A DNA stretch of 64,000 nt, taken from the NCBI GenBank assembly GCA_034530615.2, contig JAVRCV020000006.1, positions 123,125-187,124 of the forward strand, written 5' to 3'. This stretch comes from Aulosira sp. ZfuVER01 (GTDB lineage: Bacteria; Cyanobacteriota; Cyanobacteriia; Cyanobacteriales; Nostocaceae). The notes beneath the pieces were generated by a model that had not been told where the DNA came from, searched no databases, and saw only the letters and a program-made list of their open reading frames with translations. The translations under genes were made by a program, and so were the position numbers. Below are positions 1-64,000 of this stretch, in pieces. Position 1 is the stretch's first letter; each line of letters opens with the position of its first letter.

Positions 1-311
1 CTTTTTACCTTCGCCGCTTGTTCATGTGTAATTCCTACATCACTAGCGGCGAAGTCCACAGTACCATCGATGAGTTGTTGTACTCCTACACTGCTTCCTA
101 GAGATTGATAGTTAATTTCTACATTGGGATTTCGTTGGTTGTAATCTGCAATCCAGCGCTGGTATAAAGGTGCAGGAAAACTTGCTCCAGCACCAATCAG
201 AGAAACAGTCTTGATGGTTGTAGAATCAGCAGCACAGGAAGCAATACTCAACGAGACAGCGATTAGAGGTAGAAAGTAAGGCAATCGCTTAAATTTAAGT
301 TGAGTAGTCAT
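1..311 (-). CDS. pstS: Phosphate ABC transporter substrate-binding lipoprotein (5' part; runs off the window edge)
   Basis: Hand translation from ATG at 311: MTTQLKFKRLPYFLPLIAVSLSIASC (lipobox) ... LIGAGASFPAPLYQRW ... INYQSLGS ... TVDFAASD. Not in the ORF track because it is truncated. Confidence 0.9.
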   Translation of the reverse strand, partial: MTTQLKFKRLPYFLPLIAVSLSIASCAADSTTIKTVSLIGAGASFPAPLYQRWIADYNQRNPNVEINYQSLGSSVGVQQLIDGTVDFAASDVGITHEQAAKVK

Positions 312-455
312 ACCAATCTTGAGTTCCAATGTTTAATTAATAGCCCTGGCAATTCTCCAGGCTGTATCTGTACTGATGAAAAAGGAAATTTTATTCAAGA
401 AATTTGTTAGCTATATATTGTGACGATAATTTTACTCAAAAGCAATCTATAAATT

Positions 456-1865
456 TCATAAATTAGATGCTAGAGAGCCTGTAGGTTTAGTATCATTGCC
501 ATCTTCTAAGGGATTACTCAACTTATCTAAAATTTCCAAAACTTGCTGTTCAAAAGCAACTTGGGCGCGATTAGTTTTACCACCAACAAAAAGGCGATCG
601 CCTTTTTGCAATGCCCAAATTTGTGAGTGAGAAAAGTAACTCATCACCACACCCAACATTAATAAAGCAAATCCTGTGTACACAATTGGTATACCGGGAT
701 CGGCTTTAATTTGTAAGCCAGTGCTGCCAATTAATTCGACAATTTTTAGCCTTACCCCATTAACTTGAGTAGCCATTCCCGCACGCACAGTATCAATCAA
801 CTTACCCGTGGCATCGTAAATTAATACCATACCTTGTAAGTCTTTAGCTATTAAAGAAACGCCTTCACTTAAATCTGGTTTTGTGGGAATCCAAGTACCC
901 CAAATGCGCCCTTGTCCATTGGTGTCCAATGGTGCCATTGGCAATTGGAAAATGGGGCTGTTATTAAATTTAACGCGAACACCTGAAAGTCCCCAATCAG
1001 TTTGATAGAAAGTGACGCCATGATAACGCAGAGGTTGATTAACAAAAATCTTTTTGTGGTCAACTTCCTGTCCCTGATTATTTAAGACAGACATATCTGA
1101 ATAAAACTGGTCGATTCCACCACTAGGGGTATAGTCAATCCAAAATCGATTAACTCTTACAGACCAATCTTTAGGAACTTGAGATAAGGCTAAAGGCCCC
1201 GCATCGATAATATTTTTTACCTGAAATGTATCGCCGCTGGGAACCATTTCTTGAGCAACAAAACCAGTCATCGCTCCCCAAATTCCTCCTAAAAGAATTG
1301 TGACGATACCGATATGAACGATAATCGGGCCGATGCGTCCAACTATTCCTTTACGGGCGTAGAGAATATCGTTTTTTTCTTGAAAAATCTTATAACGCTG
1401 CTTTTTTAATATTTGAGTAAGCGTACTCAAGGAACCAGTATCTAGTTCTGCACTCAAAGCTAATTTTTGAAATTGTCGCGGTTCATCGTAATATTTCCAT
1501 CTTTGGGCAGCTTTTAAAGCTGGGAGTTGGCGAGTAAAAGTACAAGCAGTCAAACTAGTACCAAATAACACCAGCAAACTAAGAAACCACCAAGTCCGAT
1601 ATACATGATCTAATCCGACTACTTGAATCACCTTCCAACTCAGGAAGCCAAATAAGGCTGGATGTTCTGGGTAGTTAGCTTGATAAAATGCCGGTGACTG
1701 ACCTTGTTCGATGACAGTACCGCTAACGCTAAATAAGGCAATTAATAGTAAAAGTGCGATCGCTAACCGTAAATCTGTAAGTACAGGTAAAAACTCTCGT
1801 CGCAAGAAGCGCCCAAGTAATGACCACCAACTTGATTCTGTGGTCGTTGAATTTTCTGTTGTCAT
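456..1865 (-). CDS. ccsB: Cytochrome c biogenesis protein Ccs1/CcsB (ResB family)
   Basis: [37 protein letters not shown] motifs; next to ccdA. Confidence 0.93.
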
Positions 1866-1868
1866 TGC

Positions 1869-2609
1869 TCAAAAACTTCCAAAGGGAATGCGCGAAATTA
1901 AGGAAAACACACCAAAGCCTACCAACAACACACCGCTAACTGGATTAATCCAACCAGACCAACGACGCAATTCCAACAGCTTTTTAATTGCAGCTGTAAA
2001 AGTACCTGCCAAAATTAATGGTGCTACATAGCCTACTGTGTAAGCAATTAGCAAAATAGCCCCTAAAATTAAGTCTTGGGTATTCGCCACCCAACCCAGC
2101 AAGCTAGCTAAAACTGGGGTACTACAAGGTGAAGCAACTAAGCCAAAAGTCAAGCCAATAGAGTAGGAACGCACTCCTGGCGGTAAATCTTGCGAAATCC
2201 AATTAGTTTCGCCCAAGGAAGGAAATTGTAGAGGTAATGCTTCCAGTAGGTTTAACCCCATGAGAATGGCGATAATGCTGACAATAATCGGTAAACCCAT
2301 TCCCACTTGACCGTAAACTTTGCCCACAAAAGCTGCTATTACTCCCAATCCTGCTAACGTGGTTGCTAATCCCAGCGCGAACCAAGTTGATTGGGCTGCT
2401 GCTTGCAGACGGCTTTTCGCTTCATAGCCACCGATATAGCCAATGGTAATTGGCAGCATAGAAAGCATACAGGGCGTCAGGCTCGTAAGTAGACCAGCCG
2501 CAAAAATAATGCCAATACTCACCACGCTGAGATGTCCCAATTGGTTAGAGACAAGGGTATTGGCAAATTGTTCTAGTTTGTACAGTTGGATTTGCAAAGT
2601 CTCAAGCAT
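1869..2609 (-). CDS. ccdA: Cytochrome c biogenesis protein CcdA
   Basis: SLTPCMLSMLP and ASPCSTP Cys motifs, multiple TM helices; start taken at MLETLQ. Confidence 0.93.
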   Translation of the reverse strand: MLETLQIQLYKLEQFANTLVSNQLGHLSVVSIGIIFAAGLLTSLTPCMLSMLPITIGYIGGYEAKSRLQAAAQSTWFALGLATTLAGLGVIAAFVGKVYGQVGMGLPIIVSIIAILMGLNLLEALPLQFPSLGETNWISQDLPPGVRSYSIGLTFGLVASPCSTPVLASLLGWVANTQDLILGAILLIAYTVGYVAPLILAGTFTAAIKKLLELRRWSGWINPVSGVLLVGFGVFSLISRIPFGSF

Positions 2610-2886
2610 GGGGCAGTATGACAAGGAAATGCTTACTATGCTTGAATTTTAGCTTAGTTTGGGACTTTGGGTGGGAGTCAGAGGCGAAGGCGATCGCTTC
2701 TTTGGGATGTATTCTACTCTGCCATAAAAATCTCTGTTGCTTATTTCTCAGTGCCTCTGTGGTTTAAAATTTTTGACCACGGAGAACCGAAGACACAAAG
2801 GTAAAAAGGTTTTCATCCGTCTTAACGTATCCGGCCTAATGAATACAAATGCAAAATATGAATAAAATCAGCATCTAAATATAAAT

Positions 2887-3630
2887 TCAAGCTGTGAGTA
2901 AACTTTGTTTAGTGTGTGTTGCCTGAACAAAAGCCTGAAAAATCCTTTGATGATTGGGGTCGTTAGCTGATAGTTCCGGATGCCATTGCACGCCAATAGC
3001 CCAAGGATGATGTTCGTGTTCCACGGCTTCAATTACCTGGTCTTCTAAAGCATGAGCAACCACGCGCCATCCAGGAGGCACTTTGTGTACTGCTTGATGA
3101 TGCCAAGAAACTACAGATATCAGAGAATTTTCTACACATTTAGCTAAACGACTTTCTACATTTATCTTGACCATGTGTTCGGCTGGTAAACGTCTCCCAG
3201 GTTCAGGATCTATACGATGTAATACTGATGTACCATACACTTCTGGGACATGGGGAATGAGAGTCCCGCCAGAAGCGACGATGAGAATTTGCAAACCCCG
3301 GCAAATACCTAACACAGGTAAATCATGCTCAAGGGCAAAGCTGGCTAGTTTTAGTTCAAAAGCATCGCGATCGCCATCTACAGAATAAATGCTAGGGTGG
3401 TCACAACCGTTGTACCAAACAGGATTAATATCTCCACCACCAGAGATAATCAAGCCATCTAGCGGTTCTACAAGCCTCGCAGGCTCGCTTTCTCCCGGTG
3501 GTAATAATATGGGAGTACCACCTGCCGCACGAACAGAATCTATGTAAGCACTGGGCAGAGAAAATGGTAATGTATCTTTACGGCCATAAGTTGTAATCCC
3601 AATCAAGGCATTTCGTGATTTTTTACTCAT
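2887..3630 (-). CDS. Gamma-glutamyl-gamma-aminobutyrate hydrolase family protein (peptidase C26, class I glutamine amidotransferase)
   Basis: GGGDINP, GICRG nucleophile, HHQAV, VQWHPE triad. Confidence 0.88.
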   Translation of the reverse strand: MSKKSRNALIGITTYGRKDTLPFSLPSAYIDSVRAAGGTPILLPPGESEPARLVEPLDGLIISGGGDINPVWYNGCDHPSIYSVDGDRDAFELKLASFALEHDLPVLGICRGLQILIVASGGTLIPHVPEVYGTSVLHRIDPEPGRRLPAEHMVKINVESRLAKCVENSLISVVSWHHQAVHKVPPGWRVVAHALEDQVIEAVEHEHHPWAIGVQWHPELSANDPNHQRIFQAFVQATHTKQSLLTA

Positions 3631-3997
3631 AGTTTTTCTTTGCTCCCAAGGTTTTTAAAGTTTGGATTTGTAATTGTGTGAGCTTAACCACATCTGTTAT
3701 ATCCATACCTTCATTGACTGTGGGAGATTTCCGTGGTTTTTTCAATTCTGCTGTTTCTCTATACCAATGCATAATTATGTAGTCTTAAATGCTATATCTT
3801 TTTAAAGTGTGCCCATCTGCACTAAAAGGCGATAGCTCCAATGGTTAAATCTAGAGCATGGTATAATAAAACACATTAATTCATTAACCATCAGTTATCT
3901 TACCCCTACCTATCAGCACAATTAATCAGGGGATCGCTTGCTGTATTGTTCACATTTTGTTACAAAAGTACAAAGAACTTCTAGAGACCAAAACCTC

Positions 3998-4792
3998 ATG
4001 TTCGGCGGACTTACTGGTTTAACAGATTCTAAAGGCACAGACTGGGGAGAGCGAATGCTCAACACAGTCGCTAGCCAAACGATTCGCCACCTGTTTACCC
4101 AAAGCGAGTCAGTAGAAGTCTTTGTGCGCTGCTATCCCTCCAGCAAACTGTTGCAAGGCAGCATTGATAGTTTCAAAATGAGTGGACGTGGCTTAGTCAT
4201 CCGTAGAGATTTTGCGGTAGAGGAGATGTCCTTTGAAACGGATGCAGTGGCTATTGATTTCAGCTCGGTTTTAGGTGGCAAATTAACTCTCAAACAACCC
4301 ACCCAAGCGATCGCCCAAGTAATATTATCAGAAGCTGGTATTAATCAGGCTTTTAATGCTGAACTGGTAAGAAAGCGTTTAGTTAACCTTTCTCTACCTG
4401 CTTTAACTGCTTTATCCGGTGGTAAACCAGTCTCTTTCCCAGAAATTCAGGTACAACTATTACCAGAAAGTCGCCTACGGATTTTGGCAAAGGCAGATTT
4501 AGATAATGGCGAACTTGTACCCCTGAGTATGGTTGTCAGCCTAGCTGTGGAACGGCGGCGACGGGTTTCTTTCCAAAACCCTCAAATTGAACTTGACTCT
4601 GTACCAGAAGCACAACGGGAAATCTCACGGACTTTGAGTTTAGCCTTGGTAGAAATTTTAGATAATATGGTCGATTTGGATCGCTTTGACCTAGATGGGG
4701 TAAAAATGCGACTCAACCGTTTAGAAACTGAAGGTCAAAAATTAATTTTCAGTGGATATGCTGAAATTGAGCGTATACCTAGTACTTCTTGA
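3998..4792 (+). CDS. DUF2993 / LmeA-like family protein
   Basis: SSKLLQGSIDSFKMSGRG pattern typical of cyanobacterial DUF2993; start taken at MFGG. Confidence 0.75.
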   Translation: MFGGLTGLTDSKGTDWGERMLNTVASQTIRHLFTQSESVEVFVRCYPSSKLLQGSIDSFKMSGRGLVIRRDFAVEEMSFETDAVAIDFSSVLGGKLTLKQPTQAIAQVILSEAGINQAFNAELVRKRLVNLSLPALTALSGGKPVSFPEIQVQLLPESRLRILAKADLDNGELVPLSMVVSLAVERRRRVSFQNPQIELDSVPEAQREISRTLSLALVEILDNMVDLDRFDLDGVKMRLNRLETEGQKLIFSGYAEIERIPSTS

Positions 4793-4942
4793 TATCGTAG
4801 ATTAACGTGTATAAATAGAGCGACTTCTTGCTTTGTTAGGCGCAAAAAACCCAAAGTTGTTCTTAGCGCCTAACCTCATATCGTTATTCATGCATATTAT
4901 TATTTATCTATTACAGCAGATGATAATAAAATACTTATCACT

Positions 4943-5197
4943 ATGTCTAACTCTGCTAATGTCGCGCAAGTTTTTAGCACATTAGCCAACCTAACAAAGG
5001 AACTTCAGCCATTTATAAGAACAGATGACTTAAGAATCGAGTTTGATATTAAAGGTAACGTTTATCTGATTGGGGATGACTTTCAGGAACAAATTCATGC
5101 CAATTTTTCTTTGTGGCGTGAAGTTAGGAACGAAACAAGAATCTTGATTGCAAAAAACCGTTCGCAGTATAAACCGCCTGAAAATATTAGCCTTTAA
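4943..5197 (+). CDS. Small hypothetical protein (84 aa)
   Basis: ATG-start ORF filling an intergenic gap with protein-like composition; no recognised motif. Confidence 0.5.
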   Translation: MSNSANVAQVFSTLANLTKELQPFIRTDDLRIEFDIKGNVYLIGDDFQEQIHANFSLWREVRNETRILIAKNRSQYKPPENISL

Positions 5198-5244
5198 CAG
5201 GAAAGACAAGTAGTTGCACCGTTATATTTACTTTAAAAAAATTA

Positions 5245-5274
5245 AAAGCTACCTAGAAAACTCTAGGCAGCTTT
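5245..5274. terminator. Hairpin between convergent genes, probable bidirectional terminator
   Basis: AAAGCTACCTAGA-aaac-TCTAGGCAGCTTT. Confidence 0.6.
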
Positions 5275-5310
5275 ATAATCACAAAGATTGTGAAATTCAA
5301 AAATATTTTT

Positions 5311-6702
5311 CTATCGACCAATACCTACATATTGGAACCCAGCCCGAACTAAGGTTTCAGGGTCGAGGAAGTTACGACCATCAATAATCACAGGGTGATT
5401 CATCAATGTTGCCATCTTCACGTAGTCTAGATGGCTAAACTGCTGCCATTCAGTGACCAGTACCAAAGCATCGCAGCCGTCGGCTAGTCTTTCAGCATCG
5501 GTTTCCACCAGCACACCGGAAAGACCATGACGTAGACCAGTTTGAGAAACAATTGGGTCGTAAGCTTTAACTTTGGCTCCGAGTCGGTTCAGCTGTTCAA
5601 TCAGGTTGAGTGCTGGAGCATCGCGTAAATCATCGGTATCTGGCTTAAAGGTCAGCCCAAGTAGACCTACAGTTTTACCTTTGAGAATTTTGAGTACTTG
5701 CTGAAGTTTTTCGAGAGCAATTAGCCGTTGGCGTTCGTTAACGCTGACAGCAGATTTCATTAGCTGGGCTTCATAGCCATAGTCATCAGCAGTATGAATT
5801 AAGGCTGCAACATCTTTGGGGAAGCAAGAACCACCCCAACCAATACCAGCTTGTAAGAATTTGTTACCGATGCGAGAGTCTAAACCAATGCCTTTCGCTA
5901 CTTGGGTGACATCAGCACCGACGCGATCGCAAATGTTAGCAACTTCGTTAATAAAACTAATTTTGGTTGCTAAAAAGGCATTAGCAGCATATTTAATCAT
6001 TTCGGCTGAACTGAGGTCTGTTACCAGCACTGGCACAGGCGCTAAAGATTTATCTTCAGCGTACTGACGTTCCACAATCGGAGTATACAGTTCTTTCATT
6101 AAAGCGATCGCTTTTTGGCTATTGCCTCCCAACACAATGCGATCGGGGTTAAAAGTGTCGTAGACTGCCGATCCTTCGCGCAAAAACTCTGGATTGCTAA
6201 CTACATCAAAATGAGATGCAATCTCCGGCAATTTATCCTCAGTTGCAACACCACCTGCGGGTACTAGTGTTTTTTGGCGTTCAGCGATGCCATCCAAAAC
6301 AATCATTCTTACCCAATCACCAGAGCCAATAGGCACGGTAGATTTATTGACGATTACTTTATAACCACCATTGAGATGGTTGCCGATGCCACGGGCCACA
6401 GCCTCAACATAACGTGTATCACTTTCACCAGTTGGTAAAGGTGGTGTTCCCACAGCAATGAAAAGAATTTCACCGTGGGCAACTCCAGCAGCCAGATCTG
6501 TAGTGAATTCGATTTTTCCTGCATGAATCGCAGTTTGCATAATTTCCGAGAGTCCCGGCTCGAAAATTGGCGACTGCCCAGACTTCATTAACTTGACTTT
6601 CTCTTCGTTATTATCAACACAAATAACATCGTGCCCGATATGAGCCAAGCAAGCGCCTGTAACTAAACCAACGTAACCAGTACCAATTACGCAAACACGC
6701 AT
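5311..6702 (-). CDS. ugd: UDP-glucose 6-dehydrogenase
   Basis: GTGYVG, NKSTVP, NPEFLREG, GGSCFPKD, FKPDTDD. Confidence 0.95.
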   Translation of the reverse strand: MRVCVIGTGYVGLVTGACLAHIGHDVICVDNNEEKVKLMKSGQSPIFEPGLSEIMQTAIHAGKIEFTTDLAAGVAHGEILFIAVGTPPLPTGESDTRYVEAVARGIGNHLNGGYKVIVNKSTVPIGSGDWVRMIVLDGIAERQKTLVPAGGVATEDKLPEIASHFDVVSNPEFLREGSAVYDTFNPDRIVLGGNSQKAIALMKELYTPIVERQYAEDKSLAPVPVLVTDLSSAEMIKYAANAFLATKISFINEVANICDRVGADVTQVAKGIGLDSRIGNKFLQAGIGWGGSCFPKDVAALIHTADDYGYEAQLMKSAVSVNERQRLIALEKLQQVLKILKGKTVGLLGLTFKPDTDDLRDAPALNLIEQLNRLGAKVKAYDPIVSQTGLRHGLSGVLVETDAERLADGCDALVLVTEWQQFSHLDYVKMATLMNHPVIIDGRNFLDPETLVRAGFQYVGIGR

Positions 6703-6834
6703 TCTCTTTAACTCCTCATTATTTTATTTCTTTTTGAGTTTGGAAGTTTTCAGCATAAACTTGCGTACAGGTAAAAAAACAACCTAGTATAGATCGCAGC
6801 CTGCACGAAAGTTCAGGGCGATGCTCGGCACCGA

Positions 6835-7785
6835 TCAGTGAACTAACTGCTTTGTATCAGTTTTGATCCGATTGCGAAAATCTTCTATTGTCAGTTTTAA
6901 CCCTTGTTGTAGCGGAACGGTAGGTTCCCAATTTAACAAGGTTCTGGCCTTGGTAATATCTGGACGGCGGCGACGTGGATCGTCAGAAGGTAGTGGCTCA
7001 AATTTAATCTTGGCGTCTGGGTTGATTTGGTTTTGCACTGCCTGTGCCAATTCTAAAATGGTGTATTCATCAGGATTTCCCAGATTCACTGGTCCAACAT
7101 AATCGCTATTCATTAGCCGGATAAAGCCTTCCACCAAGTCAGAGACGTAGCAGAAACTACGGGTTTGCGAACCATCACCATAGACTGTTAAAGGTTTACC
7201 TCGCAGGGCTTGAACTATTAAGTTGCTTACTACCCGACCATCGTTTTCTAACATCCGAGGTCCATAGGTATTGAAAATACGTACAACTCTAATATCAACG
7301 TTATTTTGTCTGTGGTAGTCAAAAGCTAAAGTCTCTGCAATGCGTTTGCCTTCGTCGTAGCATGAACGCACTCCAATTGGATTAACATTACCTCTATACT
7401 CTTCGGTTTGAGGATGAACTTCTGGATCGCCATACACTTCACTAGTAGAAGCCAAGAAAAATCTGGCTTTTACACGTTTAGCCAATCCCAACATATTTAG
7501 TGTCCCCATCACATTAGTTTTCACAGTTTTGACGGGATTGTACTGGTAATGCACTGGAGAAGCAGGACAAGCCAAATGATAAATTTGATCTACTTCTAAC
7601 CTAATGGGTTCGGTGATATCGTGGCGGATGAGTTCAAAGTATGGATGATTTATCCATTTAAGTATATTTTGCTTGTTACCTGTGTAGAAGTTATCTAAGC
7701 AAATGATTTCATGCCCATCACCGATTAAGCGTTCGATGAGATGGGAACCAATAAACCCGGCACCACCCGTCACTAGAATTCTCAT
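6835..7785 (-). CDS. UDP-glucuronate decarboxylase (UDP-xylose synthase), SDR family
   Basis: [33 protein letters not shown]. Confidence 0.92.
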
Positions 7786-8155
7786 AGTTATCCAGTTAAT
7801 TACAAATATTTTCAGTAGTTCTTCTGTGTATTTTTTAACTACCCAATTGAGGTAAAAAATACTCCAGAAGAATATGGTTAGCTAAACAGATGTTGTTAGA
7901 TTTACCAAATTTCCGAACGGTATAATTTTGTTACACCATGTTTCAATTTTTGAACAATTCCATTAGCAAAATAACAAACATCGTCTGAAGATTGTAGCTT
8001 CAGATTACAGAATTCATCAAATCTTCAACAATATTAAGTATTTTTAGAATTAAATCTGTCAAATTTTATGGCCCAGAAAAAAGCTGATTTGGCAATATCT
8101 CTTAAGATAGGTAAGGGTATGGGTAAATCAATCAACTCTAATTTTTTAAGTAACT

Positions 8156-10291
8156 TTACGTAGTAGAGGTAGTACTCGGAACTCCTATGGGTAGAATTAC
8201 TGTTTGCGTGCGCTGCGGTTCCCCAAGCATAACGATAGAGCAATTAAGTTGACTAGCTAACTGAGTTGTCACATCACTAATAGCTAAACCACCAGGACTG
8301 GTACGATTGCGTATAAAAGGTAACACAACTAAATCATATAATCTTGCTGCCTGTAAAATGGCTTGAGCCACATTCTCATGGGCGATAATTTGAATTTCTG
8401 GGGGATTGGGCAAAGCCAATTTAGACACTAGTAAAGCAAGATGCGATCGCCTAGCAGCAATTTTGCTAGAACTGGTACGTCGCTCGCACACATTCAGTAC
8501 AGTCACTTGGGCTTGATTGGAGTCTGCCAACATTTGGGCAAAATGCACAGGCTGTAAGGTTGGTGCCATTAAGTTTTCTATTGGAACTAAGATCCGTTGA
8601 ATTTTTTTCGGAGAGTCTACTAAACGAGTCACTGCTACAGGACAGTGGGATGCCCAAAGAACATTATCGATGACGTTACCAAATAAACGCGCTCTTAACC
8701 CAGTGCGTTTACCCCAACCCATAACAATCAAACTAGCCTTTTGTTCGCGAGCTGCTCTGCTAATTCCTTGAGCAAAGGCATCATCAATGCGTAGCAGAGG
8801 TTCTGCTGTGACACCTAAGACCCGGCTTTGTGCTGTAGCTTTTGCTAGTAGACGTTCACTCCGCTGCAAAGAAGTTTCTAACTGTGGTGCATCCATGTGA
8901 GCAGCAGCAGTAGCGATCGCCAAAGGTACAATTCTGCCCTTGGCTTGGCGTGCTAACAATGTCGCCAACTCAATTAGATACTGCTGAGTTTGGGGATTGT
9001 AGATGGGTACAACAATGGTAAAAGCAGTGTCGGTCTCTTCTATTTTCTGCTCAGGTTGGGTTTTTGGTGCTGGGTCTGTAGCACTTGATGAAGCTAACCC
9101 GACCGCTACCCGACTGGTAACTAATGGCCCTAGGGTTGATGTCACAAGCATCACAGCAACAACGCTATTTAAGACTTCCGATGACAATAATCCAATGCGA
9201 TACCCTACTAACGTTGCTGCTAGTGTTGTCCCTACTTGAGGAAGCGATAGCGACCACATTGTTAGCATTTCCTGCCAGTTGTAGCGGTATAACAGTTTTG
9301 CTAACAATGCTGCAATCAATTTGCTGGCAATCAAACCAAATACAAACAGCAGGGTCAATTGGAGATTGGTAATGCTTTTGGTAAAGGTAGGTAAATCGAT
9401 CAGCAAACCAAGATTAATAAAGAAAATGGGAATGAATAGCACACTACCAACAAACACCACCTTTTCTTTAACCGGCCCTTCGCCCAAAACTTCATTGACT
9501 GCCAAACCTGCTAAAAAGGCTCCAATAATTTTTTCTACCCCAATCAATTGAGCACCTACAGCAGCGAGAAACACTGTCAGCAGCACAAATAAAAACTGGT
9601 TGCCCTCTTCACCTCCCGATCGCCGGAAAAATTCTTTACCTACCCAATCAAAGCCGACTAAGACAACAACAGAGTAAATAGTTAACCAACCCAACAAAGT
9701 AAGTAGCTTTGCTAAGGTGAATCCTCCGGCATTAGTGGAAGCCGCACACAGGGCTAAGATCAAGAGAGCGCCAATATCAGTAAAAGCCTTGGCTCCAATG
9801 GTGATGGTAACAGCTTCATTTTTCAGAACTCCCAGGCGATTAATAATTGGATATGCTAAGAGAGTATGGGAAGCGAACAATGAGCCAATAAATATTGATG
9901 TTACCCAGTCAAAGCCGAATATCCGCCCTAACAAGCTTCCTATGACTAGGGGAATACTAAAGCTCAAGCTGCCAAACCCTAAAGAGCGATTTTTCTGACG
10001 ATAGAACTGCTCTAAGTCAACTTCTAATCCTGCTACAAACATTAAGTAGACTAGCCCAATATCTGCTAGCAGGTTCATAATCTCTGATTCTGTTTGGAAT
10101 AAATTCCAGCCTGACGGACCAAGTACTACCCCAGAGAAGACCAAACCTACTAATCCTGGCAGTCTGAGCCGCTCAAACAGAATCGGCACCACGAGGATAA
10201 CTACCAGCAAAATAGCAAAGGGAACAATTGGTTCTTTGCCTAAGATTTGGGAGGTTTGTTCCAGTGCAAGAACTTGTAAGATGAGTTCCAT
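8156..10291 (-). CDS. CPA2 cation:proton antiporter with C-terminal USP-like domains
   Basis: About 12 TM helices with LMFVAGLE, GAFLAG, FIPIFF; C-terminal LIVMGW...LFGNVIDNVL...CPV USP motif. Confidence 0.88.
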   Translation of the reverse strand: MELILQVLALEQTSQILGKEPIVPFAILLVVILVVPILFERLRLPGLVGLVFSGVVLGPSGWNLFQTESEIMNLLADIGLVYLMFVAGLEVDLEQFYRQKNRSLGFGSLSFSIPLVIGSLLGRIFGFDWVTSIFIGSLFASHTLLAYPIINRLGVLKNEAVTITIGAKAFTDIGALLILALCAASTNAGGFTLAKLLTLLGWLTIYSVVVLVGFDWVGKEFFRRSGGEEGNQFLFVLLTVFLAAVGAQLIGVEKIIGAFLAGLAVNEVLGEGPVKEKVVFVGSVLFIPIFFINLGLLIDLPTFTKSITNLQLTLLFVFGLIASKLIAALLAKLLYRYNWQEMLTMWSLSLPQVGTTLAATLVGYRIGLLSSEVLNSVVAVMLVTSTLGPLVTSRVAVGLASSSATDPAPKTQPEQKIEETDTAFTIVVPIYNPQTQQYLIELATLLARQAKGRIVPLAIATAAAHMDAPQLETSLQRSERLLAKATAQSRVLGVTAEPLLRIDDAFAQGISRAAREQKASLIVMGWGKRTGLRARLFGNVIDNVLWASHCPVAVTRLVDSPKKIQRILVPIENLMAPTLQPVHFAQMLADSNQAQVTVLNVCERRTSSSKIAARRSHLALLVSKLALPNPPEIQIIAHENVAQAILQAARLYDLVVLPFIRNRTSPGGLAISDVTTQLASQLNCSIVMLGEPQRTQTVILPIGVPSTTSTT

Positions 10292-10432
10292 AGGTAGAAC
10301 TTGAAAGGGCAATAATAAAGCTGCGATTACTGTGAAAGCAATCGCCCGATCAATATAACTGCAAAAACCACCTTGAGTAAAACTTAAAAAAAACTTAACT
10401 TACCACTACTTAGACAATCGTCTAAAAACTAC

Positions 10433-11089
10433 CTATGGGTGAACCTGACTCAAAATAAACCGCAAGCGATCGTAGTCATCTTTCAGCAGCAAGCTGAGGG
10501 TACGTCCGGCTTTGATGAGCCATTTGCGATCGGCTTTTCGTAACTGATAAACCTCTCGAATAGCCGCCGCAGTCAAAGACTCTATCGGCGCGCCTTTGAT
10601 AGAAAGTAGCGTCTGCAAAAAATCCAGATCTTCAGTAAATTTAACAATTGTTTCTGGTTCACAGCGATAAACGGCTTGATGAATTTGCGGGGGACGGGGT
10701 GGTAAATATTGATATACCCGTTGGCTAAAACTTTGGGTATGAGAAGGCTGTTCAAACCCCACGATCGCAGCGCGAAACTCGGTTTTGAGCATGGCAAATA
10801 TTTGGGGTTGTTCCTCTCGCAAGTCTTGCAAAGACAACCCTAAGGCCACCGCACGGTGTACAGAATCTATCGGCATTGTTGTGGCGTAATACACCACTGC
10901 ATAAATTTGGTTGCCCGATTCTTCATCGATAGAACAAACCCAGCTACCAAAGGGAGGCATAGGGGGAAAACTTAAGTCTTCCGGTTCTAAACACTGTGCC
11001 AGGAATTCCGTAGTAGTGGTTTCGATCACCTCAGCAATATGGTTAGGATGGCGATCGCTAGTGGCAAACTGTGGTAGAGGAAGGCGCAT
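10433..11089 (-). CDS. HAS-barrel domain protein
   Basis: PPFGSWV, YQYLPPRPPQIH, LLKDDY pattern of the cyanobacterial family; start taken at MRLPLP. Confidence 0.7.
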   Translation of the reverse strand: MRLPLPQFATSDRHPNHIAEVIETTTTEFLAQCLEPEDLSFPPMPPFGSWVCSIDEESGNQIYAVVYYATTMPIDSVHRAVALGLSLQDLREEQPQIFAMLKTEFRAAIVGFEQPSHTQSFSQRVYQYLPPRPPQIHQAVYRCEPETIVKFTEDLDFLQTLLSIKGAPIESLTAAAIREVYQLRKADRKWLIKAGRTLSLLLKDDYDRLRFILSQVHP

Positions 11090-11105
11090 AGTAGTCTTGT
11101 GTGAT

Positions 11106-11156
11106 TGGTCATTAGTCATTAGTCATTTGACAAAGGACAAATGACTAATGACTAGT
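11106..11156. repeat. Inverted 7-mer STRR array (TCATTAG / CTAATGA type)
   Basis: ggtcattagtcattagtcatttg...caaatgactaatgactag. Confidence 0.8.
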
Positions 11157-11158
11157 AA

Positions 11159-11353
11159 TTATTTGCCTTTTTTCTTGCCTGTGGTCTCTACAGTTTCCAA
11201 TTCGCTCAAGCGAAAGGTAACTAATTTATCCCAGTTACCACCCTCAAACAATACCGCTACCTTGCCATCACTTACCCGTTGTACGAGTCCTTCATAGCGA
11301 TAATAGGTATCTGCGGGATTTTTAACCCGAACAGTTGCTCCAGGCAGGATCAT
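11159..11353 (-). CDS. ndhS: NDH-1 subunit S
   Basis: [37 protein letters not shown]. Confidence 0.95.
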
Positions 11354-11447
11354 GATTTTATCCTCGCTTATTTCCTGTTATATAGCTTAATACTTCTCAG
11401 GAGTCCAAAGTCAAAAGTCTACAGTTTAGAGACTCTTGACTCTTGAC

Positions 11448-12764
11448 TCATGAATAATACTTCTGGCGTTGGCGAAAGTTTGCTACAGATTCTACTATTC
11501 CTAAAGCAATAAAGTTGGTCAGCATAGCAGAACGTCCGTAACTCATCCAGGGTAGGGGAATTCCAGCTACAGGTGCTAAACCCACTGTCATGCCAATATT
11601 AACAATTAGCTGAAAGACAATCATCGACAAAACACCAATAGCCAACAACGAGCCAAAATTATCTTTAGCAGTCTGAGCTACGTGCAGTAGGCGGAAGCAA
11701 ATTAAACAAAAGACAAAAAGTACAATCAAACAACCCACAAAACCAAATTCTTCCCCCACGGCGGAGAAAATAAAGTCTGTATGCTGTTCAGGTACAAAAT
11801 TTAGTTGGGTCATTGGGCCTTTGAATAGACCCCATCCCCAAATTTCGCCTGCACCAATGGCAATTCGAGATTGGATCAAGTGATACCCAGCACCCAGGGG
11901 GTCGTGTTCGGGGTTAATGAATACACTAAGCCGGTCTTTTTGATAACCTTTGAGTACATGATTCCAGGCAAAAACACCTAATTCACCACCTAGCATGTTG
12001 AGACTCCATGCACCTATGGCTCCCAGACCAAATTTTCGCCACGGAAGAGTCTGCCAACCAACAATAGCCATTGCTCCTGCCCAAAATAATCCTAATGGGC
12101 CAAAGGATAATTCTTTAAACAAAACTATCGGTTCTGATAACGGCCAAGAGATGCTAAATAAAATAGCGGCAACTATAGGAGAAATCATGAGTATCAACCA
12201 GCCTGGGTTAGCATTTGCCCAGTAAAGCATCCCTAAGACGATCGCACCAAAGACCAATGATGTTGCCAAGTCCGGTTGCAAAAATACTAATCCCCAAGGA
12301 ATAGCAGTGATTGCCAAGGCTCTAAAAACACTCTCAATGGTGGAAGCTGTGCGTTTGTGTAGCAAAGCCGCAAGGGTAATAATGATACCTACTTTGGCAA
12401 ACTCGGAGGGTTGAACATTAAAACCTGCAATACTAATCCACCGCTGTGCCCCTTTAGCGCTAGTACCAGCGATCATTACGGCAATGAGGCTAAAGTTTGT
12501 CAATCCATATGTTACCCAGTGCCACTGAAGCAGATTTTCATAACGGATACGAGCTAGAAATAAGGCTATAAACATACCAATACTAGCTACCAGCCAGTGC
12601 CACCACCAGTCAGTTACTGGCTGCTTTAATTCCGTGCTGAGGATCATGATGCCGCCAAAGATACTGACAGCAATAGGCAAACAAAATAGTAACCAATCTA
12701 CTTGCTGCCAAGGTTTGACCCAATTCTTCCAGCGAATTTTGGGGAGCGAACTTTTTAACAACAT
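11448..12764 (-). CDS. rodA: Rod shape-determining SEDS protein RodA
   Basis: GAQRWI, QPSEFAK, QPDL, PEQHTDFIF, PLPWMSYG. Confidence 0.93.
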   Translation of the reverse strand: MLLKSSLPKIRWKNWVKPWQQVDWLLFCLPIAVSIFGGIMILSTELKQPVTDWWWHWLVASIGMFIALFLARIRYENLLQWHWVTYGLTNFSLIAVMIAGTSAKGAQRWISIAGFNVQPSEFAKVGIIITLAALLHKRTASTIESVFRALAITAIPWGLVFLQPDLATSLVFGAIVLGMLYWANANPGWLILMISPIVAAILFSISWPLSEPIVLFKELSFGPLGLFWAGAMAIVGWQTLPWRKFGLGAIGAWSLNMLGGELGVFAWNHVLKGYQKDRLSVFINPEHDPLGAGYHLIQSRIAIGAGEIWGWGLFKGPMTQLNFVPEQHTDFIFSAVGEEFGFVGCLIVLFVFCLICFRLLHVAQTAKDNFGSLLAIGVLSMIVFQLIVNIGMTVGLAPVAGIPLPWMSYGRSAMLTNFIALGIVESVANFRQRQKYYS

Positions 12765-12865
12765 TGTGTGAGTTTAGACTTTAACTTGTAAATTTTAAAT
12801 TTAGTGACTACTAAAAATCTGTATTCCTAGGCTGTGACCCAGGAACCATATAGAATTGGAATTTC

Positions 12866-13936
12866 TTATGTCAAGGCTGCAACTGATACTTTACCAGCAA
12901 TGGCCAAGGCGATCGCAGTTAATGCTTTAGCGGACGCTGAATCTGGCTCGGCAACAACTATTGGTACACCGCTATCACCACCAACTCTTGTCGAAATTTC
13001 TAAGGGTACGCGCCCCAACAATGGGACTCCCAGTTCCGCCGCAGTTTTCTCACCACCACCGGAACCAAAGATATCGTACTGCGTATCTGGCATATCTGGG
13101 GGAATAAAATAGCTCATATTTTCTACTATTCCCAATACTGGTACGCTCATCTGCTGGAACATCCGCAGTCCTTTGCGTGAATCTAACAGTGCTACGTTTT
13201 GAGGTGTAGTCACAATTACTGCGCCTGCCATCGGTACTGCTTGAGTTAAAGTTAATTGGGCATCCCCCGTTCCTGGTGGCATATCTACAATTAGATAGTC
13301 CAGTTCTCCCCATTCCACTTGATAGAGAAATTGCCGAATTACGCCATTTAACATTGGTCCTCGCCAAATCACTGGCTGATCTCGGTCAATTAAAAAGCCC
13401 ATTGAGACTAATTTCACGCCGTGATTAAAAGCAGGTTCGAGTATGTCACCTTTGTCACTAGGGCGGACTGTAATTTGAGCATCAGTCAGTCCGAGCATGG
13501 TGGGATCGTTGGGTCCGTAAATATCGGCATCAAGTAAACCAACTTTTGCACCTGTCTGCGCTAGAGCAACTGCTACATTGACTGCTACTGTACTTTTACC
13601 AACACCACCTTTACCACTGGAAACAGCAACGATATTTTTCACACCAGTGACGCCCGTGCGATCGGGTAAGCTTTTTTGTTGAGGTGTTTCTGCTGTCACT
13701 TCTACGCTGACATCTGTCACGCCTGGCAGCTTTTTCACTGCTTTTTGACAGTCTTCAACGATAAACTCCCGTAAAGGACAGGCGGGTGTAGTCAACACTA
13801 AAGTGAAACTCACCTTGCCACCATCAATTTTGACGTTGCGAATCATATTCAGTTCTACCAGACTTTTCTGGAGTTCTGGGTCTTGTACTGGTCGCAACAC
13901 TTCTAGAACCGAGCGAGAATCGAGAACATCGTACAT
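12866..13936 (-). CDS. mrp: Mrp/NBP35 (ApbC) Fe-S carrier ATPase
   Basis: N-terminal DPEL...TTPACPL domain; SGKGGVGKST; DMPPGTGD; ENMS. Confidence 0.93.
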   Translation of the reverse strand: MYDVLDSRSVLEVLRPVQDPELQKSLVELNMIRNVKIDGGKVSFTLVLTTPACPLREFIVEDCQKAVKKLPGVTDVSVEVTAETPQQKSLPDRTGVTGVKNIVAVSSGKGGVGKSTVAVNVAVALAQTGAKVGLLDADIYGPNDPTMLGLTDAQITVRPSDKGDILEPAFNHGVKLVSMGFLIDRDQPVIWRGPMLNGVIRQFLYQVEWGELDYLIVDMPPGTGDAQLTLTQAVPMAGAVIVTTPQNVALLDSRKGLRMFQQMSVPVLGIVENMSYFIPPDMPDTQYDIFGSGGGEKTAAELGVPLLGRVPLEISTRVGGDSGVPIVVAEPDSASAKALTAIALAIAGKVSVAALT

Positions 13937-14150
13937 AAAAATTAAATTTCAAATTTCAAAAAGAAGAAATGCATTTGTGGCAAGTAACTTAACTACTAAC
14001 TGGATACTTTACTTGTGCTGCGATCGCTGTAATAAAACTTAAAAAAAATACATAATTAATCGATGGTAAATATTCGGTTTTTTGATGGATTTGTCATTTC
14101 TCTTTTATCCTTTGTTATTTCCTTCTCCCCAATGCCAAATTTCCTATTCC

Positions 14151-14675
14151 CTAAAAATCAAAACAACTGTCATTGAGATTTTTTTTCTGGCTGGGAACTG
14201 CTTGCAATGCAGCTTTTTCTACGGCTTCTACTAGGGAACGAGCCACGCGATCGACATAAGGACGGGACAAAGACCAGATTAAAGGCGACAACCAACCCCG
14301 TAGGGTCACAGAATAAGATAAACAAGTACCACACACTGTGGACTCTACTCGGTAAGTTATTCGTTCCTCAATCCCAGGAATCGCCAACACTCGGATACTC
14401 AGCATTTCTTGAGGATTAACACGCTCCACAAAAATCCGAATCGGAATTGGCGAAAAGCGCGTCACTGCTTGGAAAATTAATCCGGGTTTAGGTACTAATC
14501 CGTAAGGTACATTAGTACTCTTGAGTAGTGGATGCCAAGAAACGTCTGTGAAGTTTACCACCTGTTGCCAGAGTTCATCTACAGAAGCAGAACTAATTTC
14601 TCGATATGTTCGCACCAGAGAAGCGCAAAATCTACGACGTTTACGGTGAATAAATTTTGATAAACAACCTCGCAT
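14151..14675 (-). CDS. SRPBCC/polyketide cyclase-like family protein
   Basis: SASVDELWQQV..F...SWHP pattern; GGAGG RBS upstream. Confidence 0.7.
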   Translation of the reverse strand: MRGCLSKFIHRKRRRFCASLVRTYREISSASVDELWQQVVNFTDVSWHPLLKSTNVPYGLVPKPGLIFQAVTRFSPIPIRIFVERVNPQEMLSIRVLAIPGIEERITYRVESTVCGTCLSYSVTLRGWLSPLIWSLSRPYVDRVARSLVEAVEKAALQAVPSQKKNLNDSCFDF

Positions 14676-15127
14676 TTGCTTAATCCTCCTAGCTAAACAC
14701 TTTCTGGGAACTCTGGCATGGTGGGCAATTATACTCAGCCCTCAAATCGAACTTTCTCAAAATTGCCCTAACTATAGCAAGCCCCATAGGTTGCAAACAC
14801 TAGTACGATTATTGGGAGTTGACAAGCCCCAGCTTGTGAAACTCTTGAGCATTTCAGTCAAAACCTTGAAATCTCAAGGTTGAGAGTGCTAGTAACTCAT
14901 TCGCCAGAGTCTGGTGTAAACACCAGAATATTTCCATCAAGAAATTAAAAAAAAACTGCATTCAATATACAAGCCTATACGCATTTGAGGGAAAATAACT
15001 CTAGTCTTGCTAATCAATCGTAGAAATGCTTGACAAGTAAGAAAAAATCAGATTTTACCTTGTATTTGGTCAGAAATTTTTAATTATTTCTGATTTTTTG
15101 GAAATTGTAATTTAGGTTCGGGAATCT

Positions 15128-16180
15128 ATGTTGATCAACTCGCAAACCCCAACTCTGGACTTAGACTCATCCAAGTTTCTACCAGCAACTGACGCTAAAC
15201 AGAGAGTCAGTCAGTTCATGCAACAGTTACAAGACGAAATCACTCAAGCCTTGGGAGATTTGGATGGTGCTGGTAAGTTTCATGAAGATAGCTGGAAACG
15301 GCCAGAAGGAGGTGGAGGGCGATCGCGTGTTCTGCGTGATGGCGCAATATTTGAACAAGCTGGTGTAAACTTTTCTGAAGTTTGGGGTTCCCATTTACCA
15401 GCGTCAATTTTAACCCAACGTCCAGAAGCAGCCGGACACGGTTTTTATGCTACAGGTACTTCCCTGGTGTTACACCCGCGCAACCCCTACGTACCAACTG
15501 TGCATTTGAACTACCGCTATTTTGAAGCTGGGCCAGTTTGGTGGTTTGGAGGTGGTGCCGATTTAACACCTTACTACCCCTTTGCCGAAGATGCTAAACA
15601 TTTCCATCAAACACTGAAGCAAGCGTGCGATCAACATCACCCAGAGTATTACCCAGTCTTCAAGCGCTGGTGTGATGAATATTTCTATCTCAAGCATCGC
15701 GGCGAGACAAGAGGAATTGGGGGTCTATTTTTAGATTACCAAGATGGTCAAGGTGCTATCTATCGTGGACCCGATCCAAATGGGGAAGCAGCTAAATATA
15801 GCAACCAGGTAGGAACAATACCCCAACGCACTTGGGAAGAATTGTTTGCCTTGGTGCAAGACTGCGGTCGAGCCTTTTTGCCAGCTTACGCACCAATTGT
15901 AGAACGGCGCAATGGAATTGAATATGGCGATCGCGAACGGAATTTTCAACTCTATCGTCGGGGAAGGTACGTAGAATTCAACTTGGTTTACGATCGCGGT
16001 ACAATTTTCGGTCTGCAAACCAACGGACGTACGGAATCGATTCTGATGTCCCTACCACCTTTAGTGCGTTGGGAATACGGGTATCAACCAGATGCTCATA
16101 CTCCAGAAGCCGAATTGTATGAAACTTTCTTGAAGCCTCAAGATTGGATAAATTGGACACCCACTAATAGCGCTGAATGA
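15128..16180 (+). CDS. hemF: Oxygen-dependent coproporphyrinogen III oxidase
   Basis: [47 protein letters not shown]. Confidence 0.97.
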
Positions 16181-16582
16181 GCGTTGATGAGTATTGAGTT
16201 GGGAGTAAAACATCACAAAGCAATCCTGCAAAATCAAAATAGGAATGTTTCTGTTGTTTGCTTTACATCTCTATACTTTGCTTCTATTTTCTCTTCTTCT
16301 TATGTCAGCGCTGATCTGAGTACTCAGCCCTGTTTTAGTGAGTTAAACTACTAAAGAAAAGCACCTAGTAAAAAAGGGTGACATTTTTAGCTGTAGCTTG
16401 TTAATCTCAAGTATCAGCACTAAATTGTTCTGTTAGTGGTGAGTCAATTAATTTACTAAGTTCCTGGATTTCATCCTCATCACAAGAGCATGGAAATTTC
16501 CAGAAAAGCAAGTCTTTTGACTCACCAGTAACAGTCTTAAATACAGTAGTTAACTTTGACAGGACTGCCGCAGGGAGGCTCA

Positions 16583-16951
16583 GTGATTCAGATAGAGCAA
16601 AAAACCCACATCACCCAAGATGGTAATACCGTTATTGTCTTGGCACCAACAGGGCGCTTAGACATCACCACCGCTTGGCAATTTCGGCTGAAGTTACAGG
16701 AATGTATTTCCAAACTCAGTCGCCACGTAGTTGTGAATCTTAGTCAGGTAAACTTTATTGATAGTTCTGGTCTTACTTCTTTAGTAGCCGGGATGCGTGA
16801 CGCCGATAAACTCAAGGGTAGCTTCCGAATCTGTAATGTACATACAGAAGCAAAACTTGTGTTTGAAGTTACAATGATGGATACAGTCTTTGAAATCTTT
16901 GAAACTGAAGAGGAAGCTTTAGAAGGTGTGCCTCGTAGCATCGCCAGCTAG
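16583..16951 (+). CDS. STAS-domain anti-sigma factor antagonist (HmpV-like)
   Basis: GRLD...NLSQVNFIDSSGL phospho-Ser motif; GGAGG RBS before the GTG at 16583. Confidence 0.9.
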   Translation: MIQIEQKTHITQDGNTVIVLAPTGRLDITTAWQFRLKLQECISKLSRHVVVNLSQVNFIDSSGLTSLVAGMRDADKLKGSFRICNVHTEAKLVFEVTMMDTVFEIFETEEEALEGVPRSIAS

Positions 16952-17100
16952 AACTGTGCTGAGTTGTCAGTTTTGAGAAGCCAGCGCCTTGCTTTGGTTG
17001 CCAAAATTGTAGTCACTGGCGTTGCTGAGTTGAAGAATTGAGAAAAGCTACAGAAGTGAAGAGTATAGACAATGACTATTTTCCACAACTTCGTACTCAG

Positions 17101-17140
17101 CGAGAAGTTGCAAGGAGGGTTTCCCTCCAGGCAAACTTCG
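17101..17140. repeat. Small dispersed hairpin repeat between convergent genes
   Basis: GAAGTTGC..GGAGGG-ttt-CCCTCC..GCAAACTTC. Confidence 0.5.
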
Positions 17141-17152
17141 GTGGCTCAGAAC

Positions 17153-17749
17153 TCAGTACTGATTTCGCTTAGTATAGCGGTAAGGGCCTAAAATAGCTCC
17201 CCAAGTAGCTTTGCCAGTTGCTATATCAATTCCTTTATCGTAGCTGTGAAATTCTGTCGCAGAGGCTTCAAAACCTAAAGAAACTTGTATAGTGTTGCCT
17301 TGATAAGTAAAACGGCAACTAGTATTCGGTACTGGAGTCGCCACAAACTTATAGCAGTGAGGCGCTAGTGTTTGCTGGGTAATAGTGAGGACGCAACCCG
17401 GTAATAACTCTAATTGGTCAGGTGTCAAAGTATCGAGTAAAGTGGGATTGCGACCTGCACCTTGTAAACTGCCTGGATCTTTAGGCATATAATATTGCAC
17501 TTGCAGGTGTCCATCAAAGTCACGCCCTGCTTGTAACCGCATAATTCTCTGGCGGTAAGGATTATCTAGGTTGATAATACTGGCTTGTTCAGCAAATAAT
17601 GTAATACTGTCTTCTGTAAACAAATTAACTGGCCTTTGCCATAGGCGCAAGTGAACGTACCAAATAGGATCGGCTATAGCTTGTTCTTTATTGTCAAATT
17701 CACCAGCCAGGTATTCGCCTAGATCTGTTAACTGTGAGGATAAGCTCAT
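17153..17749 (-). CDS. cpcT: Phycobiliprotein chromophore lyase, CpcT/CpeT family
   Basis: LAGEFDNKEQA, HLRLWQRP, PYRQR, SYDKG, WGA..GPY. Confidence 0.85.
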   Translation of the reverse strand: MSLSSQLTDLGEYLAGEFDNKEQAIADPIWYVHLRLWQRPVNLFTEDSITLFAEQASIINLDNPYRQRIMRLQAGRDFDGHLQVQYYMPKDPGSLQGAGRNPTLLDTLTPDQLELLPGCVLTITQQTLAPHCYKFVATPVPNTSCRFTYQGNTIQVSLGFEASATEFHSYDKGIDIATGKATWGAILGPYRYTKRNQY

Positions 17750-17968
17750 AAATTTAGATGCACAATTTATCAAAAGTCCAGAGTCAATAGTCCTAAGTTT
17801 TTTGACCAATGACCATTGACAGCCTCAACTAGACATCGCAAGATACGCAGCTTGAGTCCTGTTTGAGTGAAAATATTGTAAACCGCCCACTTACAAGTTG
17901 AAACCCGAACTTGGCAAAGTAGCCTTTAAGCGAGACAATAAAACTACGTCGCCCTTAACATTTTCTTT

Positions 17969-18676
17969 GTGAATACCGTCCGTACTGTTTCTGATACTAA
18001 GCGAACTTTCTACACTGTTCACACCCGTCCAATCAACACGATTTATCGTCGGGTAGTGGAAGAGTTGATGGTGGAAATGCATTTGCTGTCAGTAAATGCC
18101 GATTTTAGCTACAATCCGATTTATGGCTTGGGCGTCGTCACTACCTTTGACCGCTTCATGCAAGGCTACCAACCGGAACGGGATAAGGAATCGATTTTTA
18201 GCGCCTTATGTCAGGCTGTAGAGCAGGATGAGCAACGCTACAAGCAGGATGCTGAAAGATTGCAAGAAGTGGCTAAAAGTTTACCAGCCAATGATTTAAT
18301 TGCGTGGCTCAGTCAAACTACCCACTTAAATCGAGATGCTAACTTGCAAGAGCAATTGCAAGCGATCGCCAACAATCCTAACTTTAAATACAGCCGCTTG
18401 TTTGCAATTGGTTTATTTTCTTTATTAGAACTGTCAGATCCAGAATTAGTAAAAGACGAAAAGCAACGCAACGAAGCTCTAAAAAATATTGCTAGCGGCT
18501 TGCATCTGTCTGATGAAAAATTGAGCAAAGATTTGGATCTGTATCGCTCTAACTTAGACAAAATAGCACAAGCACTAATAGTGATGGCAGATATGCTCTC
18601 CGCCGATCGCAAAAAACGCGAACAGCGGAAACAACAATCTACTACTTCAGTTGCACCTCCTAGTGCTAATGAATAG
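17969..18676 (+). CDS. psb29: Photosystem II biogenesis protein Psb29/Thf1
   Basis: RTVSDTKRTFY, EELMVEMHLL, KYSRLFAIGL, KDLDLYRSNL. Confidence 0.93.
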   Translation: MNTVRTVSDTKRTFYTVHTRPINTIYRRVVEELMVEMHLLSVNADFSYNPIYGLGVVTTFDRFMQGYQPERDKESIFSALCQAVEQDEQRYKQDAERLQEVAKSLPANDLIAWLSQTTHLNRDANLQEQLQAIANNPNFKYSRLFAIGLFSLLELSDPELVKDEKQRNEALKNIASGLHLSDEKLSKDLDLYRSNLDKIAQALIVMADMLSADRKKREQRKQQSTTSVAPPSANE

Positions 18677-18726
18677 TCAATAGTCAATAGTCAATAGGAA
18701 TAAACTTTTACTATTGACTATTGACT
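18675..18726. repeat. Inverted STRR 7-mer array (AGTCAAT / ATTGACT) between convergent genes
   Basis: agtcaatagtcaatagtcaatag...ctattgactattgact. Confidence 0.8.
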
Positions 18727-18741
18727 TTCAACTTGAAGTAT

Positions 18742-19107
18742 TTATACACCCATTAGACGGTAAATCAAATTGTTGATGATAGTGAGTGCAAACGCCCCTA
18801 AGACAGCACTCCAAATGCCGAAACGTAAGCGAAAGCCTTCTACTAACCAAGCCGCAATACTAAAACAAACAACGGCAATCATAAATGTGAATAAGCCGGA
18901 TAATAAGTTGAAGGTAAGCAAACTCGGTACTGCAAATAAAAGGCGCAGAATTGGTCTAACTAATGTAGTGACAATGCCAAGCACGGCCGCTGATAAGAAA
19001 GCTTTGTTTGGAGTATCAATTTCTACTCCTAAGGGTAACTTACTAATAATTAACAAGCTGACAGAAGTTACCAACCAAACAATTAAAATTGTCCAAATTT
19101 CATTCAT
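18742..19107 (-). CDS. 4-TM membrane protein, phage holin superfamily IV (YvlD/DUF360-like)
   Basis: GVEID, LVRPIL, LTFNL, VEGF.L..GIWSA.LGA. Confidence 0.8.
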   Translation of the reverse strand: MNEIWTILIVWLVTSVSLLIISKLPLGVEIDTPNKAFLSAAVLGIVTTLVRPILRLLFAVPSLLTFNLLSGLFTFMIAVVCFSIAAWLVEGFRLRFGIWSAVLGAFALTIINNLIYRLMGV

Positions 19108-19790
19108 GGCCACAACCCCTGAAACGTGAATGGCGAACGGCGTTGAAACTAAAGCAGTCCCAATGAGAAAATTTTCATCACCATAGTATGAAAAGCAAGA
19201 GAGACACGGTGAGACATTGCTGAACTCCGCACTCAGCACTTTCAAACTAGTCCCTCACGAGAAAATCCCATAACTCAGGGATTGAAAAATCCTTCTTCCC
19301 CTGTTCCCCATTTTCAAGTTAGGAGAGAGAAGATAAAAGGTTGACAAATGGGGATTTGAACTTCACCTGAAAGTCAGCTTAAGAAATCCCCTAAGACAGA
19401 TTGCAATTCTTTGCAGGGGGTCTTAAACTCCGATGGCATTTAGGTGGGGAATGTGAATATTTGTCCTCTACATTCTGTTTTCTGCACTTAGGTGGATAAA
19501 TTACTGAGTGTATCGGCAGAAAAATTTTTGAGAATTAACTTATTACTTGTAAATTAGCAGATTTTTTTTATTTAACCAAAATTTATTTTAGATATCTTTA
19601 GGTTTTAGAGCAGATTTCAAGGCAAGAGAGGTTACAAGGAGGACTAGCTTGGCAAACACGCATGGGTAGCGCGTATGCAAGGTAAATTAGGTTTTCCCTC
19701 CTTGTCTTCCCTTATTTGATTTTGTAGAGACTGCTGGGGTGAGCATTAGATTTTTATGTCTCTCATTACCTCAATCCCAGCGGCTCAGTA

Positions 19791-20432
19791 TCACCTTTGA
19801 GGAGCAGAGTTAGTTTTGCCTGGTGTTGTTGACTTGGGAACTACAGGAGCAATACCTGGATTAACAGAATTAGGATTGCGGGGAAAGTTAGGAGTAATAT
19901 TACCTTCGGGATTAATTCCAGGTACAGGTGCGTTGTTTGGTAAAGAATTAGTACCAGGATTAATAGGGAAGGATGGAATTACAGGTAGGTTTGAATTAGA
20001 TGTTTGAGATGGTCCTGGTATAATTCCCAAAGCTACGCGATCGCCTCCCACTTGTCGCAGTAAATCCAATGTCTCAATCACATCGTTGTATGTTGCTGTC
20101 CGCGACGCATTCAGCACTAAAACACCGGTAGGATTTTCTTGGACATACTTCTTTAAAATATCTGCCAATTGCTCTCGTCTGACCATTTGTTTTTCTACGT
20201 AAGTCTGACCTACAGCATCAATAGTCACAGGTAATATATTGCTATTGCCCTGTAAACTCGCTGTGGGTGATGTACCAGTGTTAGCTTTAGGCAAATCAAT
20301 ATTAATTGCTTGTTGGCGAGTAAATTGCAAAGCCGCTAACAGAAAAAATGTCAGGATGCAAAAAACGACATCAATTAAGGGAATGAGTTGAATTTGGAAA
20401 TCTTCAACCGGAGTATGCAAATTAACTTTCAT
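19791..20432 (-). CDS. exbD: Biopolymer transporter ExbD/TolR with Pro/Asn-rich tail
   Basis: IPLIDVVFCILTFF TM motif. Confidence 0.88.
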   Translation of the reverse strand: MKVNLHTPVEDFQIQLIPLIDVVFCILTFFLLAALQFTRQQAINIDLPKANTGTSPTASLQGNSNILPVTIDAVGQTYVEKQMVRREQLADILKKYVQENPTGVLVLNASRTATYNDVIETLDLLRQVGGDRVALGIIPGPSQTSNSNLPVIPSFPINPGTNSLPNNAPVPGINPEGNITPNFPRNPNSVNPGIAPVVPKSTTPGKTNSAPQR

Positions 20433-20476
20433 TGTTTTACACTTATGTATGCTTGGTTCAAGAATTGAATTCTTAG

Positions 20477-21235
20477 CTATTGTTCCGGATCTAAAGAATC
20501 AGTTCCATCTGAAATTTCTGGAGAATCAGAAAATTTGTTTCTGCCTCGTTTTCGGGGTGGGGTGAAATTTTCTCGTGAAGATTCCCGCAGAATTATTGAT
20601 GGTTGATTGCTAAAATCAGGTGGCGATTGACGGTAGAGCAACTCCAAATCATTCCCAGCTTTCCGAAAAACTTTGACCTGGTTGACTACAAAACTTTGAA
20701 ATAGGCGATAAAACACCAAACTAACAATGGCGACTATTAGCCCAGTTGCCGTACTAATTAGGGATTCGCCAATACCTGTAGTTACCCCGGCTGTAGATTC
20801 GGTTCCCAAGTCACCAATACGAATTGCTCGCAGAGATTGGATTAGGCCTAAAACCGTACCTAACAAACCCAAAAGTGGTGCAAGAGCAATCACAGCTTCT
20901 AAAAGTTTTTCACCCCGCCGCATTCCAGCTAACTCATCTTCTGCGGTTGCTTCCAAAGCCAAGCGAAAAGTTTCTGTATCGGGTTTCAATAAGCGTAAGG
21001 GGGCGAAGAGAAACCTACCTATGGGCTGATTAGTTGCTTGTTTGGCAATTTCCGCAGCTGTTTCCCAATTCTCAGTGGCAGCATCTAAAACGCGATCGAC
21101 TATTTCTTTTTCTTGAGTTAAAATTCGCAGCCAGAACCAAAAACGCTCAAAAATTACACTCAAAGCTAAAATCGACAGTGCCAGCAAAGGCCACATTGCT
21201 GGGCCGCCCTTGTGAAACAAATCTAAAATATCCAC
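20477..21235 (-). CDS. exbB: MotA/TolQ/ExbB proton channel
   Basis: [25 protein letters not shown]. Confidence 0.9.
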
Positions 21236-21458
21236 TGTTTCGGTCTCCTCCCGCCATATCTAGAGCAAATATGCTAAAGCATTTTAATTCTAGAGATTAA
21301 TGTAAAATGAGGGGCTTCCCAAAAATAAATTTCTCAAGAAACTGAAAACCCAATGTGAACTAGAGAACTGTGCGTAGTAACCCAGAAGCAAGAATATCAT
21401 GACTTGAGAGTTAGTTTAGCTGTAGGAATTTTAATAAAAAATTTTAACGAAAATACTG

Positions 21459-22713
21459 TTAAGTCCTTGAGACTGCTGTGCTAACTTGCTGCCGGATAGG
21501 TAATTGAATTACAAATTCACTTCCTTCACCAAGGGTAGAAAAACACTGCAATTTGCCTCCATGTTTTTCGTTGATAATTTGATAGCTAATTGCCATGCCC
21601 ATACCTGTGCCTTTACCCACAGGTTTGGTAGTGAAGAAGGGATTGAAGATGCGGTTTTTCACTTGTTCCGGCATTCCTAAGGCGTTATCAGCGATCGCAA
21701 TTTCCACCCACTGCGAATCATTAACTGAGGTGCGGATGGTAATCTGACTGGGATTTTCTTCTATTTCCTGATAGGTGCGCTTGAGGTTTAGCTCGTCTAA
21801 AGCATCTATGGCATTCACCAAAATATTCATCAAAACTTGATTGAGTTGTCCGGGATAGCATTCTATGTAGGGCAAGTTACCATAATCCCGAATTACTGAA
21901 ATTGCTGGACGTTCTGGTTTGTCTTTGAGACGGTGTTGCAAAATCAACAGCGTACTTTCAATTCCTTCATGAATGTCAACTACTTTAAATTCCGCCTCAT
22001 CCATGCGGGAAAAGTTCCGTAACGATAGCACAATGCTACGAATTCTGTCAGTCCCCATTTTCATCGAAGCTAGCATCTTCTGTAAATCCTCGATCAGGAA
22101 CTCCAGATCGATTTCCTCAGCTAAGGCTTGCACCTCTGAATCATTGCTGGGATGGCGTTGTTGATAGAGATGGATCATTCTGAGCAAATCTTGAGTGTAG
22201 CTGTTCAAATGAGTAATATTACCGTGGATAAAGTTCACCGGGTTGTTGATTTCATGTGCCACACCTGCCACCAGTTGACCAAGACTAGACATTTTTTCAC
22301 TTTGAACAACTTGTGCTTGGGTGCGCTGCAATTCACTCAAAGTAGTTTTGAGTTCGACAGTGCGTTCTTCTACCCTGTCTTCTAACTCTGCCTTACTGTT
22401 TTCTAACGCCGTAAAAGATTCACGCAATTGCCCTGCCATGTGATTAAAGGAATTGGCAAGTGTATTGAGTTCCTGAATGTTACTAATCCCTCTTTTGTTA
22501 CTTTCAGCAGAGAATAATCCCTAAGTCTTATTATTGGGTTATTTATCAACAAGCTAAGTTAAATGAGAAAATGATCATGCGATCGCTCAATTGATGATTT
22601 TGTCTAAGGTTCAGATTGGGTAGAGTATTATTCTCTCCCCGTAGTGATAAAAGAGGGATAAGAACCATCTGTAGTGGAAACGTTTTAAATATGCCGGAGT
22701 AATGCTTGTTCAT
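21459..22713 (-). pseudogene. Disrupted TM-Cache-HAMP sensor histidine kinase; intact kinase core remains as ORF 21459-22439
   Basis: N-terminal remnant MNKHYSGIFKTFPLQMVL from ATG 22713; half HAMP SNIQELNTLANSFNHMAGQL; core with AHEINNP, NILVNA, DNALG, FFTTK, GKGTGMG. Confidence 0.8.
22486..22659. mobile_element. MITE-like element, 174 bp, with about 33-bp imperfect terminal inverted repeats
   Basis: Left ATCCCTCTTTTGTTACTTTCAGCAGAGAATAAT versus reverse-complemented right end ATCCCTCTTTTATCACTACGGGGAGAGAATAAT (26/33). Confidence 0.7.
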
Positions 22714-22806
22714 CGTTAAGTTAAATTTTTTTCTAGCGTTAGTGCTTCACCTAGCGAAGACTAAGTAATTTTATGCAAAATATTTAAAATAAATACTTAG
22801 ATACTT

Positions 22807-22815
22807 AGTATTCCC
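22807..22815 (-). promoter_or_regulatory. Candidate SigJ-type extended -10 element (GGGAATACT)
   Basis: Perfect GGGAATACT on the minus strand about 95 bp upstream of the original kinase ATG. Confidence 0.45.
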
Positions 22816-23002
22816 ACATAAGATAAATAATCAACACCCAAATTGATATGAAACACTAGGGAATAAGGCATGAGGCATAGGTTAGTCCACCGTACCCATG
22901 TTTTGAAAGCAGCAGCGATCGCCCCATCAAAAATTCCTGGGCATGAGAAAATCAGATAACACAATCGCAAAAGTTGCGATTAAAGGCATAGAAGGAAAAA
23001 AG

Positions 23003-24694
23003 ATGTCGGAGAATTTGAGAAGTCAGGTTGTGACGCAAGGGGTGCAACGATCACCTAATCGCGCTATGCTGCGTGCAGTTGGTTTCAAAGATGAAGATTT
23101 TAATAAAGCCATTGTTGGTATTGCCAATGGTTATAGCACTATCACCCCTTGCAATATGGGGATCAATCAACTAGCGCAAAGGGCAGAAGTTGCTGTTAAA
23201 ACTGCTGGGGCAATGCCGCAAATATTCGGCACAATTACTATTAGTGACGGTATTTCGATGGGAACTGAAGGGATGAAATATTCCCTAGTATCACGAGAAG
23301 TAATTGCAGACTCCATAGAAACTGCCTGTACTGGGCAAAGTATGGATGGAGTGCTGGCGATTGGTGGTTGTGATAAGAATATGCCAGGGGCAATGCTAGC
23401 GATCGCCCGCATGAATATCCCTGCTATTTTTGTTTACGGTGGCACTATTAAACCCGGACATTACAACGGACGGGATCTAACTGTTGTCAGTTCTTTTGAA
23501 GCTGTAGGTCAATACAGTGCTGGCAAAATTGACGAAAATGAACTAATAGAAGTCGAACGCCATGCTTGTCCTGGTGCTGGTTCCTGCGGTGGAATGTATA
23601 CAGCTAATACCATGTCTTCTGCTTTTGAAGCAATGGGGATGAGTTTACCCTACTCTTCCACAATGGCAGCTGAAGATGCAGAAAAAGCTGACAGTACAGA
23701 AAAATCAGCATTCGTCTTAGTTGAAGCAATTCGCAAACAACTTTTACCCCGCCAAATTATCACCCGCAAATCTATCGAAAATGCCATTTCTGTAATTATG
23801 GCAGTGGGTGGTTCAACAAATGCAGTCTTGCATTTTTTAGCGATCGCTCGTGCTGCTGGTGTAGAACTAACTTTAGATGACTTTGAAGTAATTCGTGCCC
23901 GTGTGCCAGTTTTGTGCGATCTAAAACCAAGTGGTAAGTATGTGGCTACTGACTTACACAAAGCTGGTGGTATTCCCCAAGTGATGAAAATGCTACTGGT
24001 ACACGATTTGTTACATGCAGATTGCATCACCATCAGCGGTCAAACAATTGCCGAAGTATTGGCAGAGATACCAGAAGAACCTGCTGCTAACCAAGATGTG
24101 ATTCGTCCTTGGAATAACCCCATGTATGCCCAAGGTCACTTAGCTATTCTCAAAGGTAATCTAGCAACAGAAGGTGCTGTGGCCAAAATTACTGGTGTGA
24201 AAAAGCCTGTAATTACTGGGCCAGCAAGGGTATTTGAATCAGAAGAAGCTTCTTTAGACGCTATCTTGGCAGGTAAGATTAAGCCTGGTGATGTCCTCGT
24301 CATCCGCTATGAAGGGCCCAAAGGTGGCCCAGGTATGCGGGAAATGCTAGCTCCCACCTCAGCAATTATTGGTGCTGGCTTAGGCGATTCTGTGGGATTA
24401 ATTACCGATGGACGTTTCTCTGGCGGTACTTACGGCATGGTAGTAGGTCACGTTGCACCGGAGGCTGCTGTAGGTGGTGCGATCGCTCTCGTGGAAGAAG
24501 GTGATAGCATCACAATTGATGCCCCTGCGCGTTTATTACAGTTGAACATCTCCGATGAAGAATTAGCTCGTCGTCGTGCCAATTGGCAACCTCCTGCACC
24601 TCGTTATACCAAAGGTGTGCTCGCTAAATATGCCAAATTAGTAGCTTCTAGCAGTCTTGGTGCAGTTACTGATTTAGATTTGTTTGATAATTAG
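23003..24694 (+). CDS. ilvD: Dihydroxy-acid dehydratase
   Basis: [40 protein letters not shown]. Confidence 0.97.
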
Positions 24695-24813
24695 TTATTA
24701 CTTCCGAAGTTTTGGTAAATTTTCTGAGAATATAAGTAACTGGCTCTATTTTATAGAGCCAGCTTTTTTGGGAGATTTGAAATTTGTTTATTTTGAGATC
24801 GTTACCAAAATTG

Positions 24814-25392
24814 CTACTTACAATCCTCACAATTCCACTCGACTTTTAAAAAGCCCTTATTATCATTGAATGCTTCTCCATGATTACTATCACCAGTATC
24901 ATTAATTGTAAATAAAACTGTTTCATTTGGACCTAATTCCAATGTTTTCTGGGAACCTACAAAATAGTATTCTCCTTTCTGACGAACTATCAAAGATCCC
25001 TCTGGAAAACCAGGCAAATTGTAATTCTGAGTAGCTTTAGGAAAGTGATTATTTCCATCAGCACTATTAGGTTCTAAATTAGAGTTATATGTCCACTTAC
25101 CTGTAGCAAAGAAGTGAAATGTTCGACTCGAAGAGTACTTATTAACAAAAGCTGTACCTAGTGGTTTTTTAGCTTCCACTGTAAATTTTCCCTCAGTCTG
25201 TTGAGAGACAGGTGAAGAAGTAGCAGCATTTGTAGATGGAGTATTAGCTTGTGTTGGTGTTGATGGATGTGTACTTTGGACTACAATTGTCAGAATAGCT
25301 GCAATTCCTGCTCCTCCACCTAAAGCTGTCAAAATGCCAGATAAGCTTGTCCAAAAACCACTTTGTTGTTTGTTGTCATTCATAGACTGCAC
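24814..25392 (-). CDS. Membrane-anchored protein with LecA/PA-IL-like lectin domain
   Basis: N-terminal TM helix, S/T/P linker, then ATGKW.Y...DG...GSLIV...LFTIND......FNDNKG.L.V. Confidence 0.55.
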   Translation of the reverse strand: MQSMNDNKQQSGFWTSLSGILTALGGGAGIAAILTIVVQSTHPSTPTQANTPSTNAATSSPVSQQTEGKFTVEAKKPLGTAFVNKYSSSRTFHFFATGKWTYNSNLEPNSADGNNHFPKATQNYNLPGFPEGSLIVRQKGEYYFVGSQKTLELGPNETVLFTINDTGDSNHGEAFNDNKGFLKVEWNCEDCK

Positions 25393-25568
25393 TCTGATTT
25401 CTCAAACTAGGAAACTTAGTTGCTTTCATGCTGTCAAAAAAGAACCACAACGGTAAAAATGCGGATTCCGGAAAAATTAGCAGATCTCCCAATCCTGATT
25501 GCTAAAGTAAAAGCATCATATTTATGAAAATTTACTAACCTTGATTCAGTAAATTTTCGGTAACTCTC

Positions 25569-25635
25569 ATACTTAGCAGTAGCTATATCACCGTAATTGC
25601 ATAGCACAAGCATAGTACCCATGTTTGTAGAGGCG
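25569..25635 (+). repeat. Diverged copy of the last 12 codons plus 3' flank of the giant gene (33896-33962)
   Basis: ILSSSYITVIA* versus ILTSSDITVIA*; 54/67 nt identical without gaps, ending in GTTTGTAGAGGCG. Confidence 0.8.
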
Positions 25636-25711
25636 AGCTGCTTCCTTTTTGATTTTTTAAATAATTTTACTAGTATTTTAATTAATTCAGATATTTGTAA
25701 AGCTTTAGTGA

Positions 25712-25741
25712 ATTTACCTATTCATAGTCTTTTCTTAATCT
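25712..25741 (+). promoter_or_regulatory. Candidate SphR Pho box (three 8-mers, 11-bp period)
   Basis: ATTTACCT-att-CATAGTCT-ttt-CTTAATCT versus consensus CTTAACCT, upstream of a phosphatase/nuclease gene. Confidence 0.55.
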
Positions 25742-25932
25742 TAGTTCAGTAAATTCCAGGTGACTATTTACACGAGTTAAACTACTAAGCGCTAAATTTT
25801 TGTAATGAACAGAACAATATTAGACGCAGTACGGCCTGTTTAAAAATAGGTCGCTATTTTGTGCATCTTAATTGACAGATTCACAAACCGCCTTCTGAAC
25901 AAGCGTATTTTCTCGCATTTAATTACTAAATT

Positions 25933-26004
25933 ATGGCACCTACAAATTTGAATCTAGGTGATATTGCGATCGCTGGCTGGCAAATATTTCCAGCTATGGC
26001 ATAA
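25933..26004 (+). pseudogene. Vestigial N-terminus of a paralogue of the giant protein
   Basis: MAPTNLNLGDIAIAGWQIFPAMA* resembles the giant protein start MAVNPGDIAFVG. Confidence 0.5.
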
Positions 26005-26110
26005 CCAACTCTGTGATTGCTGCATTTATAGCATCAATGTAGTGCATTTTTCCTGATGTTTTTATTCAGTTTCTTTGTTCATTCAGTTCATCAACTAGGA
26101 GATTTTATCT

Positions 26111-29100
26111 GTGGCAGTTAATCCTGGCGATATCGCTTTTGTTGGCGTAAATTCTACCGATCCAGATCAGTTTGCAATCCTTGCCTTAAAAGCAATTGCT
26201 CCTGGTGATACGTTCTATGTAACTGATGGTGGTTACATCTCACTCACGAATGTCGCAAACACAACGTTTCGGGCAACGGAAGGTTTCCTTCAGTACACCG
26301 CACCTGCTGGAGGAATCGCTGCGGGTAGTGTCATCCTGATTAATGCTGGTAGTGGTAACTCTCCATCGGTCTCTCTCAATGATGGCGGTGCTGCCGGAAC
26401 TGTGACACTTCTTGCTAATAGCAGTAATAACACCACCAATTTCTCATTTTCCACAAGTGGTGATTCACTCACTGCCTATACAGTTACAAGTGGGACATAC
26501 TTGACTGGTACACCCACGCTGATTGCTTTTATTGACTTTGGGGTTAATCCTTATGGTTCGGGTTCAGCGCAAGCATCGAACATCCCGACCATTTCTGGAG
26601 GTCAGGTTCTCGACCTTGCTAATCTCGACAATGCAATCTTCACCAATGCCTCAAATGTATACTCTCAGACTATTTCTGCTCTGAGTACTGCTAGCAACTT
26701 CACCCAGCAGGAAGCAGCACCCTACGACCTTACCACACTGGCTTCGGCTCCCATCACAACGATACCCAGCGTTACTCTTTCACTCAGTACTACCACAGGT
26801 TCTGAAGCAGAGCAGACAGCAATCACTGTTAGCGTCACAGCCGCTAGTGCGGTTTCTGGGGATCAGACAGTTACGTTAGGCGTCAGTGGCACAAACATCA
26901 CAACGGATGACTACGCCCTCAATAATACGGCGGCGAATACCGTCACCATTACAATTCCAAATGGCCAGACAACGGGTACTGCAACTTTCAAGATTGCTGA
27001 TGATACACAACCTGAGGGAACTGAAACCGCAACTCTGAGCATCAGCAACCCCTCCTCTGGAATTGCTTTGGGAAATGTAACGACTCAAAACATTACAATT
27101 ACTGACAACGATAGCGTTGTGGATTTGTCTAAGTATGTCCGGATTGGTCGGTATGATTTACCTGAACCAACCCGTACTGCTGCACCAGGCAACAGTTTGC
27201 TTGCCAAAGAAGCCTCAGCAGTGACCTACAACTGGGACACGGACACGCTGTTTGTTGTTGGGGATGGTGGTACATCGATTGTTCAGGTTACAAAAACCGG
27301 ACAGCTAATCAACTCCATGACATTAGCTCCTGGCAGTAGTCCCCAAGGCACAGAATTTTATGATACGGAAGGATTGACCTACTTTGGCAATGGCAAGTTT
27401 GTCCTCATCGAGGAGCGCTACAGACAAGCTAACTTGTTTACGTATGTTGCAGGTGGCACGCTGCAAAGATCTGATGTTCAAACCGTCAAGCTTGGTACAA
27501 CCGTTGGCAATATCGGGATTGAAGGCATCTCCTACGACCCATTGACAAGCGGATTCATTGCTGTAAAAGAGTTAAATCCAGAAGGAATTTTCCAAACAGG
27601 CATCGATTTTAATGCAGGTACTGCAACCAACGGTTCGCCTACAACAGACAATTCAACCAACCTTTTCAATCCGGCTCTGGCAAACCTCGCAGACTTGTCA
27701 GATGTTTTCGCTCTATCTAACCTGCCCGCTTTAAGTGGAACACCAGATTACAACAACCTACTGATCTTGAGTCAAGAGTCGGGCAAAATTGTCAACATCG
27801 ATCGCTCTGGAAACATTCAAAGTTCACTAACGATTATCGGCGATCCAGATAACCCGTTGTCTGTGACAGACCAGACTAATGAAGGTCTGACGATGGATCG
27901 CAATGGCATTCTATATGTCGTTAATGAAAATGGTGGTGGCGATGCCAACCACCCACAACTCTGGGTCTACGCACCGTCTTCAGTGCCAAACCAAGCTCCG
28001 ACCGCGATCGCGCTGAAAAATCAAGTCAATGCGATCGCAGAAAATACCAGTACTACAACACGGATTAAAGTAGCAGATATTGCTATTACTGATGATGGGC
28101 TGGGAAGCAATAATCTGACTGTGACTGGATCTGATGCTAACTTCTTTGAAGTTGATAGCACTGGATTATACATCAAAGCCGGAACCGTTCTAGATTACGA
28201 AACCAAAACTAGCTATAGCATCAACATTAATGTAGACGATCCAACCGTTGGCAGTAACCCAGATGCCACCACACCTTACACCCTAAATGTTACTGATGTT
28301 GTCAATGAAGGTTCTGCCAGTACCTCATTAAAAATTACTGAAGTGGCTCCTTGGTCGAGTGGCAATAGCACCCTGGCTGCCGATTGGTTTGAGGTGACAA
28401 ATACTGGCTCCAGTGCGGTAAATATTACTGGTTGGAAGATGGATGATAACTCTAATTCCTTCGGTTCAGCAGTTGCCCTCAATGGCATCACTAACATCGC
28501 TGCTGGCGAGTCGGTTATCTTCATCGAAAGTTCTGATCCAGCAGTCATTCAGAACTTCAAAGCCTTATGGTTTGGTGCTAATGCGCCCGCGAATCTGCAA
28601 ATCGGCACTTACTCTGGTTCAGGGGTTGGCTTAAGTACATCGGGGGATGCTGTTAACTTATTTGACGGCGGTGGCACACTACAAGCTAATGTCACCTTTG
28701 GTGCTTCTCCAGGAAGTGCTCCATTCTCAACCTTCGACAATTCAGCTGGTCTGAACAATGTAGCTATCTTACAACTGAGTACTATCGGACAACATGGTGC
28801 TTTTGTTGCAGTAGACAATATCAATGAAATCGGTTCTCCAGCTACAATTGCTGCGCCTTCACCCGCCTATGCTGTATTTAACTTCAGCATAGGTAACTAT
28901 AGTGTCACAGAGGGCAATACACCTGGCTTCTCTACCAACGCCACGGTGCGAATTTACCGCACTGGCGATGTATCTGGGACGAATAGCGTACAGCTGAAGC
29001 TAAGTGATGGCACGGCAACAGGTAGCGGTCTTTCTGTTCCTGTGCAAAGTACCCTTCAAGGGACTAGCACTGGCTCGACCCCTTACATCCTGCCTGTCGC

Positions 29101-32100
29101 ATCGGGTGTAAAGGTAATATCCCTTCTGACCACAGACAACACAGGAGCTAAACCCGACGACACCGTACCTAAAGTGAGCGGTGGTACCTACGGCATGGAC
29201 GGTATTCCTGATGGTCTGGGAGCTTTCGACAATGGCGACGGCACCTTTACCGTGCTAATGAACCATGAGTTAGGGAACACGAATGGCGTAGTGCGGGATC
29301 ATGGCGCAAGAGGTGCTTATGTCTCCAAGTTTGTGATTGACAAGAGTACTCTCCAAGTTGTCTCTGGTGAGGACTTGATCAAGCAAATTTATGGTTGGAA
29401 TTCCACTACTCAAAGTGTCAATACTACTGCTCCCATCACCCTGGCAATCAACCGCTTTTGCTCTGCTGACCTCCCCGCTGTCACAGCTTTCTACAACCCC
29501 AACACAGGGCTTGGGTCTCAAGCGCGAATTTTCATGAATGGGGAAGAAGGCGGTACAACGGGTTATCAATTTGCTACGGTTGTCACTGGGGCTGATGCAG
29601 GGAAAGCCTACGTTCTCGGCAAATTTAATCTCTCTACCAATGGTTCTGGTTTGTCAGGTGTGGGGGGTTGGGAAAATGCCCTTGCCAATCCCTATGCTCA
29701 AGACAAAACTATCGTCATCGGCAATAACGATGGCGGTACTGGCATTATGAATAATGCGGTTGCTGTTTATGTCGGTACGAAGCAAAGCACGGGTACTGAG
29801 GTTGACAAAGCTGGTCTTACCAATGGCATCCTTAAGTTCATCAGCGTTGCGGGTAACTCTGCGGAAATTGCTAATGCTACAACTCGTGCCACCAATATCA
29901 CGAATGGCACTCGATTTATCCTCAGCAGTACTGCCTCAACAACATTCTCCCGCCCCGAAGACGGAGCATGGAACCCCCTCGATCCTCGCCAATACTTCTT
30001 CGCCACCACCGATCGCCTTGACCAAGTATCGGATGGAGTGGGGACTCAGATTGGGCAGACTCGCCTGTGGCGCTTGACCTTCGACGATATCACTAACCCA
30101 GATGCTGGAGGGACGATCGATCTGCTAATTGATGGTGACACAGTCAATGGCGTAAAAGTCAATATGTTTGACAACATCAGCATTGATAAGTATGGTCACA
30201 TCTTGCTGCAAGAGGATGTGGGTGGTGCAGCACACAATGGCAAGATTTGGCAGTATGACATTGCCACAGACACCTTAAAACAAATTGCAAAACACGATCC
30301 TGCTCGTTTTGGAGATATTGGTGTTGCTGCAACTTCACCGTTTAATAACGATGAAGAATCTTCTGGAATTATTGATGTTCAAGACATTCTAGGGCCCGGT
30401 TGGTTTTTGACTTCTGACCAAGCCCACTACACTACAGGGGTTACGACATCGCAAGTAGAAGGGGGACAGCTACTGGCAATCTTTAATCCAGATACCTACA
30501 ACGCGGCAATTGATTATAACAACACGCCGATTACGGTTACGTTCAACCCTGGCGAGACGTACAAGGATGTACAGATTCCGATCGCCGGAGATTTCACACC
30601 GGAAGCTAACGAAACCGTTAACTTGAGTTTGGTGAATCCCAGTGCAGGTACAGTCATTGGCACTAAGCAGCCTAACGCAGTGTTAACTATCAACAATGAC
30701 GATCTACCTCCTAGTGCCCGCATCCATGACATCCAGGGAGCAGGGCATATTTCACCCCTCAATGGTCAGAACGTCACCAATGTACCAGGTATTGTTACTG
30801 CCATAGCTAGCAACGGATTTTACTTACAAGATCCCATCCCCGATAACGACGATCGCACTTCTGAAGGAATCTTTGTCTTTACTAGTTCTGCTCCCACAGT
30901 TGCAGTGGGCGATTACATCCAGGTGAGTGGTAAGGTTTCTGAATTCCGTCCAGGAGGCAGTGCCAATAATCTGACGATTACGGAGATTACCAGTTCCACC
31001 ATCAACAAGCTATCGTCTGGTAACACGCTGCCTGCTGCTACCATTCTGGGCAACGGTGGTCGCACCATCCCGACAATAGTAATTGAAAACGATGCCACTA
31101 ATGTAGAAAGCAGTGGTGTATTTGACCCCGCAAACGATGGCATCGACTTTTATGAAAGCCTAGAAGGAATGCGGGTGCAGATTAACAACCCAGTCACCAC
31201 TTCTCCAACCAATTTCTTTGGTTCTTCTGAGGAAATCTGGGTGCTGGCAGACAATGGAGCCAATGCCACTAGCCGCACTGCTCGTGGCGGTAGCTTGATT
31301 ACCTCAACCGACTTTAACCCAGAGCGAATTCAGATTGATGACCTGATAAACTCGGCTTTAACTCTGCCCACTGTAAATGTGGGCGCTCGACTCAGCACGA
31401 TTACAGGCGTGGTTAACTATGACTTCAACAACTACGAAGTATTGGTTTCTACAGAGCCAACAGTAGTGCAGGCATCCTCTCTGCAAAAAGAAGTTACTAA
31501 CCTGACTTCCACAGACCCCAATAAACTAACAGTTGCCACTTTCAACGTTGAGAACCTCGATCCGGGCGATGATGCCTCTAAGTTCAACGCCCTTGCCAGT
31601 GCGATCGCCAACAACCTGAAATCCCCCGACATCATCAGCCTAGAGGAAATTCAGGACAACAACGGCCCGACGAACGATAGCGTCGTTGATGCCAGCGTTA
31701 CCTACCAAAAATTAATTAATGCGATCGCATCTGCTGGTGGCCCCACATATCAATATCGGCAAATTGACCCAGTAGACGATACTAATGGCGGTGAACCTGG
31801 TGGTAATATCCGCGTCGGTTTCTTGTTTAACCCCAATCGTGTCAGTTTTGTAGATCGTCCTGGTGGTACTTCCACTTCCAATACTACAGTTAGCAACGCC
31901 GGGGGAACTGCTACACTTTCTGCTAGTCCTGGTTTAGTTGACCCGACAAACTCAGCTTTTAATAGCAGTCGTAAGCCTTTAGTTGGTGAATTTACTTTCA
32001 ACGGTCAGACTGTGTATGTCATAGGCAATCACTTTAACTCTAAAGGTGGCGACCAACCTTTATACGGGCCGAATCAACCGCCAACACTCAGTAGTGAAGT

Positions 32101-33931
32101 GCAGCGCCAGCAGCAAGCCACAATAGTGAAAAACTTTGTGCAGAGTATTCTAGCTATTAACCCTAACGCCAATGTGGTTGTAGCAGGTGACTTGAATGAT
32201 TTCGAGTTTTCCAATCCCCTGAATACGCTCAAAAGTGCCGGACTTAGTGCTTTAATTGAAACGCTACCTGCAAATGAGCGTTACACCTACAACTTTGAAG
32301 GTAATGCTCAAACTCTGGATCATATCCTGGTAAGTGGCAACTTGTTCAATAAACTCGATGGGTATGATGTAGTACATATCAATTCAGAGTTTGCCGACCA
32401 AGTTAGCGATCACGATCCCAGCGTAGCCAGGTTTAGTTTGCTACCTAATCAAGCACCAACAGCAGTTAACCTCAATAATCCACTCACGAGTATCAATGAA
32501 AACAGTGACATTAGTAGCCGGGTGAAAGTGGCAGAGATTGCGATCGCAGATGATGGTTTAGGCAAAAATAATCTGAGTCTAAGCGGTACAGATGCTAGCT
32601 TCTTTGAAATCGACAATTCCATTCTCTATCTCAAAGCAGGAACCAGCCTCGATTACGAAAGCAAATCTAGCTACAATGTCACAGTTACAGTAGACGATCC
32701 CACAGTCGGTAATACTCCCGATGCTACTGCCAACTTCACCTTGACTGTCAATGATTTCAATGAAGCACCTACAGCAGTTACATTAAACAATTCAACTACC
32801 AGCCTAGCGGAAAACAGCAACACTACTAGCCGGATCGAGTTAGCAGAAATTGCGATCGCAGATGATGCACTGGGTACAAATAACCTCAGTCTGAGTGGTA
32901 CAGATGCGGGTTTCTTTGAAATCGACAATTCTGTTCTCTACCTCAAGGCGGGAACCAACCTCGATTACGAAAGCAAATCAAGCTACAAAATTACAGTTGC
33001 GGTTGATGACCCGACAGTAGGCAATAATCCCGATGCTACTGCTAACTTCACTTTGACTGTCAATGATGTCAATGAAGCACCAATTGCTAAGAATGATAGC
33101 GCCACTACTACTGATATTAAGCCAGTTACAATTAATGTGCTGGCGAATGATAGCGACCCAGATAGCGATCCACTCAGTATTAGCAGCTTTACTAATCCTA
33201 ATGGTGGTACGGTGGTGAAGAATCAGGATAATACCTTCACTTATACTCCTGACATTGGCTTTTCTGGTAGTGATAGCTTTGCCTACACCGCCAGCGATGG
33301 GAAAGGTGGTACTGGGACAGCAACCGTCAACTTGACTATAAACCGTGTTAGTACTGGAATTTTTGGTACTTTAAATCAGGATAATCTCACAGGCACCAAC
33401 CAAAACGATCTAATTGGCGGTTTAGCTGGTGACGATGTACTTAAAGGTGGTAACGGTGACGATACTATCTATGGTGGTCTTGGTAACGACAGCCTCGGTG
33501 GTGAAAATGGTAACGATATCCTATATGGTGATAGCGGCAATGATACCTTACTAGGTGGGAATGGTGATGATGTCTTAGTTGGAGGTAAGGGAAGCGACTT
33601 CCTAACTGGTGGGAATGGTAGCGATCGCTTTTATTTAACTGGTAATAGTACTGGTGAATTCGACACTATCACTGACTTTGTGCATGGAGTTGACTCTATT
33701 GTTGTCTCCAAGTCTGAATTCGGACTGAGCCAACTACCAGGTGTACTTAACTCCAGTTTGTTCTGGTCTGGTATCAGTGCTAATACGTCGAGCAATCGCT
33801 TTATCTACAATTCAAGTACAGGGAACCTATTCTTTGATGCAGATGGAACTGGTAGCACAACACAAATTCAAATAGCCCAGTTAACGAATAGGGCAATCCT
33901 TACCAGTAGCGATATTACAGTCATTGCATAG
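26111..33931 (+). CDS. Giant secreted multidomain phosphatase/nuclease (2606 aa): Calx-beta, SdiA-regulated propeller, cadherin-like repeats, lamin-tail domain, PhoX-like domain, ExeM/NucH-like EEP nuclease, Ig-like domain, RTX tail
   Basis: GGAG RBS then GTG. PhoX-like NHE, RFCSA, GEE, WEN, RPED, DNI, QED, EESSG. EEP TFNVENL, LEEIQD, NHFNSK, GDLND, LDHI, SDHDP. LDYE cadherin x3. GGNGDD RTX nonamers. Confidence 0.88.
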   Translation: MAVNPGDIAFVGVNSTDPDQFAILALKAIAPGDTFYVTDGGYISLTNVANTTFRATEGFLQYTAPAGGIAAGSVILINAGSGNSPSVSLNDGGAAGTVTLLANSSNNTTNFSFSTSGDSLTAYTVTSGTYLTGTPTLIAFIDFGVNPYGSGSAQASNIPTISGGQVLDLANLDNAIFTNASNVYSQTISALSTASNFTQQEAAPYDLTTLASAPITTIPSVTLSLSTTTGSEAEQTAITVSVTAASAVSGDQTVTLGVSGTNITTDDYALNNTAANTVTITIPNGQTTGTATFKIADDTQPEGTETATLSISNPSSGIALGNVTTQNITITDNDSVVDLSKYVRIGRYDLPEPTRTAAPGNSLLAKEASAVTYNWDTDTLFVVGDGGTSIVQVTKTGQLINSMTLAPGSSPQGTEFYDTEGLTYFGNGKFVLIEERYRQANLFTYVAGGTLQRSDVQTVKLGTTVGNIGIEGISYDPLTSGFIAVKELNPEGIFQTGIDFNAGTATNGSPTTDNSTNLFNPALANLADLSDVFALSNLPALSGTPDYNNLLILSQESGKIVNIDRSGNIQSSLTIIGDPDNPLSVTDQTNEGLTMDRNGILYVVNENGGGDANHPQLWVYAPSSVPNQAPTAIALKNQVNAIAENTSTTTRIKVADIAITDDGLGSNNLTVTGSDANFFEVDSTGLYIKAGTVLDYETKTSYSININVDDPTVGSNPDATTPYTLNVTDVVNEGSASTSLKITEVAPWSSGNSTLAADWFEVTNTGSSAVNITGWKMDDNSNSFGSAVALNGITNIAAGESVIFIESSDPAVIQNFKALWFGANAPANLQIGTYSGSGVGLSTSGDAVNLFDGGGTLQANVTFGASPGSAPFSTFDNSAGLNNVAILQLSTIGQHGAFVAVDNINEIGSPATIAAPSPAYAVFNFSIGNYSVTEGNTPGFSTNATVRIYRTGDVSGTNSVQLKLSDGTATGSGLSVPVQSTLQGTSTGSTPYILPVASGVKVISLLTTDNTGAKPDDTVPKVSGGTYGMDGIPDGLGAFDNGDGTFTVLMNHELGNTNGVVRDHGARGAYVSKFVIDKSTLQVVSGEDLIKQIYGWNSTTQSVNTTAPITLAINRFCSADLPAVTAFYNPNTGLGSQARIFMNGEEGGTTGYQFATVVTGADAGKAYVLGKFNLSTNGSGLSGVGGWENALANPYAQDKTIVIGNNDGGTGIMNNAVAVYVGTKQSTGTEVDKAGLTNGILKFISVAGNSAEIANATTRATNITNGTRFILSSTASTTFSRPEDGAWNPLDPRQYFFATTDRLDQVSDGVGTQIGQTRLWRLTFDDITNPDAGGTIDLLIDGDTVNGVKVNMFDNISIDKYGHILLQEDVGGAAHNGKIWQYDIATDTLKQIAKHDPARFGDIGVAATSPFNNDEESSGIIDVQDILGPGWFLTSDQAHYTTGVTTSQVEGGQLLAIFNPDTYNAAIDYNNTPITVTFNPGETYKDVQIPIAGDFTPEANETVNLSLVNPSAGTVIGTKQPNAVLTINNDDLPPSARIHDIQGAGHISPLNGQNVTNVPGIVTAIASNGFYLQDPIPDNDDRTSEGIFVFTSSAPTVAVGDYIQVSGKVSEFRPGGSANNLTITEITSSTINKLSSGNTLPAATILGNGGRTIPTIVIENDATNVESSGVFDPANDGIDFYESLEGMRVQINNPVTTSPTNFFGSSEEIWVLADNGANATSRTARGGSLITSTDFNPERIQIDDLINSALTLPTVNVGARLSTITGVVNYDFNNYEVLVSTEPTVVQASSLQKEVTNLTSTDPNKLTVATFNVENLDPGDDASKFNALASAIANNLKSPDIISLEEIQDNNGPTNDSVVDASVTYQKLINAIASAGGPTYQYRQIDPVDDTNGGEPGGNIRVGFLFNPNRVSFVDRPGGTSTSNTTVSNAGGTATLSASPGLVDPTNSAFNSSRKPLVGEFTFNGQTVYVIGNHFNSKGGDQPLYGPNQPPTLSSEVQRQQQATIVKNFVQSILAINPNANVVVAGDLNDFEFSNPLNTLKSAGLSALIETLPANERYTYNFEGNAQTLDHILVSGNLFNKLDGYDVVHINSEFADQVSDHDPSVARFSLLPNQAPTAVNLNNPLTSINENSDISSRVKVAEIAIADDGLGKNNLSLSGTDASFFEIDNSILYLKAGTSLDYESKSSYNVTVTVDDPTVGNTPDATANFTLTVNDFNEAPTAVTLNNSTTSLAENSNTTSRIELAEIAIADDALGTNNLSLSGTDAGFFEIDNSVLYLKAGTNLDYESKSSYKITVAVDDPTVGNNPDATANFTLTVNDVNEAPIAKNDSATTTDIKPVTINVLANDSDPDSDPLSISSFTNPNGGTVVKNQDNTFTYTPDIGFSGSDSFAYTASDGKGGTGTATVNLTINRVSTGIFGTLNQDNLTGTNQNDLIGGLAGDDVLKGGNGDDTIYGGLGNDSLGGENGNDILYGDSGNDTLLGGNGDDVLVGGKGSDFLTGGNGSDRFYLTGNSTGEFDTITDFVHGVDSIVVSKSEFGLSQLPGVLNSSLFWSGISANTSSNRFIYNSSTGNLFFDADGTGSTTQIQIAQLTNRAILTSSDITVIA

Positions 33932-34024
33932 CAGAGTCATAATAAGCACGTTTGTAGAGGCGCGATCGCTGCTAGTTATTTAAGACCTACGCGAGCAAAA
34001 TGCGAACGACAACCTGATTCTTGC

Positions 34025-34056
34025 GTAGCGGTAATTTTTGAATTACCGCTACTTTT
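34025..34056 (+). terminator. Rho-independent terminator after the giant gene
   Basis: GTAGCGGTAATT-tttg-AATTACCGCTAC followed by TTTT. Confidence 0.8.
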
Positions 34057-34207
34057 GTTTTTTGTGGGGAAGTTCTATCAATACTTTCGTTTACTAAATA
34101 TTAAATCTAAATACTATCCTAGAAATAGAAGATGAAAAATATATAGAAAAGAAGTATAAGGACAGGTGAGGACGTGCGAATGAAAAGATAACAACTGATT
34201 ATTAACT

Positions 34208-34951
34208 ATGGACTATTTAAAAATGGCAAATATTAACAAATCACCCATCATTCGCTTAGAAGATATCTTTAAAATCTACGGCAGTGGCGAAACCGAAGTA
34301 AAAGCACTTAATAATGTGAATTTGACTATCGATGAAGGTGAATATTGTTCAATTATGGGGCCTTCCGGCTCAGGTAAATCCACCGCCATGAATATTATTG
34401 GCTGTTTGGATCGCCCCACTTCTGGAAGTTACTATCTAGACAATATCAATGTGGCGCAAATGAACGATAAAGCATTAGCGCACATTCGCAACAAAAAACT
34501 AGGGTTTGTCTTCCAACAATTCCACTTATTATCTCAACTGACAGCCTTAGAAAATGTCATGTTACCGATGGCGTATGCTGGGATCAATGCCACCGAAAGA
34601 CGCGATCGCGCTACCGAAGCTTTAATGAGAGTCGGCTTAGAAAATCGTCTGAACAACAAACCCACTCAACTCTCTGGCGGACAACAACAAAGAGTAGCGA
34701 TCGCTCGCGCCATTGTCAATCGTCCCGTTGTTCTTCTAGCCGATGAACCCACTGGCGCACTCGATTCACGCACAACCCAAGAAGTCTTAAGTATCTTTAG
34801 CGAATTGAATGCCAGTGGTATTACAGTAGTCATGGTCACTCATGAACCAGATGTAGCCCGTCAAACCCAGCGTATTGTTTGGTTCCGTGATGGTGAAGTT
34901 GTACACTCACACCTCACTCCAGCCGATTTAACTCATTTGGCTGCATCGTAA
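34208..34951 (+). CDS. ABC transporter ATP-binding protein (LolD/MacB-like)
   Basis: [33 protein letters not shown]. Confidence 0.92.
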
Positions 34952-34963
34952 ATCATGAAAAAA

Positions 34964-35014
34964 TTAAAGTCCGTGTAGACGGACTTTGTTTGTTTAGCTG
35001 CGACTTCTAATCGC
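34964..35014. repeat. Small dispersed repeat; related copy at 62282-62332
   Basis: AAAGTCCGT-gtag-ACGGACTTT then GTTTGTTTAGCTGCGACTTCTAATCGC. Confidence 0.55.
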
Positions 35015-35051
35015 TATGGCAAAAATAGGTAATAAATGGGGATTTGCTGAA

Positions 35052-35582
35052 TTACAAACTTGATGTTTTGCCAGTTTGTGCTTGCGTTTCAATCGGCTTG
35101 ACATCAGTGTAGCCCATATTGCCTGCGATCGTTCGCAGCACAGACATTTGTCCTTCAAAATCTAATCCTTCAAGTTGGGAAAGTAGATTGTCAATTTTAT
35201 CTGTGGTTTCATAGTCGTCTGGGATATCAACTACCCGATCTCCCATAGCTACAGCCCAAGCATACCAAACCAGCAACTGGTTATTTTCTTTTAAAGCACC
35301 ATAAGCACGTGAATAATCTGTAGCCTCGCGATTCACAATTTGTCGCATAATTGCCAGTTGCTCTTCATCGGATAAATCCAAATAGTCTCCTAGCAAGAGA
35401 GGAGCTAAGTTTGGTTCAGCCGCAGCTGGAGCAGCCGGAGTGATTGAATCCCCCATTTTTTCATAAACAAAATACAACCAAGCTAGTTTGCTATCAGTAT
35501 CTAAAGCATTAAAAGCTTCTACTGCTTTTTGAGTTTCATTGGTCAAAGCTTGAGAAAAGGTTTTATCTTGGCTAGCGGTCAT
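35052..35582 (-). CDS. Helical carotenoid protein (stand-alone OCP N-terminal domain)
   Basis: KLAWLYFVY..MGDSITPAAP.AA, EQLAIMR, YSRAYGAL..NNQLLVWY. Confidence 0.9.
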   Translation of the reverse strand: MTASQDKTFSQALTNETQKAVEAFNALDTDSKLAWLYFVYEKMGDSITPAAPAAAEPNLAPLLLGDYLDLSDEEQLAIMRQIVNREATDYSRAYGALKENNQLLVWYAWAVAMGDRVVDIPDDYETTDKIDNLLSQLEGLDFEGQMSVLRTIAGNMGYTDVKPIETQAQTGKTSSL

Positions 35583-35797
35583 CGTTTGTCTCCAAGGCAA
35601 TTTAACGTATCAAACTTAGGGTTAACAAAGATTAATCATTAGAATCTACTGCCAAGAGAAAGAGATTTATTAATTTTAACTTAGAGGTTTTATCTATCTT
35701 TTAATAGAAGTAAGAATATCTCCAAAGGTGTCAATGATTTAGCAGATCGCTTTGATAGGATTACCTTAGCAAGTGAAAAAATACCTAGGAGTAATTT

Positions 35798-36172
35798 ATG
35801 CCTGATGAAGTAAAGCCCAATGTCAACGAAGCTCCTACCCATGATGCACAATTAGCAGCCGAAAACATAGCTGCTGGTGAAGAAAAAGCGCCATCGGTAG
35901 ATTTTGAAGCTGATTACGCCGCTGCACAGCAATTTAGTGTCAGTGATATCGACCGTACAGGCGAAGGTGCTAAAGCAGCCGAAGCAGCAACAGCGCCTAA
36001 ACAAGAACTTTCAAAACCACAAGAAGTCAGAACACAATCACAAGCAACAGGTAATCCTGAGGATTATGCAGATATGGCTAAAGAGGTTGGTGGCTCTAAA
36101 ACAGAGGGTGCAACTAACATCGATGACGATCTAGTGAAAAAAGCTTTAGAAAAGGGTCAATCAAAAAATTAA
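35798..36172 (+). CDS. Acidic hydrophilic hypothetical protein
   Basis: AGGAG RBS; 124 aa, A/E/D-rich. Confidence 0.8.
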   Translation: MPDEVKPNVNEAPTHDAQLAAENIAAGEEKAPSVDFEADYAAAQQFSVSDIDRTGEGAKAAEAATAPKQELSKPQEVRTQSQATGNPEDYADMAKEVGGSKTEGATNIDDDLVKKALEKGQSKN

Positions 36173-36233
36173 GTTTGCTCAACATAGTCAAAAGTCAGTA
36201 GTTATATTTTCAATTTGAACTATAGACTTTTGA

Positions 36234-36869
36234 CTATTTATTACGTAAAACCTTTAAAAGCTCACTTGGATGATGAATTAAAAAATCTGGTTTTTGTTTG
36301 GCTAGAACTTCTGATGAATTAAATCCCCAAGTTACTGCAATTACCTGGATATTAGCCTTCTTTGATGCTTCAACATCTCTAGTTTCATCACCAACATACG
36401 TAACTTCGTTTGGTTTGAGCTGCTTTTGCCGTAATACATTATTGATAATGGTTCTTTTGCCAAAAATTGTTACTCCTGAGTAGATAAAATCAAATAAACT
36501 AGCTAAATCATTGATTTTGAGGAATTCATTGACATTATCTTTAGAATTAGAAGTAATAATTCCTAGCTTATAACCTTGAGACTTAAGTTCTATTAAGGCT
36601 TCTTGAATTCCTGGAATAGGTTTAAATTCATGAATCTTGTTTTTTAATTCTGCTTTAACTTTTTTAACTAAAAAAGGGATTTTAAATACTGAGATACCTG
36701 CATATTTAATAATTTCCCTAGAAGTTAAATTTCGCAGCAGAGCTAATTCCTGTTGAGTGATCTGTACATAACCAAACTCTAAAGCCAAACGATTAGCAAT
36801 ACTGACAAGCGCATCTACTGTATCTGCAATCGTGCCATCAAAATCAAAGATAATTACTTTCTGAGTCAT
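36234..36869 (-). CDS. HAD-IA family hydrolase
   Basis: IIFDFDGTIADT, TSN, YVGDETRD; start taken at MTQK, overlapping the queG end. Confidence 0.9.
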   Translation of the reverse strand: MTQKVIIFDFDGTIADTVDALVSIANRLALEFGYVQITQQELALLRNLTSREIIKYAGISVFKIPFLVKKVKAELKNKIHEFKPIPGIQEALIELKSQGYKLGIITSNSKDNVNEFLKINDLASLFDFIYSGVTIFGKRTIINNVLRQKQLKPNEVTYVGDETRDVEASKKANIQVIAVTWGFNSSEVLAKQKPDFLIHHPSELLKVLRNK

Positions 36870-37818
36870 TCTGTTGCCTGGATGCGTCAAGATTAGCACG
36901 GGCATTACGTCGTAACATTTCTGGTTTAATCCGCCGCAAGGCTGATGCTGGAAATTGTCGTTCCCACTCCTCATCTGAGATTTCTGCTAATTCTATCAGC
37001 TTGGGCGCCAGATTCCCAGGATAAGGATTAAATTCTGTCACATCAGTGTTTTGAGCAAAACGTAGATTCCACGGACAAACATCTTGGCAGATATCACAAC
37101 CTGCAACCCAGCCTTGTAAATGAGATTTGACTGTTTCGGGTAATGTTTCTGCTCGATTTTCAATCGTATGATACGCGATACAACGATTAGCATCTACTAC
37201 ATAGGGTTTGGTAATTGCACCAGTAGGACAAGCTTCAAGACAGCGAGTACAGGTTCCACAATGTTCGGATGATGGGCGATCTCTTTCTAATTTTAGATTT
37301 GTAATAATTTCTCCCAAAAACACCCAAGAACCATACTCTCGCGTAATTACATTTCCATTTTTGGCTATCCAACCAATACCAGCTTTTTGTGCCCAGACTT
37401 TATCTTGTATCGGGCCTGTATCTGCATAATAACGAGCCTGAACACCTTCATCAAGTGATTGTAGCCAGCTAGTTAATGCTTTGAGCTTTTTATGCATCAC
37501 CTTATGATAATCTCTTCCCCAGCCATAACGAGAAATCTTAGCGTATTCCTCACCTTCGGGACGTTGATGTGGTGTGTAATAATTCAGAGCCACACAAACA
37601 AGCGATCGCACTTCTGGCATGACTAAGCGAATATCTTGACGCTTCGGGTTAGCCATCCATTCCATATCAGCGTTATAACCTAGTGCGACCCATGCTTGCA
37701 ACCGCTGCACTGCTGTCTCATCTACACTATCGACAGCAGCAATTCCTACTTTGTGAAATCCCAACTCCTTGGCTTTTTCTTTAATTGCATCACTGCCGAT
37801 CGCGGCATATTTACTCAT
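36844..37818 (-). CDS. queG: Epoxyqueuosine reductase
   Basis: GRDYH, DTGP, CGTCTRCLEACPTGA, GCDICQDVCPWN. Confidence 0.95.
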   Translation of the reverse strand: MSKYAAIGSDAIKEKAKELGFHKVGIAAVDSVDETAVQRLQAWVALGYNADMEWMANPKRQDIRLVMPEVRSLVCVALNYYTPHQRPEGEEYAKISRYGWGRDYHKVMHKKLKALTSWLQSLDEGVQARYYADTGPIQDKVWAQKAGIGWIAKNGNVITREYGSWVFLGEIITNLKLERDRPSSEHCGTCTRCLEACPTGAITKPYVVDANRCIAYHTIENRAETLPETVKSHLQGWVAGCDICQDVCPWNLRFAQNTDVTEFNPYPGNLAPKLIELAEISDEEWERQFPASALRRIKPEMLRRNARANLDASRQQNDSESNYL

Positions 37819-37881
37819 TTATTTTATGTAAATTTTGCTTAATCTATAATTGGGATCGTTCCTCCACCACACCAATGCATT

Positions 37882-38418
37882 TTATTCCATACTTTTAAAG
37901 CCTCTGGGGCAGGTAAACTTACCTTTTTGGAAAACAGGTTTGGGAGGTCGATCTAAAGTGTCTTTCAGAGAACGGCACATGATTGAAACAGTAGATTTAT
38001 GCTTTTTATCATAAGCAACTGCACCCACAAGGCTGCTACGACCCTTCTTAGTCAAACCTATCCTAAACATATCAGTTGGCAGGTCTTTAGTCGGAGTTGC
38101 ATAGATAAATGACTGCTCCTGATTCATTTCTACGGAATATCGATAGCGAGTCGTTGCTGCTGGTGCATCCCTATCTCCAAGTCCTAATGACCGATAAGAT
38201 TCGGCAAAAGCTGATTTTTCTGAGAAATATGCTTTTTGCGCTCTCGTAAAACTGCCAATTGTCTCACGACTCCCATCACTACAGCCACAGCTTGGTGGAA
38301 CTTGAGTAAAAACCGTTAAAACTCCAATTGGTAAGGCTGCAACTCCAGCAATTAGGAAGATTTTTTTAAACTTAATTTTGGTACGGTCGCTTTGCTTAGT
38401 TATATCTGGCACATACAA
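37882..38418 (-). CDS. Type IV pilin-like G/H family protein
   Basis: IGSFTRAQKAYFSEK..FA, YRYS, GAV, MC...CP.G pattern. Confidence 0.7.
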   Translation of the reverse strand: MYVPDITKQSDRTKIKFKKIFLIAGVAALPIGVLTVFTQVPPSCGCSDGSRETIGSFTRAQKAYFSEKSAFAESYRSLGLGDRDAPAATTRYRYSVEMNQEQSFIYATPTKDLPTDMFRIGLTKKGRSSLVGAVAYDKKHKSTVSIMCRSLKDTLDRPPKPVFQKGKFTCPRGFKSME

Positions 38419-38616
38419 CTCCAGAAGGAAAAGTTTTGAGATACTAAGTCTTTTGTGCTGATATTGCTGTTCACTCTCTACTGAGAACTACGGAAAGATT
38501 ATGAACATCTATCCAGAGGAAGGCTGACTTTGAAATGAGAAATCTATCCCATAGCGGCTTTTTTTTGCCGGGTTTTGAAATGAAATTAATCTTTAGCCGT
38601 CATCAAGGAAAATTTT

Positions 38617-39039
38617 ATGACACAGCCAAGTGTTATGGAAAATGTCACCGAAGAATTCTCAATACAGGGAATTACAGAACGCAGCATACTGCGTTACTTT
38701 GAAAGTCTGAATGCAGGAGAATTTGCGGTAACAGCTGCTTTGTTTGCAGAAGATGGTACTATGTATCCACCATTTGAATCTGGTTTTTTTGGTGCAGATG
38801 CGATCGCGGAATATCTAGAAAAAGAGGCTCAGGATATTAAAGCCGATCCACACCAAGGAATTACCGAAATTTTGGAACACGAGCAAATTCAAGTTCAGGT
38901 AGTAGGCAAAGCCAAAACTTCCTGGTGTAGTGTTAACGTTTTATGGTCGTTTAAACTCAATCAACAACGAAAAATTACAGAAACCAAAATTAAACTTTTA
39001 GCTTCACCTCAAGATTTACTTGCGTTACGTCGCAATTAA
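38617..39039 (+). CDS. OCP C-terminal-domain homologue (CTDH, NTF2-like)
   Basis: GI....I.RYFESLNAGEF, PPFE, YLEKEA, KTSWCSVNV.W.F, LLASPQDLL. Confidence 0.85.
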   Translation: MTQPSVMENVTEEFSIQGITERSILRYFESLNAGEFAVTAALFAEDGTMYPPFESGFFGADAIAEYLEKEAQDIKADPHQGITEILEHEQIQVQVVGKAKTSWCSVNVLWSFKLNQQRKITETKIKLLASPQDLLALRRN

Positions 39040-39106
39040 TTAGTTAACAGCCAATATACTTTACTACCACTAAATGCAAAACTTCTGCTGAGGATTTTGA
39101 ATTGTT

Positions 39107-39547
39107 TTAACTCTGGGAGTTTGAAGTAACCAGTTCTGGTAAGGTAGCTTCTAACTTCAGGCAGTTAGCACCATCTACTTGCAACTGGTACTCTACCTTA
39201 TCCATCAAACGATTCATAATCAGCCAGCCATAGCCACCTTCTTGTTTTTCTAGAGGGTTAGGTGCTAAGTAAGTAGACATATCGAAGCCTTCACCATAGT
39301 CCCACACTTCTAAAGCCAGATCCCGATTTTTCAGTTCTAAACGTAGTAAAACTGGCAAATTAGCTTGTTCCTTGTGGGCATGACGTACCACATTAGAGTA
39401 GGCTTCAACCAAAGCTAGCCGCAAACGACTGGATTGCCGTGACCAATCTACGGATTCTCCTAGCTGGATTTTCAAGCATCCGAGCAACCAGTTTTCGACG
39501 ATGTTTAAAAAATTTAAATCACTTGGTACGTGTAGCTCACTTTTCAT
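39107..39547 (-). CDS. RsbW-like anti-sigma factor / Ser kinase (HmpW-like)
   Basis: LVEAYSNVVRHAH, WDYGEGF, EGGYGW. Confidence 0.88.
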   Translation of the reverse strand: MKSELHVPSDLNFLNIVENWLLGCLKIQLGESVDWSRQSSRLRLALVEAYSNVVRHAHKEQANLPVLLRLELKNRDLALEVWDYGEGFDMSTYLAPNPLEKQEGGYGWLIMNRLMDKVEYQLQVDGANCLKLEATLPELVTSNSQS

Positions 39548-39550
39548 TAC

Positions 39551-41224
39551 TTACAAGACCTCCAATGAAAGTATGGTTTGATCGTCTTCTTGAACTGGGT
39601 TGTTCGCTTGGATGCGAGTGAGTAAATTGCTAAGAGAAAGTGGTTTTGGTTCTTCTTGCAAAAGTTGCCAAAGACCGTCTTGATTTAGCATAGAGCGGCT
39701 AAATGGTTGACTGCCATCTTCAACATTTTTACAGTTAAATACATTATTTGATACCATCGCCTCAGTAATTCCATCACTTGCTAAAAGCAAGGTATCATTA
39801 GAATTCAGTAATAAGCGACCAGACTCTGCTTGCCACTTAGGTAAGATACCTAAGGGAACACCACGTACTTTTAGATAATTGGGTTGTGCATCCGCAGTCG
39901 TAGGTGACGACCAAAGTAAGGGATAGATATGACCAGCATTGGCATAGACTAGTTCTTTCGTGCTTGGGCTATAACACGCTAGGACGAGAGTGATGAAGCA
40001 ATTGTTGCCAATCAAGTCGTCGCACATAGCATGATTAAGATTCTGCATGACTATATTCGGCTCGGCTGGCGTTTCTTGAGATAATTCTCGGCGTAACACC
40101 GAAATAGCACTAGCCATAAACAAAGCGGCTGGGACGCCTTTACCGGAAACGTCACCCACTGCTATCCACAAGTTCCCTTTGGGATGAACAAACACTTCAA
40201 AAAAATCCCCTCCTACTTCTCGTGCGGCATAGCAGGAAGCTTGCACTTTCACACCCTTAATTTCAGGTAAACTTTGTCGTAGCAGGTTATTTTGAATTTG
40301 ACGGGCAACTTCTAATTCAGTTCTGATTTGCTGCTGTTTTTCTTGAAGACGCTGATATAGTTTTGCTTGGGACAGGGCTAAGGCTGCTTGTTCGGCAACG
40401 CCTGCAATCAGTTGAATGTCTTCATCTTGCCACGAATGATCGCTTCCTCTTTGGTAAAGGACAAGAACAGCAAGTAGGTGTTGCTGGTAAGATAAGGGCA
40501 CAACTAGTTGGTGAAAAGGGTTCCCTTCATCTGTACCTTGAGTGAGTTGATAATGACGAGTTTCCAGCACTTTTTCAATTAAAGAGCCGGGGTCAAAGAC
40601 GAAACTTGAGCTATTGAAATTAGGATCTTGGTAGGAGAAGAGATCTGATGTTAGACAATCCCCTTCTACTGGTTTGAGGAAGCAACAAGTAGTTTCAAAG
40701 GTTTCTCCAATAGTTGCAACAATTTTTTGCAACATACTGTCGTAGTCTAACGACTCTCGGATTGCTGTAGTTACAGCATTAAACAAAGATTCTCGCCGCA
40801 AGGCACGGCGCAACTCTTGGGTGCGTTGCTTAACCAAACGATAGGTATCAGTAGCTTGTTCAACAAGCGCTTTCAGACGTTGAGGATTCCAAGGTTTGGT
40901 AATGTACTTAAATACCTGACCTGAGTTAATTGCATCAACCAAATCTTCAACATCAGTAAAACCAGTCAGCAAAATGCGGATTGTATCTGGAAAACGCTCG
41001 ACTGTGCGGCTGAGGAATTCAGTGCCGTTCATTTCTGGCATTCTTTGGTCAGAAATAATCACCGCCATCTCGCCTTCTTTGTCCAATATTTCCAGGGCAC
41101 TCAGGGCATGATTGGCTTGATATACTTCAAAATCTCGTCTAAAAGTGCGGTAGAGTAAATCCAAGTTATCCGGCTCATCATCTACCACCATGAGCTTGAG
41201 TTTGCATACCTCTATTTCAGTCAT
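39551..41224 (-). CDS. REC-GAF-PP2C (SpoIIE/RsbU-like) phosphatase (HmpU-like)
   Basis: VVDDEPD, SDQRMP; VGGDFF, GDVSGKG, NAGH, SDGITE, QEDDQT. Confidence 0.9.
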   Translation of the reverse strand: MTEIEVCKLKLMVVDDEPDNLDLLYRTFRRDFEVYQANHALSALEILDKEGEMAVIISDQRMPEMNGTEFLSRTVERFPDTIRILLTGFTDVEDLVDAINSGQVFKYITKPWNPQRLKALVEQATDTYRLVKQRTQELRRALRRESLFNAVTTAIRESLDYDSMLQKIVATIGETFETTCCFLKPVEGDCLTSDLFSYQDPNFNSSSFVFDPGSLIEKVLETRHYQLTQGTDEGNPFHQLVVPLSYQQHLLAVLVLYQRGSDHSWQDEDIQLIAGVAEQAALALSQAKLYQRLQEKQQQIRTELEVARQIQNNLLRQSLPEIKGVKVQASCYAAREVGGDFFEVFVHPKGNLWIAVGDVSGKGVPAALFMASAISVLRRELSQETPAEPNIVMQNLNHAMCDDLIGNNCFITLVLACYSPSTKELVYANAGHIYPLLWSSPTTADAQPNYLKVRGVPLGILPKWQAESGRLLLNSNDTLLLASDGITEAMVSNNVFNCKNVEDGSQPFSRSMLNQDGLWQLLQEEPKPLSLSNLLTRIQANNPVQEDDQTILSLEVL

Positions 41225-41412
41225 ATTTGACTTTAACTTCTTAAATACTTGAATGACAAATTAGTGTAATTTTTATCACACTTAATAAATAATGGCATAA
41301 TCAAAAACTAACTCTAATAGAGAAGTTACCCACTTTTCATTGAATATTTATGTCAAAGCTGTAAATTTCTCTGGGAATACACCAGCAGGAAGCTACATTT
41401 CTAGAGTTAGAC

Positions 41413-42129
41413 CTATCCTACTAACCCAGAACGCAAGGCGCGAACTGCGGCTTGAGTGCGATCGTCAGCACATAACTTGTTCAAAATATTCCGGACGTGA
41501 GTTTTCACTGTACCTACTGTGATATAAAGTCTTTCTGCGATCACTGCATTGCTGCAACCTTCGACAATCAACTGTAACACTTCTAATTCTCTCTCCGTGA
41601 GGATGTAAGGATCTATATGCTCCTGAGTCTCCCCAGACTCAACAGTGCTAAAGGTATTTTTTGTGTTTAATGATGCTGCATCTTGTTTAGCTGGATTTTG
41701 TTGTGCTTGTTGTAATACAATCCTGGCGATCGCCGGATCGATCCAAGCGTTGCCATTGTAAGTTACTCTTACTGCTTCCAGCAAATTATCAAATTTAATA
41801 TCTTTCATACAGTAAGAATCAGCCCCAGCGGCGAAAGCGGCTAGTACTGCTTCCTTATTATCACGTAATGTCAAGATTAACACCTTAGTTTTTAACTCTG
41901 CCCCATTAGTAGACTTCAACTCACGTGTCAGCTCAATGCCATCTTTATCGGGTAAGCCAATGTCCACAATCGCAATATCCGGCTGTAGTGTTTTGATAAT
42001 TTTCAGCCCTTCTGCAGCATTGGCAGCTTCTCCGACAACTTCAATTTCTTCTTTTTGCAGTAGTGCTGTCCGAATACCCACACGGGTGAGGTCATGATCT
42101 TCAATTAGAGCAATCCGAATTCTACTCAT
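41413..42129 (-). CDS. NarL/LuxR-family response regulator
   Basis: EDH, VDIGLP; LTERELEVL...TVKTHVRNILNKL. Confidence 0.93.
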   Translation of the reverse strand: MSRIRIALIEDHDLTRVGIRTALLQKEEIEVVGEAANAAEGLKIIKTLQPDIAIVDIGLPDKDGIELTRELKSTNGAELKTKVLILTLRDNKEAVLAAFAAGADSYCMKDIKFDNLLEAVRVTYNGNAWIDPAIARIVLQQAQQNPAKQDAASLNTKNTFSTVESGETQEHIDPYILTERELEVLQLIVEGCSNAVIAERLYITVGTVKTHVRNILNKLCADDRTQAAVRALRSGLVG

Positions 42130-42831
42130 AGTCAACTTCCGCCCGTTACACTACCTTAACTGTAAAACCGAGTTTATTCAAAACCTATACAAGATGCAGT
42201 TGTAAGAGATTTGTACAAAACTATAGAACTATTTTGTGAATAAAGTTGACACGCAAAGGCGTTACCAGTACCCACAAGCATTTACTTCTTTAGGGAACAT
42301 TACTATTCAATAATAGAATCAAGGGGATATACCCTAAATATCAGCGTTTGGGATCAACTACTTGAATTATGCTTGCTATTAATATAAGTTGACAAAATTT
42401 CATAGATAGAGCAAGCTATCCCCAATATGGTTGGATTGCAGGTGAACTATATTTCCCCCAAGTGACTTTGGCTAGAGTAGCCTCCCCAAAAGGAGATAGC
42501 TGATGAATAATCACCTTATAAGAATGCTAGCTGAAAACCTTAGGCGTTGAAGCTCCCAATGAGAGATGCTCAAGGGCTGAAGCCAAGTAATTTTCTGAAA
42601 GTGTTTACTGTAGTTGTCTACCTATCTTGTATAAGATAAATTTATTTCTATATATAATCAATATACAGTCCTCATAAAACTTTTTAAATCACTTTCAGAT
42701 GATAATTTACTTAGTTTTATCGATGTCATAAACGAATTACTTGTGGCTAAAATCACAACAGGCAATATATTAAAAAATTTGATAAACTAACGTTCGAGAG
42801 ACTGTGGTGTGAGGCTAAGTAAAAATCAGCT

Positions 42832-43587
42832 ATGTCTAAACCGCCCAAAGCGTTTTCAGTGTTAGGAATACCAGTTCATGTGATGGCTAACTATCCAAGC
42901 TGGTTACTAGAATGCCTGCAACAAGGCAGAGGAACTCATGTAGTAACGCTCAATGCAGAAATGACTATGCAGGCAGAACGTAATAGCTGCCTAGCTAAAG
43001 TTATTCAAAATGCTGAGTTAGTCATTCCAGATGGAGCAGGAGTAGTTCTGTATTTGCGATGGTTATTATGGCAAAAAGTGCAACGTTGTCCTGGGATTGA
43101 ACTAGCAGAAACACTTTTGCGAGAACTAGGACAAAAACATACAAGCGCTAAGGTATTTTTCTATGGAGGAGCACCTGGGGTAGCTGCAAAGGCGGCAGAA
43201 TTCTGCCAACGGCAAATTCCAGGTTTAAACATCGCAGGTACTCACTCCGGCTACCATTCTCCAGAAGAGGAAGAAAAATTGCGAGAAACTCTCCGGCAAT
43301 TGCAGCCACAAGTGATTTTTGTGGGTTTGGGAGTACCACGCCAAGAGTTATGGATTGCGAAAAACCGCTATTTGTGTCCACAAGCAATTTGGATTGGTGT
43401 TGGTGGTAGTTTTGATATTTGGTCTGGGACGAAAACCCGCGCTCCGGCTTGGTTGGGCAATAATAACTTAGAGTGGCTGTATCGCCTTTATCAAGAGCCT
43501 TGGCGCTGGCGGCGGATGTTGGCTTTGCCAGAGTTTGCCCTCAAAGCTTTTGTATATCACTTGACTGCAAGAGGTGCAATTAGTTAA
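42832..43587 (+). CDS. WecB/TagA/CpsF glycosyltransferase
   Basis: TLNAE, IPDG, GLGVPRQE, GVGGSFD, LEWLYRL.QEP.R. Confidence 0.92.
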   Translation: MSKPPKAFSVLGIPVHVMANYPSWLLECLQQGRGTHVVTLNAEMTMQAERNSCLAKVIQNAELVIPDGAGVVLYLRWLLWQKVQRCPGIELAETLLRELGQKHTSAKVFFYGGAPGVAAKAAEFCQRQIPGLNIAGTHSGYHSPEEEEKLRETLRQLQPQVIFVGLGVPRQELWIAKNRYLCPQAIWIGVGGSFDIWSGTKTRAPAWLGNNNLEWLYRLYQEPWRWRRMLALPEFALKAFVYHLTARGAIS

Positions 43588-43738
43588 TTACTGACATCAA
43601 CATCCTGAGTTGTCGCTAGTAGTAATTACTTAGTATTAAGGTGCTAAAAAAATCTGAAATTTGTTTTGCAATTTGTGATTCCCAGGTTATGCCTGGGAAT
43701 CATTATTTTGTATCTTATGTGTTCCTAACAATTCAGCA

Positions 43739-44467
43739 ATGCCAGTATTAACGACTCAGCCAACGAATCACAAAGTGACTTCTCCCGAAGCCAGTAGCAA
43801 TGCTACTGCCATCCTGCAATTGTGTTCTGTGACAAAAACCTATACTAACGGCTGTCATGCTTTGTTGGATGTGAACTTAGAAGTAAAAAAGAAAGAATTT
43901 TTATTTATCACAGGACCAAGTGGTTCTGGAAAATCAACTCTATTGAAACTGCTTTATGGCCAAGAGTTAGCAACACAGGGAAAAGTGATTGTTGATGAGT
44001 GCAACATGGCAGATATGCGAGGCGATCGCTTGTCGTTGCTGCGACGACGCATTGGGATTGTGTTTCAAGACTATAAACTGATTCACCAGAGGACAGTGGC
44101 AGAAAATATCACTTTTGTACTGCAAGCTCAAGGCTATACTCGCAAAGAAATTCAACGTCGCTTAGAACCCACATTAAAGCTAGTGGGTTTGCTTTCTAAA
44201 GCTGATTGCTTTCCAGATCAACTTTCTGGCGGAGAACAACAACGAGTGAGCATTGCTAGGGCGATCGTCAGTACACCACCACTGCTGTTAGCGGATGAAC
44301 CTACAGGAAACCTCGATCCAGATAATTCTTGGCAAGTAATGCAGATTCTCCAGAAATTAAATTCCTTTGGGGCAACAGTAATTGTGACTACTCACGATGA
44401 ACAACTGGTACGCAGATGCAATCATCCTGTGGTACAAGTCCGCAATGGACAGCTATATCGTAAATAG
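43739..44467 (+). CDS. ftsE: Cell-division ABC ATPase FtsE
   Basis: [41 protein letters not shown]. Confidence 0.85.
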
Positions 44468-44532
44468 GCAACAGGGATGCATAGAGTTAGAAGTAAAGAT
44501 GCAAAGCATTGTTTCTACTTTCCTGCTGCCCG

Positions 44533-44673
44533 ATACAGCAGATTGCAACTAAGTGAGGTACACCAGCTTTATATCCTCTATTTCGGAAAACCTTGATTTC
44601 ATTAATCCTAAATTAAATACAACAGGTTTACACAATTTTGGGCTGTACCTCATAAACCTGAAATACGCTGTAT
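44533..44673. mobile_element. MITE-like element, about 141 bp, 30-bp imperfect TIRs, TA at both ends
   Basis: ATACAGCAGATTGCAACTAAGTGAGGTACA versus reverse-complemented end ATACAGCGTATTTCAGGTTTATGAGGTACA. Confidence 0.65.
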
Positions 44674-44684
44674 GTCTTCAATTC

Positions 44685-46172
44685 CTATATCTTTCCTATT
44701 AAAGGAGATGGTTGACTATGTATACAGTTTTGAGATGAGTCTGGAAACTCGCAGCAGCTAGGCCCGGACAAATTTACCTGCCGAATTGGGATCTCAATGA
44801 CAAACTCTGCACCTTTTCCTGGGCTGGAGATACAGTACAACGAGCCATTATGTTTTTCTACGACAATCTGATGGCTAATTGACATCCCTAACCCTGTTCC
44901 TTTGCCCGCAGGTTTAGTTGTAAAGAAGGGGTCAAACAATCGCTTTTGGACTGTTTCTGTGATTCCTGGCCCATTATCAGCAATCCGAATGGCAATGCGT
45001 TCCCCAAAGGGGTTGCCGTAGGCATCGCCTCCCACAACTTGCGTATGAATTTGAATCATCGGTGATATGGTAAAACTACTACGCTCATCTGCCATCATCT
45101 CTTCCAGAGCCTCAATGGCATTGCTGAGGATGTTCATAAACACCTGGTTCATTTTTCCCACACAGCACTCAACTAGAGGTAAATTCCCATAATCTTTAAT
45201 TACTTGAATATCTGGATAGCCTGGTTTTGCCTTCAAACGATGGTCGATGATCATCAGTGTACTATTTAACCCATCGTGAATATCCACTGTTTTGACTTCA
45301 GCTTCATCATGACGGGAGAAGTTGCGGAAGGCTCGAACGATTTCCTGAATCCGTTGTGTCCCAACAGTCATTGAAGAGACAATTTTTAGTAAATCTCCTC
45401 TGAGAAAATCTAGGTCAACTTCTTTTGATTTATGAACAATATCTGGGGCGGGATTAGGGTAATGAATTTGGTAGAGTTTAATCATTGCTAGCAAGTCCTG
45501 AATATAAGAACTAGCGTGTTCAAGATTGCCATATATAAAATTGATTGGATTATTAATTTCGTGTGCAACACCTGCTACTAATTGACCCAGGGTAGCTAAT
45601 TTTTCTGTCTGGATCATTTTGACTTGAGCCTTTTTCAGATCTTCCAGTGCTTGAGAGAGTTCCTTTGTCCTTTCTGCTACCCGTTGCTCTAACTCTTGAG
45701 TTAGCTTCTGTAAAGCTAATTCTGCCGCAACTCGTTCTTCAATTTCTTGTTGAAGAAGTGCATTTTGCTTCTCCAATGCTGCACTCATATTTTGCAGATG
45801 CAAATGAATTTTAATCCGGGCTAAAACCTCCGCTTGTTGAAATGGTTTAGTAATGTAATCTACAGCACCTAAAGACAGACCTTTGACTTTATCTACTGTG
45901 TCAGCAAGAGCAGTCATGAAAATTATCGGAATATGTTTTGTTTTAGGATTTGCTTTCAATCGAGAGCAGGTTTCAAATCCATCAATTCCTGGCATCATGA
46001 CATCTAATAAAATCAGTTCTGGGGGGTCATATTCAACTTGCTTAATTGCACTTTCCCCAGTAGTTGCAACTGCCACATCAAATCTGGCATCTGTTATAGC
46101 TTCCGAGAGTACTTCTAAGTTTGTAGGAGTATCATCAACAATCAATATTAAATTTGTGTTTAAATTTTGCAT
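44685..46172 (-). CDS. REC-histidine kinase hybrid
   Basis: VDDTPTN, LDVMMPG; AHEINNP, NILSNA, DNGPG, FFTTK, GKGTGLG. Confidence 0.92.
   Translation of the reverse strand: MQNLNTNLILIVDDTPTNLEVLSEAITDARFDVAVATTGESAIKQVEYDPPELILLDVMMPGIDGFETCSRLKANPKTKHIPIIFMTALADTVDKVKGLSLGAVDYITKPFQQAEVLARIKIHLHLQNMSAALEKQNALLQQEIEERVAAELALQKLTQELEQRVAERTKELSQALEDLKKAQVKMIQTEKLATLGQLVAGVAHEINNPINFIYGNLEHASSYIQDLLAMIKLYQIHYPNPAPDIVHKSKEVDLDFLRGDLLKIVSSMTVGTQRIQEIVRAFRNFSRHDEAEVKTVDIHDGLNSTLMIIDHRLKAKPGYPDIQVIKDYGNLPLVECCVGKMNQVFMNILSNAIEALEEMMADERSSFTISPMIQIHTQVVGGDAYGNPFGERIAIRIADNGPGITETVQKRLFDPFFTTKPAGKGTGLGMSISHQIVVEKHNGSLYCISSPGKGAEFVIEIPIRQVNLSGPSCCEFPDSSQNCIHSQPSPLIGKI
45000..45023. mobile_element. 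24-nt SDR-like element inserted into a HIP1 site
   Basis: GCG[TTCCCCAAAGGGGTTGCCGTAGGC]ATCGC; excision restores GCGATCGC. Confidence 0.75.
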
Positions 46173-46464
46173 TTTTTTAAATTATTTTTTAAAAACTATT
46201 TGCCAAACAAATGAAATTTTAATTTCATAAACATCAAAGTCAAACAATCCAAAATTTACCAATACATATCCAGACTTTTAATTTATTTCATGTATCAATA
46301 ATTTGTTTAAGTTCCGTTAATTCCAAGTTTAACTATAGTAGTTTCAGGATGCCTTATTTTGCCTTTATTTGGAACATTTGTATACATAATATCTCCAAAA
46401 AATTAGGAGAATACGAAGAGTATTTCTAGTTTCAAAAATTGCTAAAAAAACTGATCCTCGTTTT

Positions 46465-49248
46465 TTAAACATTGATATATTTTTCTATAATAGCTTGGAT
46501 TTTTTCTATTTGGAATTTTTCAGATAACTGTTGAATCTCCTGAATAAATAGCCTATAACTATTATCTTTTTGATCTAATTCTTTTAAATAATTTTGTATG
46601 GCTTTGATTCGACCTTTTAAAGCCAGTTCATATAACTGATTTAGTTCTTCGACCGGAGGAATTACTATTTCTTCTTTTGAAATTAATAAAGATGTCGAAT
46701 TGCTCTCATAAATCCATTCTAGCTCTAGATAAGTCTGTAATTTTTCAAATAGTTCAGATGCTTGCACAGGCTTAGGAAGAAAGTCATCACCACCTGCATC
46801 TAAACTCTTCTGTTTATCAGAATCAAACACACTGGCTGATGAGACAATTATCTTTAAATCTTTCCACTCAGGAGAATTTCGCAAATTTTGCATTATATCC
46901 AATCCATTCATTACTGGCATATTAAGATCGGTAATAATCAAGTTAGGCAAAAACTTAGCAATTTTGATTAATCCTTCTTGACAATCTTCTGCCTCTAAAA
47001 TTTCAAAACCTAGTGGTTCCAGTAGATTAACTAATACAGAGCGATTTTCCCAACTATCGTCTATTACCAAAATTTTTCTTTTATCACCTTTAAAACCAAC
47101 AATCGTTCCCTGTTGAGCAACTTTAGATTTATCTGCCCATTCTTGTGCTTCGGGGATTTCTACATCAAACCAAAAGATGCTACAATGTTCTAATTGGCTT
47201 TTGACTTCTATATTGCTGCCCATCATAGCAACAATTTTATGGCTGATAGCTAAACCTAATCCGGTTCCTTCTGATTGTTTTTTAATGTTGCCTACTTGTT
47301 CAAAAGGTAAAAAGATTTTTTCTAGTTGTTCACTAGTCATACCTACACCAGTATCTTCCACTAGAAAGCGAATTTTGTAAGTTGATGTTTTGGCTTGATA
47401 ACTATGATTAATCTGCTGAATTTTGACTATAAATTTGACTATACCTTTTTCCGTAAACTTAATTGCATTACCCAGTAGATTAATCAAAACTTGCCGTAAA
47501 CGTTTTTCATCAGCTTCGATACCTAGTGGTAATTTCTCATCGGGTTGATAGATAAATTCCAAACCCTTTTGCTCAGCTTTAATTCGACAAATTTCAGAAA
47601 CGGCTTGGAGAAAAGAAGGAAAATGAAAACTTGTAGGATGCAATTCCATTTTCCGGGCTTCGATTTTTGAGAGGTCAAGAATATCGTTAATGAGAGTCAA
47701 GAGGTGTGAGCCACATTGGTTAATAATATCAATGCCTTTGTGCTGTTTTTCTGTCAGATTTTTCGCAGTGTGCAAGATTTGGGCATAGCCCAAAATCCCG
47801 TTGAGAGGTGTACGCAGTTCATGACTCATGTTGGCGAGAAATTCACTCTTGGCTATGTTGGCACTATCAGCAGCTTCTTTAGCTTCTTTCAGTTCGGTGG
47901 TGCGTTCCTCAACCCTGATTTCTAATTCTTCATTAGTCTTTGCCAAGACAGTGAAAGACTCGCGCAACTGCTGTGCCATACGGTTAAACGATTGCGAGAG
48001 CACACTCAGTTCATCGACATGGGACTCTTCTACTTGTTGCTCAAGTTTACCATCCGCGATCGCTTCAGATGCCTGACTCAATTTCAGAATAGGTTGGGTA
48101 ATCCAGCGAGATGTATAAACCCCTAACGCAGTTGCAAGTCCTAAAGCTAACAGGCACAACATGATTGTTGTACGAGTATTGGCATGAATTTGAGCCATAA
48201 AGTCTGCTTCAGGAACTACGACTACCATTAGCCAATCGAGTCCCCACTCATCGCGCCAAGGAGTGACTTGAACAAACTGACGCTTACTCTTATGTAAAAA
48301 ATCAATTTGCTGAAAATTTTGAATTTTATTAAAATTGCCAAACCGTTCAATTAAATGTTGTGCAGTTGCTTGGATTAAAGGATCTTTGCTATCGGATACA
48401 GAAAGGCGTTGGGGTTTTTCATTTTTGACTGTGAAGGGTTGCTCATCACTAGAACTAGCAATCAATTGACCATTATGTTCAATAATGAAGGTTTTTCCCG
48501 AACGGCTGACTTTCAATTGCCGCAAGAAATCACTAATCTGTGAAAGGCGTTGTTCCGCAGCAATTACAGCCAGCAGATTGCGATTAGAGTCATAGATAGG
48601 ATGACTAGCTGCAATAGATAAGTTAAATGGCGGTACTAACCAGTTGTAAACCGGACTCCAAACAGATTTGCCTTGTTTTACAGCCTCTGCATACCACCCC
48701 TCATTCTTGGCAATAAATTCTCCATTATCTTGAATAATCTTTGTGCGTTTGCCTTGCCTATCGGTTGCCCAACTATATAAATGAGTACTGCCTTTGTAAT
48801 CTTTTGGAGATAATTCATCAATAGTAATGCGATTGTCACCAAAGAGATATCCAGAGGCAATATAATCACCTGTTTGGAAACCCAAGAGAATATAGCCGAT
48901 ATCAAATGATTGCAGTCGCTTCCAGAAAAACTGTCCTAGCTGTTGTTTGTTTTGTAAATCCAACAAGCCCATATCAATCACATCTGAAGTAAGCAGAACA
49001 ACCTTTTGAGGAACTTGCATATAGCTATCTAGCTGCTGATCTATGCGCCCACTTACTTCTGTCAGCAATCGGCCTGCCAATTCATTAACAGCTTTTTGTC
49101 CATTGCGTAGCGATAGATATCCCGTTAAACCTACAGCTGCAACAATTTGCAGTACAAAAGGTACCACAAGAATTAAACGTAGTGAGATTTTTTTTGATTT
49201 GCCGTCTTGATACATCTGGCTAGGAAGCAGCTTTGATAACATACCCAA
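46465..49248 (-). CDS. TM-dCache-TM-HAMP-HisKA-HATPase-REC hybrid sensor kinase
   Basis: Two TMs around a Cache-like region (WY, WSPVY); [51 protein letters not shown]. Confidence 0.92.
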
Positions 49249-49287
49249 TTTTGTGCTTTGCTCAAATCTTCATGCCTTTCTATCTCT

Positions 49288-49296
49288 AGGATTCCC
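49288..49296 (-). promoter_or_regulatory. Candidate SigJ-type element GGGAATCCT
   Basis: One mismatch to GGGAATACT, 40 bp upstream of the kinase ATG. Confidence 0.3.
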
Positions 49297-49336
49297 AAAT
49301 TTAGTTTGAAGTTTATATCGTGAAAATATTTATTAA

Positions 49337-49993
49337 CTATTTGAAGCGCATTATCAGAGCAAAAAAGTTTTTTGAATTAAGAATTTTTCTGCTGCTGCGT
49401 TTTTTGTAGGCGGTCGCTTGATTGACCATTTTAGGACGAAGAATAAATATAACGATAGTAGCAGTAGAAAAAAATAAATAGAGGGGATAGGCTGAAAGCG
49501 CAAAAGACCAATTTTTGAGAGCAAGAAGATTAAGGGTATGTGCCGATAGAAAAATTGTCCATGTTAAAGGATCTTCTGTATGTGGTTGATAGTATGACTT
49601 TCTGATTGTTGGTAATGCACCTAGAAAATCAATGCCTATATTGATTAAAAGGGCAATTATTGGAGAGCTAAACTGCCACCAGAGTAAAAGACTAATACCA
49701 GCAATTATTAGACACCCTCGATCAAAGCGGTTCCAACCACCTTCACCATATTTAAGAGCAACAATGGCGATCGCTAAATGACCAATTGCTGAACAAACTG
49801 GAACCCATATCGTGTTTACAGCCCCAGAGGAGTAATAGCTGGAGCACAGAATGAGACCGACGATCGCCCAAATCCACCAAGTTGTTCTATTGGGTCGAGT
49901 TTTTCTTTGATAGATACTAACTAGATAGGGTAGAAAACCTAATAGGGAGAGAAAACCTGCAACTACACCAATTACCGCTTGCCAACTAAACAT
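49337..49993 (-). CDS. About 7-TM membrane protein, PQ-loop/SWEET-like internal repeat
   Basis: LGFLPYLVSIYQRKTRPNRTTW repeated as LGALPTIRKSYYQPHTEDPLTW. Confidence 0.6.
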   Translation of the reverse strand: MFSWQAVIGVVAGFLSLLGFLPYLVSIYQRKTRPNRTTWWIWAIVGLILCSSYYSSGAVNTIWVPVCSAIGHLAIAIVALKYGEGGWNRFDRGCLIIAGISLLLWWQFSSPIIALLINIGIDFLGALPTIRKSYYQPHTEDPLTWTIFLSAHTLNLLALKNWSFALSAYPLYLFFSTATIVIFILRPKMVNQATAYKKRSSRKILNSKNFFALIMRFK

Positions 49994-50112
49994 TATTTCT
50001 GATTAATTTCCCATTTAGTTTATGGATTAGCGGTAAATGCACCACAAGAGAAGCTTGAAATCAACCACAGGAAACGAGCGAATTGGTCTATGCACCCTCA
50101 AGCGATCGCCAA

Positions 50113-50991
50113 TTAAACAGATATCAAATTCGCTGTCTTTGAATTCTCCAGCATTGCCAAACATTCACGATAAATTTCTCGAAACAAGTGCTGCTGTAAC
50201 TCTACAAATGCTTGATAGCCTTCAAGCACCCACTCGATAATTTGTTGTTCTGATTCAGTCCGATAGCGAACTACCATATTCAGCGCTTCTAAAACATGTA
50301 CAAAGTGCTTGGCTTCTGCACCAGATCCTTCATGCTTGCCGTGAATCACGACATAACACCAAGGATCGTAACGATGACCTCGAATTGGGACAGGAGTAGT
50401 CTGTTCTTTGAGATAGCGATCGAATCCGACTCCTTGGTTTTCATAACGAATAATCATATCAAGTAGGGCATATTCGCGATCGCCCAGCATTTCCGAAGCT
50501 GTATGAAATCCGATGGCTCGAATTAAAGAAACAACATCACCTGGTTTTCCTTGATAAGCAGTCATCACATCCTGGACAATCTCATCTAACCATGCAGGAA
50601 CCTGAGAAAATTGGTTGCGCTCATAGATAGAAAGTCTTGCATAGTCTCCTGCTGTTGTTAGCAGCAGTTGAGCTAGTTCACGGTGTGTAATTCCGTAGGC
50701 TCCTTCATCAGAGGCCGCAATCATAATCTCAGCAGAAATTTGGAATCCTCGATCTGCCTCTTCATTTACCAAAATTTTCGAGTCGGTAAATAAATAGCGC
50801 GACATGGCAATAGAACTCGCTAGCCTAGAGATCACAGCAGATGCATAGCCGTTGAAATATGTGTAACGTTGCAAGAACAGATAAAACGAAATAGGATTCT
50901 GTGCTGCTAAACGCATCGTTGATCCTATTGTCTTCTCTAGGCAAGAAAAATCTAGGAATTCTTTGAAAAATGTTTCTGAAAAATGTGACAT
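50113..50991 (-). CDS. Putative heme-oxygenase-like diiron oxidase (HDO; CADD/PqqC/TenA-like fold)
   Basis: Helical-looking protein with E96-x6-H103, E167, H217/H220...E226-x2-H229. Confidence 0.55.
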   Translation of the reverse strand: MSHFSETFFKEFLDFSCLEKTIGSTMRLAAQNPISFYLFLQRYTYFNGYASAVISRLASSIAMSRYLFTDSKILVNEEADRGFQISAEIMIAASDEGAYGITHRELAQLLLTTAGDYARLSIYERNQFSQVPAWLDEIVQDVMTAYQGKPGDVVSLIRAIGFHTASEMLGDREYALLDMIIRYENQGVGFDRYLKEQTTPVPIRGHRYDPWCYVVIHGKHEGSGAEAKHFVHVLEALNMVVRYRTESEQQIIEWVLEGYQAFVELQQHLFREIYRECLAMLENSKTANLISV

Positions 50992-51620
50992 AATTTACCT
51001 TGTATTAACAAGAAAAATCATTAAAACTCTCATCAAACCAAGCTAAATATCTATTGTTGGAAATATCAGCAAGGTGGGCTAGGTACAACTACCCTCTTTT
51101 TAAATTGACATTGGCTTTCTCTATAAAGCATGAGAAAGCACAATAAAAAATGTTATTCCTCATCTTATTCATCAATCTTGCTTGAGCGCCTGGGTAATGA
51201 CACTGGATACAGTTAAAAACGCTTTATCAACTATTTTGTTAGGTATTTCGCTAATTTCTACGTAATTTCCCGCTTAAATAAAACGTTATTATTTAAAAAT
51301 AATTGAAGTTATTGATAACACTTTTAAGATTCTAATAATCAAAAACCTTAAAAATTAATTGTAATAAAACTTCATTAAATATGATTGAAAAATACAAAAA
51401 GTTTATATAAAACGTGATAGTAGAGCCAGGAAAAATTTTCCCTTTTTTTTACACCATCTCCCTGAGGAATGGATTAACAGTATTTCATGGTGTGAGGCAA
51501 TTGTAGAGAATCCCGGTGAATAGGGAGAAGGTATTTGGCGAAATTCTTTGAAAACAGCGTGATTCTCAATTTATGTGAATTGAGAAAGTTTGTTATTAGC
51601 AATTTATCAACGATATAGCC

Positions 51621-52174
51621 ATGACCACAACTCTTAGAAGAGGCGAAAGCGGCAATCAGTGGGATCGGTTTTCTCAATGGATTACTAGCACCGAAAATCG
51701 GCTTTATATTGGCTGGTTTGGTGTTTTAATGCTTCCCACTTTGTTGACCGCTACCATTTTTTATTGCCGCACCACCTGTCGATATTGACGGTATTCGGGA
51801 ACCAGTTTCTGGTTCTTTGCTCTACGGTAATAACATCATTACTGGTGCTGTTGTACCTACATCCAACGCCATCGGTTTGCACTTCTACCCGCTTTGGGAA
51901 GCAGCTTCGATGGATAAATGGCTCTACAACGGCGGTCCTTATCAGCTCATTGTCTTGTATCAGCACTATGGCATTTAATTTAAATGGGTTCAATTTTAAC
52001 CAATCAGTGCTGGATTCTCAAGGTCGTGTAGTTGGTACGTGGGTAGATGTAGTCAACCGTGCCAACCTAGGTATTGAAGTGATGCACGAGCGGAATGCTC
52101 ATAACTTCCCGCTAGATTTGGCTGGAGGTGAGGTAGTGCCTGTAGCTTTGCTTAATTCTGCAACTCATGGTTAA
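51621..52174 (+). pseudogene. psbA: psbA (D1) pseudogene with frameshift and large internal deletion
   Basis: [17 protein letters not shown]...[10 protein letters not shown]; frameshift near 51760; [14 protein letters not shown]...GGPYQLIVL joined near 51957 to [10 protein letters not shown]...[14 protein letters not shown]. Confidence 0.95.
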
Positions 52175-52196
52175 TACTAGGTTAATATAAATTAAC

Positions 52197-52225
52197 AGCG
52201 CCCTCTGACTAGAGGGCGCTTTTTT
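52197..52225 (+). terminator. Rho-independent terminator of psbA
   Basis: AGCGCCCTCT-gact-AGAGGGCGCT followed by TTTTT. Confidence 0.85.
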
Positions 52226-52450
52226 CATGAAATCACAGATAAACTCAGAGCAACAAAAGCAGTTTACACAAGGGTTTACCGTACTCTGCTTTGTAGTTGA
52301 GAGGATGGAACAGCAAAAATAGCTGGTGTCGCTGAGTACATTTACAAAATTGTGGCTCGCTTACATTAGTAAAATATGACATTTAAGATTTCAAGAGTTT
52401 TTTAATAATCAATTCAATATAAGATCTGAAATTTAAAATCTAAAACCAAA

Positions 52451-53842
52451 ATGGCAGACCTTACTCCTAATTCTAGTTTTAGTTTGACGCTCCGCTTGCA
52501 GATTCCTAATCGTGTGGGGATGCTGGCGTCAGTCACCCAGGCGATCGCAGCTAATGGCGGCCTACTAGGACAAATTGATTTAATCGAACAAACCCGCAAA
52601 GATTCGATCCGCGATATTACAGTGGATGCAGCTAGTACCGAACAAGCTGAAACCATTGCGCAAGCGGTCAAAGCATTACCAGAAATTCAAATGCTGAATG
52701 TGTACGATCGCACTTTTAATTTGCATCGTGGCGGTAAAATCAGCATTACTAGTAGAATTCCCCTTAAGAGTGTTTCCGATCTGGCAATGGCTTACACCCC
52801 AGGGGTAGGTAGAATTTGTACAGCGATCGCGGCAAATCCAGACGAAGTTTATAACTTAACCATCAAAAAAAATACCGTTGCCATTGTCACTGATGGTAGT
52901 GCGGTTTTGGGTTTAGGAAATCTTGGCCCGGCGGCTGCTTTACCTGTGATGGAAGGGAAAGCGATGCTGTTCAAAGAATTTGCGGGGATTGATGCTTTCC
53001 CCATCTGCTTGGCAACTCAAGATACAGATGAGATTGTGCGGACAGTCAAAAATATTGCTCCCGTATTTGGCGGTGTTAATTTAGAGGATATCGCCGCCCC
53101 GCGCTGCTTTGAGATTGAAGAGAGACTGCGACGGGAATTGAATATTCCTGTGTTTCATGATGACCAACATGGTACGGCAATTGTTACCTTGGCAGCGTTA
53201 TTTAATGCCTTGAAATTAGTACATAAGTCAATGGCAGAAATACGGATTGTGATTAACGGCGCTGGGGCGGCGGGAGTTGCGATCGCGCGGTTACTGCGCA
53301 AAGCTGGGGCAGAAAAAATTTGGATGTGCGACTCTAAGGGTATTCTCTCCACCAGTCGTACCGACCTCACAGAAGAAAAACGCGAATTTGCAGTTAAAGC
53401 CCAAGGTACTCTCGCTGGCGCAATGCAAGGCGCAGATGTATTTATTGGTGTGAGTGTACCAGGTGTTTTGACAGTAGAAATGGTGCAATCAATGGCGAAA
53501 GATCCAATTGTGTTTGCAATGGCAAATCCAATTCCCGAAATTCAGCCAGAGTTAGTCACAAAGGATGTTGCTGTCATGGCTACTGGTCGCAGCGATTACC
53601 CCAATCAAATCAATAATGTTCTTGCTTTTCCGGGGGTCTTCCGTGGTGCTTTAGATTGTCAGGCACAGACAATTACTGCCACCATGTATCTAGAAGCTGC
53701 AAGTGCGATCGCATCTTTAGTTAAGCCTTCAGATTTGGATCGAGAACATATTATTCCTTCAGTTTTTGATGAGCGCGTTGTTACTGCGGTTGCTGCTGCT
53801 GTGCAACAAGCCGCGCGTCAAGAAGGTGTTGCTCAGAGTTAA
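52451..53842 (+). CDS. NAD(P)-dependent malic enzyme with N-terminal ACT domain
   Basis: [40 protein letters not shown]. Confidence 0.93.
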
Positions 53843-53976
53843 TAAATTTAGGGGATGGGCATCTTGTTCCATCCCTGTGACATTTAGCATTGCAATTCAG
53901 TGTGTAATAAGTAGATCGGCTTTTTACGGTGACTTGTAATTAAGCTAAACTGACTACTTATTGAATTTGATGATTT

Positions 53977-54891
53977 ATGAACCTTAAACGTCGTCAATTT
54001 TTATTGTTAAGTAGCCTTAGCGCGATCGGTACAGGATTAGGCTGGATATTAAGTAAGCAAAGTAATCAAAGCGCTGATTTTGCTGGATCCGATACAGCGA
54101 TCGCCGCCAATCCCCTCAAAAAAGGCTTACTACTACGTTTTGTCTCAGTTGCAGATACAGGCACTGGCGCTAAAGGACAATATGCCGTAGCTAGGGCGAT
54201 GACTCTTTATCAACAACAAAATCCTTACAATTTAGTAGTTTTAGCCGGAGATAACATTTACAACAACGGTGAAATTGAAAAAATTGGCCAAGTGTTTGAG
54301 CGTCCTTATGGAGAATTACTCAAGCGAGGTGTGAAATTTCAAGCTTGCTTAGGTAATCACGATATTCGTACTGCCAATGGCGATTTGGAAGTTAAATATC
54401 CCGGCTTTAATATGAAGGGACGCTACTATACATTTAACCGAGGAAATGTACAATTTTTTGCCCTAGATACTAACGGTAATGCCGACTGGAAAAACCAGTT
54501 AACTTGGTTAGAAAAAGAATTAAGTCTGAGCAAAGCTTCCTGGAAAGTAGTATTTGGACACCATCCAATTTATGCATCTGGAGTCTATGGTAGTAATCCA
54601 GATTTTATTAAAACCTTTACTCTCCTATTCCAAAAATACGGAGTACAACTTTACATCAATGGGCATGAACACCATTATGAACGCACCCGTTCTATTAATG
54701 GCACAACTTACTTAATATGTGGAGCAGGTGCAGGTAATCGTCCTGTAGGTAAAAATGAGTGGACAGAATACTCTACTAGTAATTTAAGTTTTGCTGCCTA
54801 TGAGGTGTATGCAGATAGAATAGAGTTAAGTGGTATTGGTACTGATAACCGCGTTTTTGACAAGGGTATTATTCAGTTGAAATCAGCTTAA
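53977..54891 (+). CDS. Tat-exported metallophosphoesterase (acid phosphatase-like)
   Basis: KRRQFL signal; ADTG, GDNIY, GNHD, GHHP, GHEHHYER. Confidence 0.9.
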   Translation: MNLKRRQFLLLSSLSAIGTGLGWILSKQSNQSADFAGSDTAIAANPLKKGLLLRFVSVADTGTGAKGQYAVARAMTLYQQQNPYNLVVLAGDNIYNNGEIEKIGQVFERPYGELLKRGVKFQACLGNHDIRTANGDLEVKYPGFNMKGRYYTFNRGNVQFFALDTNGNADWKNQLTWLEKELSLSKASWKVVFGHHPIYASGVYGSNPDFIKTFTLLFQKYGVQLYINGHEHHYERTRSINGTTYLICGAGAGNRPVGKNEWTEYSTSNLSFAAYEVYADRIELSGIGTDNRVFDKGIIQLKSA

Positions 54892-54912
54892 TACCTGGCT
54901 CTCTAGTTAGAT

Positions 54913-54933
54913 GTAGGGTGGGCAATGCCCACC
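54913..54933. repeat. GTAG-type REP-like palindrome
   Basis: GTAG-GGTGGGCA-a-TGCCCACC. Confidence 0.6.
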
Positions 54934-54963
54934 GAATAAATTACATACACTGTTGTTAAAAAT

Positions 54964-56361
54964 ATGAAAATCAAGCGCCTGAAAATGCAATCCTTCCGTG
55001 GAATTGGGGATTTGACGCTAGATTTCGATGAAATCGAGCCAACAGTACTGATTGGTATCAACGGTGTAGGTAAATCGACTATTCTTGATTGTTTAGCTAT
55101 TCTTCTATCACAAGTTACAGGGCAGATTCAGGACTCTCTTGATGCGTTACGTTTTTTTAGTAACTTAGATGTTATGAATGGACGTGACAGAACGAAAAAT
55201 ACAATTACTGTTTTACTAGACTTCCAAGAATTAACATGGTCGCTCTCGGATGGACAATCAACAAATAATATTGATGCTAATCCTTTTAACTTGGAAGCAT
55301 ATATTCAAGAAATTTCTGAGTTAGAAATAAAAGTTAGAAGTAAGCTTAAAAATTATACAGAGTCCAAGAGCCTGTTACTACAAATTGAGAATCTTCGTAA
55401 GAGGATAGAAACTGAAATACGTAGCAAATTAGTAGAAGATTTAAAAACAGTCCTTGAAAAGTTAAAACATCAGTTAGAAACCATTCCTAATGCTAATATT
55501 CCTTTAGCAGTCTACTATCCAGTCAATCGTGCTGTTATTGATATGCCTCTTGAGATTTCAGAAGCATCTTCGTTTAAACAAGTAGATGCTTATGAGCAGT
55601 CACTTAAGGGAGGAAGAATTGATTTCAAAAAATTTTTTGAGTGGTTTAGAAATCGAGAAGATCTAGAGAATGAAAAGCGGAGAGATAGTCCTAATTATCG
55701 AGATAAACACTTAGAAGCTGTAAGGCAGGCAATTGTATTATTAATACCAGATTTTTCTAACTTACGTGTTGAGCGTTCTCCTCTGCGAATGACTGTGAAA
55801 AAACAAGGTGAAGAACTCATTGTTAATCAGCTATCTGATGGTGAGAAATGCTTATTAGCAATGGTAGGAGATTTAGCAAGACGTTTGGCAATAGCTAACC
55901 CAGGTTTATCAGAACCACTCCAAGGTAGTGGAGTTATTTTAATTGATGAAATTGAATTACACTTACACCCAAAATGGCAACGAGAAATTATTACAGCTTT
56001 AACTAGAACGTTCCCCAATTGTCAATTTATTGTGACTACTCATTCCCCACAGGTTATTAGCCATGTCAAACCTGAAGGAATTTATATTTTAGAAAAGACT
56101 GATAATGGTGTTATCGCCAAACGTCCAGAAAGTTCTTTTGGCAGAGATAGCAATCGTATTCTAGAAGATCTCATGGATGTTCCAGAACGTCCACAAGAAA
56201 TCAAGACAAGTCTGTTAGAATTGTTTAGACTGATTGATGCAGGAAATCTCGAAGGCGCAAGAAAATTGCGTCAAGAGTTAGCAGCCGAGATAGGAGCAGA
56301 TGAACCGGAGTTTGTTCGAGCAGATGTACTCATCCGCCGGAAGGAAATTCTCAATCGATGA
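54964..56361 (+). CDS. ptuA: ABC-type ATPase, PtuA-like (Septu / retron Ec78 effector family)
   Basis: SFRGI, GINGVGKST, LSDGEK, GDLARRL, LIDEIELHLHPKWQ, TTHSPQ, GRDSNRIL. Confidence 0.8.
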   Translation: MKIKRLKMQSFRGIGDLTLDFDEIEPTVLIGINGVGKSTILDCLAILLSQVTGQIQDSLDALRFFSNLDVMNGRDRTKNTITVLLDFQELTWSLSDGQSTNNIDANPFNLEAYIQEISELEIKVRSKLKNYTESKSLLLQIENLRKRIETEIRSKLVEDLKTVLEKLKHQLETIPNANIPLAVYYPVNRAVIDMPLEISEASSFKQVDAYEQSLKGGRIDFKKFFEWFRNREDLENEKRRDSPNYRDKHLEAVRQAIVLLIPDFSNLRVERSPLRMTVKKQGEELIVNQLSDGEKCLLAMVGDLARRLAIANPGLSEPLQGSGVILIDEIELHLHPKWQREIITALTRTFPNCQFIVTTHSPQVISHVKPEGIYILEKTDNGVIAKRPESSFGRDSNRILEDLMDVPERPQEIKTSLLELFRLIDAGNLEGARKLRQELAAEIGADEPEFVRADVLIRRKEILNR

Positions 56362-57008
56362 AGTACATCAAAAAGAATCATGAGCCGAAAAAGTTCAGTG
56401 ATTGGAAGGCTTTAGAAAATGATGATTGGAAACCTAATTGGGATGATAATTTCCAAAAACCTGAAAAAGTAATTGTGCATGATTCTCTGCTACAAGAACA
56501 GGGATATATTTGTTCTTATTGTGGAATGCGGATTGCAAGAGCAATGAGTCATATAGAACATCTCAAGCCTCGTACTACCTATCCACATTTGGCGCTAGAT
56601 TACACAAATCTTATCGCTTCATGTCAAGGAGAAAGTGAAGAACCGCCTCCCGTTCCCGTTCATTGTGGGCATCAGAAAAAGTATTGGTACGATGAGCATC
56701 TGATGGTTTCACCTCTGAAAGTAAACTGCGCTGAGTGCTTTAAATATCCTGCATCCGGTGAAATTCAACCAACAGATGATCCAGCTAAACAAGCAGCTGC
56801 TGAAACAACAATTGAGAAGCTAGCGCTCAATATTAACAAGCTGCAAAATATGCGGAAAGTAGCAATTGATGCTGCATTACTGGATATTGAAGATTTTACT
56901 GATGCAGAAATACAGCAGCTTGCTGAAGGTTATGAGCAACTTGATATTAACGGACAATATACTCCGTTTTGTGCTGCAATTATCTATTTACTGAAGAATT
57001 ATTTTTAA
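56358..57008 (+). CDS. ptuB: HNH endonuclease, PtuB-like
   Basis: EQGYICSYC, HIEHLKP, LDYTNL.ASC, HCG..K; ATGA overlap with the ATPase. Confidence 0.8.
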   Translation: MKYIKKNHEPKKFSDWKALENDDWKPNWDDNFQKPEKVIVHDSLLQEQGYICSYCGMRIARAMSHIEHLKPRTTYPHLALDYTNLIASCQGESEEPPPVPVHCGHQKKYWYDEHLMVSPLKVNCAECFKYPASGEIQPTDDPAKQAAAETTIEKLALNINKLQNMRKVAIDAALLDIEDFTDAEIQQLAEGYEQLDINGQYTPFCAAIIYLLKNYF

Positions 57009-57074
57009 TCTGCTATGGTGTACACGATCGCACTATAGTAAAAAGCGTAATCTTCAGTTTACAGGAAATAGTTT

Positions 57075-57362
57075 ATGATTCTTGAGGCAGTGATGCTTCA
57101 TGTCAAATCTGGGTTGGAATCTGAATTTGAATCTGCTTTCAAAAAAGCTTCCAAGATAATTTCATCAATGAATGGATATTTATCCCACGAACTCCATCGC
57201 TGCATAGAAGTTAAGGGTAAATATCTATTACTTGTTAGATGGGAAACTTTAGAATCTCATACTGTTGGATTTAGAAGTTCTGTCGAGTATCAAGAGTGGA
57301 AAAAGTTGCTGCACCATTTTTATGAGCCATTTCCCACTGTTGAACACTTTGAAAGAGTTTAA
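57075..57362 (+). CDS. Antibiotic biosynthesis monooxygenase (ABM) family protein
   Basis: FESAF, GYLSHEL, LLVRWETLESH..GFR.S..YQEW. Confidence 0.85.
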   Translation: MILEAVMLHVKSGLESEFESAFKKASKIISSMNGYLSHELHRCIEVKGKYLLLVRWETLESHTVGFRSSVEYQEWKKLLHHFYEPFPTVEHFERV

Positions 57363-57388
57363 ATTTAGCTAATGCACCCTGAATTGTC

Positions 57389-59701
57389 TCAATCTACTTT
57401 TTGCAATTGCGCTATTCTGGGGTCGATAATTTTTTGCCCCAAATTAGCAAATTTGATTGCTACAGAAAGCTTATTACCTTCCCCAAAAATATGGGTAATT
57501 TCACCAATACCAAAAGCTTTATGTAAAACGCGATCGCCTACTTTCCAATTCTGCTTACCATTGCTGACAGCAGTAGATTTAGTATAGGTTTGACGAATCT
57601 TATTGCCAGTTGTTAATAATTCTTCTGGTACTTCGTCCAAAAATTGCGATCGCATCGCCGGTTCACGAGAACCATAGAGGCGGCGTTCGCGAGCGTGTGA
57701 TAAATATAACCGTTCCTGGGCGCGGGTAATCCCTACATAACACAGGCGGCGTTCTTCTTCTAAAGATGCAGGATCGCTCAGTGAACGGTAGCCGGGAAAT
57801 AGTCCTTGTTCTAATCCCACCAAAAAGACTACGGGAAATTCCAGACCTTTGGAAGCGTGCAAAGTCATTAAAGATACTGCTGTTTGCCCTTCTTTTAAAT
57901 TATCCAAATCGGAACTGAGGGCAGTACTTTGTAAGAATCCTTGCAGGGTAGCATCTTCATTCTCTTCTTGGAATTGCAGTACGGCGTTGTAAAGTTCTTG
58001 AACGTTTTGAATTCTATCTTGCGATTCATCCGTACCCTGGCTTAGTAAGTCTTGTACATAACCAGACTCTTCAAGTATACCTTGAACAATTTCCGCAGCG
58101 GGAAGCGTTCCTACTTCTCCTTGCCAACGGTTGATCATTTCCGCAAAACCTTTCACCGATTTAGCACCACGTCCAGCTAAGGTATTAACTGATGTCTCGT
58201 CTGACAATATTTCCCAAAGAGTTGTACCTAATTGTTGAGAAGCGTTAATCAACGCATCAATGGTTGCTTTGCCAATACCACGCCGGGGAGTATTAATAAC
58301 TCGCAACAAACTTACAGTATCAGCAGGATTAGTGATCGCTCTTAAATAAGCTATAACATCTTTAATTTCTTTGCGATCGTAAAATCTCATCCCTCCCACA
58401 ACTGTGTAAGGAATTTGATATTTCACCAAAAGTTCTTCAAAGGGACGAGATTGAGCATTTGTACGGTAAAGTATTGCAAAACTGCCCCAGTTTAGTTCTG
58501 GGTTTTGAGATTCTAAAGAGCGAATTTGATGAATAATAAAATCGGCTTCGTCTAGTTCATTATCAGCTTTGTGACAATAAATTTGCTCACCCGCACCCCT
58601 AGTTGGCTTGAGGATTTTATCAATTCTTTGGGTATTATTTTCAATCAGTTCGTTAGCAGCTTGCAGAATGTTTTCACAAGAGCGATAGTTTTCTTCTAGC
58701 TTCACCATTGTTCTGGTATCGTCATCAGATAAACCGTCGCCAAAATCATTCTGAAATTCCAGCAAGATGGTGAAATCAGCCATTCTAAATGAGTAAATTG
58801 ACTGGTCTGCATCACCTACAACAAACACTGAGCGATTTTGCCATTTCCATTCACTCTTTCTATCTTCGCCATTTGTTACTAACAGGCGGATGAGGTCATA
58901 CTGAGTGCGATTAGTATCCTGATATTCATCTACAAGAATATGGGAGAATTTGCGATGCCAGTAAGCTAGAACTTGTTCATTCTGCTGAAAGAGTTTAGTA
59001 GGAATAAGAATTAGATCGTCAAAATCGAGAGCGTTATTTGCTGCTAGCCTATCTTGATAGGAACTATAAACTTGAGCGATTACCCTGCCGCGATAATTAA
59101 GTTGCTCGCTCTCAAATTCTTGGGGGGAGAAGCCTTGATTTTTTGCATTACTAATTGCATAACGCATAGAACGATGGTCAAACTTTTTATCGTCTAAGTT
59201 TAGCTGTTTAGTAACAATCTCTTTGACCAAGCTTTGAGCATCAGATTCGTCAAATATAGAGAAATTTTTACTCCAACGACGGCCTTTTTCATCTTGGTAC
59301 TTCTCAATATCAAAGCGCAGGATGCGGGAAAACAGACTATGAAAAGTACCGCACCATAAATCTTTGATTGTCTCTCGGTAGACTTGCGATCGCAGTTTAG
59401 TTTGTTGGTATTCTGTCAACAAATCAAAACGCTGACCATATTCCGACATAGCCAACTGTTCGGCAAATATCTTTTGAATCCGTTCTTTCATCTCCCTAGC
59501 AGCTTTGTTAGTAAAAGTCACCGCCAAGATATTTTCGGGAGCTACACGGTGTTTGATAATTAGATTAGCAATTCGATAAGTCAAAGCTCGGGTTTTACCG
59601 GAACCTGCACCAGCCACAACTAGCAGCGGGCCGCAGTGATGTTCTACAGCTTGACGTTGGCTGGGGTTAAGGTGGCTAAGGAAGTCAATAGTTGTGGACA
59701 T
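57389..59701 (-). CDS. pcrA: ATP-dependent DNA helicase PcrA/UvrD
   Basis: AGAGSGKT, TFTNKAA, VDEYQDTN, GDADQSIY, TLHASKGLEF, EERRLCYVGITRA. Confidence 0.95.
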   Translation of the reverse strand: MSTTIDFLSHLNPSQRQAVEHHCGPLLVVAGAGSGKTRALTYRIANLIIKHRVAPENILAVTFTNKAAREMKERIQKIFAEQLAMSEYGQRFDLLTEYQQTKLRSQVYRETIKDLWCGTFHSLFSRILRFDIEKYQDEKGRRWSKNFSIFDESDAQSLVKEIVTKQLNLDDKKFDHRSMRYAISNAKNQGFSPQEFESEQLNYRGRVIAQVYSSYQDRLAANNALDFDDLILIPTKLFQQNEQVLAYWHRKFSHILVDEYQDTNRTQYDLIRLLVTNGEDRKSEWKWQNRSVFVVGDADQSIYSFRMADFTILLEFQNDFGDGLSDDDTRTMVKLEENYRSCENILQAANELIENNTQRIDKILKPTRGAGEQIYCHKADNELDEADFIIHQIRSLESQNPELNWGSFAILYRTNAQSRPFEELLVKYQIPYTVVGGMRFYDRKEIKDVIAYLRAITNPADTVSLLRVINTPRRGIGKATIDALINASQQLGTTLWEILSDETSVNTLAGRGAKSVKGFAEMINRWQGEVGTLPAAEIVQGILEESGYVQDLLSQGTDESQDRIQNVQELYNAVLQFQEENEDATLQGFLQSTALSSDLDNLKEGQTAVSLMTLHASKGLEFPVVFLVGLEQGLFPGYRSLSDPASLEEERRLCYVGITRAQERLYLSHARERRLYGSREPAMRSQFLDEVPEELLTTGNKIRQTYTKSTAVSNGKQNWKVGDRVLHKAFGIGEITHIFGEGNKLSVAIKFANLGQKIIDPRIAQLQKVD

Positions 59702-59885
59702 GGGTGTGAGGAGTTGATATGACTAAAACGCAAGCCGCAGCGATCGCATAGTATCTCTTCGTAGAGAGTCGCTGCTAGTCAATTGGTATTTTAACGTGAG
59801 TTTAACGAACTAAAAAAAGCAGGAGGCAAAGCAGATAAGCCTTTTGGGAAAATATCAAGGGAGGGTTGGTGAATTAGCTCGGCAT

Positions 59886-62246
59886 TTATAAGACAGAAGA
59901 CTTGTTTTCTGCAGCTTGGATAAAAGCTTCAAAATCACTACCAGGTGTCCATTGAATAGCGCCATCCCTTCCTGTAAAGAAAAGTTTCGTTTGGCTTTGA
60001 CTGATTTCAGATAGAAATTTTGGCTCAAGTTCGGCAGAAGTTGCGATCGCAATTTGTGGTTGTAAGGCTAAAACTAAATCTTTCAAAGATTCAGGGACGC
60101 ACCATAATATTTGTGGACGAGCTAAACCCCCAGACTTGACTAACTGTGCTATCTCTTTAGACTTGAGATTACCTACTAGTAACCAATTTTGTCCTTGAAT
60201 TTGCAATTGTAAAATTGGTAATTGGTCATTAATTAATTGCGCTACTACTGGGCCAGCAGTCATGGCTTGGCCAACTGCTAAAGGTTGAAAAATCCCCTGA
60301 CGCTTTTGAATTTCTTGTTGAATTACCTGAGTCTCAATGACGTTTTCTAGCTTGGGTGGATATGTATAAAAATTTTTGATTGGTAAACGTTGCACCACTT
60401 CCAACCAACCGCTACTTTCACGATCTTGGAAATCAGTTGCGATCGCCCAATCAATTTGGTTTACACCTTGCTGTTGTAAAAACGGTAGGATTGTAAAGCG
60501 TCCTGTATCTTCATCGCCACTATTAATTAAGGTGACTGTTCCTCGGTCTTGGATTACCACAACTGGTTCTGCGCCTGCTGCAAGTACAGTGATTCTAAAT
60601 AAACTGTTGGCAGAATGCCAAACTGGAATCAGTATTAAACCTAAGGCCATACAACTAGCAAACCACCAGCGTTGTCGCCACCAACGCACCAGCACAACCA
60701 AGGAAATCAGTGTATAAAGAGCCAACATCTGCCAGGGAGATATACTGCCAACAGCTATTGAGTTTCCTGGTAATTTGCTAAAAAATTCTACTAATTTGAT
60801 GAGCCAATCAGCGGGGTAATGCAACACTCCTGCTAACACACTTCCTGCTTCCGGCCAAATCAATGCTGCTAAGGCACTTATAATTCCACCAATACTGAGA
60901 ATAGAAATGAATGGGGTGCTAATAATATTGAGCAGCAGACTGTAAGAAGGCACAACCCCAAAGACGAATAGTTGCAAGGGTAAAGTCCAAATCGTAGCAG
61001 CTAAAGGAACAGCAATCAAAGATGCGATCGCAGGTGGTAGCCAACCCAAGCGTTGAACTATTGGTGGTACCGTCACAATTAATCCCAGCGTTGCTAAAAA
61101 GCTCAGTTGAAACCCTAAATCCCAAATCCATAAAGGGTTAAATAACAATAATAAAGTCGCCGCCAGTAGCAGTGACCCTAATTGTTTTACCTTCCTTTTT
61201 AAAGCTAGTCCTACTAATGCTGCAAAACCCATGATTACGGCTCTCAGCACCGCAGGCTGAAAACCCGTTAAACTCAGGAAAATAATTAAACCTAAAAAGC
61301 CAAGAGTAAATTGGGTTGCCTTTTTTGTACGCCTTGTTAACTGTAAAATCACACCCAAAATCAACGAAGTCTGAAACCCCGAAGCAGCCAAAGCATGGGC
61401 TAATCCAGCTTGGACAAACAGATCGCGGATATCATAAGGTAAATCAACAGCTTTGCTACCAAGAACCATCGCACTCAAAAGCGGCCCTTCCGGGATACCT
61501 AACCAGCGAACTTGCGATCGCACTATTCGCTCCCGAACTTGCCACAATCCCCACTTACGCTGCTCCTCATCTAAAATATTTATCTGTCTACCTGTTAAAC
61601 CAGCAAATGTCGCTTCTTGCTTGAGAAACTTCTGAAAGTCAAAAGCACCAGGGTTTGAAGCTGCTTTTGGTTTGTACAAAACTCCCGTTACAGCAATTTG
61701 TTGACCTGGGTATAAGCCAGTAGCCTGAAGTATCGGCACTGTCACATACAATTTACCCGTTACTCCTTTACTGGCACCTGCTGGTCCATCATCTTTTTTA
61801 ACTTCATCTATTTGAGTCGCTTCTAACCAAAATTGCCCTCGCTGACTGCGAGTTAAGCGAGGTGTACTTGCCACTTCACCACGGACAATTACAAGTTGTT
61901 CTTGATTACTACTATTTCCAGGTGGGACAAACTTACTAATATCTTTTGCTCCTGGTTCTGGCACTCGCCATTGAAAATATAGGGTAGCCAACAAACCTAC
62001 TAAACCAGCAGCTAGAACTACTCTAGGATCAAGAGTGCTTTGCCAGAAGCTAGATATTTGCTTGGTCTTCGTTCCAGCATTTTCTGCTTTTTGAGCAAGT
62101 TGCCGTGACTTGAGAGAACGTAATCGCAACACTACTGCGCCCACTATCCCTAAAACCAAAATCCATAAACCACCCCAAGGCACGGCTGTAAATAGTAGCC
62201 CCAGAATATAGCCCAGACAGATAATTACACCACCAGCCTGAATCAT
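59886..62246 (-). CDS. comEC: ComEC/Rec2 competence DNA uptake channel
   Basis: NPGAFDF, GLAHALAASG, PAVLRA..M, GFQLSFLA. Confidence 0.9.
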   Translation of the reverse strand: MIQAGGVIICLGYILGLLFTAVPWGGLWILVLGIVGAVVLRLRSLKSRQLAQKAENAGTKTKQISSFWQSTLDPRVVLAAGLVGLLATLYFQWRVPEPGAKDISKFVPPGNSSNQEQLVIVRGEVASTPRLTRSQRGQFWLEATQIDEVKKDDGPAGASKGVTGKLYVTVPILQATGLYPGQQIAVTGVLYKPKAASNPGAFDFQKFLKQEATFAGLTGRQINILDEEQRKWGLWQVRERIVRSQVRWLGIPEGPLLSAMVLGSKAVDLPYDIRDLFVQAGLAHALAASGFQTSLILGVILQLTRRTKKATQFTLGFLGLIIFLSLTGFQPAVLRAVIMGFAALVGLALKRKVKQLGSLLLAATLLLLFNPLWIWDLGFQLSFLATLGLIVTVPPIVQRLGWLPPAIASLIAVPLAATIWTLPLQLFVFGVVPSYSLLLNIISTPFISILSIGGIISALAALIWPEAGSVLAGVLHYPADWLIKLVEFFSKLPGNSIAVGSISPWQMLALYTLISLVVLVRWWRQRWWFASCMALGLILIPVWHSANSLFRITVLAAGAEPVVVIQDRGTVTLINSGDEDTGRFTILPFLQQQGVNQIDWAIATDFQDRESSGWLEVVQRLPIKNFYTYPPKLENVIETQVIQQEIQKRQGIFQPLAVGQAMTAGPVVAQLINDQLPILQLQIQGQNWLLVGNLKSKEIAQLVKSGGLARPQILWCVPESLKDLVLALQPQIAIATSAELEPKFLSEISQSQTKLFFTGRDGAIQWTPGSDFEAFIQAAENKSSVL

Positions 62247-62281
62247 AAGACTTCTAATAAAAGTATTTGCTGACTATAAAA

Positions 62282-62332
62282 TTAAACCCGCAGATGCGGG
62301 CTGTGTTTGTAGAGCCAGTGATTTCCAGTCTC
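62282..62332. repeat. Small dispersed repeat related to 34964-35014
   Basis: CCCGC-agat-GCGGG then CTGTGTTTGTAGAGCCAGTGATTTCCAGTCTC. Confidence 0.45.
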
Positions 62333-62376
62333 AGGAGGCACAGGCTTTATTGTTAGAACTTTTTGCAATAACTCTA

Positions 62377-62856
62377 TCAAAAAGATATGCCCAACTTAAA
62401 CCCCAATACTGCATGAAGAAACAGAACACAAAGTGCTGTACTGCCTAAATAAGCATGAATATTACGTAATATCGCTTTATTTCCAGCAAATCCACTTAAA
62501 GAAATTGCACCGTTAATCAGTAGCAGTAACAGCACAATAGAACCTGTAAAAAAATGGGGACTTTCTAGAATTGGTTGATGCTGCATCACCAAAGACATCA
62601 CTCCACCTGTATAACCCGTAGCCAGAAAGAAAAATAGCCAAGGTGCTAGTTTACGATGCTCACTGCGACTTTTAATTGCTGCATCTTTATCTTCAACAAG
62701 TCTTCCCCGCCAACCAGCCAGTCCAACAAAACTACCCATTACAAATACAACAATCGCCATCATCAAGGGATGTCCCCAATGGGTAATTGGTTCAGGGAGT
62801 CCAAGAGAACGAAACCAAGCAGCGATTGGTTCTAGCAACTCGCTCCAATTCAACAT
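62377..62856 (-). CDS. DUF4079 membrane protein (cytochrome b561-like His pattern)
   Basis: WGHP, H..LAP, SPHF, H..LG, HA.LG. Confidence 0.75.
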   Translation of the reverse strand: MLNWSELLEPIAAWFRSLGLPEPITHWGHPLMMAIVVFVMGSFVGLAGWRGRLVEDKDAAIKSRSEHRKLAPWLFFFLATGYTGGVMSLVMQHQPILESPHFFTGSIVLLLLLINGAISLSGFAGNKAILRNIHAYLGSTALCVLFLHAVLGFKLGISF

Positions 62857-62897
62857 TTCTCATACACCCTTACTATTTTCTCTATGAAATAATACCA

Positions 62898-62919
62898 AAC
62901 CTCCCTCAAAAAGGGAGGT
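62898..62919. terminator. Hairpin downstream of glyQ
   Basis: AACCTCCCT-caaa-AGGGAGGTT. Confidence 0.5.
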
Positions 62920-62969
62920 TATAGAGATCTAGCAAAGTTTTAATTATCCTCAGCCTTAATCTGTAGTGT

Positions 62970-63848
62970 TTAACTTACGGCATTTTTGAGCAACGGAAAA
63001 CCCAACTTCTCCCTTTGCTCAACATATAAAGTAGCTACCTTCCTGGCCAAATGTCGAATCCTGGCAATGTAGCGGGTGCGCTCAGTAACTGAAATTACGC
63101 CTCTTGCGTCCAGCAAGTTAAAAGTATGCGAACACTTAATTACATAGTCTAAGCCTGGTAAAACCAATCCTCGCTCCGTCAATTGAGTAGCTTCCTGCTC
63201 ATATAAATTAAACAGTGTCAGCAACATCTCTGGATTCGACGCTTCAAAGTTGTAAGTACACTGTTCAATTTCTGCTTGGAGGAACACATCACCATAAGTA
63301 ATATTGTCCGTCCACTGGATCTTAGTGATGGCTTGCACCTGCTGGAGGTACATTGCCAATCGCTCTAAACCGTATGTAATCTCAATCGACACAGGACGGC
63401 AGTCAATTCCGCCACACTGTTGGAAGTAGGTAAACTGAGTAATTTCCATTCCGTCTAACCACACTTCCCAGCCAGTACCCCAAGCTCCTACTGTCGCATC
63501 TTCCCAGTTATCTTCTACAAACCGAATATCATGGTCTTCCGGACGGATACCTAACGCCCTTAAGGAATCGAGATAAATTTCTTGGATATTATCTGGCGAA
63601 GGTTTAATCAGAACTTGATATTGATAATAGTATTGGAAGCGATTGGGATTTTCACCATAGCGCCCATCTGTAGGACGACGGCACGGTTCAACATACGCTA
63701 CAGCCCAAGGTTCCGGACCCAGCGCTCTTAAAAAAGTATGAGGATTCTTGGTGCCTGCTCCTTTCTCAATATCGTAGGGTTGGGCAATCAAGCAACCGCG
63801 CTCCCCCCAGAATTCATGTAATGAAGCTATTACCGATTGAAAATTCAC
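62970..63848 (-). CDS. glyQ: Glycine-tRNA ligase alpha subunit
   Basis: [43 protein letters not shown]. Confidence 0.97.
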
Positions 63849-63961
63849 GCTCTACCTTTCCTTCTTCACCACAGTGCATCAACCATTGTTACCTAAACCC
63901 AGCACTGTGAAGAGCTTTGGGACACCAAAATGGAATCGAAAAAAATTTCCGAAAAAAAGAG

Positions 63962-63990
63962 TTGACAAACAATTGGAGGCTCGATATATT
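63962..63990 (+). promoter_or_regulatory. Strong sigma70-type promoter, probably of an rRNA operon beyond the window
   Basis: TTGACA-17 nt-TATATT preceded by A-tracts (UP element-like). Confidence 0.7.
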
Positions 63991-64000
63991 AGATAAGTGC

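Follow-up and report, generated by a model that had tools for sequence, protein, structure and literature searches.

In agrBDCA of Staphylococcus and ComQXPA of Bacillus, the signal gene and the N-terminal sensing part of the receptor co-vary, while the kinase core and the relay are constant. For cyanobacterial cell-to-cell signalling, we know of no identified synthase-receptor pairs. Small amine and amino-acid infochemicals alter cyanobacterial group behaviour according to a 2026 review, which describes quorum-sensing-like signalling by GABA and Glu in Microcoleus vaginatus and calls its sensory mechanism unknown (PMC13594678). The ham/pvf/mgo clusters combine an A-T-R NRPS with the heme-oxygenase-like (HO-like) enzyme HamA to build the amino-acid-derived diffusible signal valdiazen, both enzymes sharing a single pathway that also includes an AurF-like oxygenase (PMC5878181). 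The locus that we analysed in Aulosira sp. ZfuVER01 uses the same kinds of enzyme, but as alternatives, each with a linked Cache receptor. Its likeness to agr and ComQXPA is that a synthase, linked to a receptor with which it appears to be genetically paired, varies together with the sensing domain on a constant kinase core and relay. Unlike those systems, it has no peptide precursor, its alleles are unrelated enzyme families (heme-oxygenase-like diiron oxidase, HDO, versus NRPS) and not variants of one, its sensor is a periplasmic dCache_1 domain, and the partner is a REC-kinase instead of a DNA-binding regulator. In contrast to the GABA and Glu signalling of Microcoleus, the candidate synthase and receptor are here genetically paired and known from genes alone. 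No published description of the cassette was found in the literature searched, whose coverage leaves out most subscription papers.

The window, i.e., the whole stretch of 64,000 nucleotides that was analysed, carries at positions 44,685-50,991 four co-oriented minus-strand ORFs, in agreement with the original prediction. They encode proteins of 292, 218, 927 and 495 aa, and the gaps between them, from the enzyme towards the relay kinase, measure 119, 88 and 292 bp. A promoter and terminator scan gave 16 sites, fewer than the 23.2 in shuffles.

The 292-aa protein (50,113-50,991, minus strand), a putative signal synthase, is predicted to be an HDO of an unnamed family. Its model (pLDDT 90.9) adopts the anticipated HO-like fold and matches at Z 16-18 the structures of HrmI (Z 17.9, rmsd 3.2, 217 aligned residues), BesC (Z 17.2, rmsd 2.9, 212 aligned), HamA (Z 16.8), CADD (Z 16.5, rmsd 3.2, 211 aligned), Npun_F6505, UndA, FlcD and PolF; the top Foldseek matches were all HO-like, none of them at E<=0.001. 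No HDO, HamA included, emerged when the sequences of solved structures were searched with the enzyme, its close alignment or a deep alignment; the assignment is made by fold. Pfam and NCBIfam gave no relevant match for the enzyme, which stays outside the curated cut-off of PF14518, and three of 100 distant relatives match this family below the cut-off. The HDO ligand motif is E-H-E-H-(D/E)-H on three core helices (PMC11363339). The predicted ligands E96, H103, E167, H217, E226 and H229 lie on or beside helices of the model and are invariant in 115/115 aligned homologues, and the helical fold and the E-H-E-H-E-H order are shared with HrmI, BesC, UndA, CADD, FlcD, PolF and AetD/SktA. The window enzyme differs from this superfamily in that H217 and E226 stand five residues further apart, and from its pathways in a cassette without ligase, halogenase or redox partner. 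In a more distant homologue set, the ligand positions are kept in 110-116 of 119 sequences, mostly as canonical H-x3-E-x2-H. All residues of the motif first proposed (E96-x6-H103, E167 and H217/H220..E226-x2-H229) are in place, but H220 is ruled out as a ligand, being His in only 73/115 homologues.

The 218-aa membrane protein (49,337-49,993, minus strand) is modelled with high confidence (pLDDT 94.1) as a seven-helix, 3+1+3 PQ-loop/SWEET fold, as had been expected. The model aligns with cystinosin (Z 13.7, rmsd 3.4 over 188 residues), SWEET (Z 13.0) and the KDEL receptor (Z 10.2), the next, unrelated entries scoring 6.0, and a profile search matches SemiSWEET at E 0.005. No Pfam or NCBIfam match names this bacterial full-length form, and the PQ dipeptide is absent from both repeats, P22 being followed by Y and P128 by T (LPY/LPT). 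The two-fold LP...W repeat claimed earlier is present as L21-P22, L127-P128 and Trp-rich helices, but BLAST of the two halves aligned nothing, so the repeat rests on predicted structure. The protein is probably a small-solute transporter, with either direction conceivable, although the KDEL receptor has the same fold and transports no solute. A small membrane protein beside Chamaesiphon-titled enzymes was considered as a PQ-loop relative and rejected, with no detectable relationship.

Pfam confirmed the domain content foreseen for both kinases. The 927-aa protein (46,465-49,248, minus strand) is a hybrid sensor kinase, dCache_1-HAMP-HisKA(H476)-HATPase-REC(D774), in which dCache_1 scores 44.6 bits against a cut-off of 45. 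Its conserved core (46,465-47,932) is common to all synthase alleles, and the variable, allele-specific part with the periplasmic dCache_1 and HAMP (47,933-49,248) lies where similarity to NRPS-type congeners ends. The 495-aa relay kinase (44,685-46,172, minus strand), REC(D57)-HisKA(H204)-HATPase, is common to all alleles and has no DNA-binding output, nor does the cassette hold a transcription factor. At Pleurocapsales-titled loci the relay goes on into a phosphatase/DUF6272/STAS partner-switch, which suggests that it governs aggregation or lifestyle.

Pocket conservation in the Cache domain (about residues 46-360) picks out E183, W185, Y201, N202, W203 and E232. In dCache_1AA amino-acid sensors, an Arg binds the ligand carboxylate (PctA R126; 10.1101/2023.04.06.535858). 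This Arg is absent from the cassette receptors, which carry the acidic E183 instead (34/34), while three of the strain's own paralogues have the aligned Arg. The amine (AM) motif includes an R/D insertion above the pocket; the window receptor has a weak best match in McpX (E 0.006) and carries aromatic and acidic positions, which leaves its membership of the AM type undecided. It shares the W-Y, Y and terminal acidic positions of the dCache_1AA and dCache_1AM classes, but Glu replaces both the Arg that would bind a carboxylate and the terminal Asp, so that neither motif fits cleanly. The 37 cassette Cache domains form one clade (support 98) against the 16 nearest unlinked relatives and six own paralogues. 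E183 and W203 occur in all 16 unlinked relatives and E232 in three of them, so the first two are not cassette-specific, and receptors of this subfamily can function where no enzyme is linked to them. A close enzyme occurs in 14 of 251 family genomes; among the 30 best Cache loci, precisely these 14 genomes, and no others, hold the Y-N-[WL]...E receptor. Three genomes carry enzyme, desaturase and transporter without an adjacent kinase, and all of them keep a receptor of the same clade elsewhere on another kinase backbone. The cassette Cache domains thus appear, from these sequence patterns, to be a dedicated receptor genetically paired with the enzyme. The notion that a synthase lies upstream of every hybrid kinase in the genome was discarded, as only one of the 14 paralogue sites read by their ORF sequences (C15:62116) has an evident biosynthetic cluster. 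The link of a skt-like cluster to a Cache domain seen at that site recurs in only 3/14 fetched loci.

Co-occurrence was assessed at 49 genome loci, 39 of them with the enzyme at at least 50% identity, with loci of sufficient sequence as denominators. The genes travel together as had been surmised: in the set with at least 50% enzyme identity, the transporter follows the enzyme at 34/35 loci, the Cache kinase is present at 30/34 and the REC-kinase at 24/30. This gene order is met again in numerous differing outer neighbourhoods and in distant genera. One exception (enzyme 54%) has neither transporter nor kinase, and a search of its assembly turned up no cognate receptor. Below 50% identity, enzyme homologues have the PQ-loop gene at 0/9 and the Cache kinase at 0/7 loci; more distant ones stand with SMR exporters at 3/4 loci, together with a binding protein and a kinase, and some stand in front of a chemosensory operon. 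Strong enzyme matches are patchy (5 of 401 phylum genomes), and plasmid searches with the enzyme and with one distant relative gave no match. The 149 small ORFs that surround 51 enzyme loci include no conserved peptide precursor, conservation being confined to near kin and to tails of neighbour genes, and the accompanying genes comprise an optional desaturase-family gene with no resistance, precursor or other tailoring gene. Neither this desaturase nor the allele status of the cassette figured in the original prediction. Desaturase and receptor subtype correlate in distance after removal of the core (0.40); independent pairs give no significance for this link (median p 0.25), and L172-L174 and L018/L033 run counter to it. 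The receptor is dedicated at the level of the clade; at finer scale, enzyme and sensor trees disagree within the HDO family, where Mantel correlations are inseparable from physical linkage or kinship.

Sequence comparison with relatives indicates a swap locus, of which the cassette is one allele. In 13 of 14 same-genus genomes the orthologous kinase core and relay kinase occupy this site with a different, amine-type Cache domain, and in all 13 a one-module NRPS (A-MT-T-R) lies upstream of the core. One congener (G009) has both alleles, and the site is empty in one genome, G008 being the congener with no allele. Identity to the NRPS-type congeners is 77-82% at the nucleotide level for the kinase core and 76-79% at the protein level for the relay kinase. 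DNA similarity stops at about position 47,932 (codon 439); the right boundary lies at about 51,100, with roughly 80% nucleotide identity upstream over 51,091-51,956, and the upstream intergenic region (51,091-51,620, minus strand) is homologous to the empty site as well as to the NRPS-upstream region of congeners. The core forms one clade against 14 own paralogues (support 99). An enzyme gene stands upstream at 32/32 listed orthologous core loci (11 HDO and 21 NRPS, the latter 18 A-MT-T-R and three A-T-R), two of them with a looser link (G030 rearranged, G503 split over contig ends), and the enzyme types interleave on the core tree, with 11 changes against a minimum of five. The kinase chassis stays constant while the block of enzyme, transporter and sensor domain is replaced by unrelated NRPS/Cache pairs. 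Because a transporter gene is missing from the NRPS alleles, export does not belong to every version of the locus. The adenylation codes of these alleles predict activation of Gly or Ala and very small products, N-methylated and of the aminoethanol or alaninol type. The best solved relatives of their sensors are the amine sensors PacA, 3LIB/3LI8 and McpX, which places them closest to structures of the dCache_1AM class (10.1101/2023.04.06.535858). Five AM-type sensors (L155-L159) have no upstream NRPS.

Joint variation of synthase and sensing domain on the constant core is strongest in the NRPS alleles; for the HDO allele it is seen at block level only. When 15 NRPS alleles, a small sample, are grouped by adenylation code, each group forms a clade in the A-domain tree and again in the sensor tree (support 100). 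The Ala-type clade is rejected by the reductase domain that lies between the A domain and the sensor (p-AU 5e-5) and by the kinase core (5e-5), and the MT domain only borders on rejecting it (p 0.05). Two further sensors of the Ala clade also have an upstream code of the Ala type. The second code group was not rejected in the MT or R trees, and its third member (L184) falls outside its sensor clade. Substrate code and sensor type therefore seem to match each other, and the intervening reductase and kinase core do not.

In the flanks, the identity of ftsE at the cassette boundary was upheld, with a homologue near the cassette at only three other loci in 50 cassette maps. The psbA (51,621-52,174, plus strand), outside the cassette, is broken as predicted, by a frameshift after codon 48 and the loss of approximately codons 120-290; the intact orthologue at the same site in congeners carries W126/W260, i.e., the D1-INT type as defined in PMC9740203. 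The MITE proposed at the ftsE boundary may, on a weak basis, be a remnant: an imperfect 30-nt inverted repeat (73%) lies at 44,533-44,673, one arm has five short matches elsewhere in the genome, and the intergenic stretch differs from that of congeners. The adjoining hormogonium-type regulatory genes did not hold up, as the RsbW-like and REC-GAF-phosphatase genes, which sit past wecG-ftsE as seen from the cassette, reach no curated cut-off, and a link of the cassette to hormogonium regulators is unsupported.

We propose, at a probability of about 0.6, that the four genes are a conserved cassette that makes and senses its own small molecule. In the make-export-sense loop originally envisaged, the make-and-sense part gains independent support from the NRPS/sensor pairs swapped at the same site. 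HDO substrates are mostly amino acids (PMC13185094), and the diiron oxidase would start from a common amino acid or derivative and yield a product that is predicted to bear an amine but no carboxylate. This product would cross the inner membrane, presumably outwards, by way of the PQ-loop-fold protein, and the Cache domain would bind it, the signal likely passing from the hybrid kinase to the REC-kinase by phosphoryl flow from H476 to D774 and, via an intermediate phosphotransfer step, to D57. The exchange pattern looks like the genetic signature of pherotypes of the agr/ComQXP kind, in which each allele would define a signalling dialect, and the cassette likely represents one such dialect within an undescribed family of chemical signalling systems that make and sense their own cue.

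We consider it rather unlikely that the enzyme product is instead an effector (antimetabolite, allelochemical or chelator) with no part in counting kin or coordinating behaviour, the receptor monitoring the strain's own or its neighbours' product for feedback or self-protection. An effector would predict the same linkage, swapping and synthase-sensor matching, and it fits the patchy spread, the unlinked "listener" sensors and the membership of many characterised HDOs in antibiotic or toxin pathways (PMC13185094, PMC11363339). However, the optional desaturase is not joined by resistance or tailoring genes, the very small products predicted for the Gly/Ala NRPSs are sensed by an amine-type receptor, and there is no local transcription factor through which the relay could act on the cluster. 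It is quite improbable that the receptor detects an environmental amine that is imported by the PQ-loop protein and then oxidised, for nitrogen or detoxification, by the diiron enzyme alone or together with the desaturase. The direction-neutral PQ-loop/SWEET fold, the sister receptors without enzyme and the lack of precursor or ligase genes beside the enzyme agree with such degradation, but the alternative alleles, which share the upstream region, are NRPSs that adenylate, methylate and reduce and hence biosynthetic, related enzymes pair with SMR-family exporters, and the matched HDO structures are biosynthetic enzymes. A recombination hotspot, with enzyme and sensor genes hitchhiking as a contiguous block and a receptor ligand unrelated to the enzyme, is barely credible: adjacent segments do transfer together and would by themselves yield mosaic trees, but the gene order persists in many outer neighbourhoods and distant genera, the receptor is kept even when unlinked, and A domain and sensor match each other although the domain between them does not follow.

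A tentative wider hypothesis, to which we give slightly less than even odds, is that of a widespread, unrecognised quorum or kin sensing in filamentous and baeocyte-forming cyanobacteria, built on one chassis with swappable dialects. The diiron oxidase, with or without desaturase, and the Gly- or Ala-activating, methylating, reductive NRPSs would each make a different small amine and be swapped along with the Cache domain that reads it, other strains would retain listener receptors alone, and the window strain would have switched from NRPS to diiron enzyme. The locus supplies matched synthase-receptor pairs with natural controls, i.e., the other alleles of congeners, G009 with both and G008 with none. 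It offers a new HDO family whose product could be fished out by its own receptor, a candidate substrate for a bacterial seven-helix PQ-loop-fold protein, and a route to assigning ligands in an uncharacterised Cache subfamily. The swapping of wholly unrelated enzymes on one kinase core would go beyond the agr/ComQXP pattern as we know it.

The DNA of the window was compared with that of five congeners without a close enzyme. Conserved are ftsE, the REC-kinase, the core of the hybrid kinase to position 47932 and everything beyond ~51100; between these two positions the congeners carry ~6 kb of other DNA, which codes for an A-MT-T-R nonribosomal peptide synthetase (NRPS; adenylation, methyltransferase, carrier and reductase domains) and, joined to the shared kinase core, a dCache domain unlike the window's. 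The best solved relatives of this dCache are amine sensors, and the NRPS-type sensor occurs in 13 of 14 congeners. The site is empty in genome G008, and G009 has the NRPS allele at the site and the HDO allele elsewhere; core and relay of the window agree at 86% with that HDO copy versus 77-84% with NRPS copies. From this unrooted comparison of sequences we infer that the window's lineage probably replaced the NRPS allele with the HDO allele. Genomes G484, G592 and G097 represent a third allele type, in which an A-T-R NRPS is combined with a dCache unlike the other two. Among the matches listed in the core search, beyond which lie 47 weaker ones, an enzyme gene stands upstream at 32 of 32 non-self core loci (11 HDO, 18 A-MT-T-R, 3 A-T-R). 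Cores of all allele types (29) form one clade against 14 paralogues (support 99) with the types interleaved, and the HDO enzyme gene and the NRPS gene have an upstream region in common. One locus (L154, genome G030) is rearranged: its NRPS points the other way, and the REC-kinase separates the NRPS from the sensor kinase.

The four minus-strand genes, their proposed residues and both flanks were confirmed, except for three details. As a metal ligand, H220 failed, being variable (H at only 73 of 115 aligned homologues); the MITE at the ftsE boundary is weakly supported, and no support was found for a link to hormogonium genes. The genes at 39107-42135 encode an RsbW-like kinase, a REC-GAF-phosphatase-like protein and a NarL-type regulator, whose match to hormogonium regulators is not established. 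On the other flank, the broken psbA (51621-52174) corresponds to the D1-INT type. W126/W260, residues of D1-INT, occur in the three congener psbA copies examined; since the three close intact copies of the window's genome are of the Y/F type and the D1-INT-type copy is broken, Aulosira sp. ZfuVER01 seems to have lost D1-INT. Further on, 54964-57008 holds two overlapping genes, a 465-aa ATPase-like one and a 216-aa HNH-like one, which we take to resemble a defence pair.

Structural matches bore out the heme-oxygenase-like fold of the 292-aa enzyme. Its AlphaFold model (pLDDT 90.9, alignment of 115 sequences) matches HrmI, Npun_F6505, BesC, HamA, UndA, CADD, FlcD and PolF at Z 16-18, and TenA and true heme oxygenases rank below the HDOs. 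Invariant E96, H103, E167, H217, E226 and H229 spell E-H-E-H-(D/E)-H, the defining HDO motif according to PMC11363339; the spacing in distant relatives is the canonical H-x3-E-x2-H, and the clade of the window's enzyme has a five-residue insert. The enzyme has no relevant Pfam or NCBIfam match, and a sequence search of solved structures gave zero HDO matches. The family is rare, with a strong match in 5 of 401 phylum genomes (a sixth was spurious), a close copy in 14 of 251 family genomes and distant ones in 19 more. The known cyanobacterial HDOs AetD and SktA form a separate family (PMC11869266; AetD Z 12.1). Gloeobacter Gll2221 and a Woesearchaeota-titled protein belong to the wider family (P0260, P0321).

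The PQ-loop/SWEET fold of the 218-aa membrane protein likewise stood. The five best structural matches of its seven-helix model (pLDDT 94.1) are all PQ-loop, SWEET or KDEL-receptor proteins (Z 10.2-13.7, the next 6.0), its profile matches SemiSWEET weakly, and the PQ dipeptide is absent. It is presumably a transporter, the direction of transport being presumed as well. Patescibacteria-titled proteins with ~55% identity (P0186, P0236) belong to its family.

Across genomes the four genes do co-occur, as was anticipated. The scan for the enzyme gave 49 loci, 39 with at least 50% enzyme identity and 10 below. In the former group, where the sequence continues for at least 1.5 kb past the enzyme, the transporter follows in 34/35 loci; the Cache kinase follows in 30/34 of those that continue for 3 kb, and a close REC-kinase in 24/30 of those that continue for 6 kb; in the latter, the transporter was found in 0/9 and the Cache kinase in 0/7. 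A fatty-acid-desaturase-family gene separates enzyme and transporter at 18 of 35 loci, with zero copies in the window's genome and in 10 other genomes of the same receptor subclade. Cassette-bearing records are titled Nostoc, Rivularia, Gloeocapsa, Pleurocapsa, Waterburya, Myxacorys and others, and their outer flanks vary. Downstream of the relay, some loci (L018-L022, L027, L032-L034, L038, L056) have a response regulator and a SpoIIE phosphatase and, where they extend far enough, DUF6272 and STAS proteins, a candidate partner-switching output. Only L009, L023-L025 and L186-L188 have a PfaD/carrier-reductase (glycolipid-synthase-like) cluster directly ahead of the cassette.

The Cache domains of the cassettes make up a single clade, both against own-genome paralogues (100/99) and against the 16 nearest unlinked relatives (98), in trees that left out duplicates (L001, L002, L057, L058, L068, L070) and Cache matches below 270 residues. 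The pocket consists of E183-x-W185, Y201-N202-W203 and E232; E183 and E232 are present in 34/34 cassette receptors, N202 and W203 in 33/34. In the alignment, E183 takes the position of the Arg by which amino-acid Cache sensors bind the ligand carboxylate (10.1101/2023.04.06.535858). The unlinked relatives have E183 and W203 in common with the cassette, Q instead of N202 and, in 13 of 16, D instead of E232. Among the best 30 Cache loci of 251 genomes, the 14 genomes with an N202 receptor are the 14 with a close enzyme. At four genome loci no kinase adjoins the enzyme although there is enough sequence; three of these genomes have a receptor of the same clade at another place, where it is part of a different backbone, and for the fourth (L039) none was found elsewhere.

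The NRPS alleles show three adenylation signatures, which presumably stand for glycine, for a variant of the glycine type and for alanine. Among solved structures, the first has its best relatives in LgrA, ABBFA_003403 and 5u89, which we take to be glycine-specific. In a set of 15 NRPS alleles, those of one signature cluster in the A-domain tree and again in the sensor tree (support 100). For the reductase domain, located between A-domain and sensor on the chromosome, the Ala group is rejected (p-AU 5e-5); for the MT domain the result is borderline (0.05), and for the kinase core both signature groups tested are rejected (5e-5, 0.0075). Two further Ala-clade sensors, close kin of an earlier allele, carry the Ala signature, and one further variant-signature sensor falls outside its group's sensor clade. 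Within the HDO family, enzyme and Cache domain match at the level of the block only, and the two trees disagree in detail; their distance correlation of 0.55 with the core removed is inflated by kinship and linkage.

We propose, with a probability of roughly 0.6, that the predicted HDO would make a small amine without a carboxylate; the PQ-loop-fold protein would export this amine to the periplasm, where the Cache kinase would detect it and signal on to the REC-kinase. Two things favour this reading: the enzymes of the alternative alleles are clearly biosynthetic and come with amine-type sensors, and HDOs act in most cases on amino acids (PMC13185094). The same pairing could also mean that the enzyme makes an effector and the receptor monitors that product, which we consider unlikely; a module that senses, imports and degrades is more doubtful still, and hitchhiking is very improbable. 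In its way of working, the proposed amine signalling presumably resembles agr/ComQXPA; the cassette is not a member of these systems, since a precursor peptide was looked for and not found and its alleles are unrelated enzymes. Valdiazen offers a chemical precedent (PMC5878181). A literature search of partial coverage, at title and abstract level, found neither the cassette nor the NRPS/sensor series described.

Distant enzyme homologues replay the theme with other parts. At L138-L141, the genes after homologues of 38-44% identity encode an SMR exporter (3/4), an NMT1-type binding protein and a HAMP-GAF kinase; this arrangement parallels the cassette with another transporter and another sensor; malic enzyme adjoins L140 and L141. 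Homologues of 39-47% identity (L044-L047, L049) lie immediately ahead of a PatA-like, CheY, CheW, MCP and CheA cluster, complete in 4/5 (the L047 sequence ends early), some with an uncharacterised 107-aa membrane gene upstream. Others (L051-L055; 34-39%) are located after glycosyltransferase genes, and the one examined, that of L051, seems by eye to have lost most metal ligands and may be a pseudo-enzyme. In the window's genome, L182:842-11031 (G000:C15) holds an AetD-related HDO (E 7e-53), a flavin monooxygenase and a tryptophan halogenase, a skt-like set (cf. PMC11869266) divergent from a Cache hybrid kinase and REC-kinase, again with Glu for Arg in the pocket; of 14 fetched loci, 3 again have such a set beside a Cache kinase. 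Sensors akin to those of both alleles are also found with no enzyme linked to them (L155-L159; L089, L091, L093, L095, L096, L098-L108); they may be listeners, or may respond to a common metabolite.
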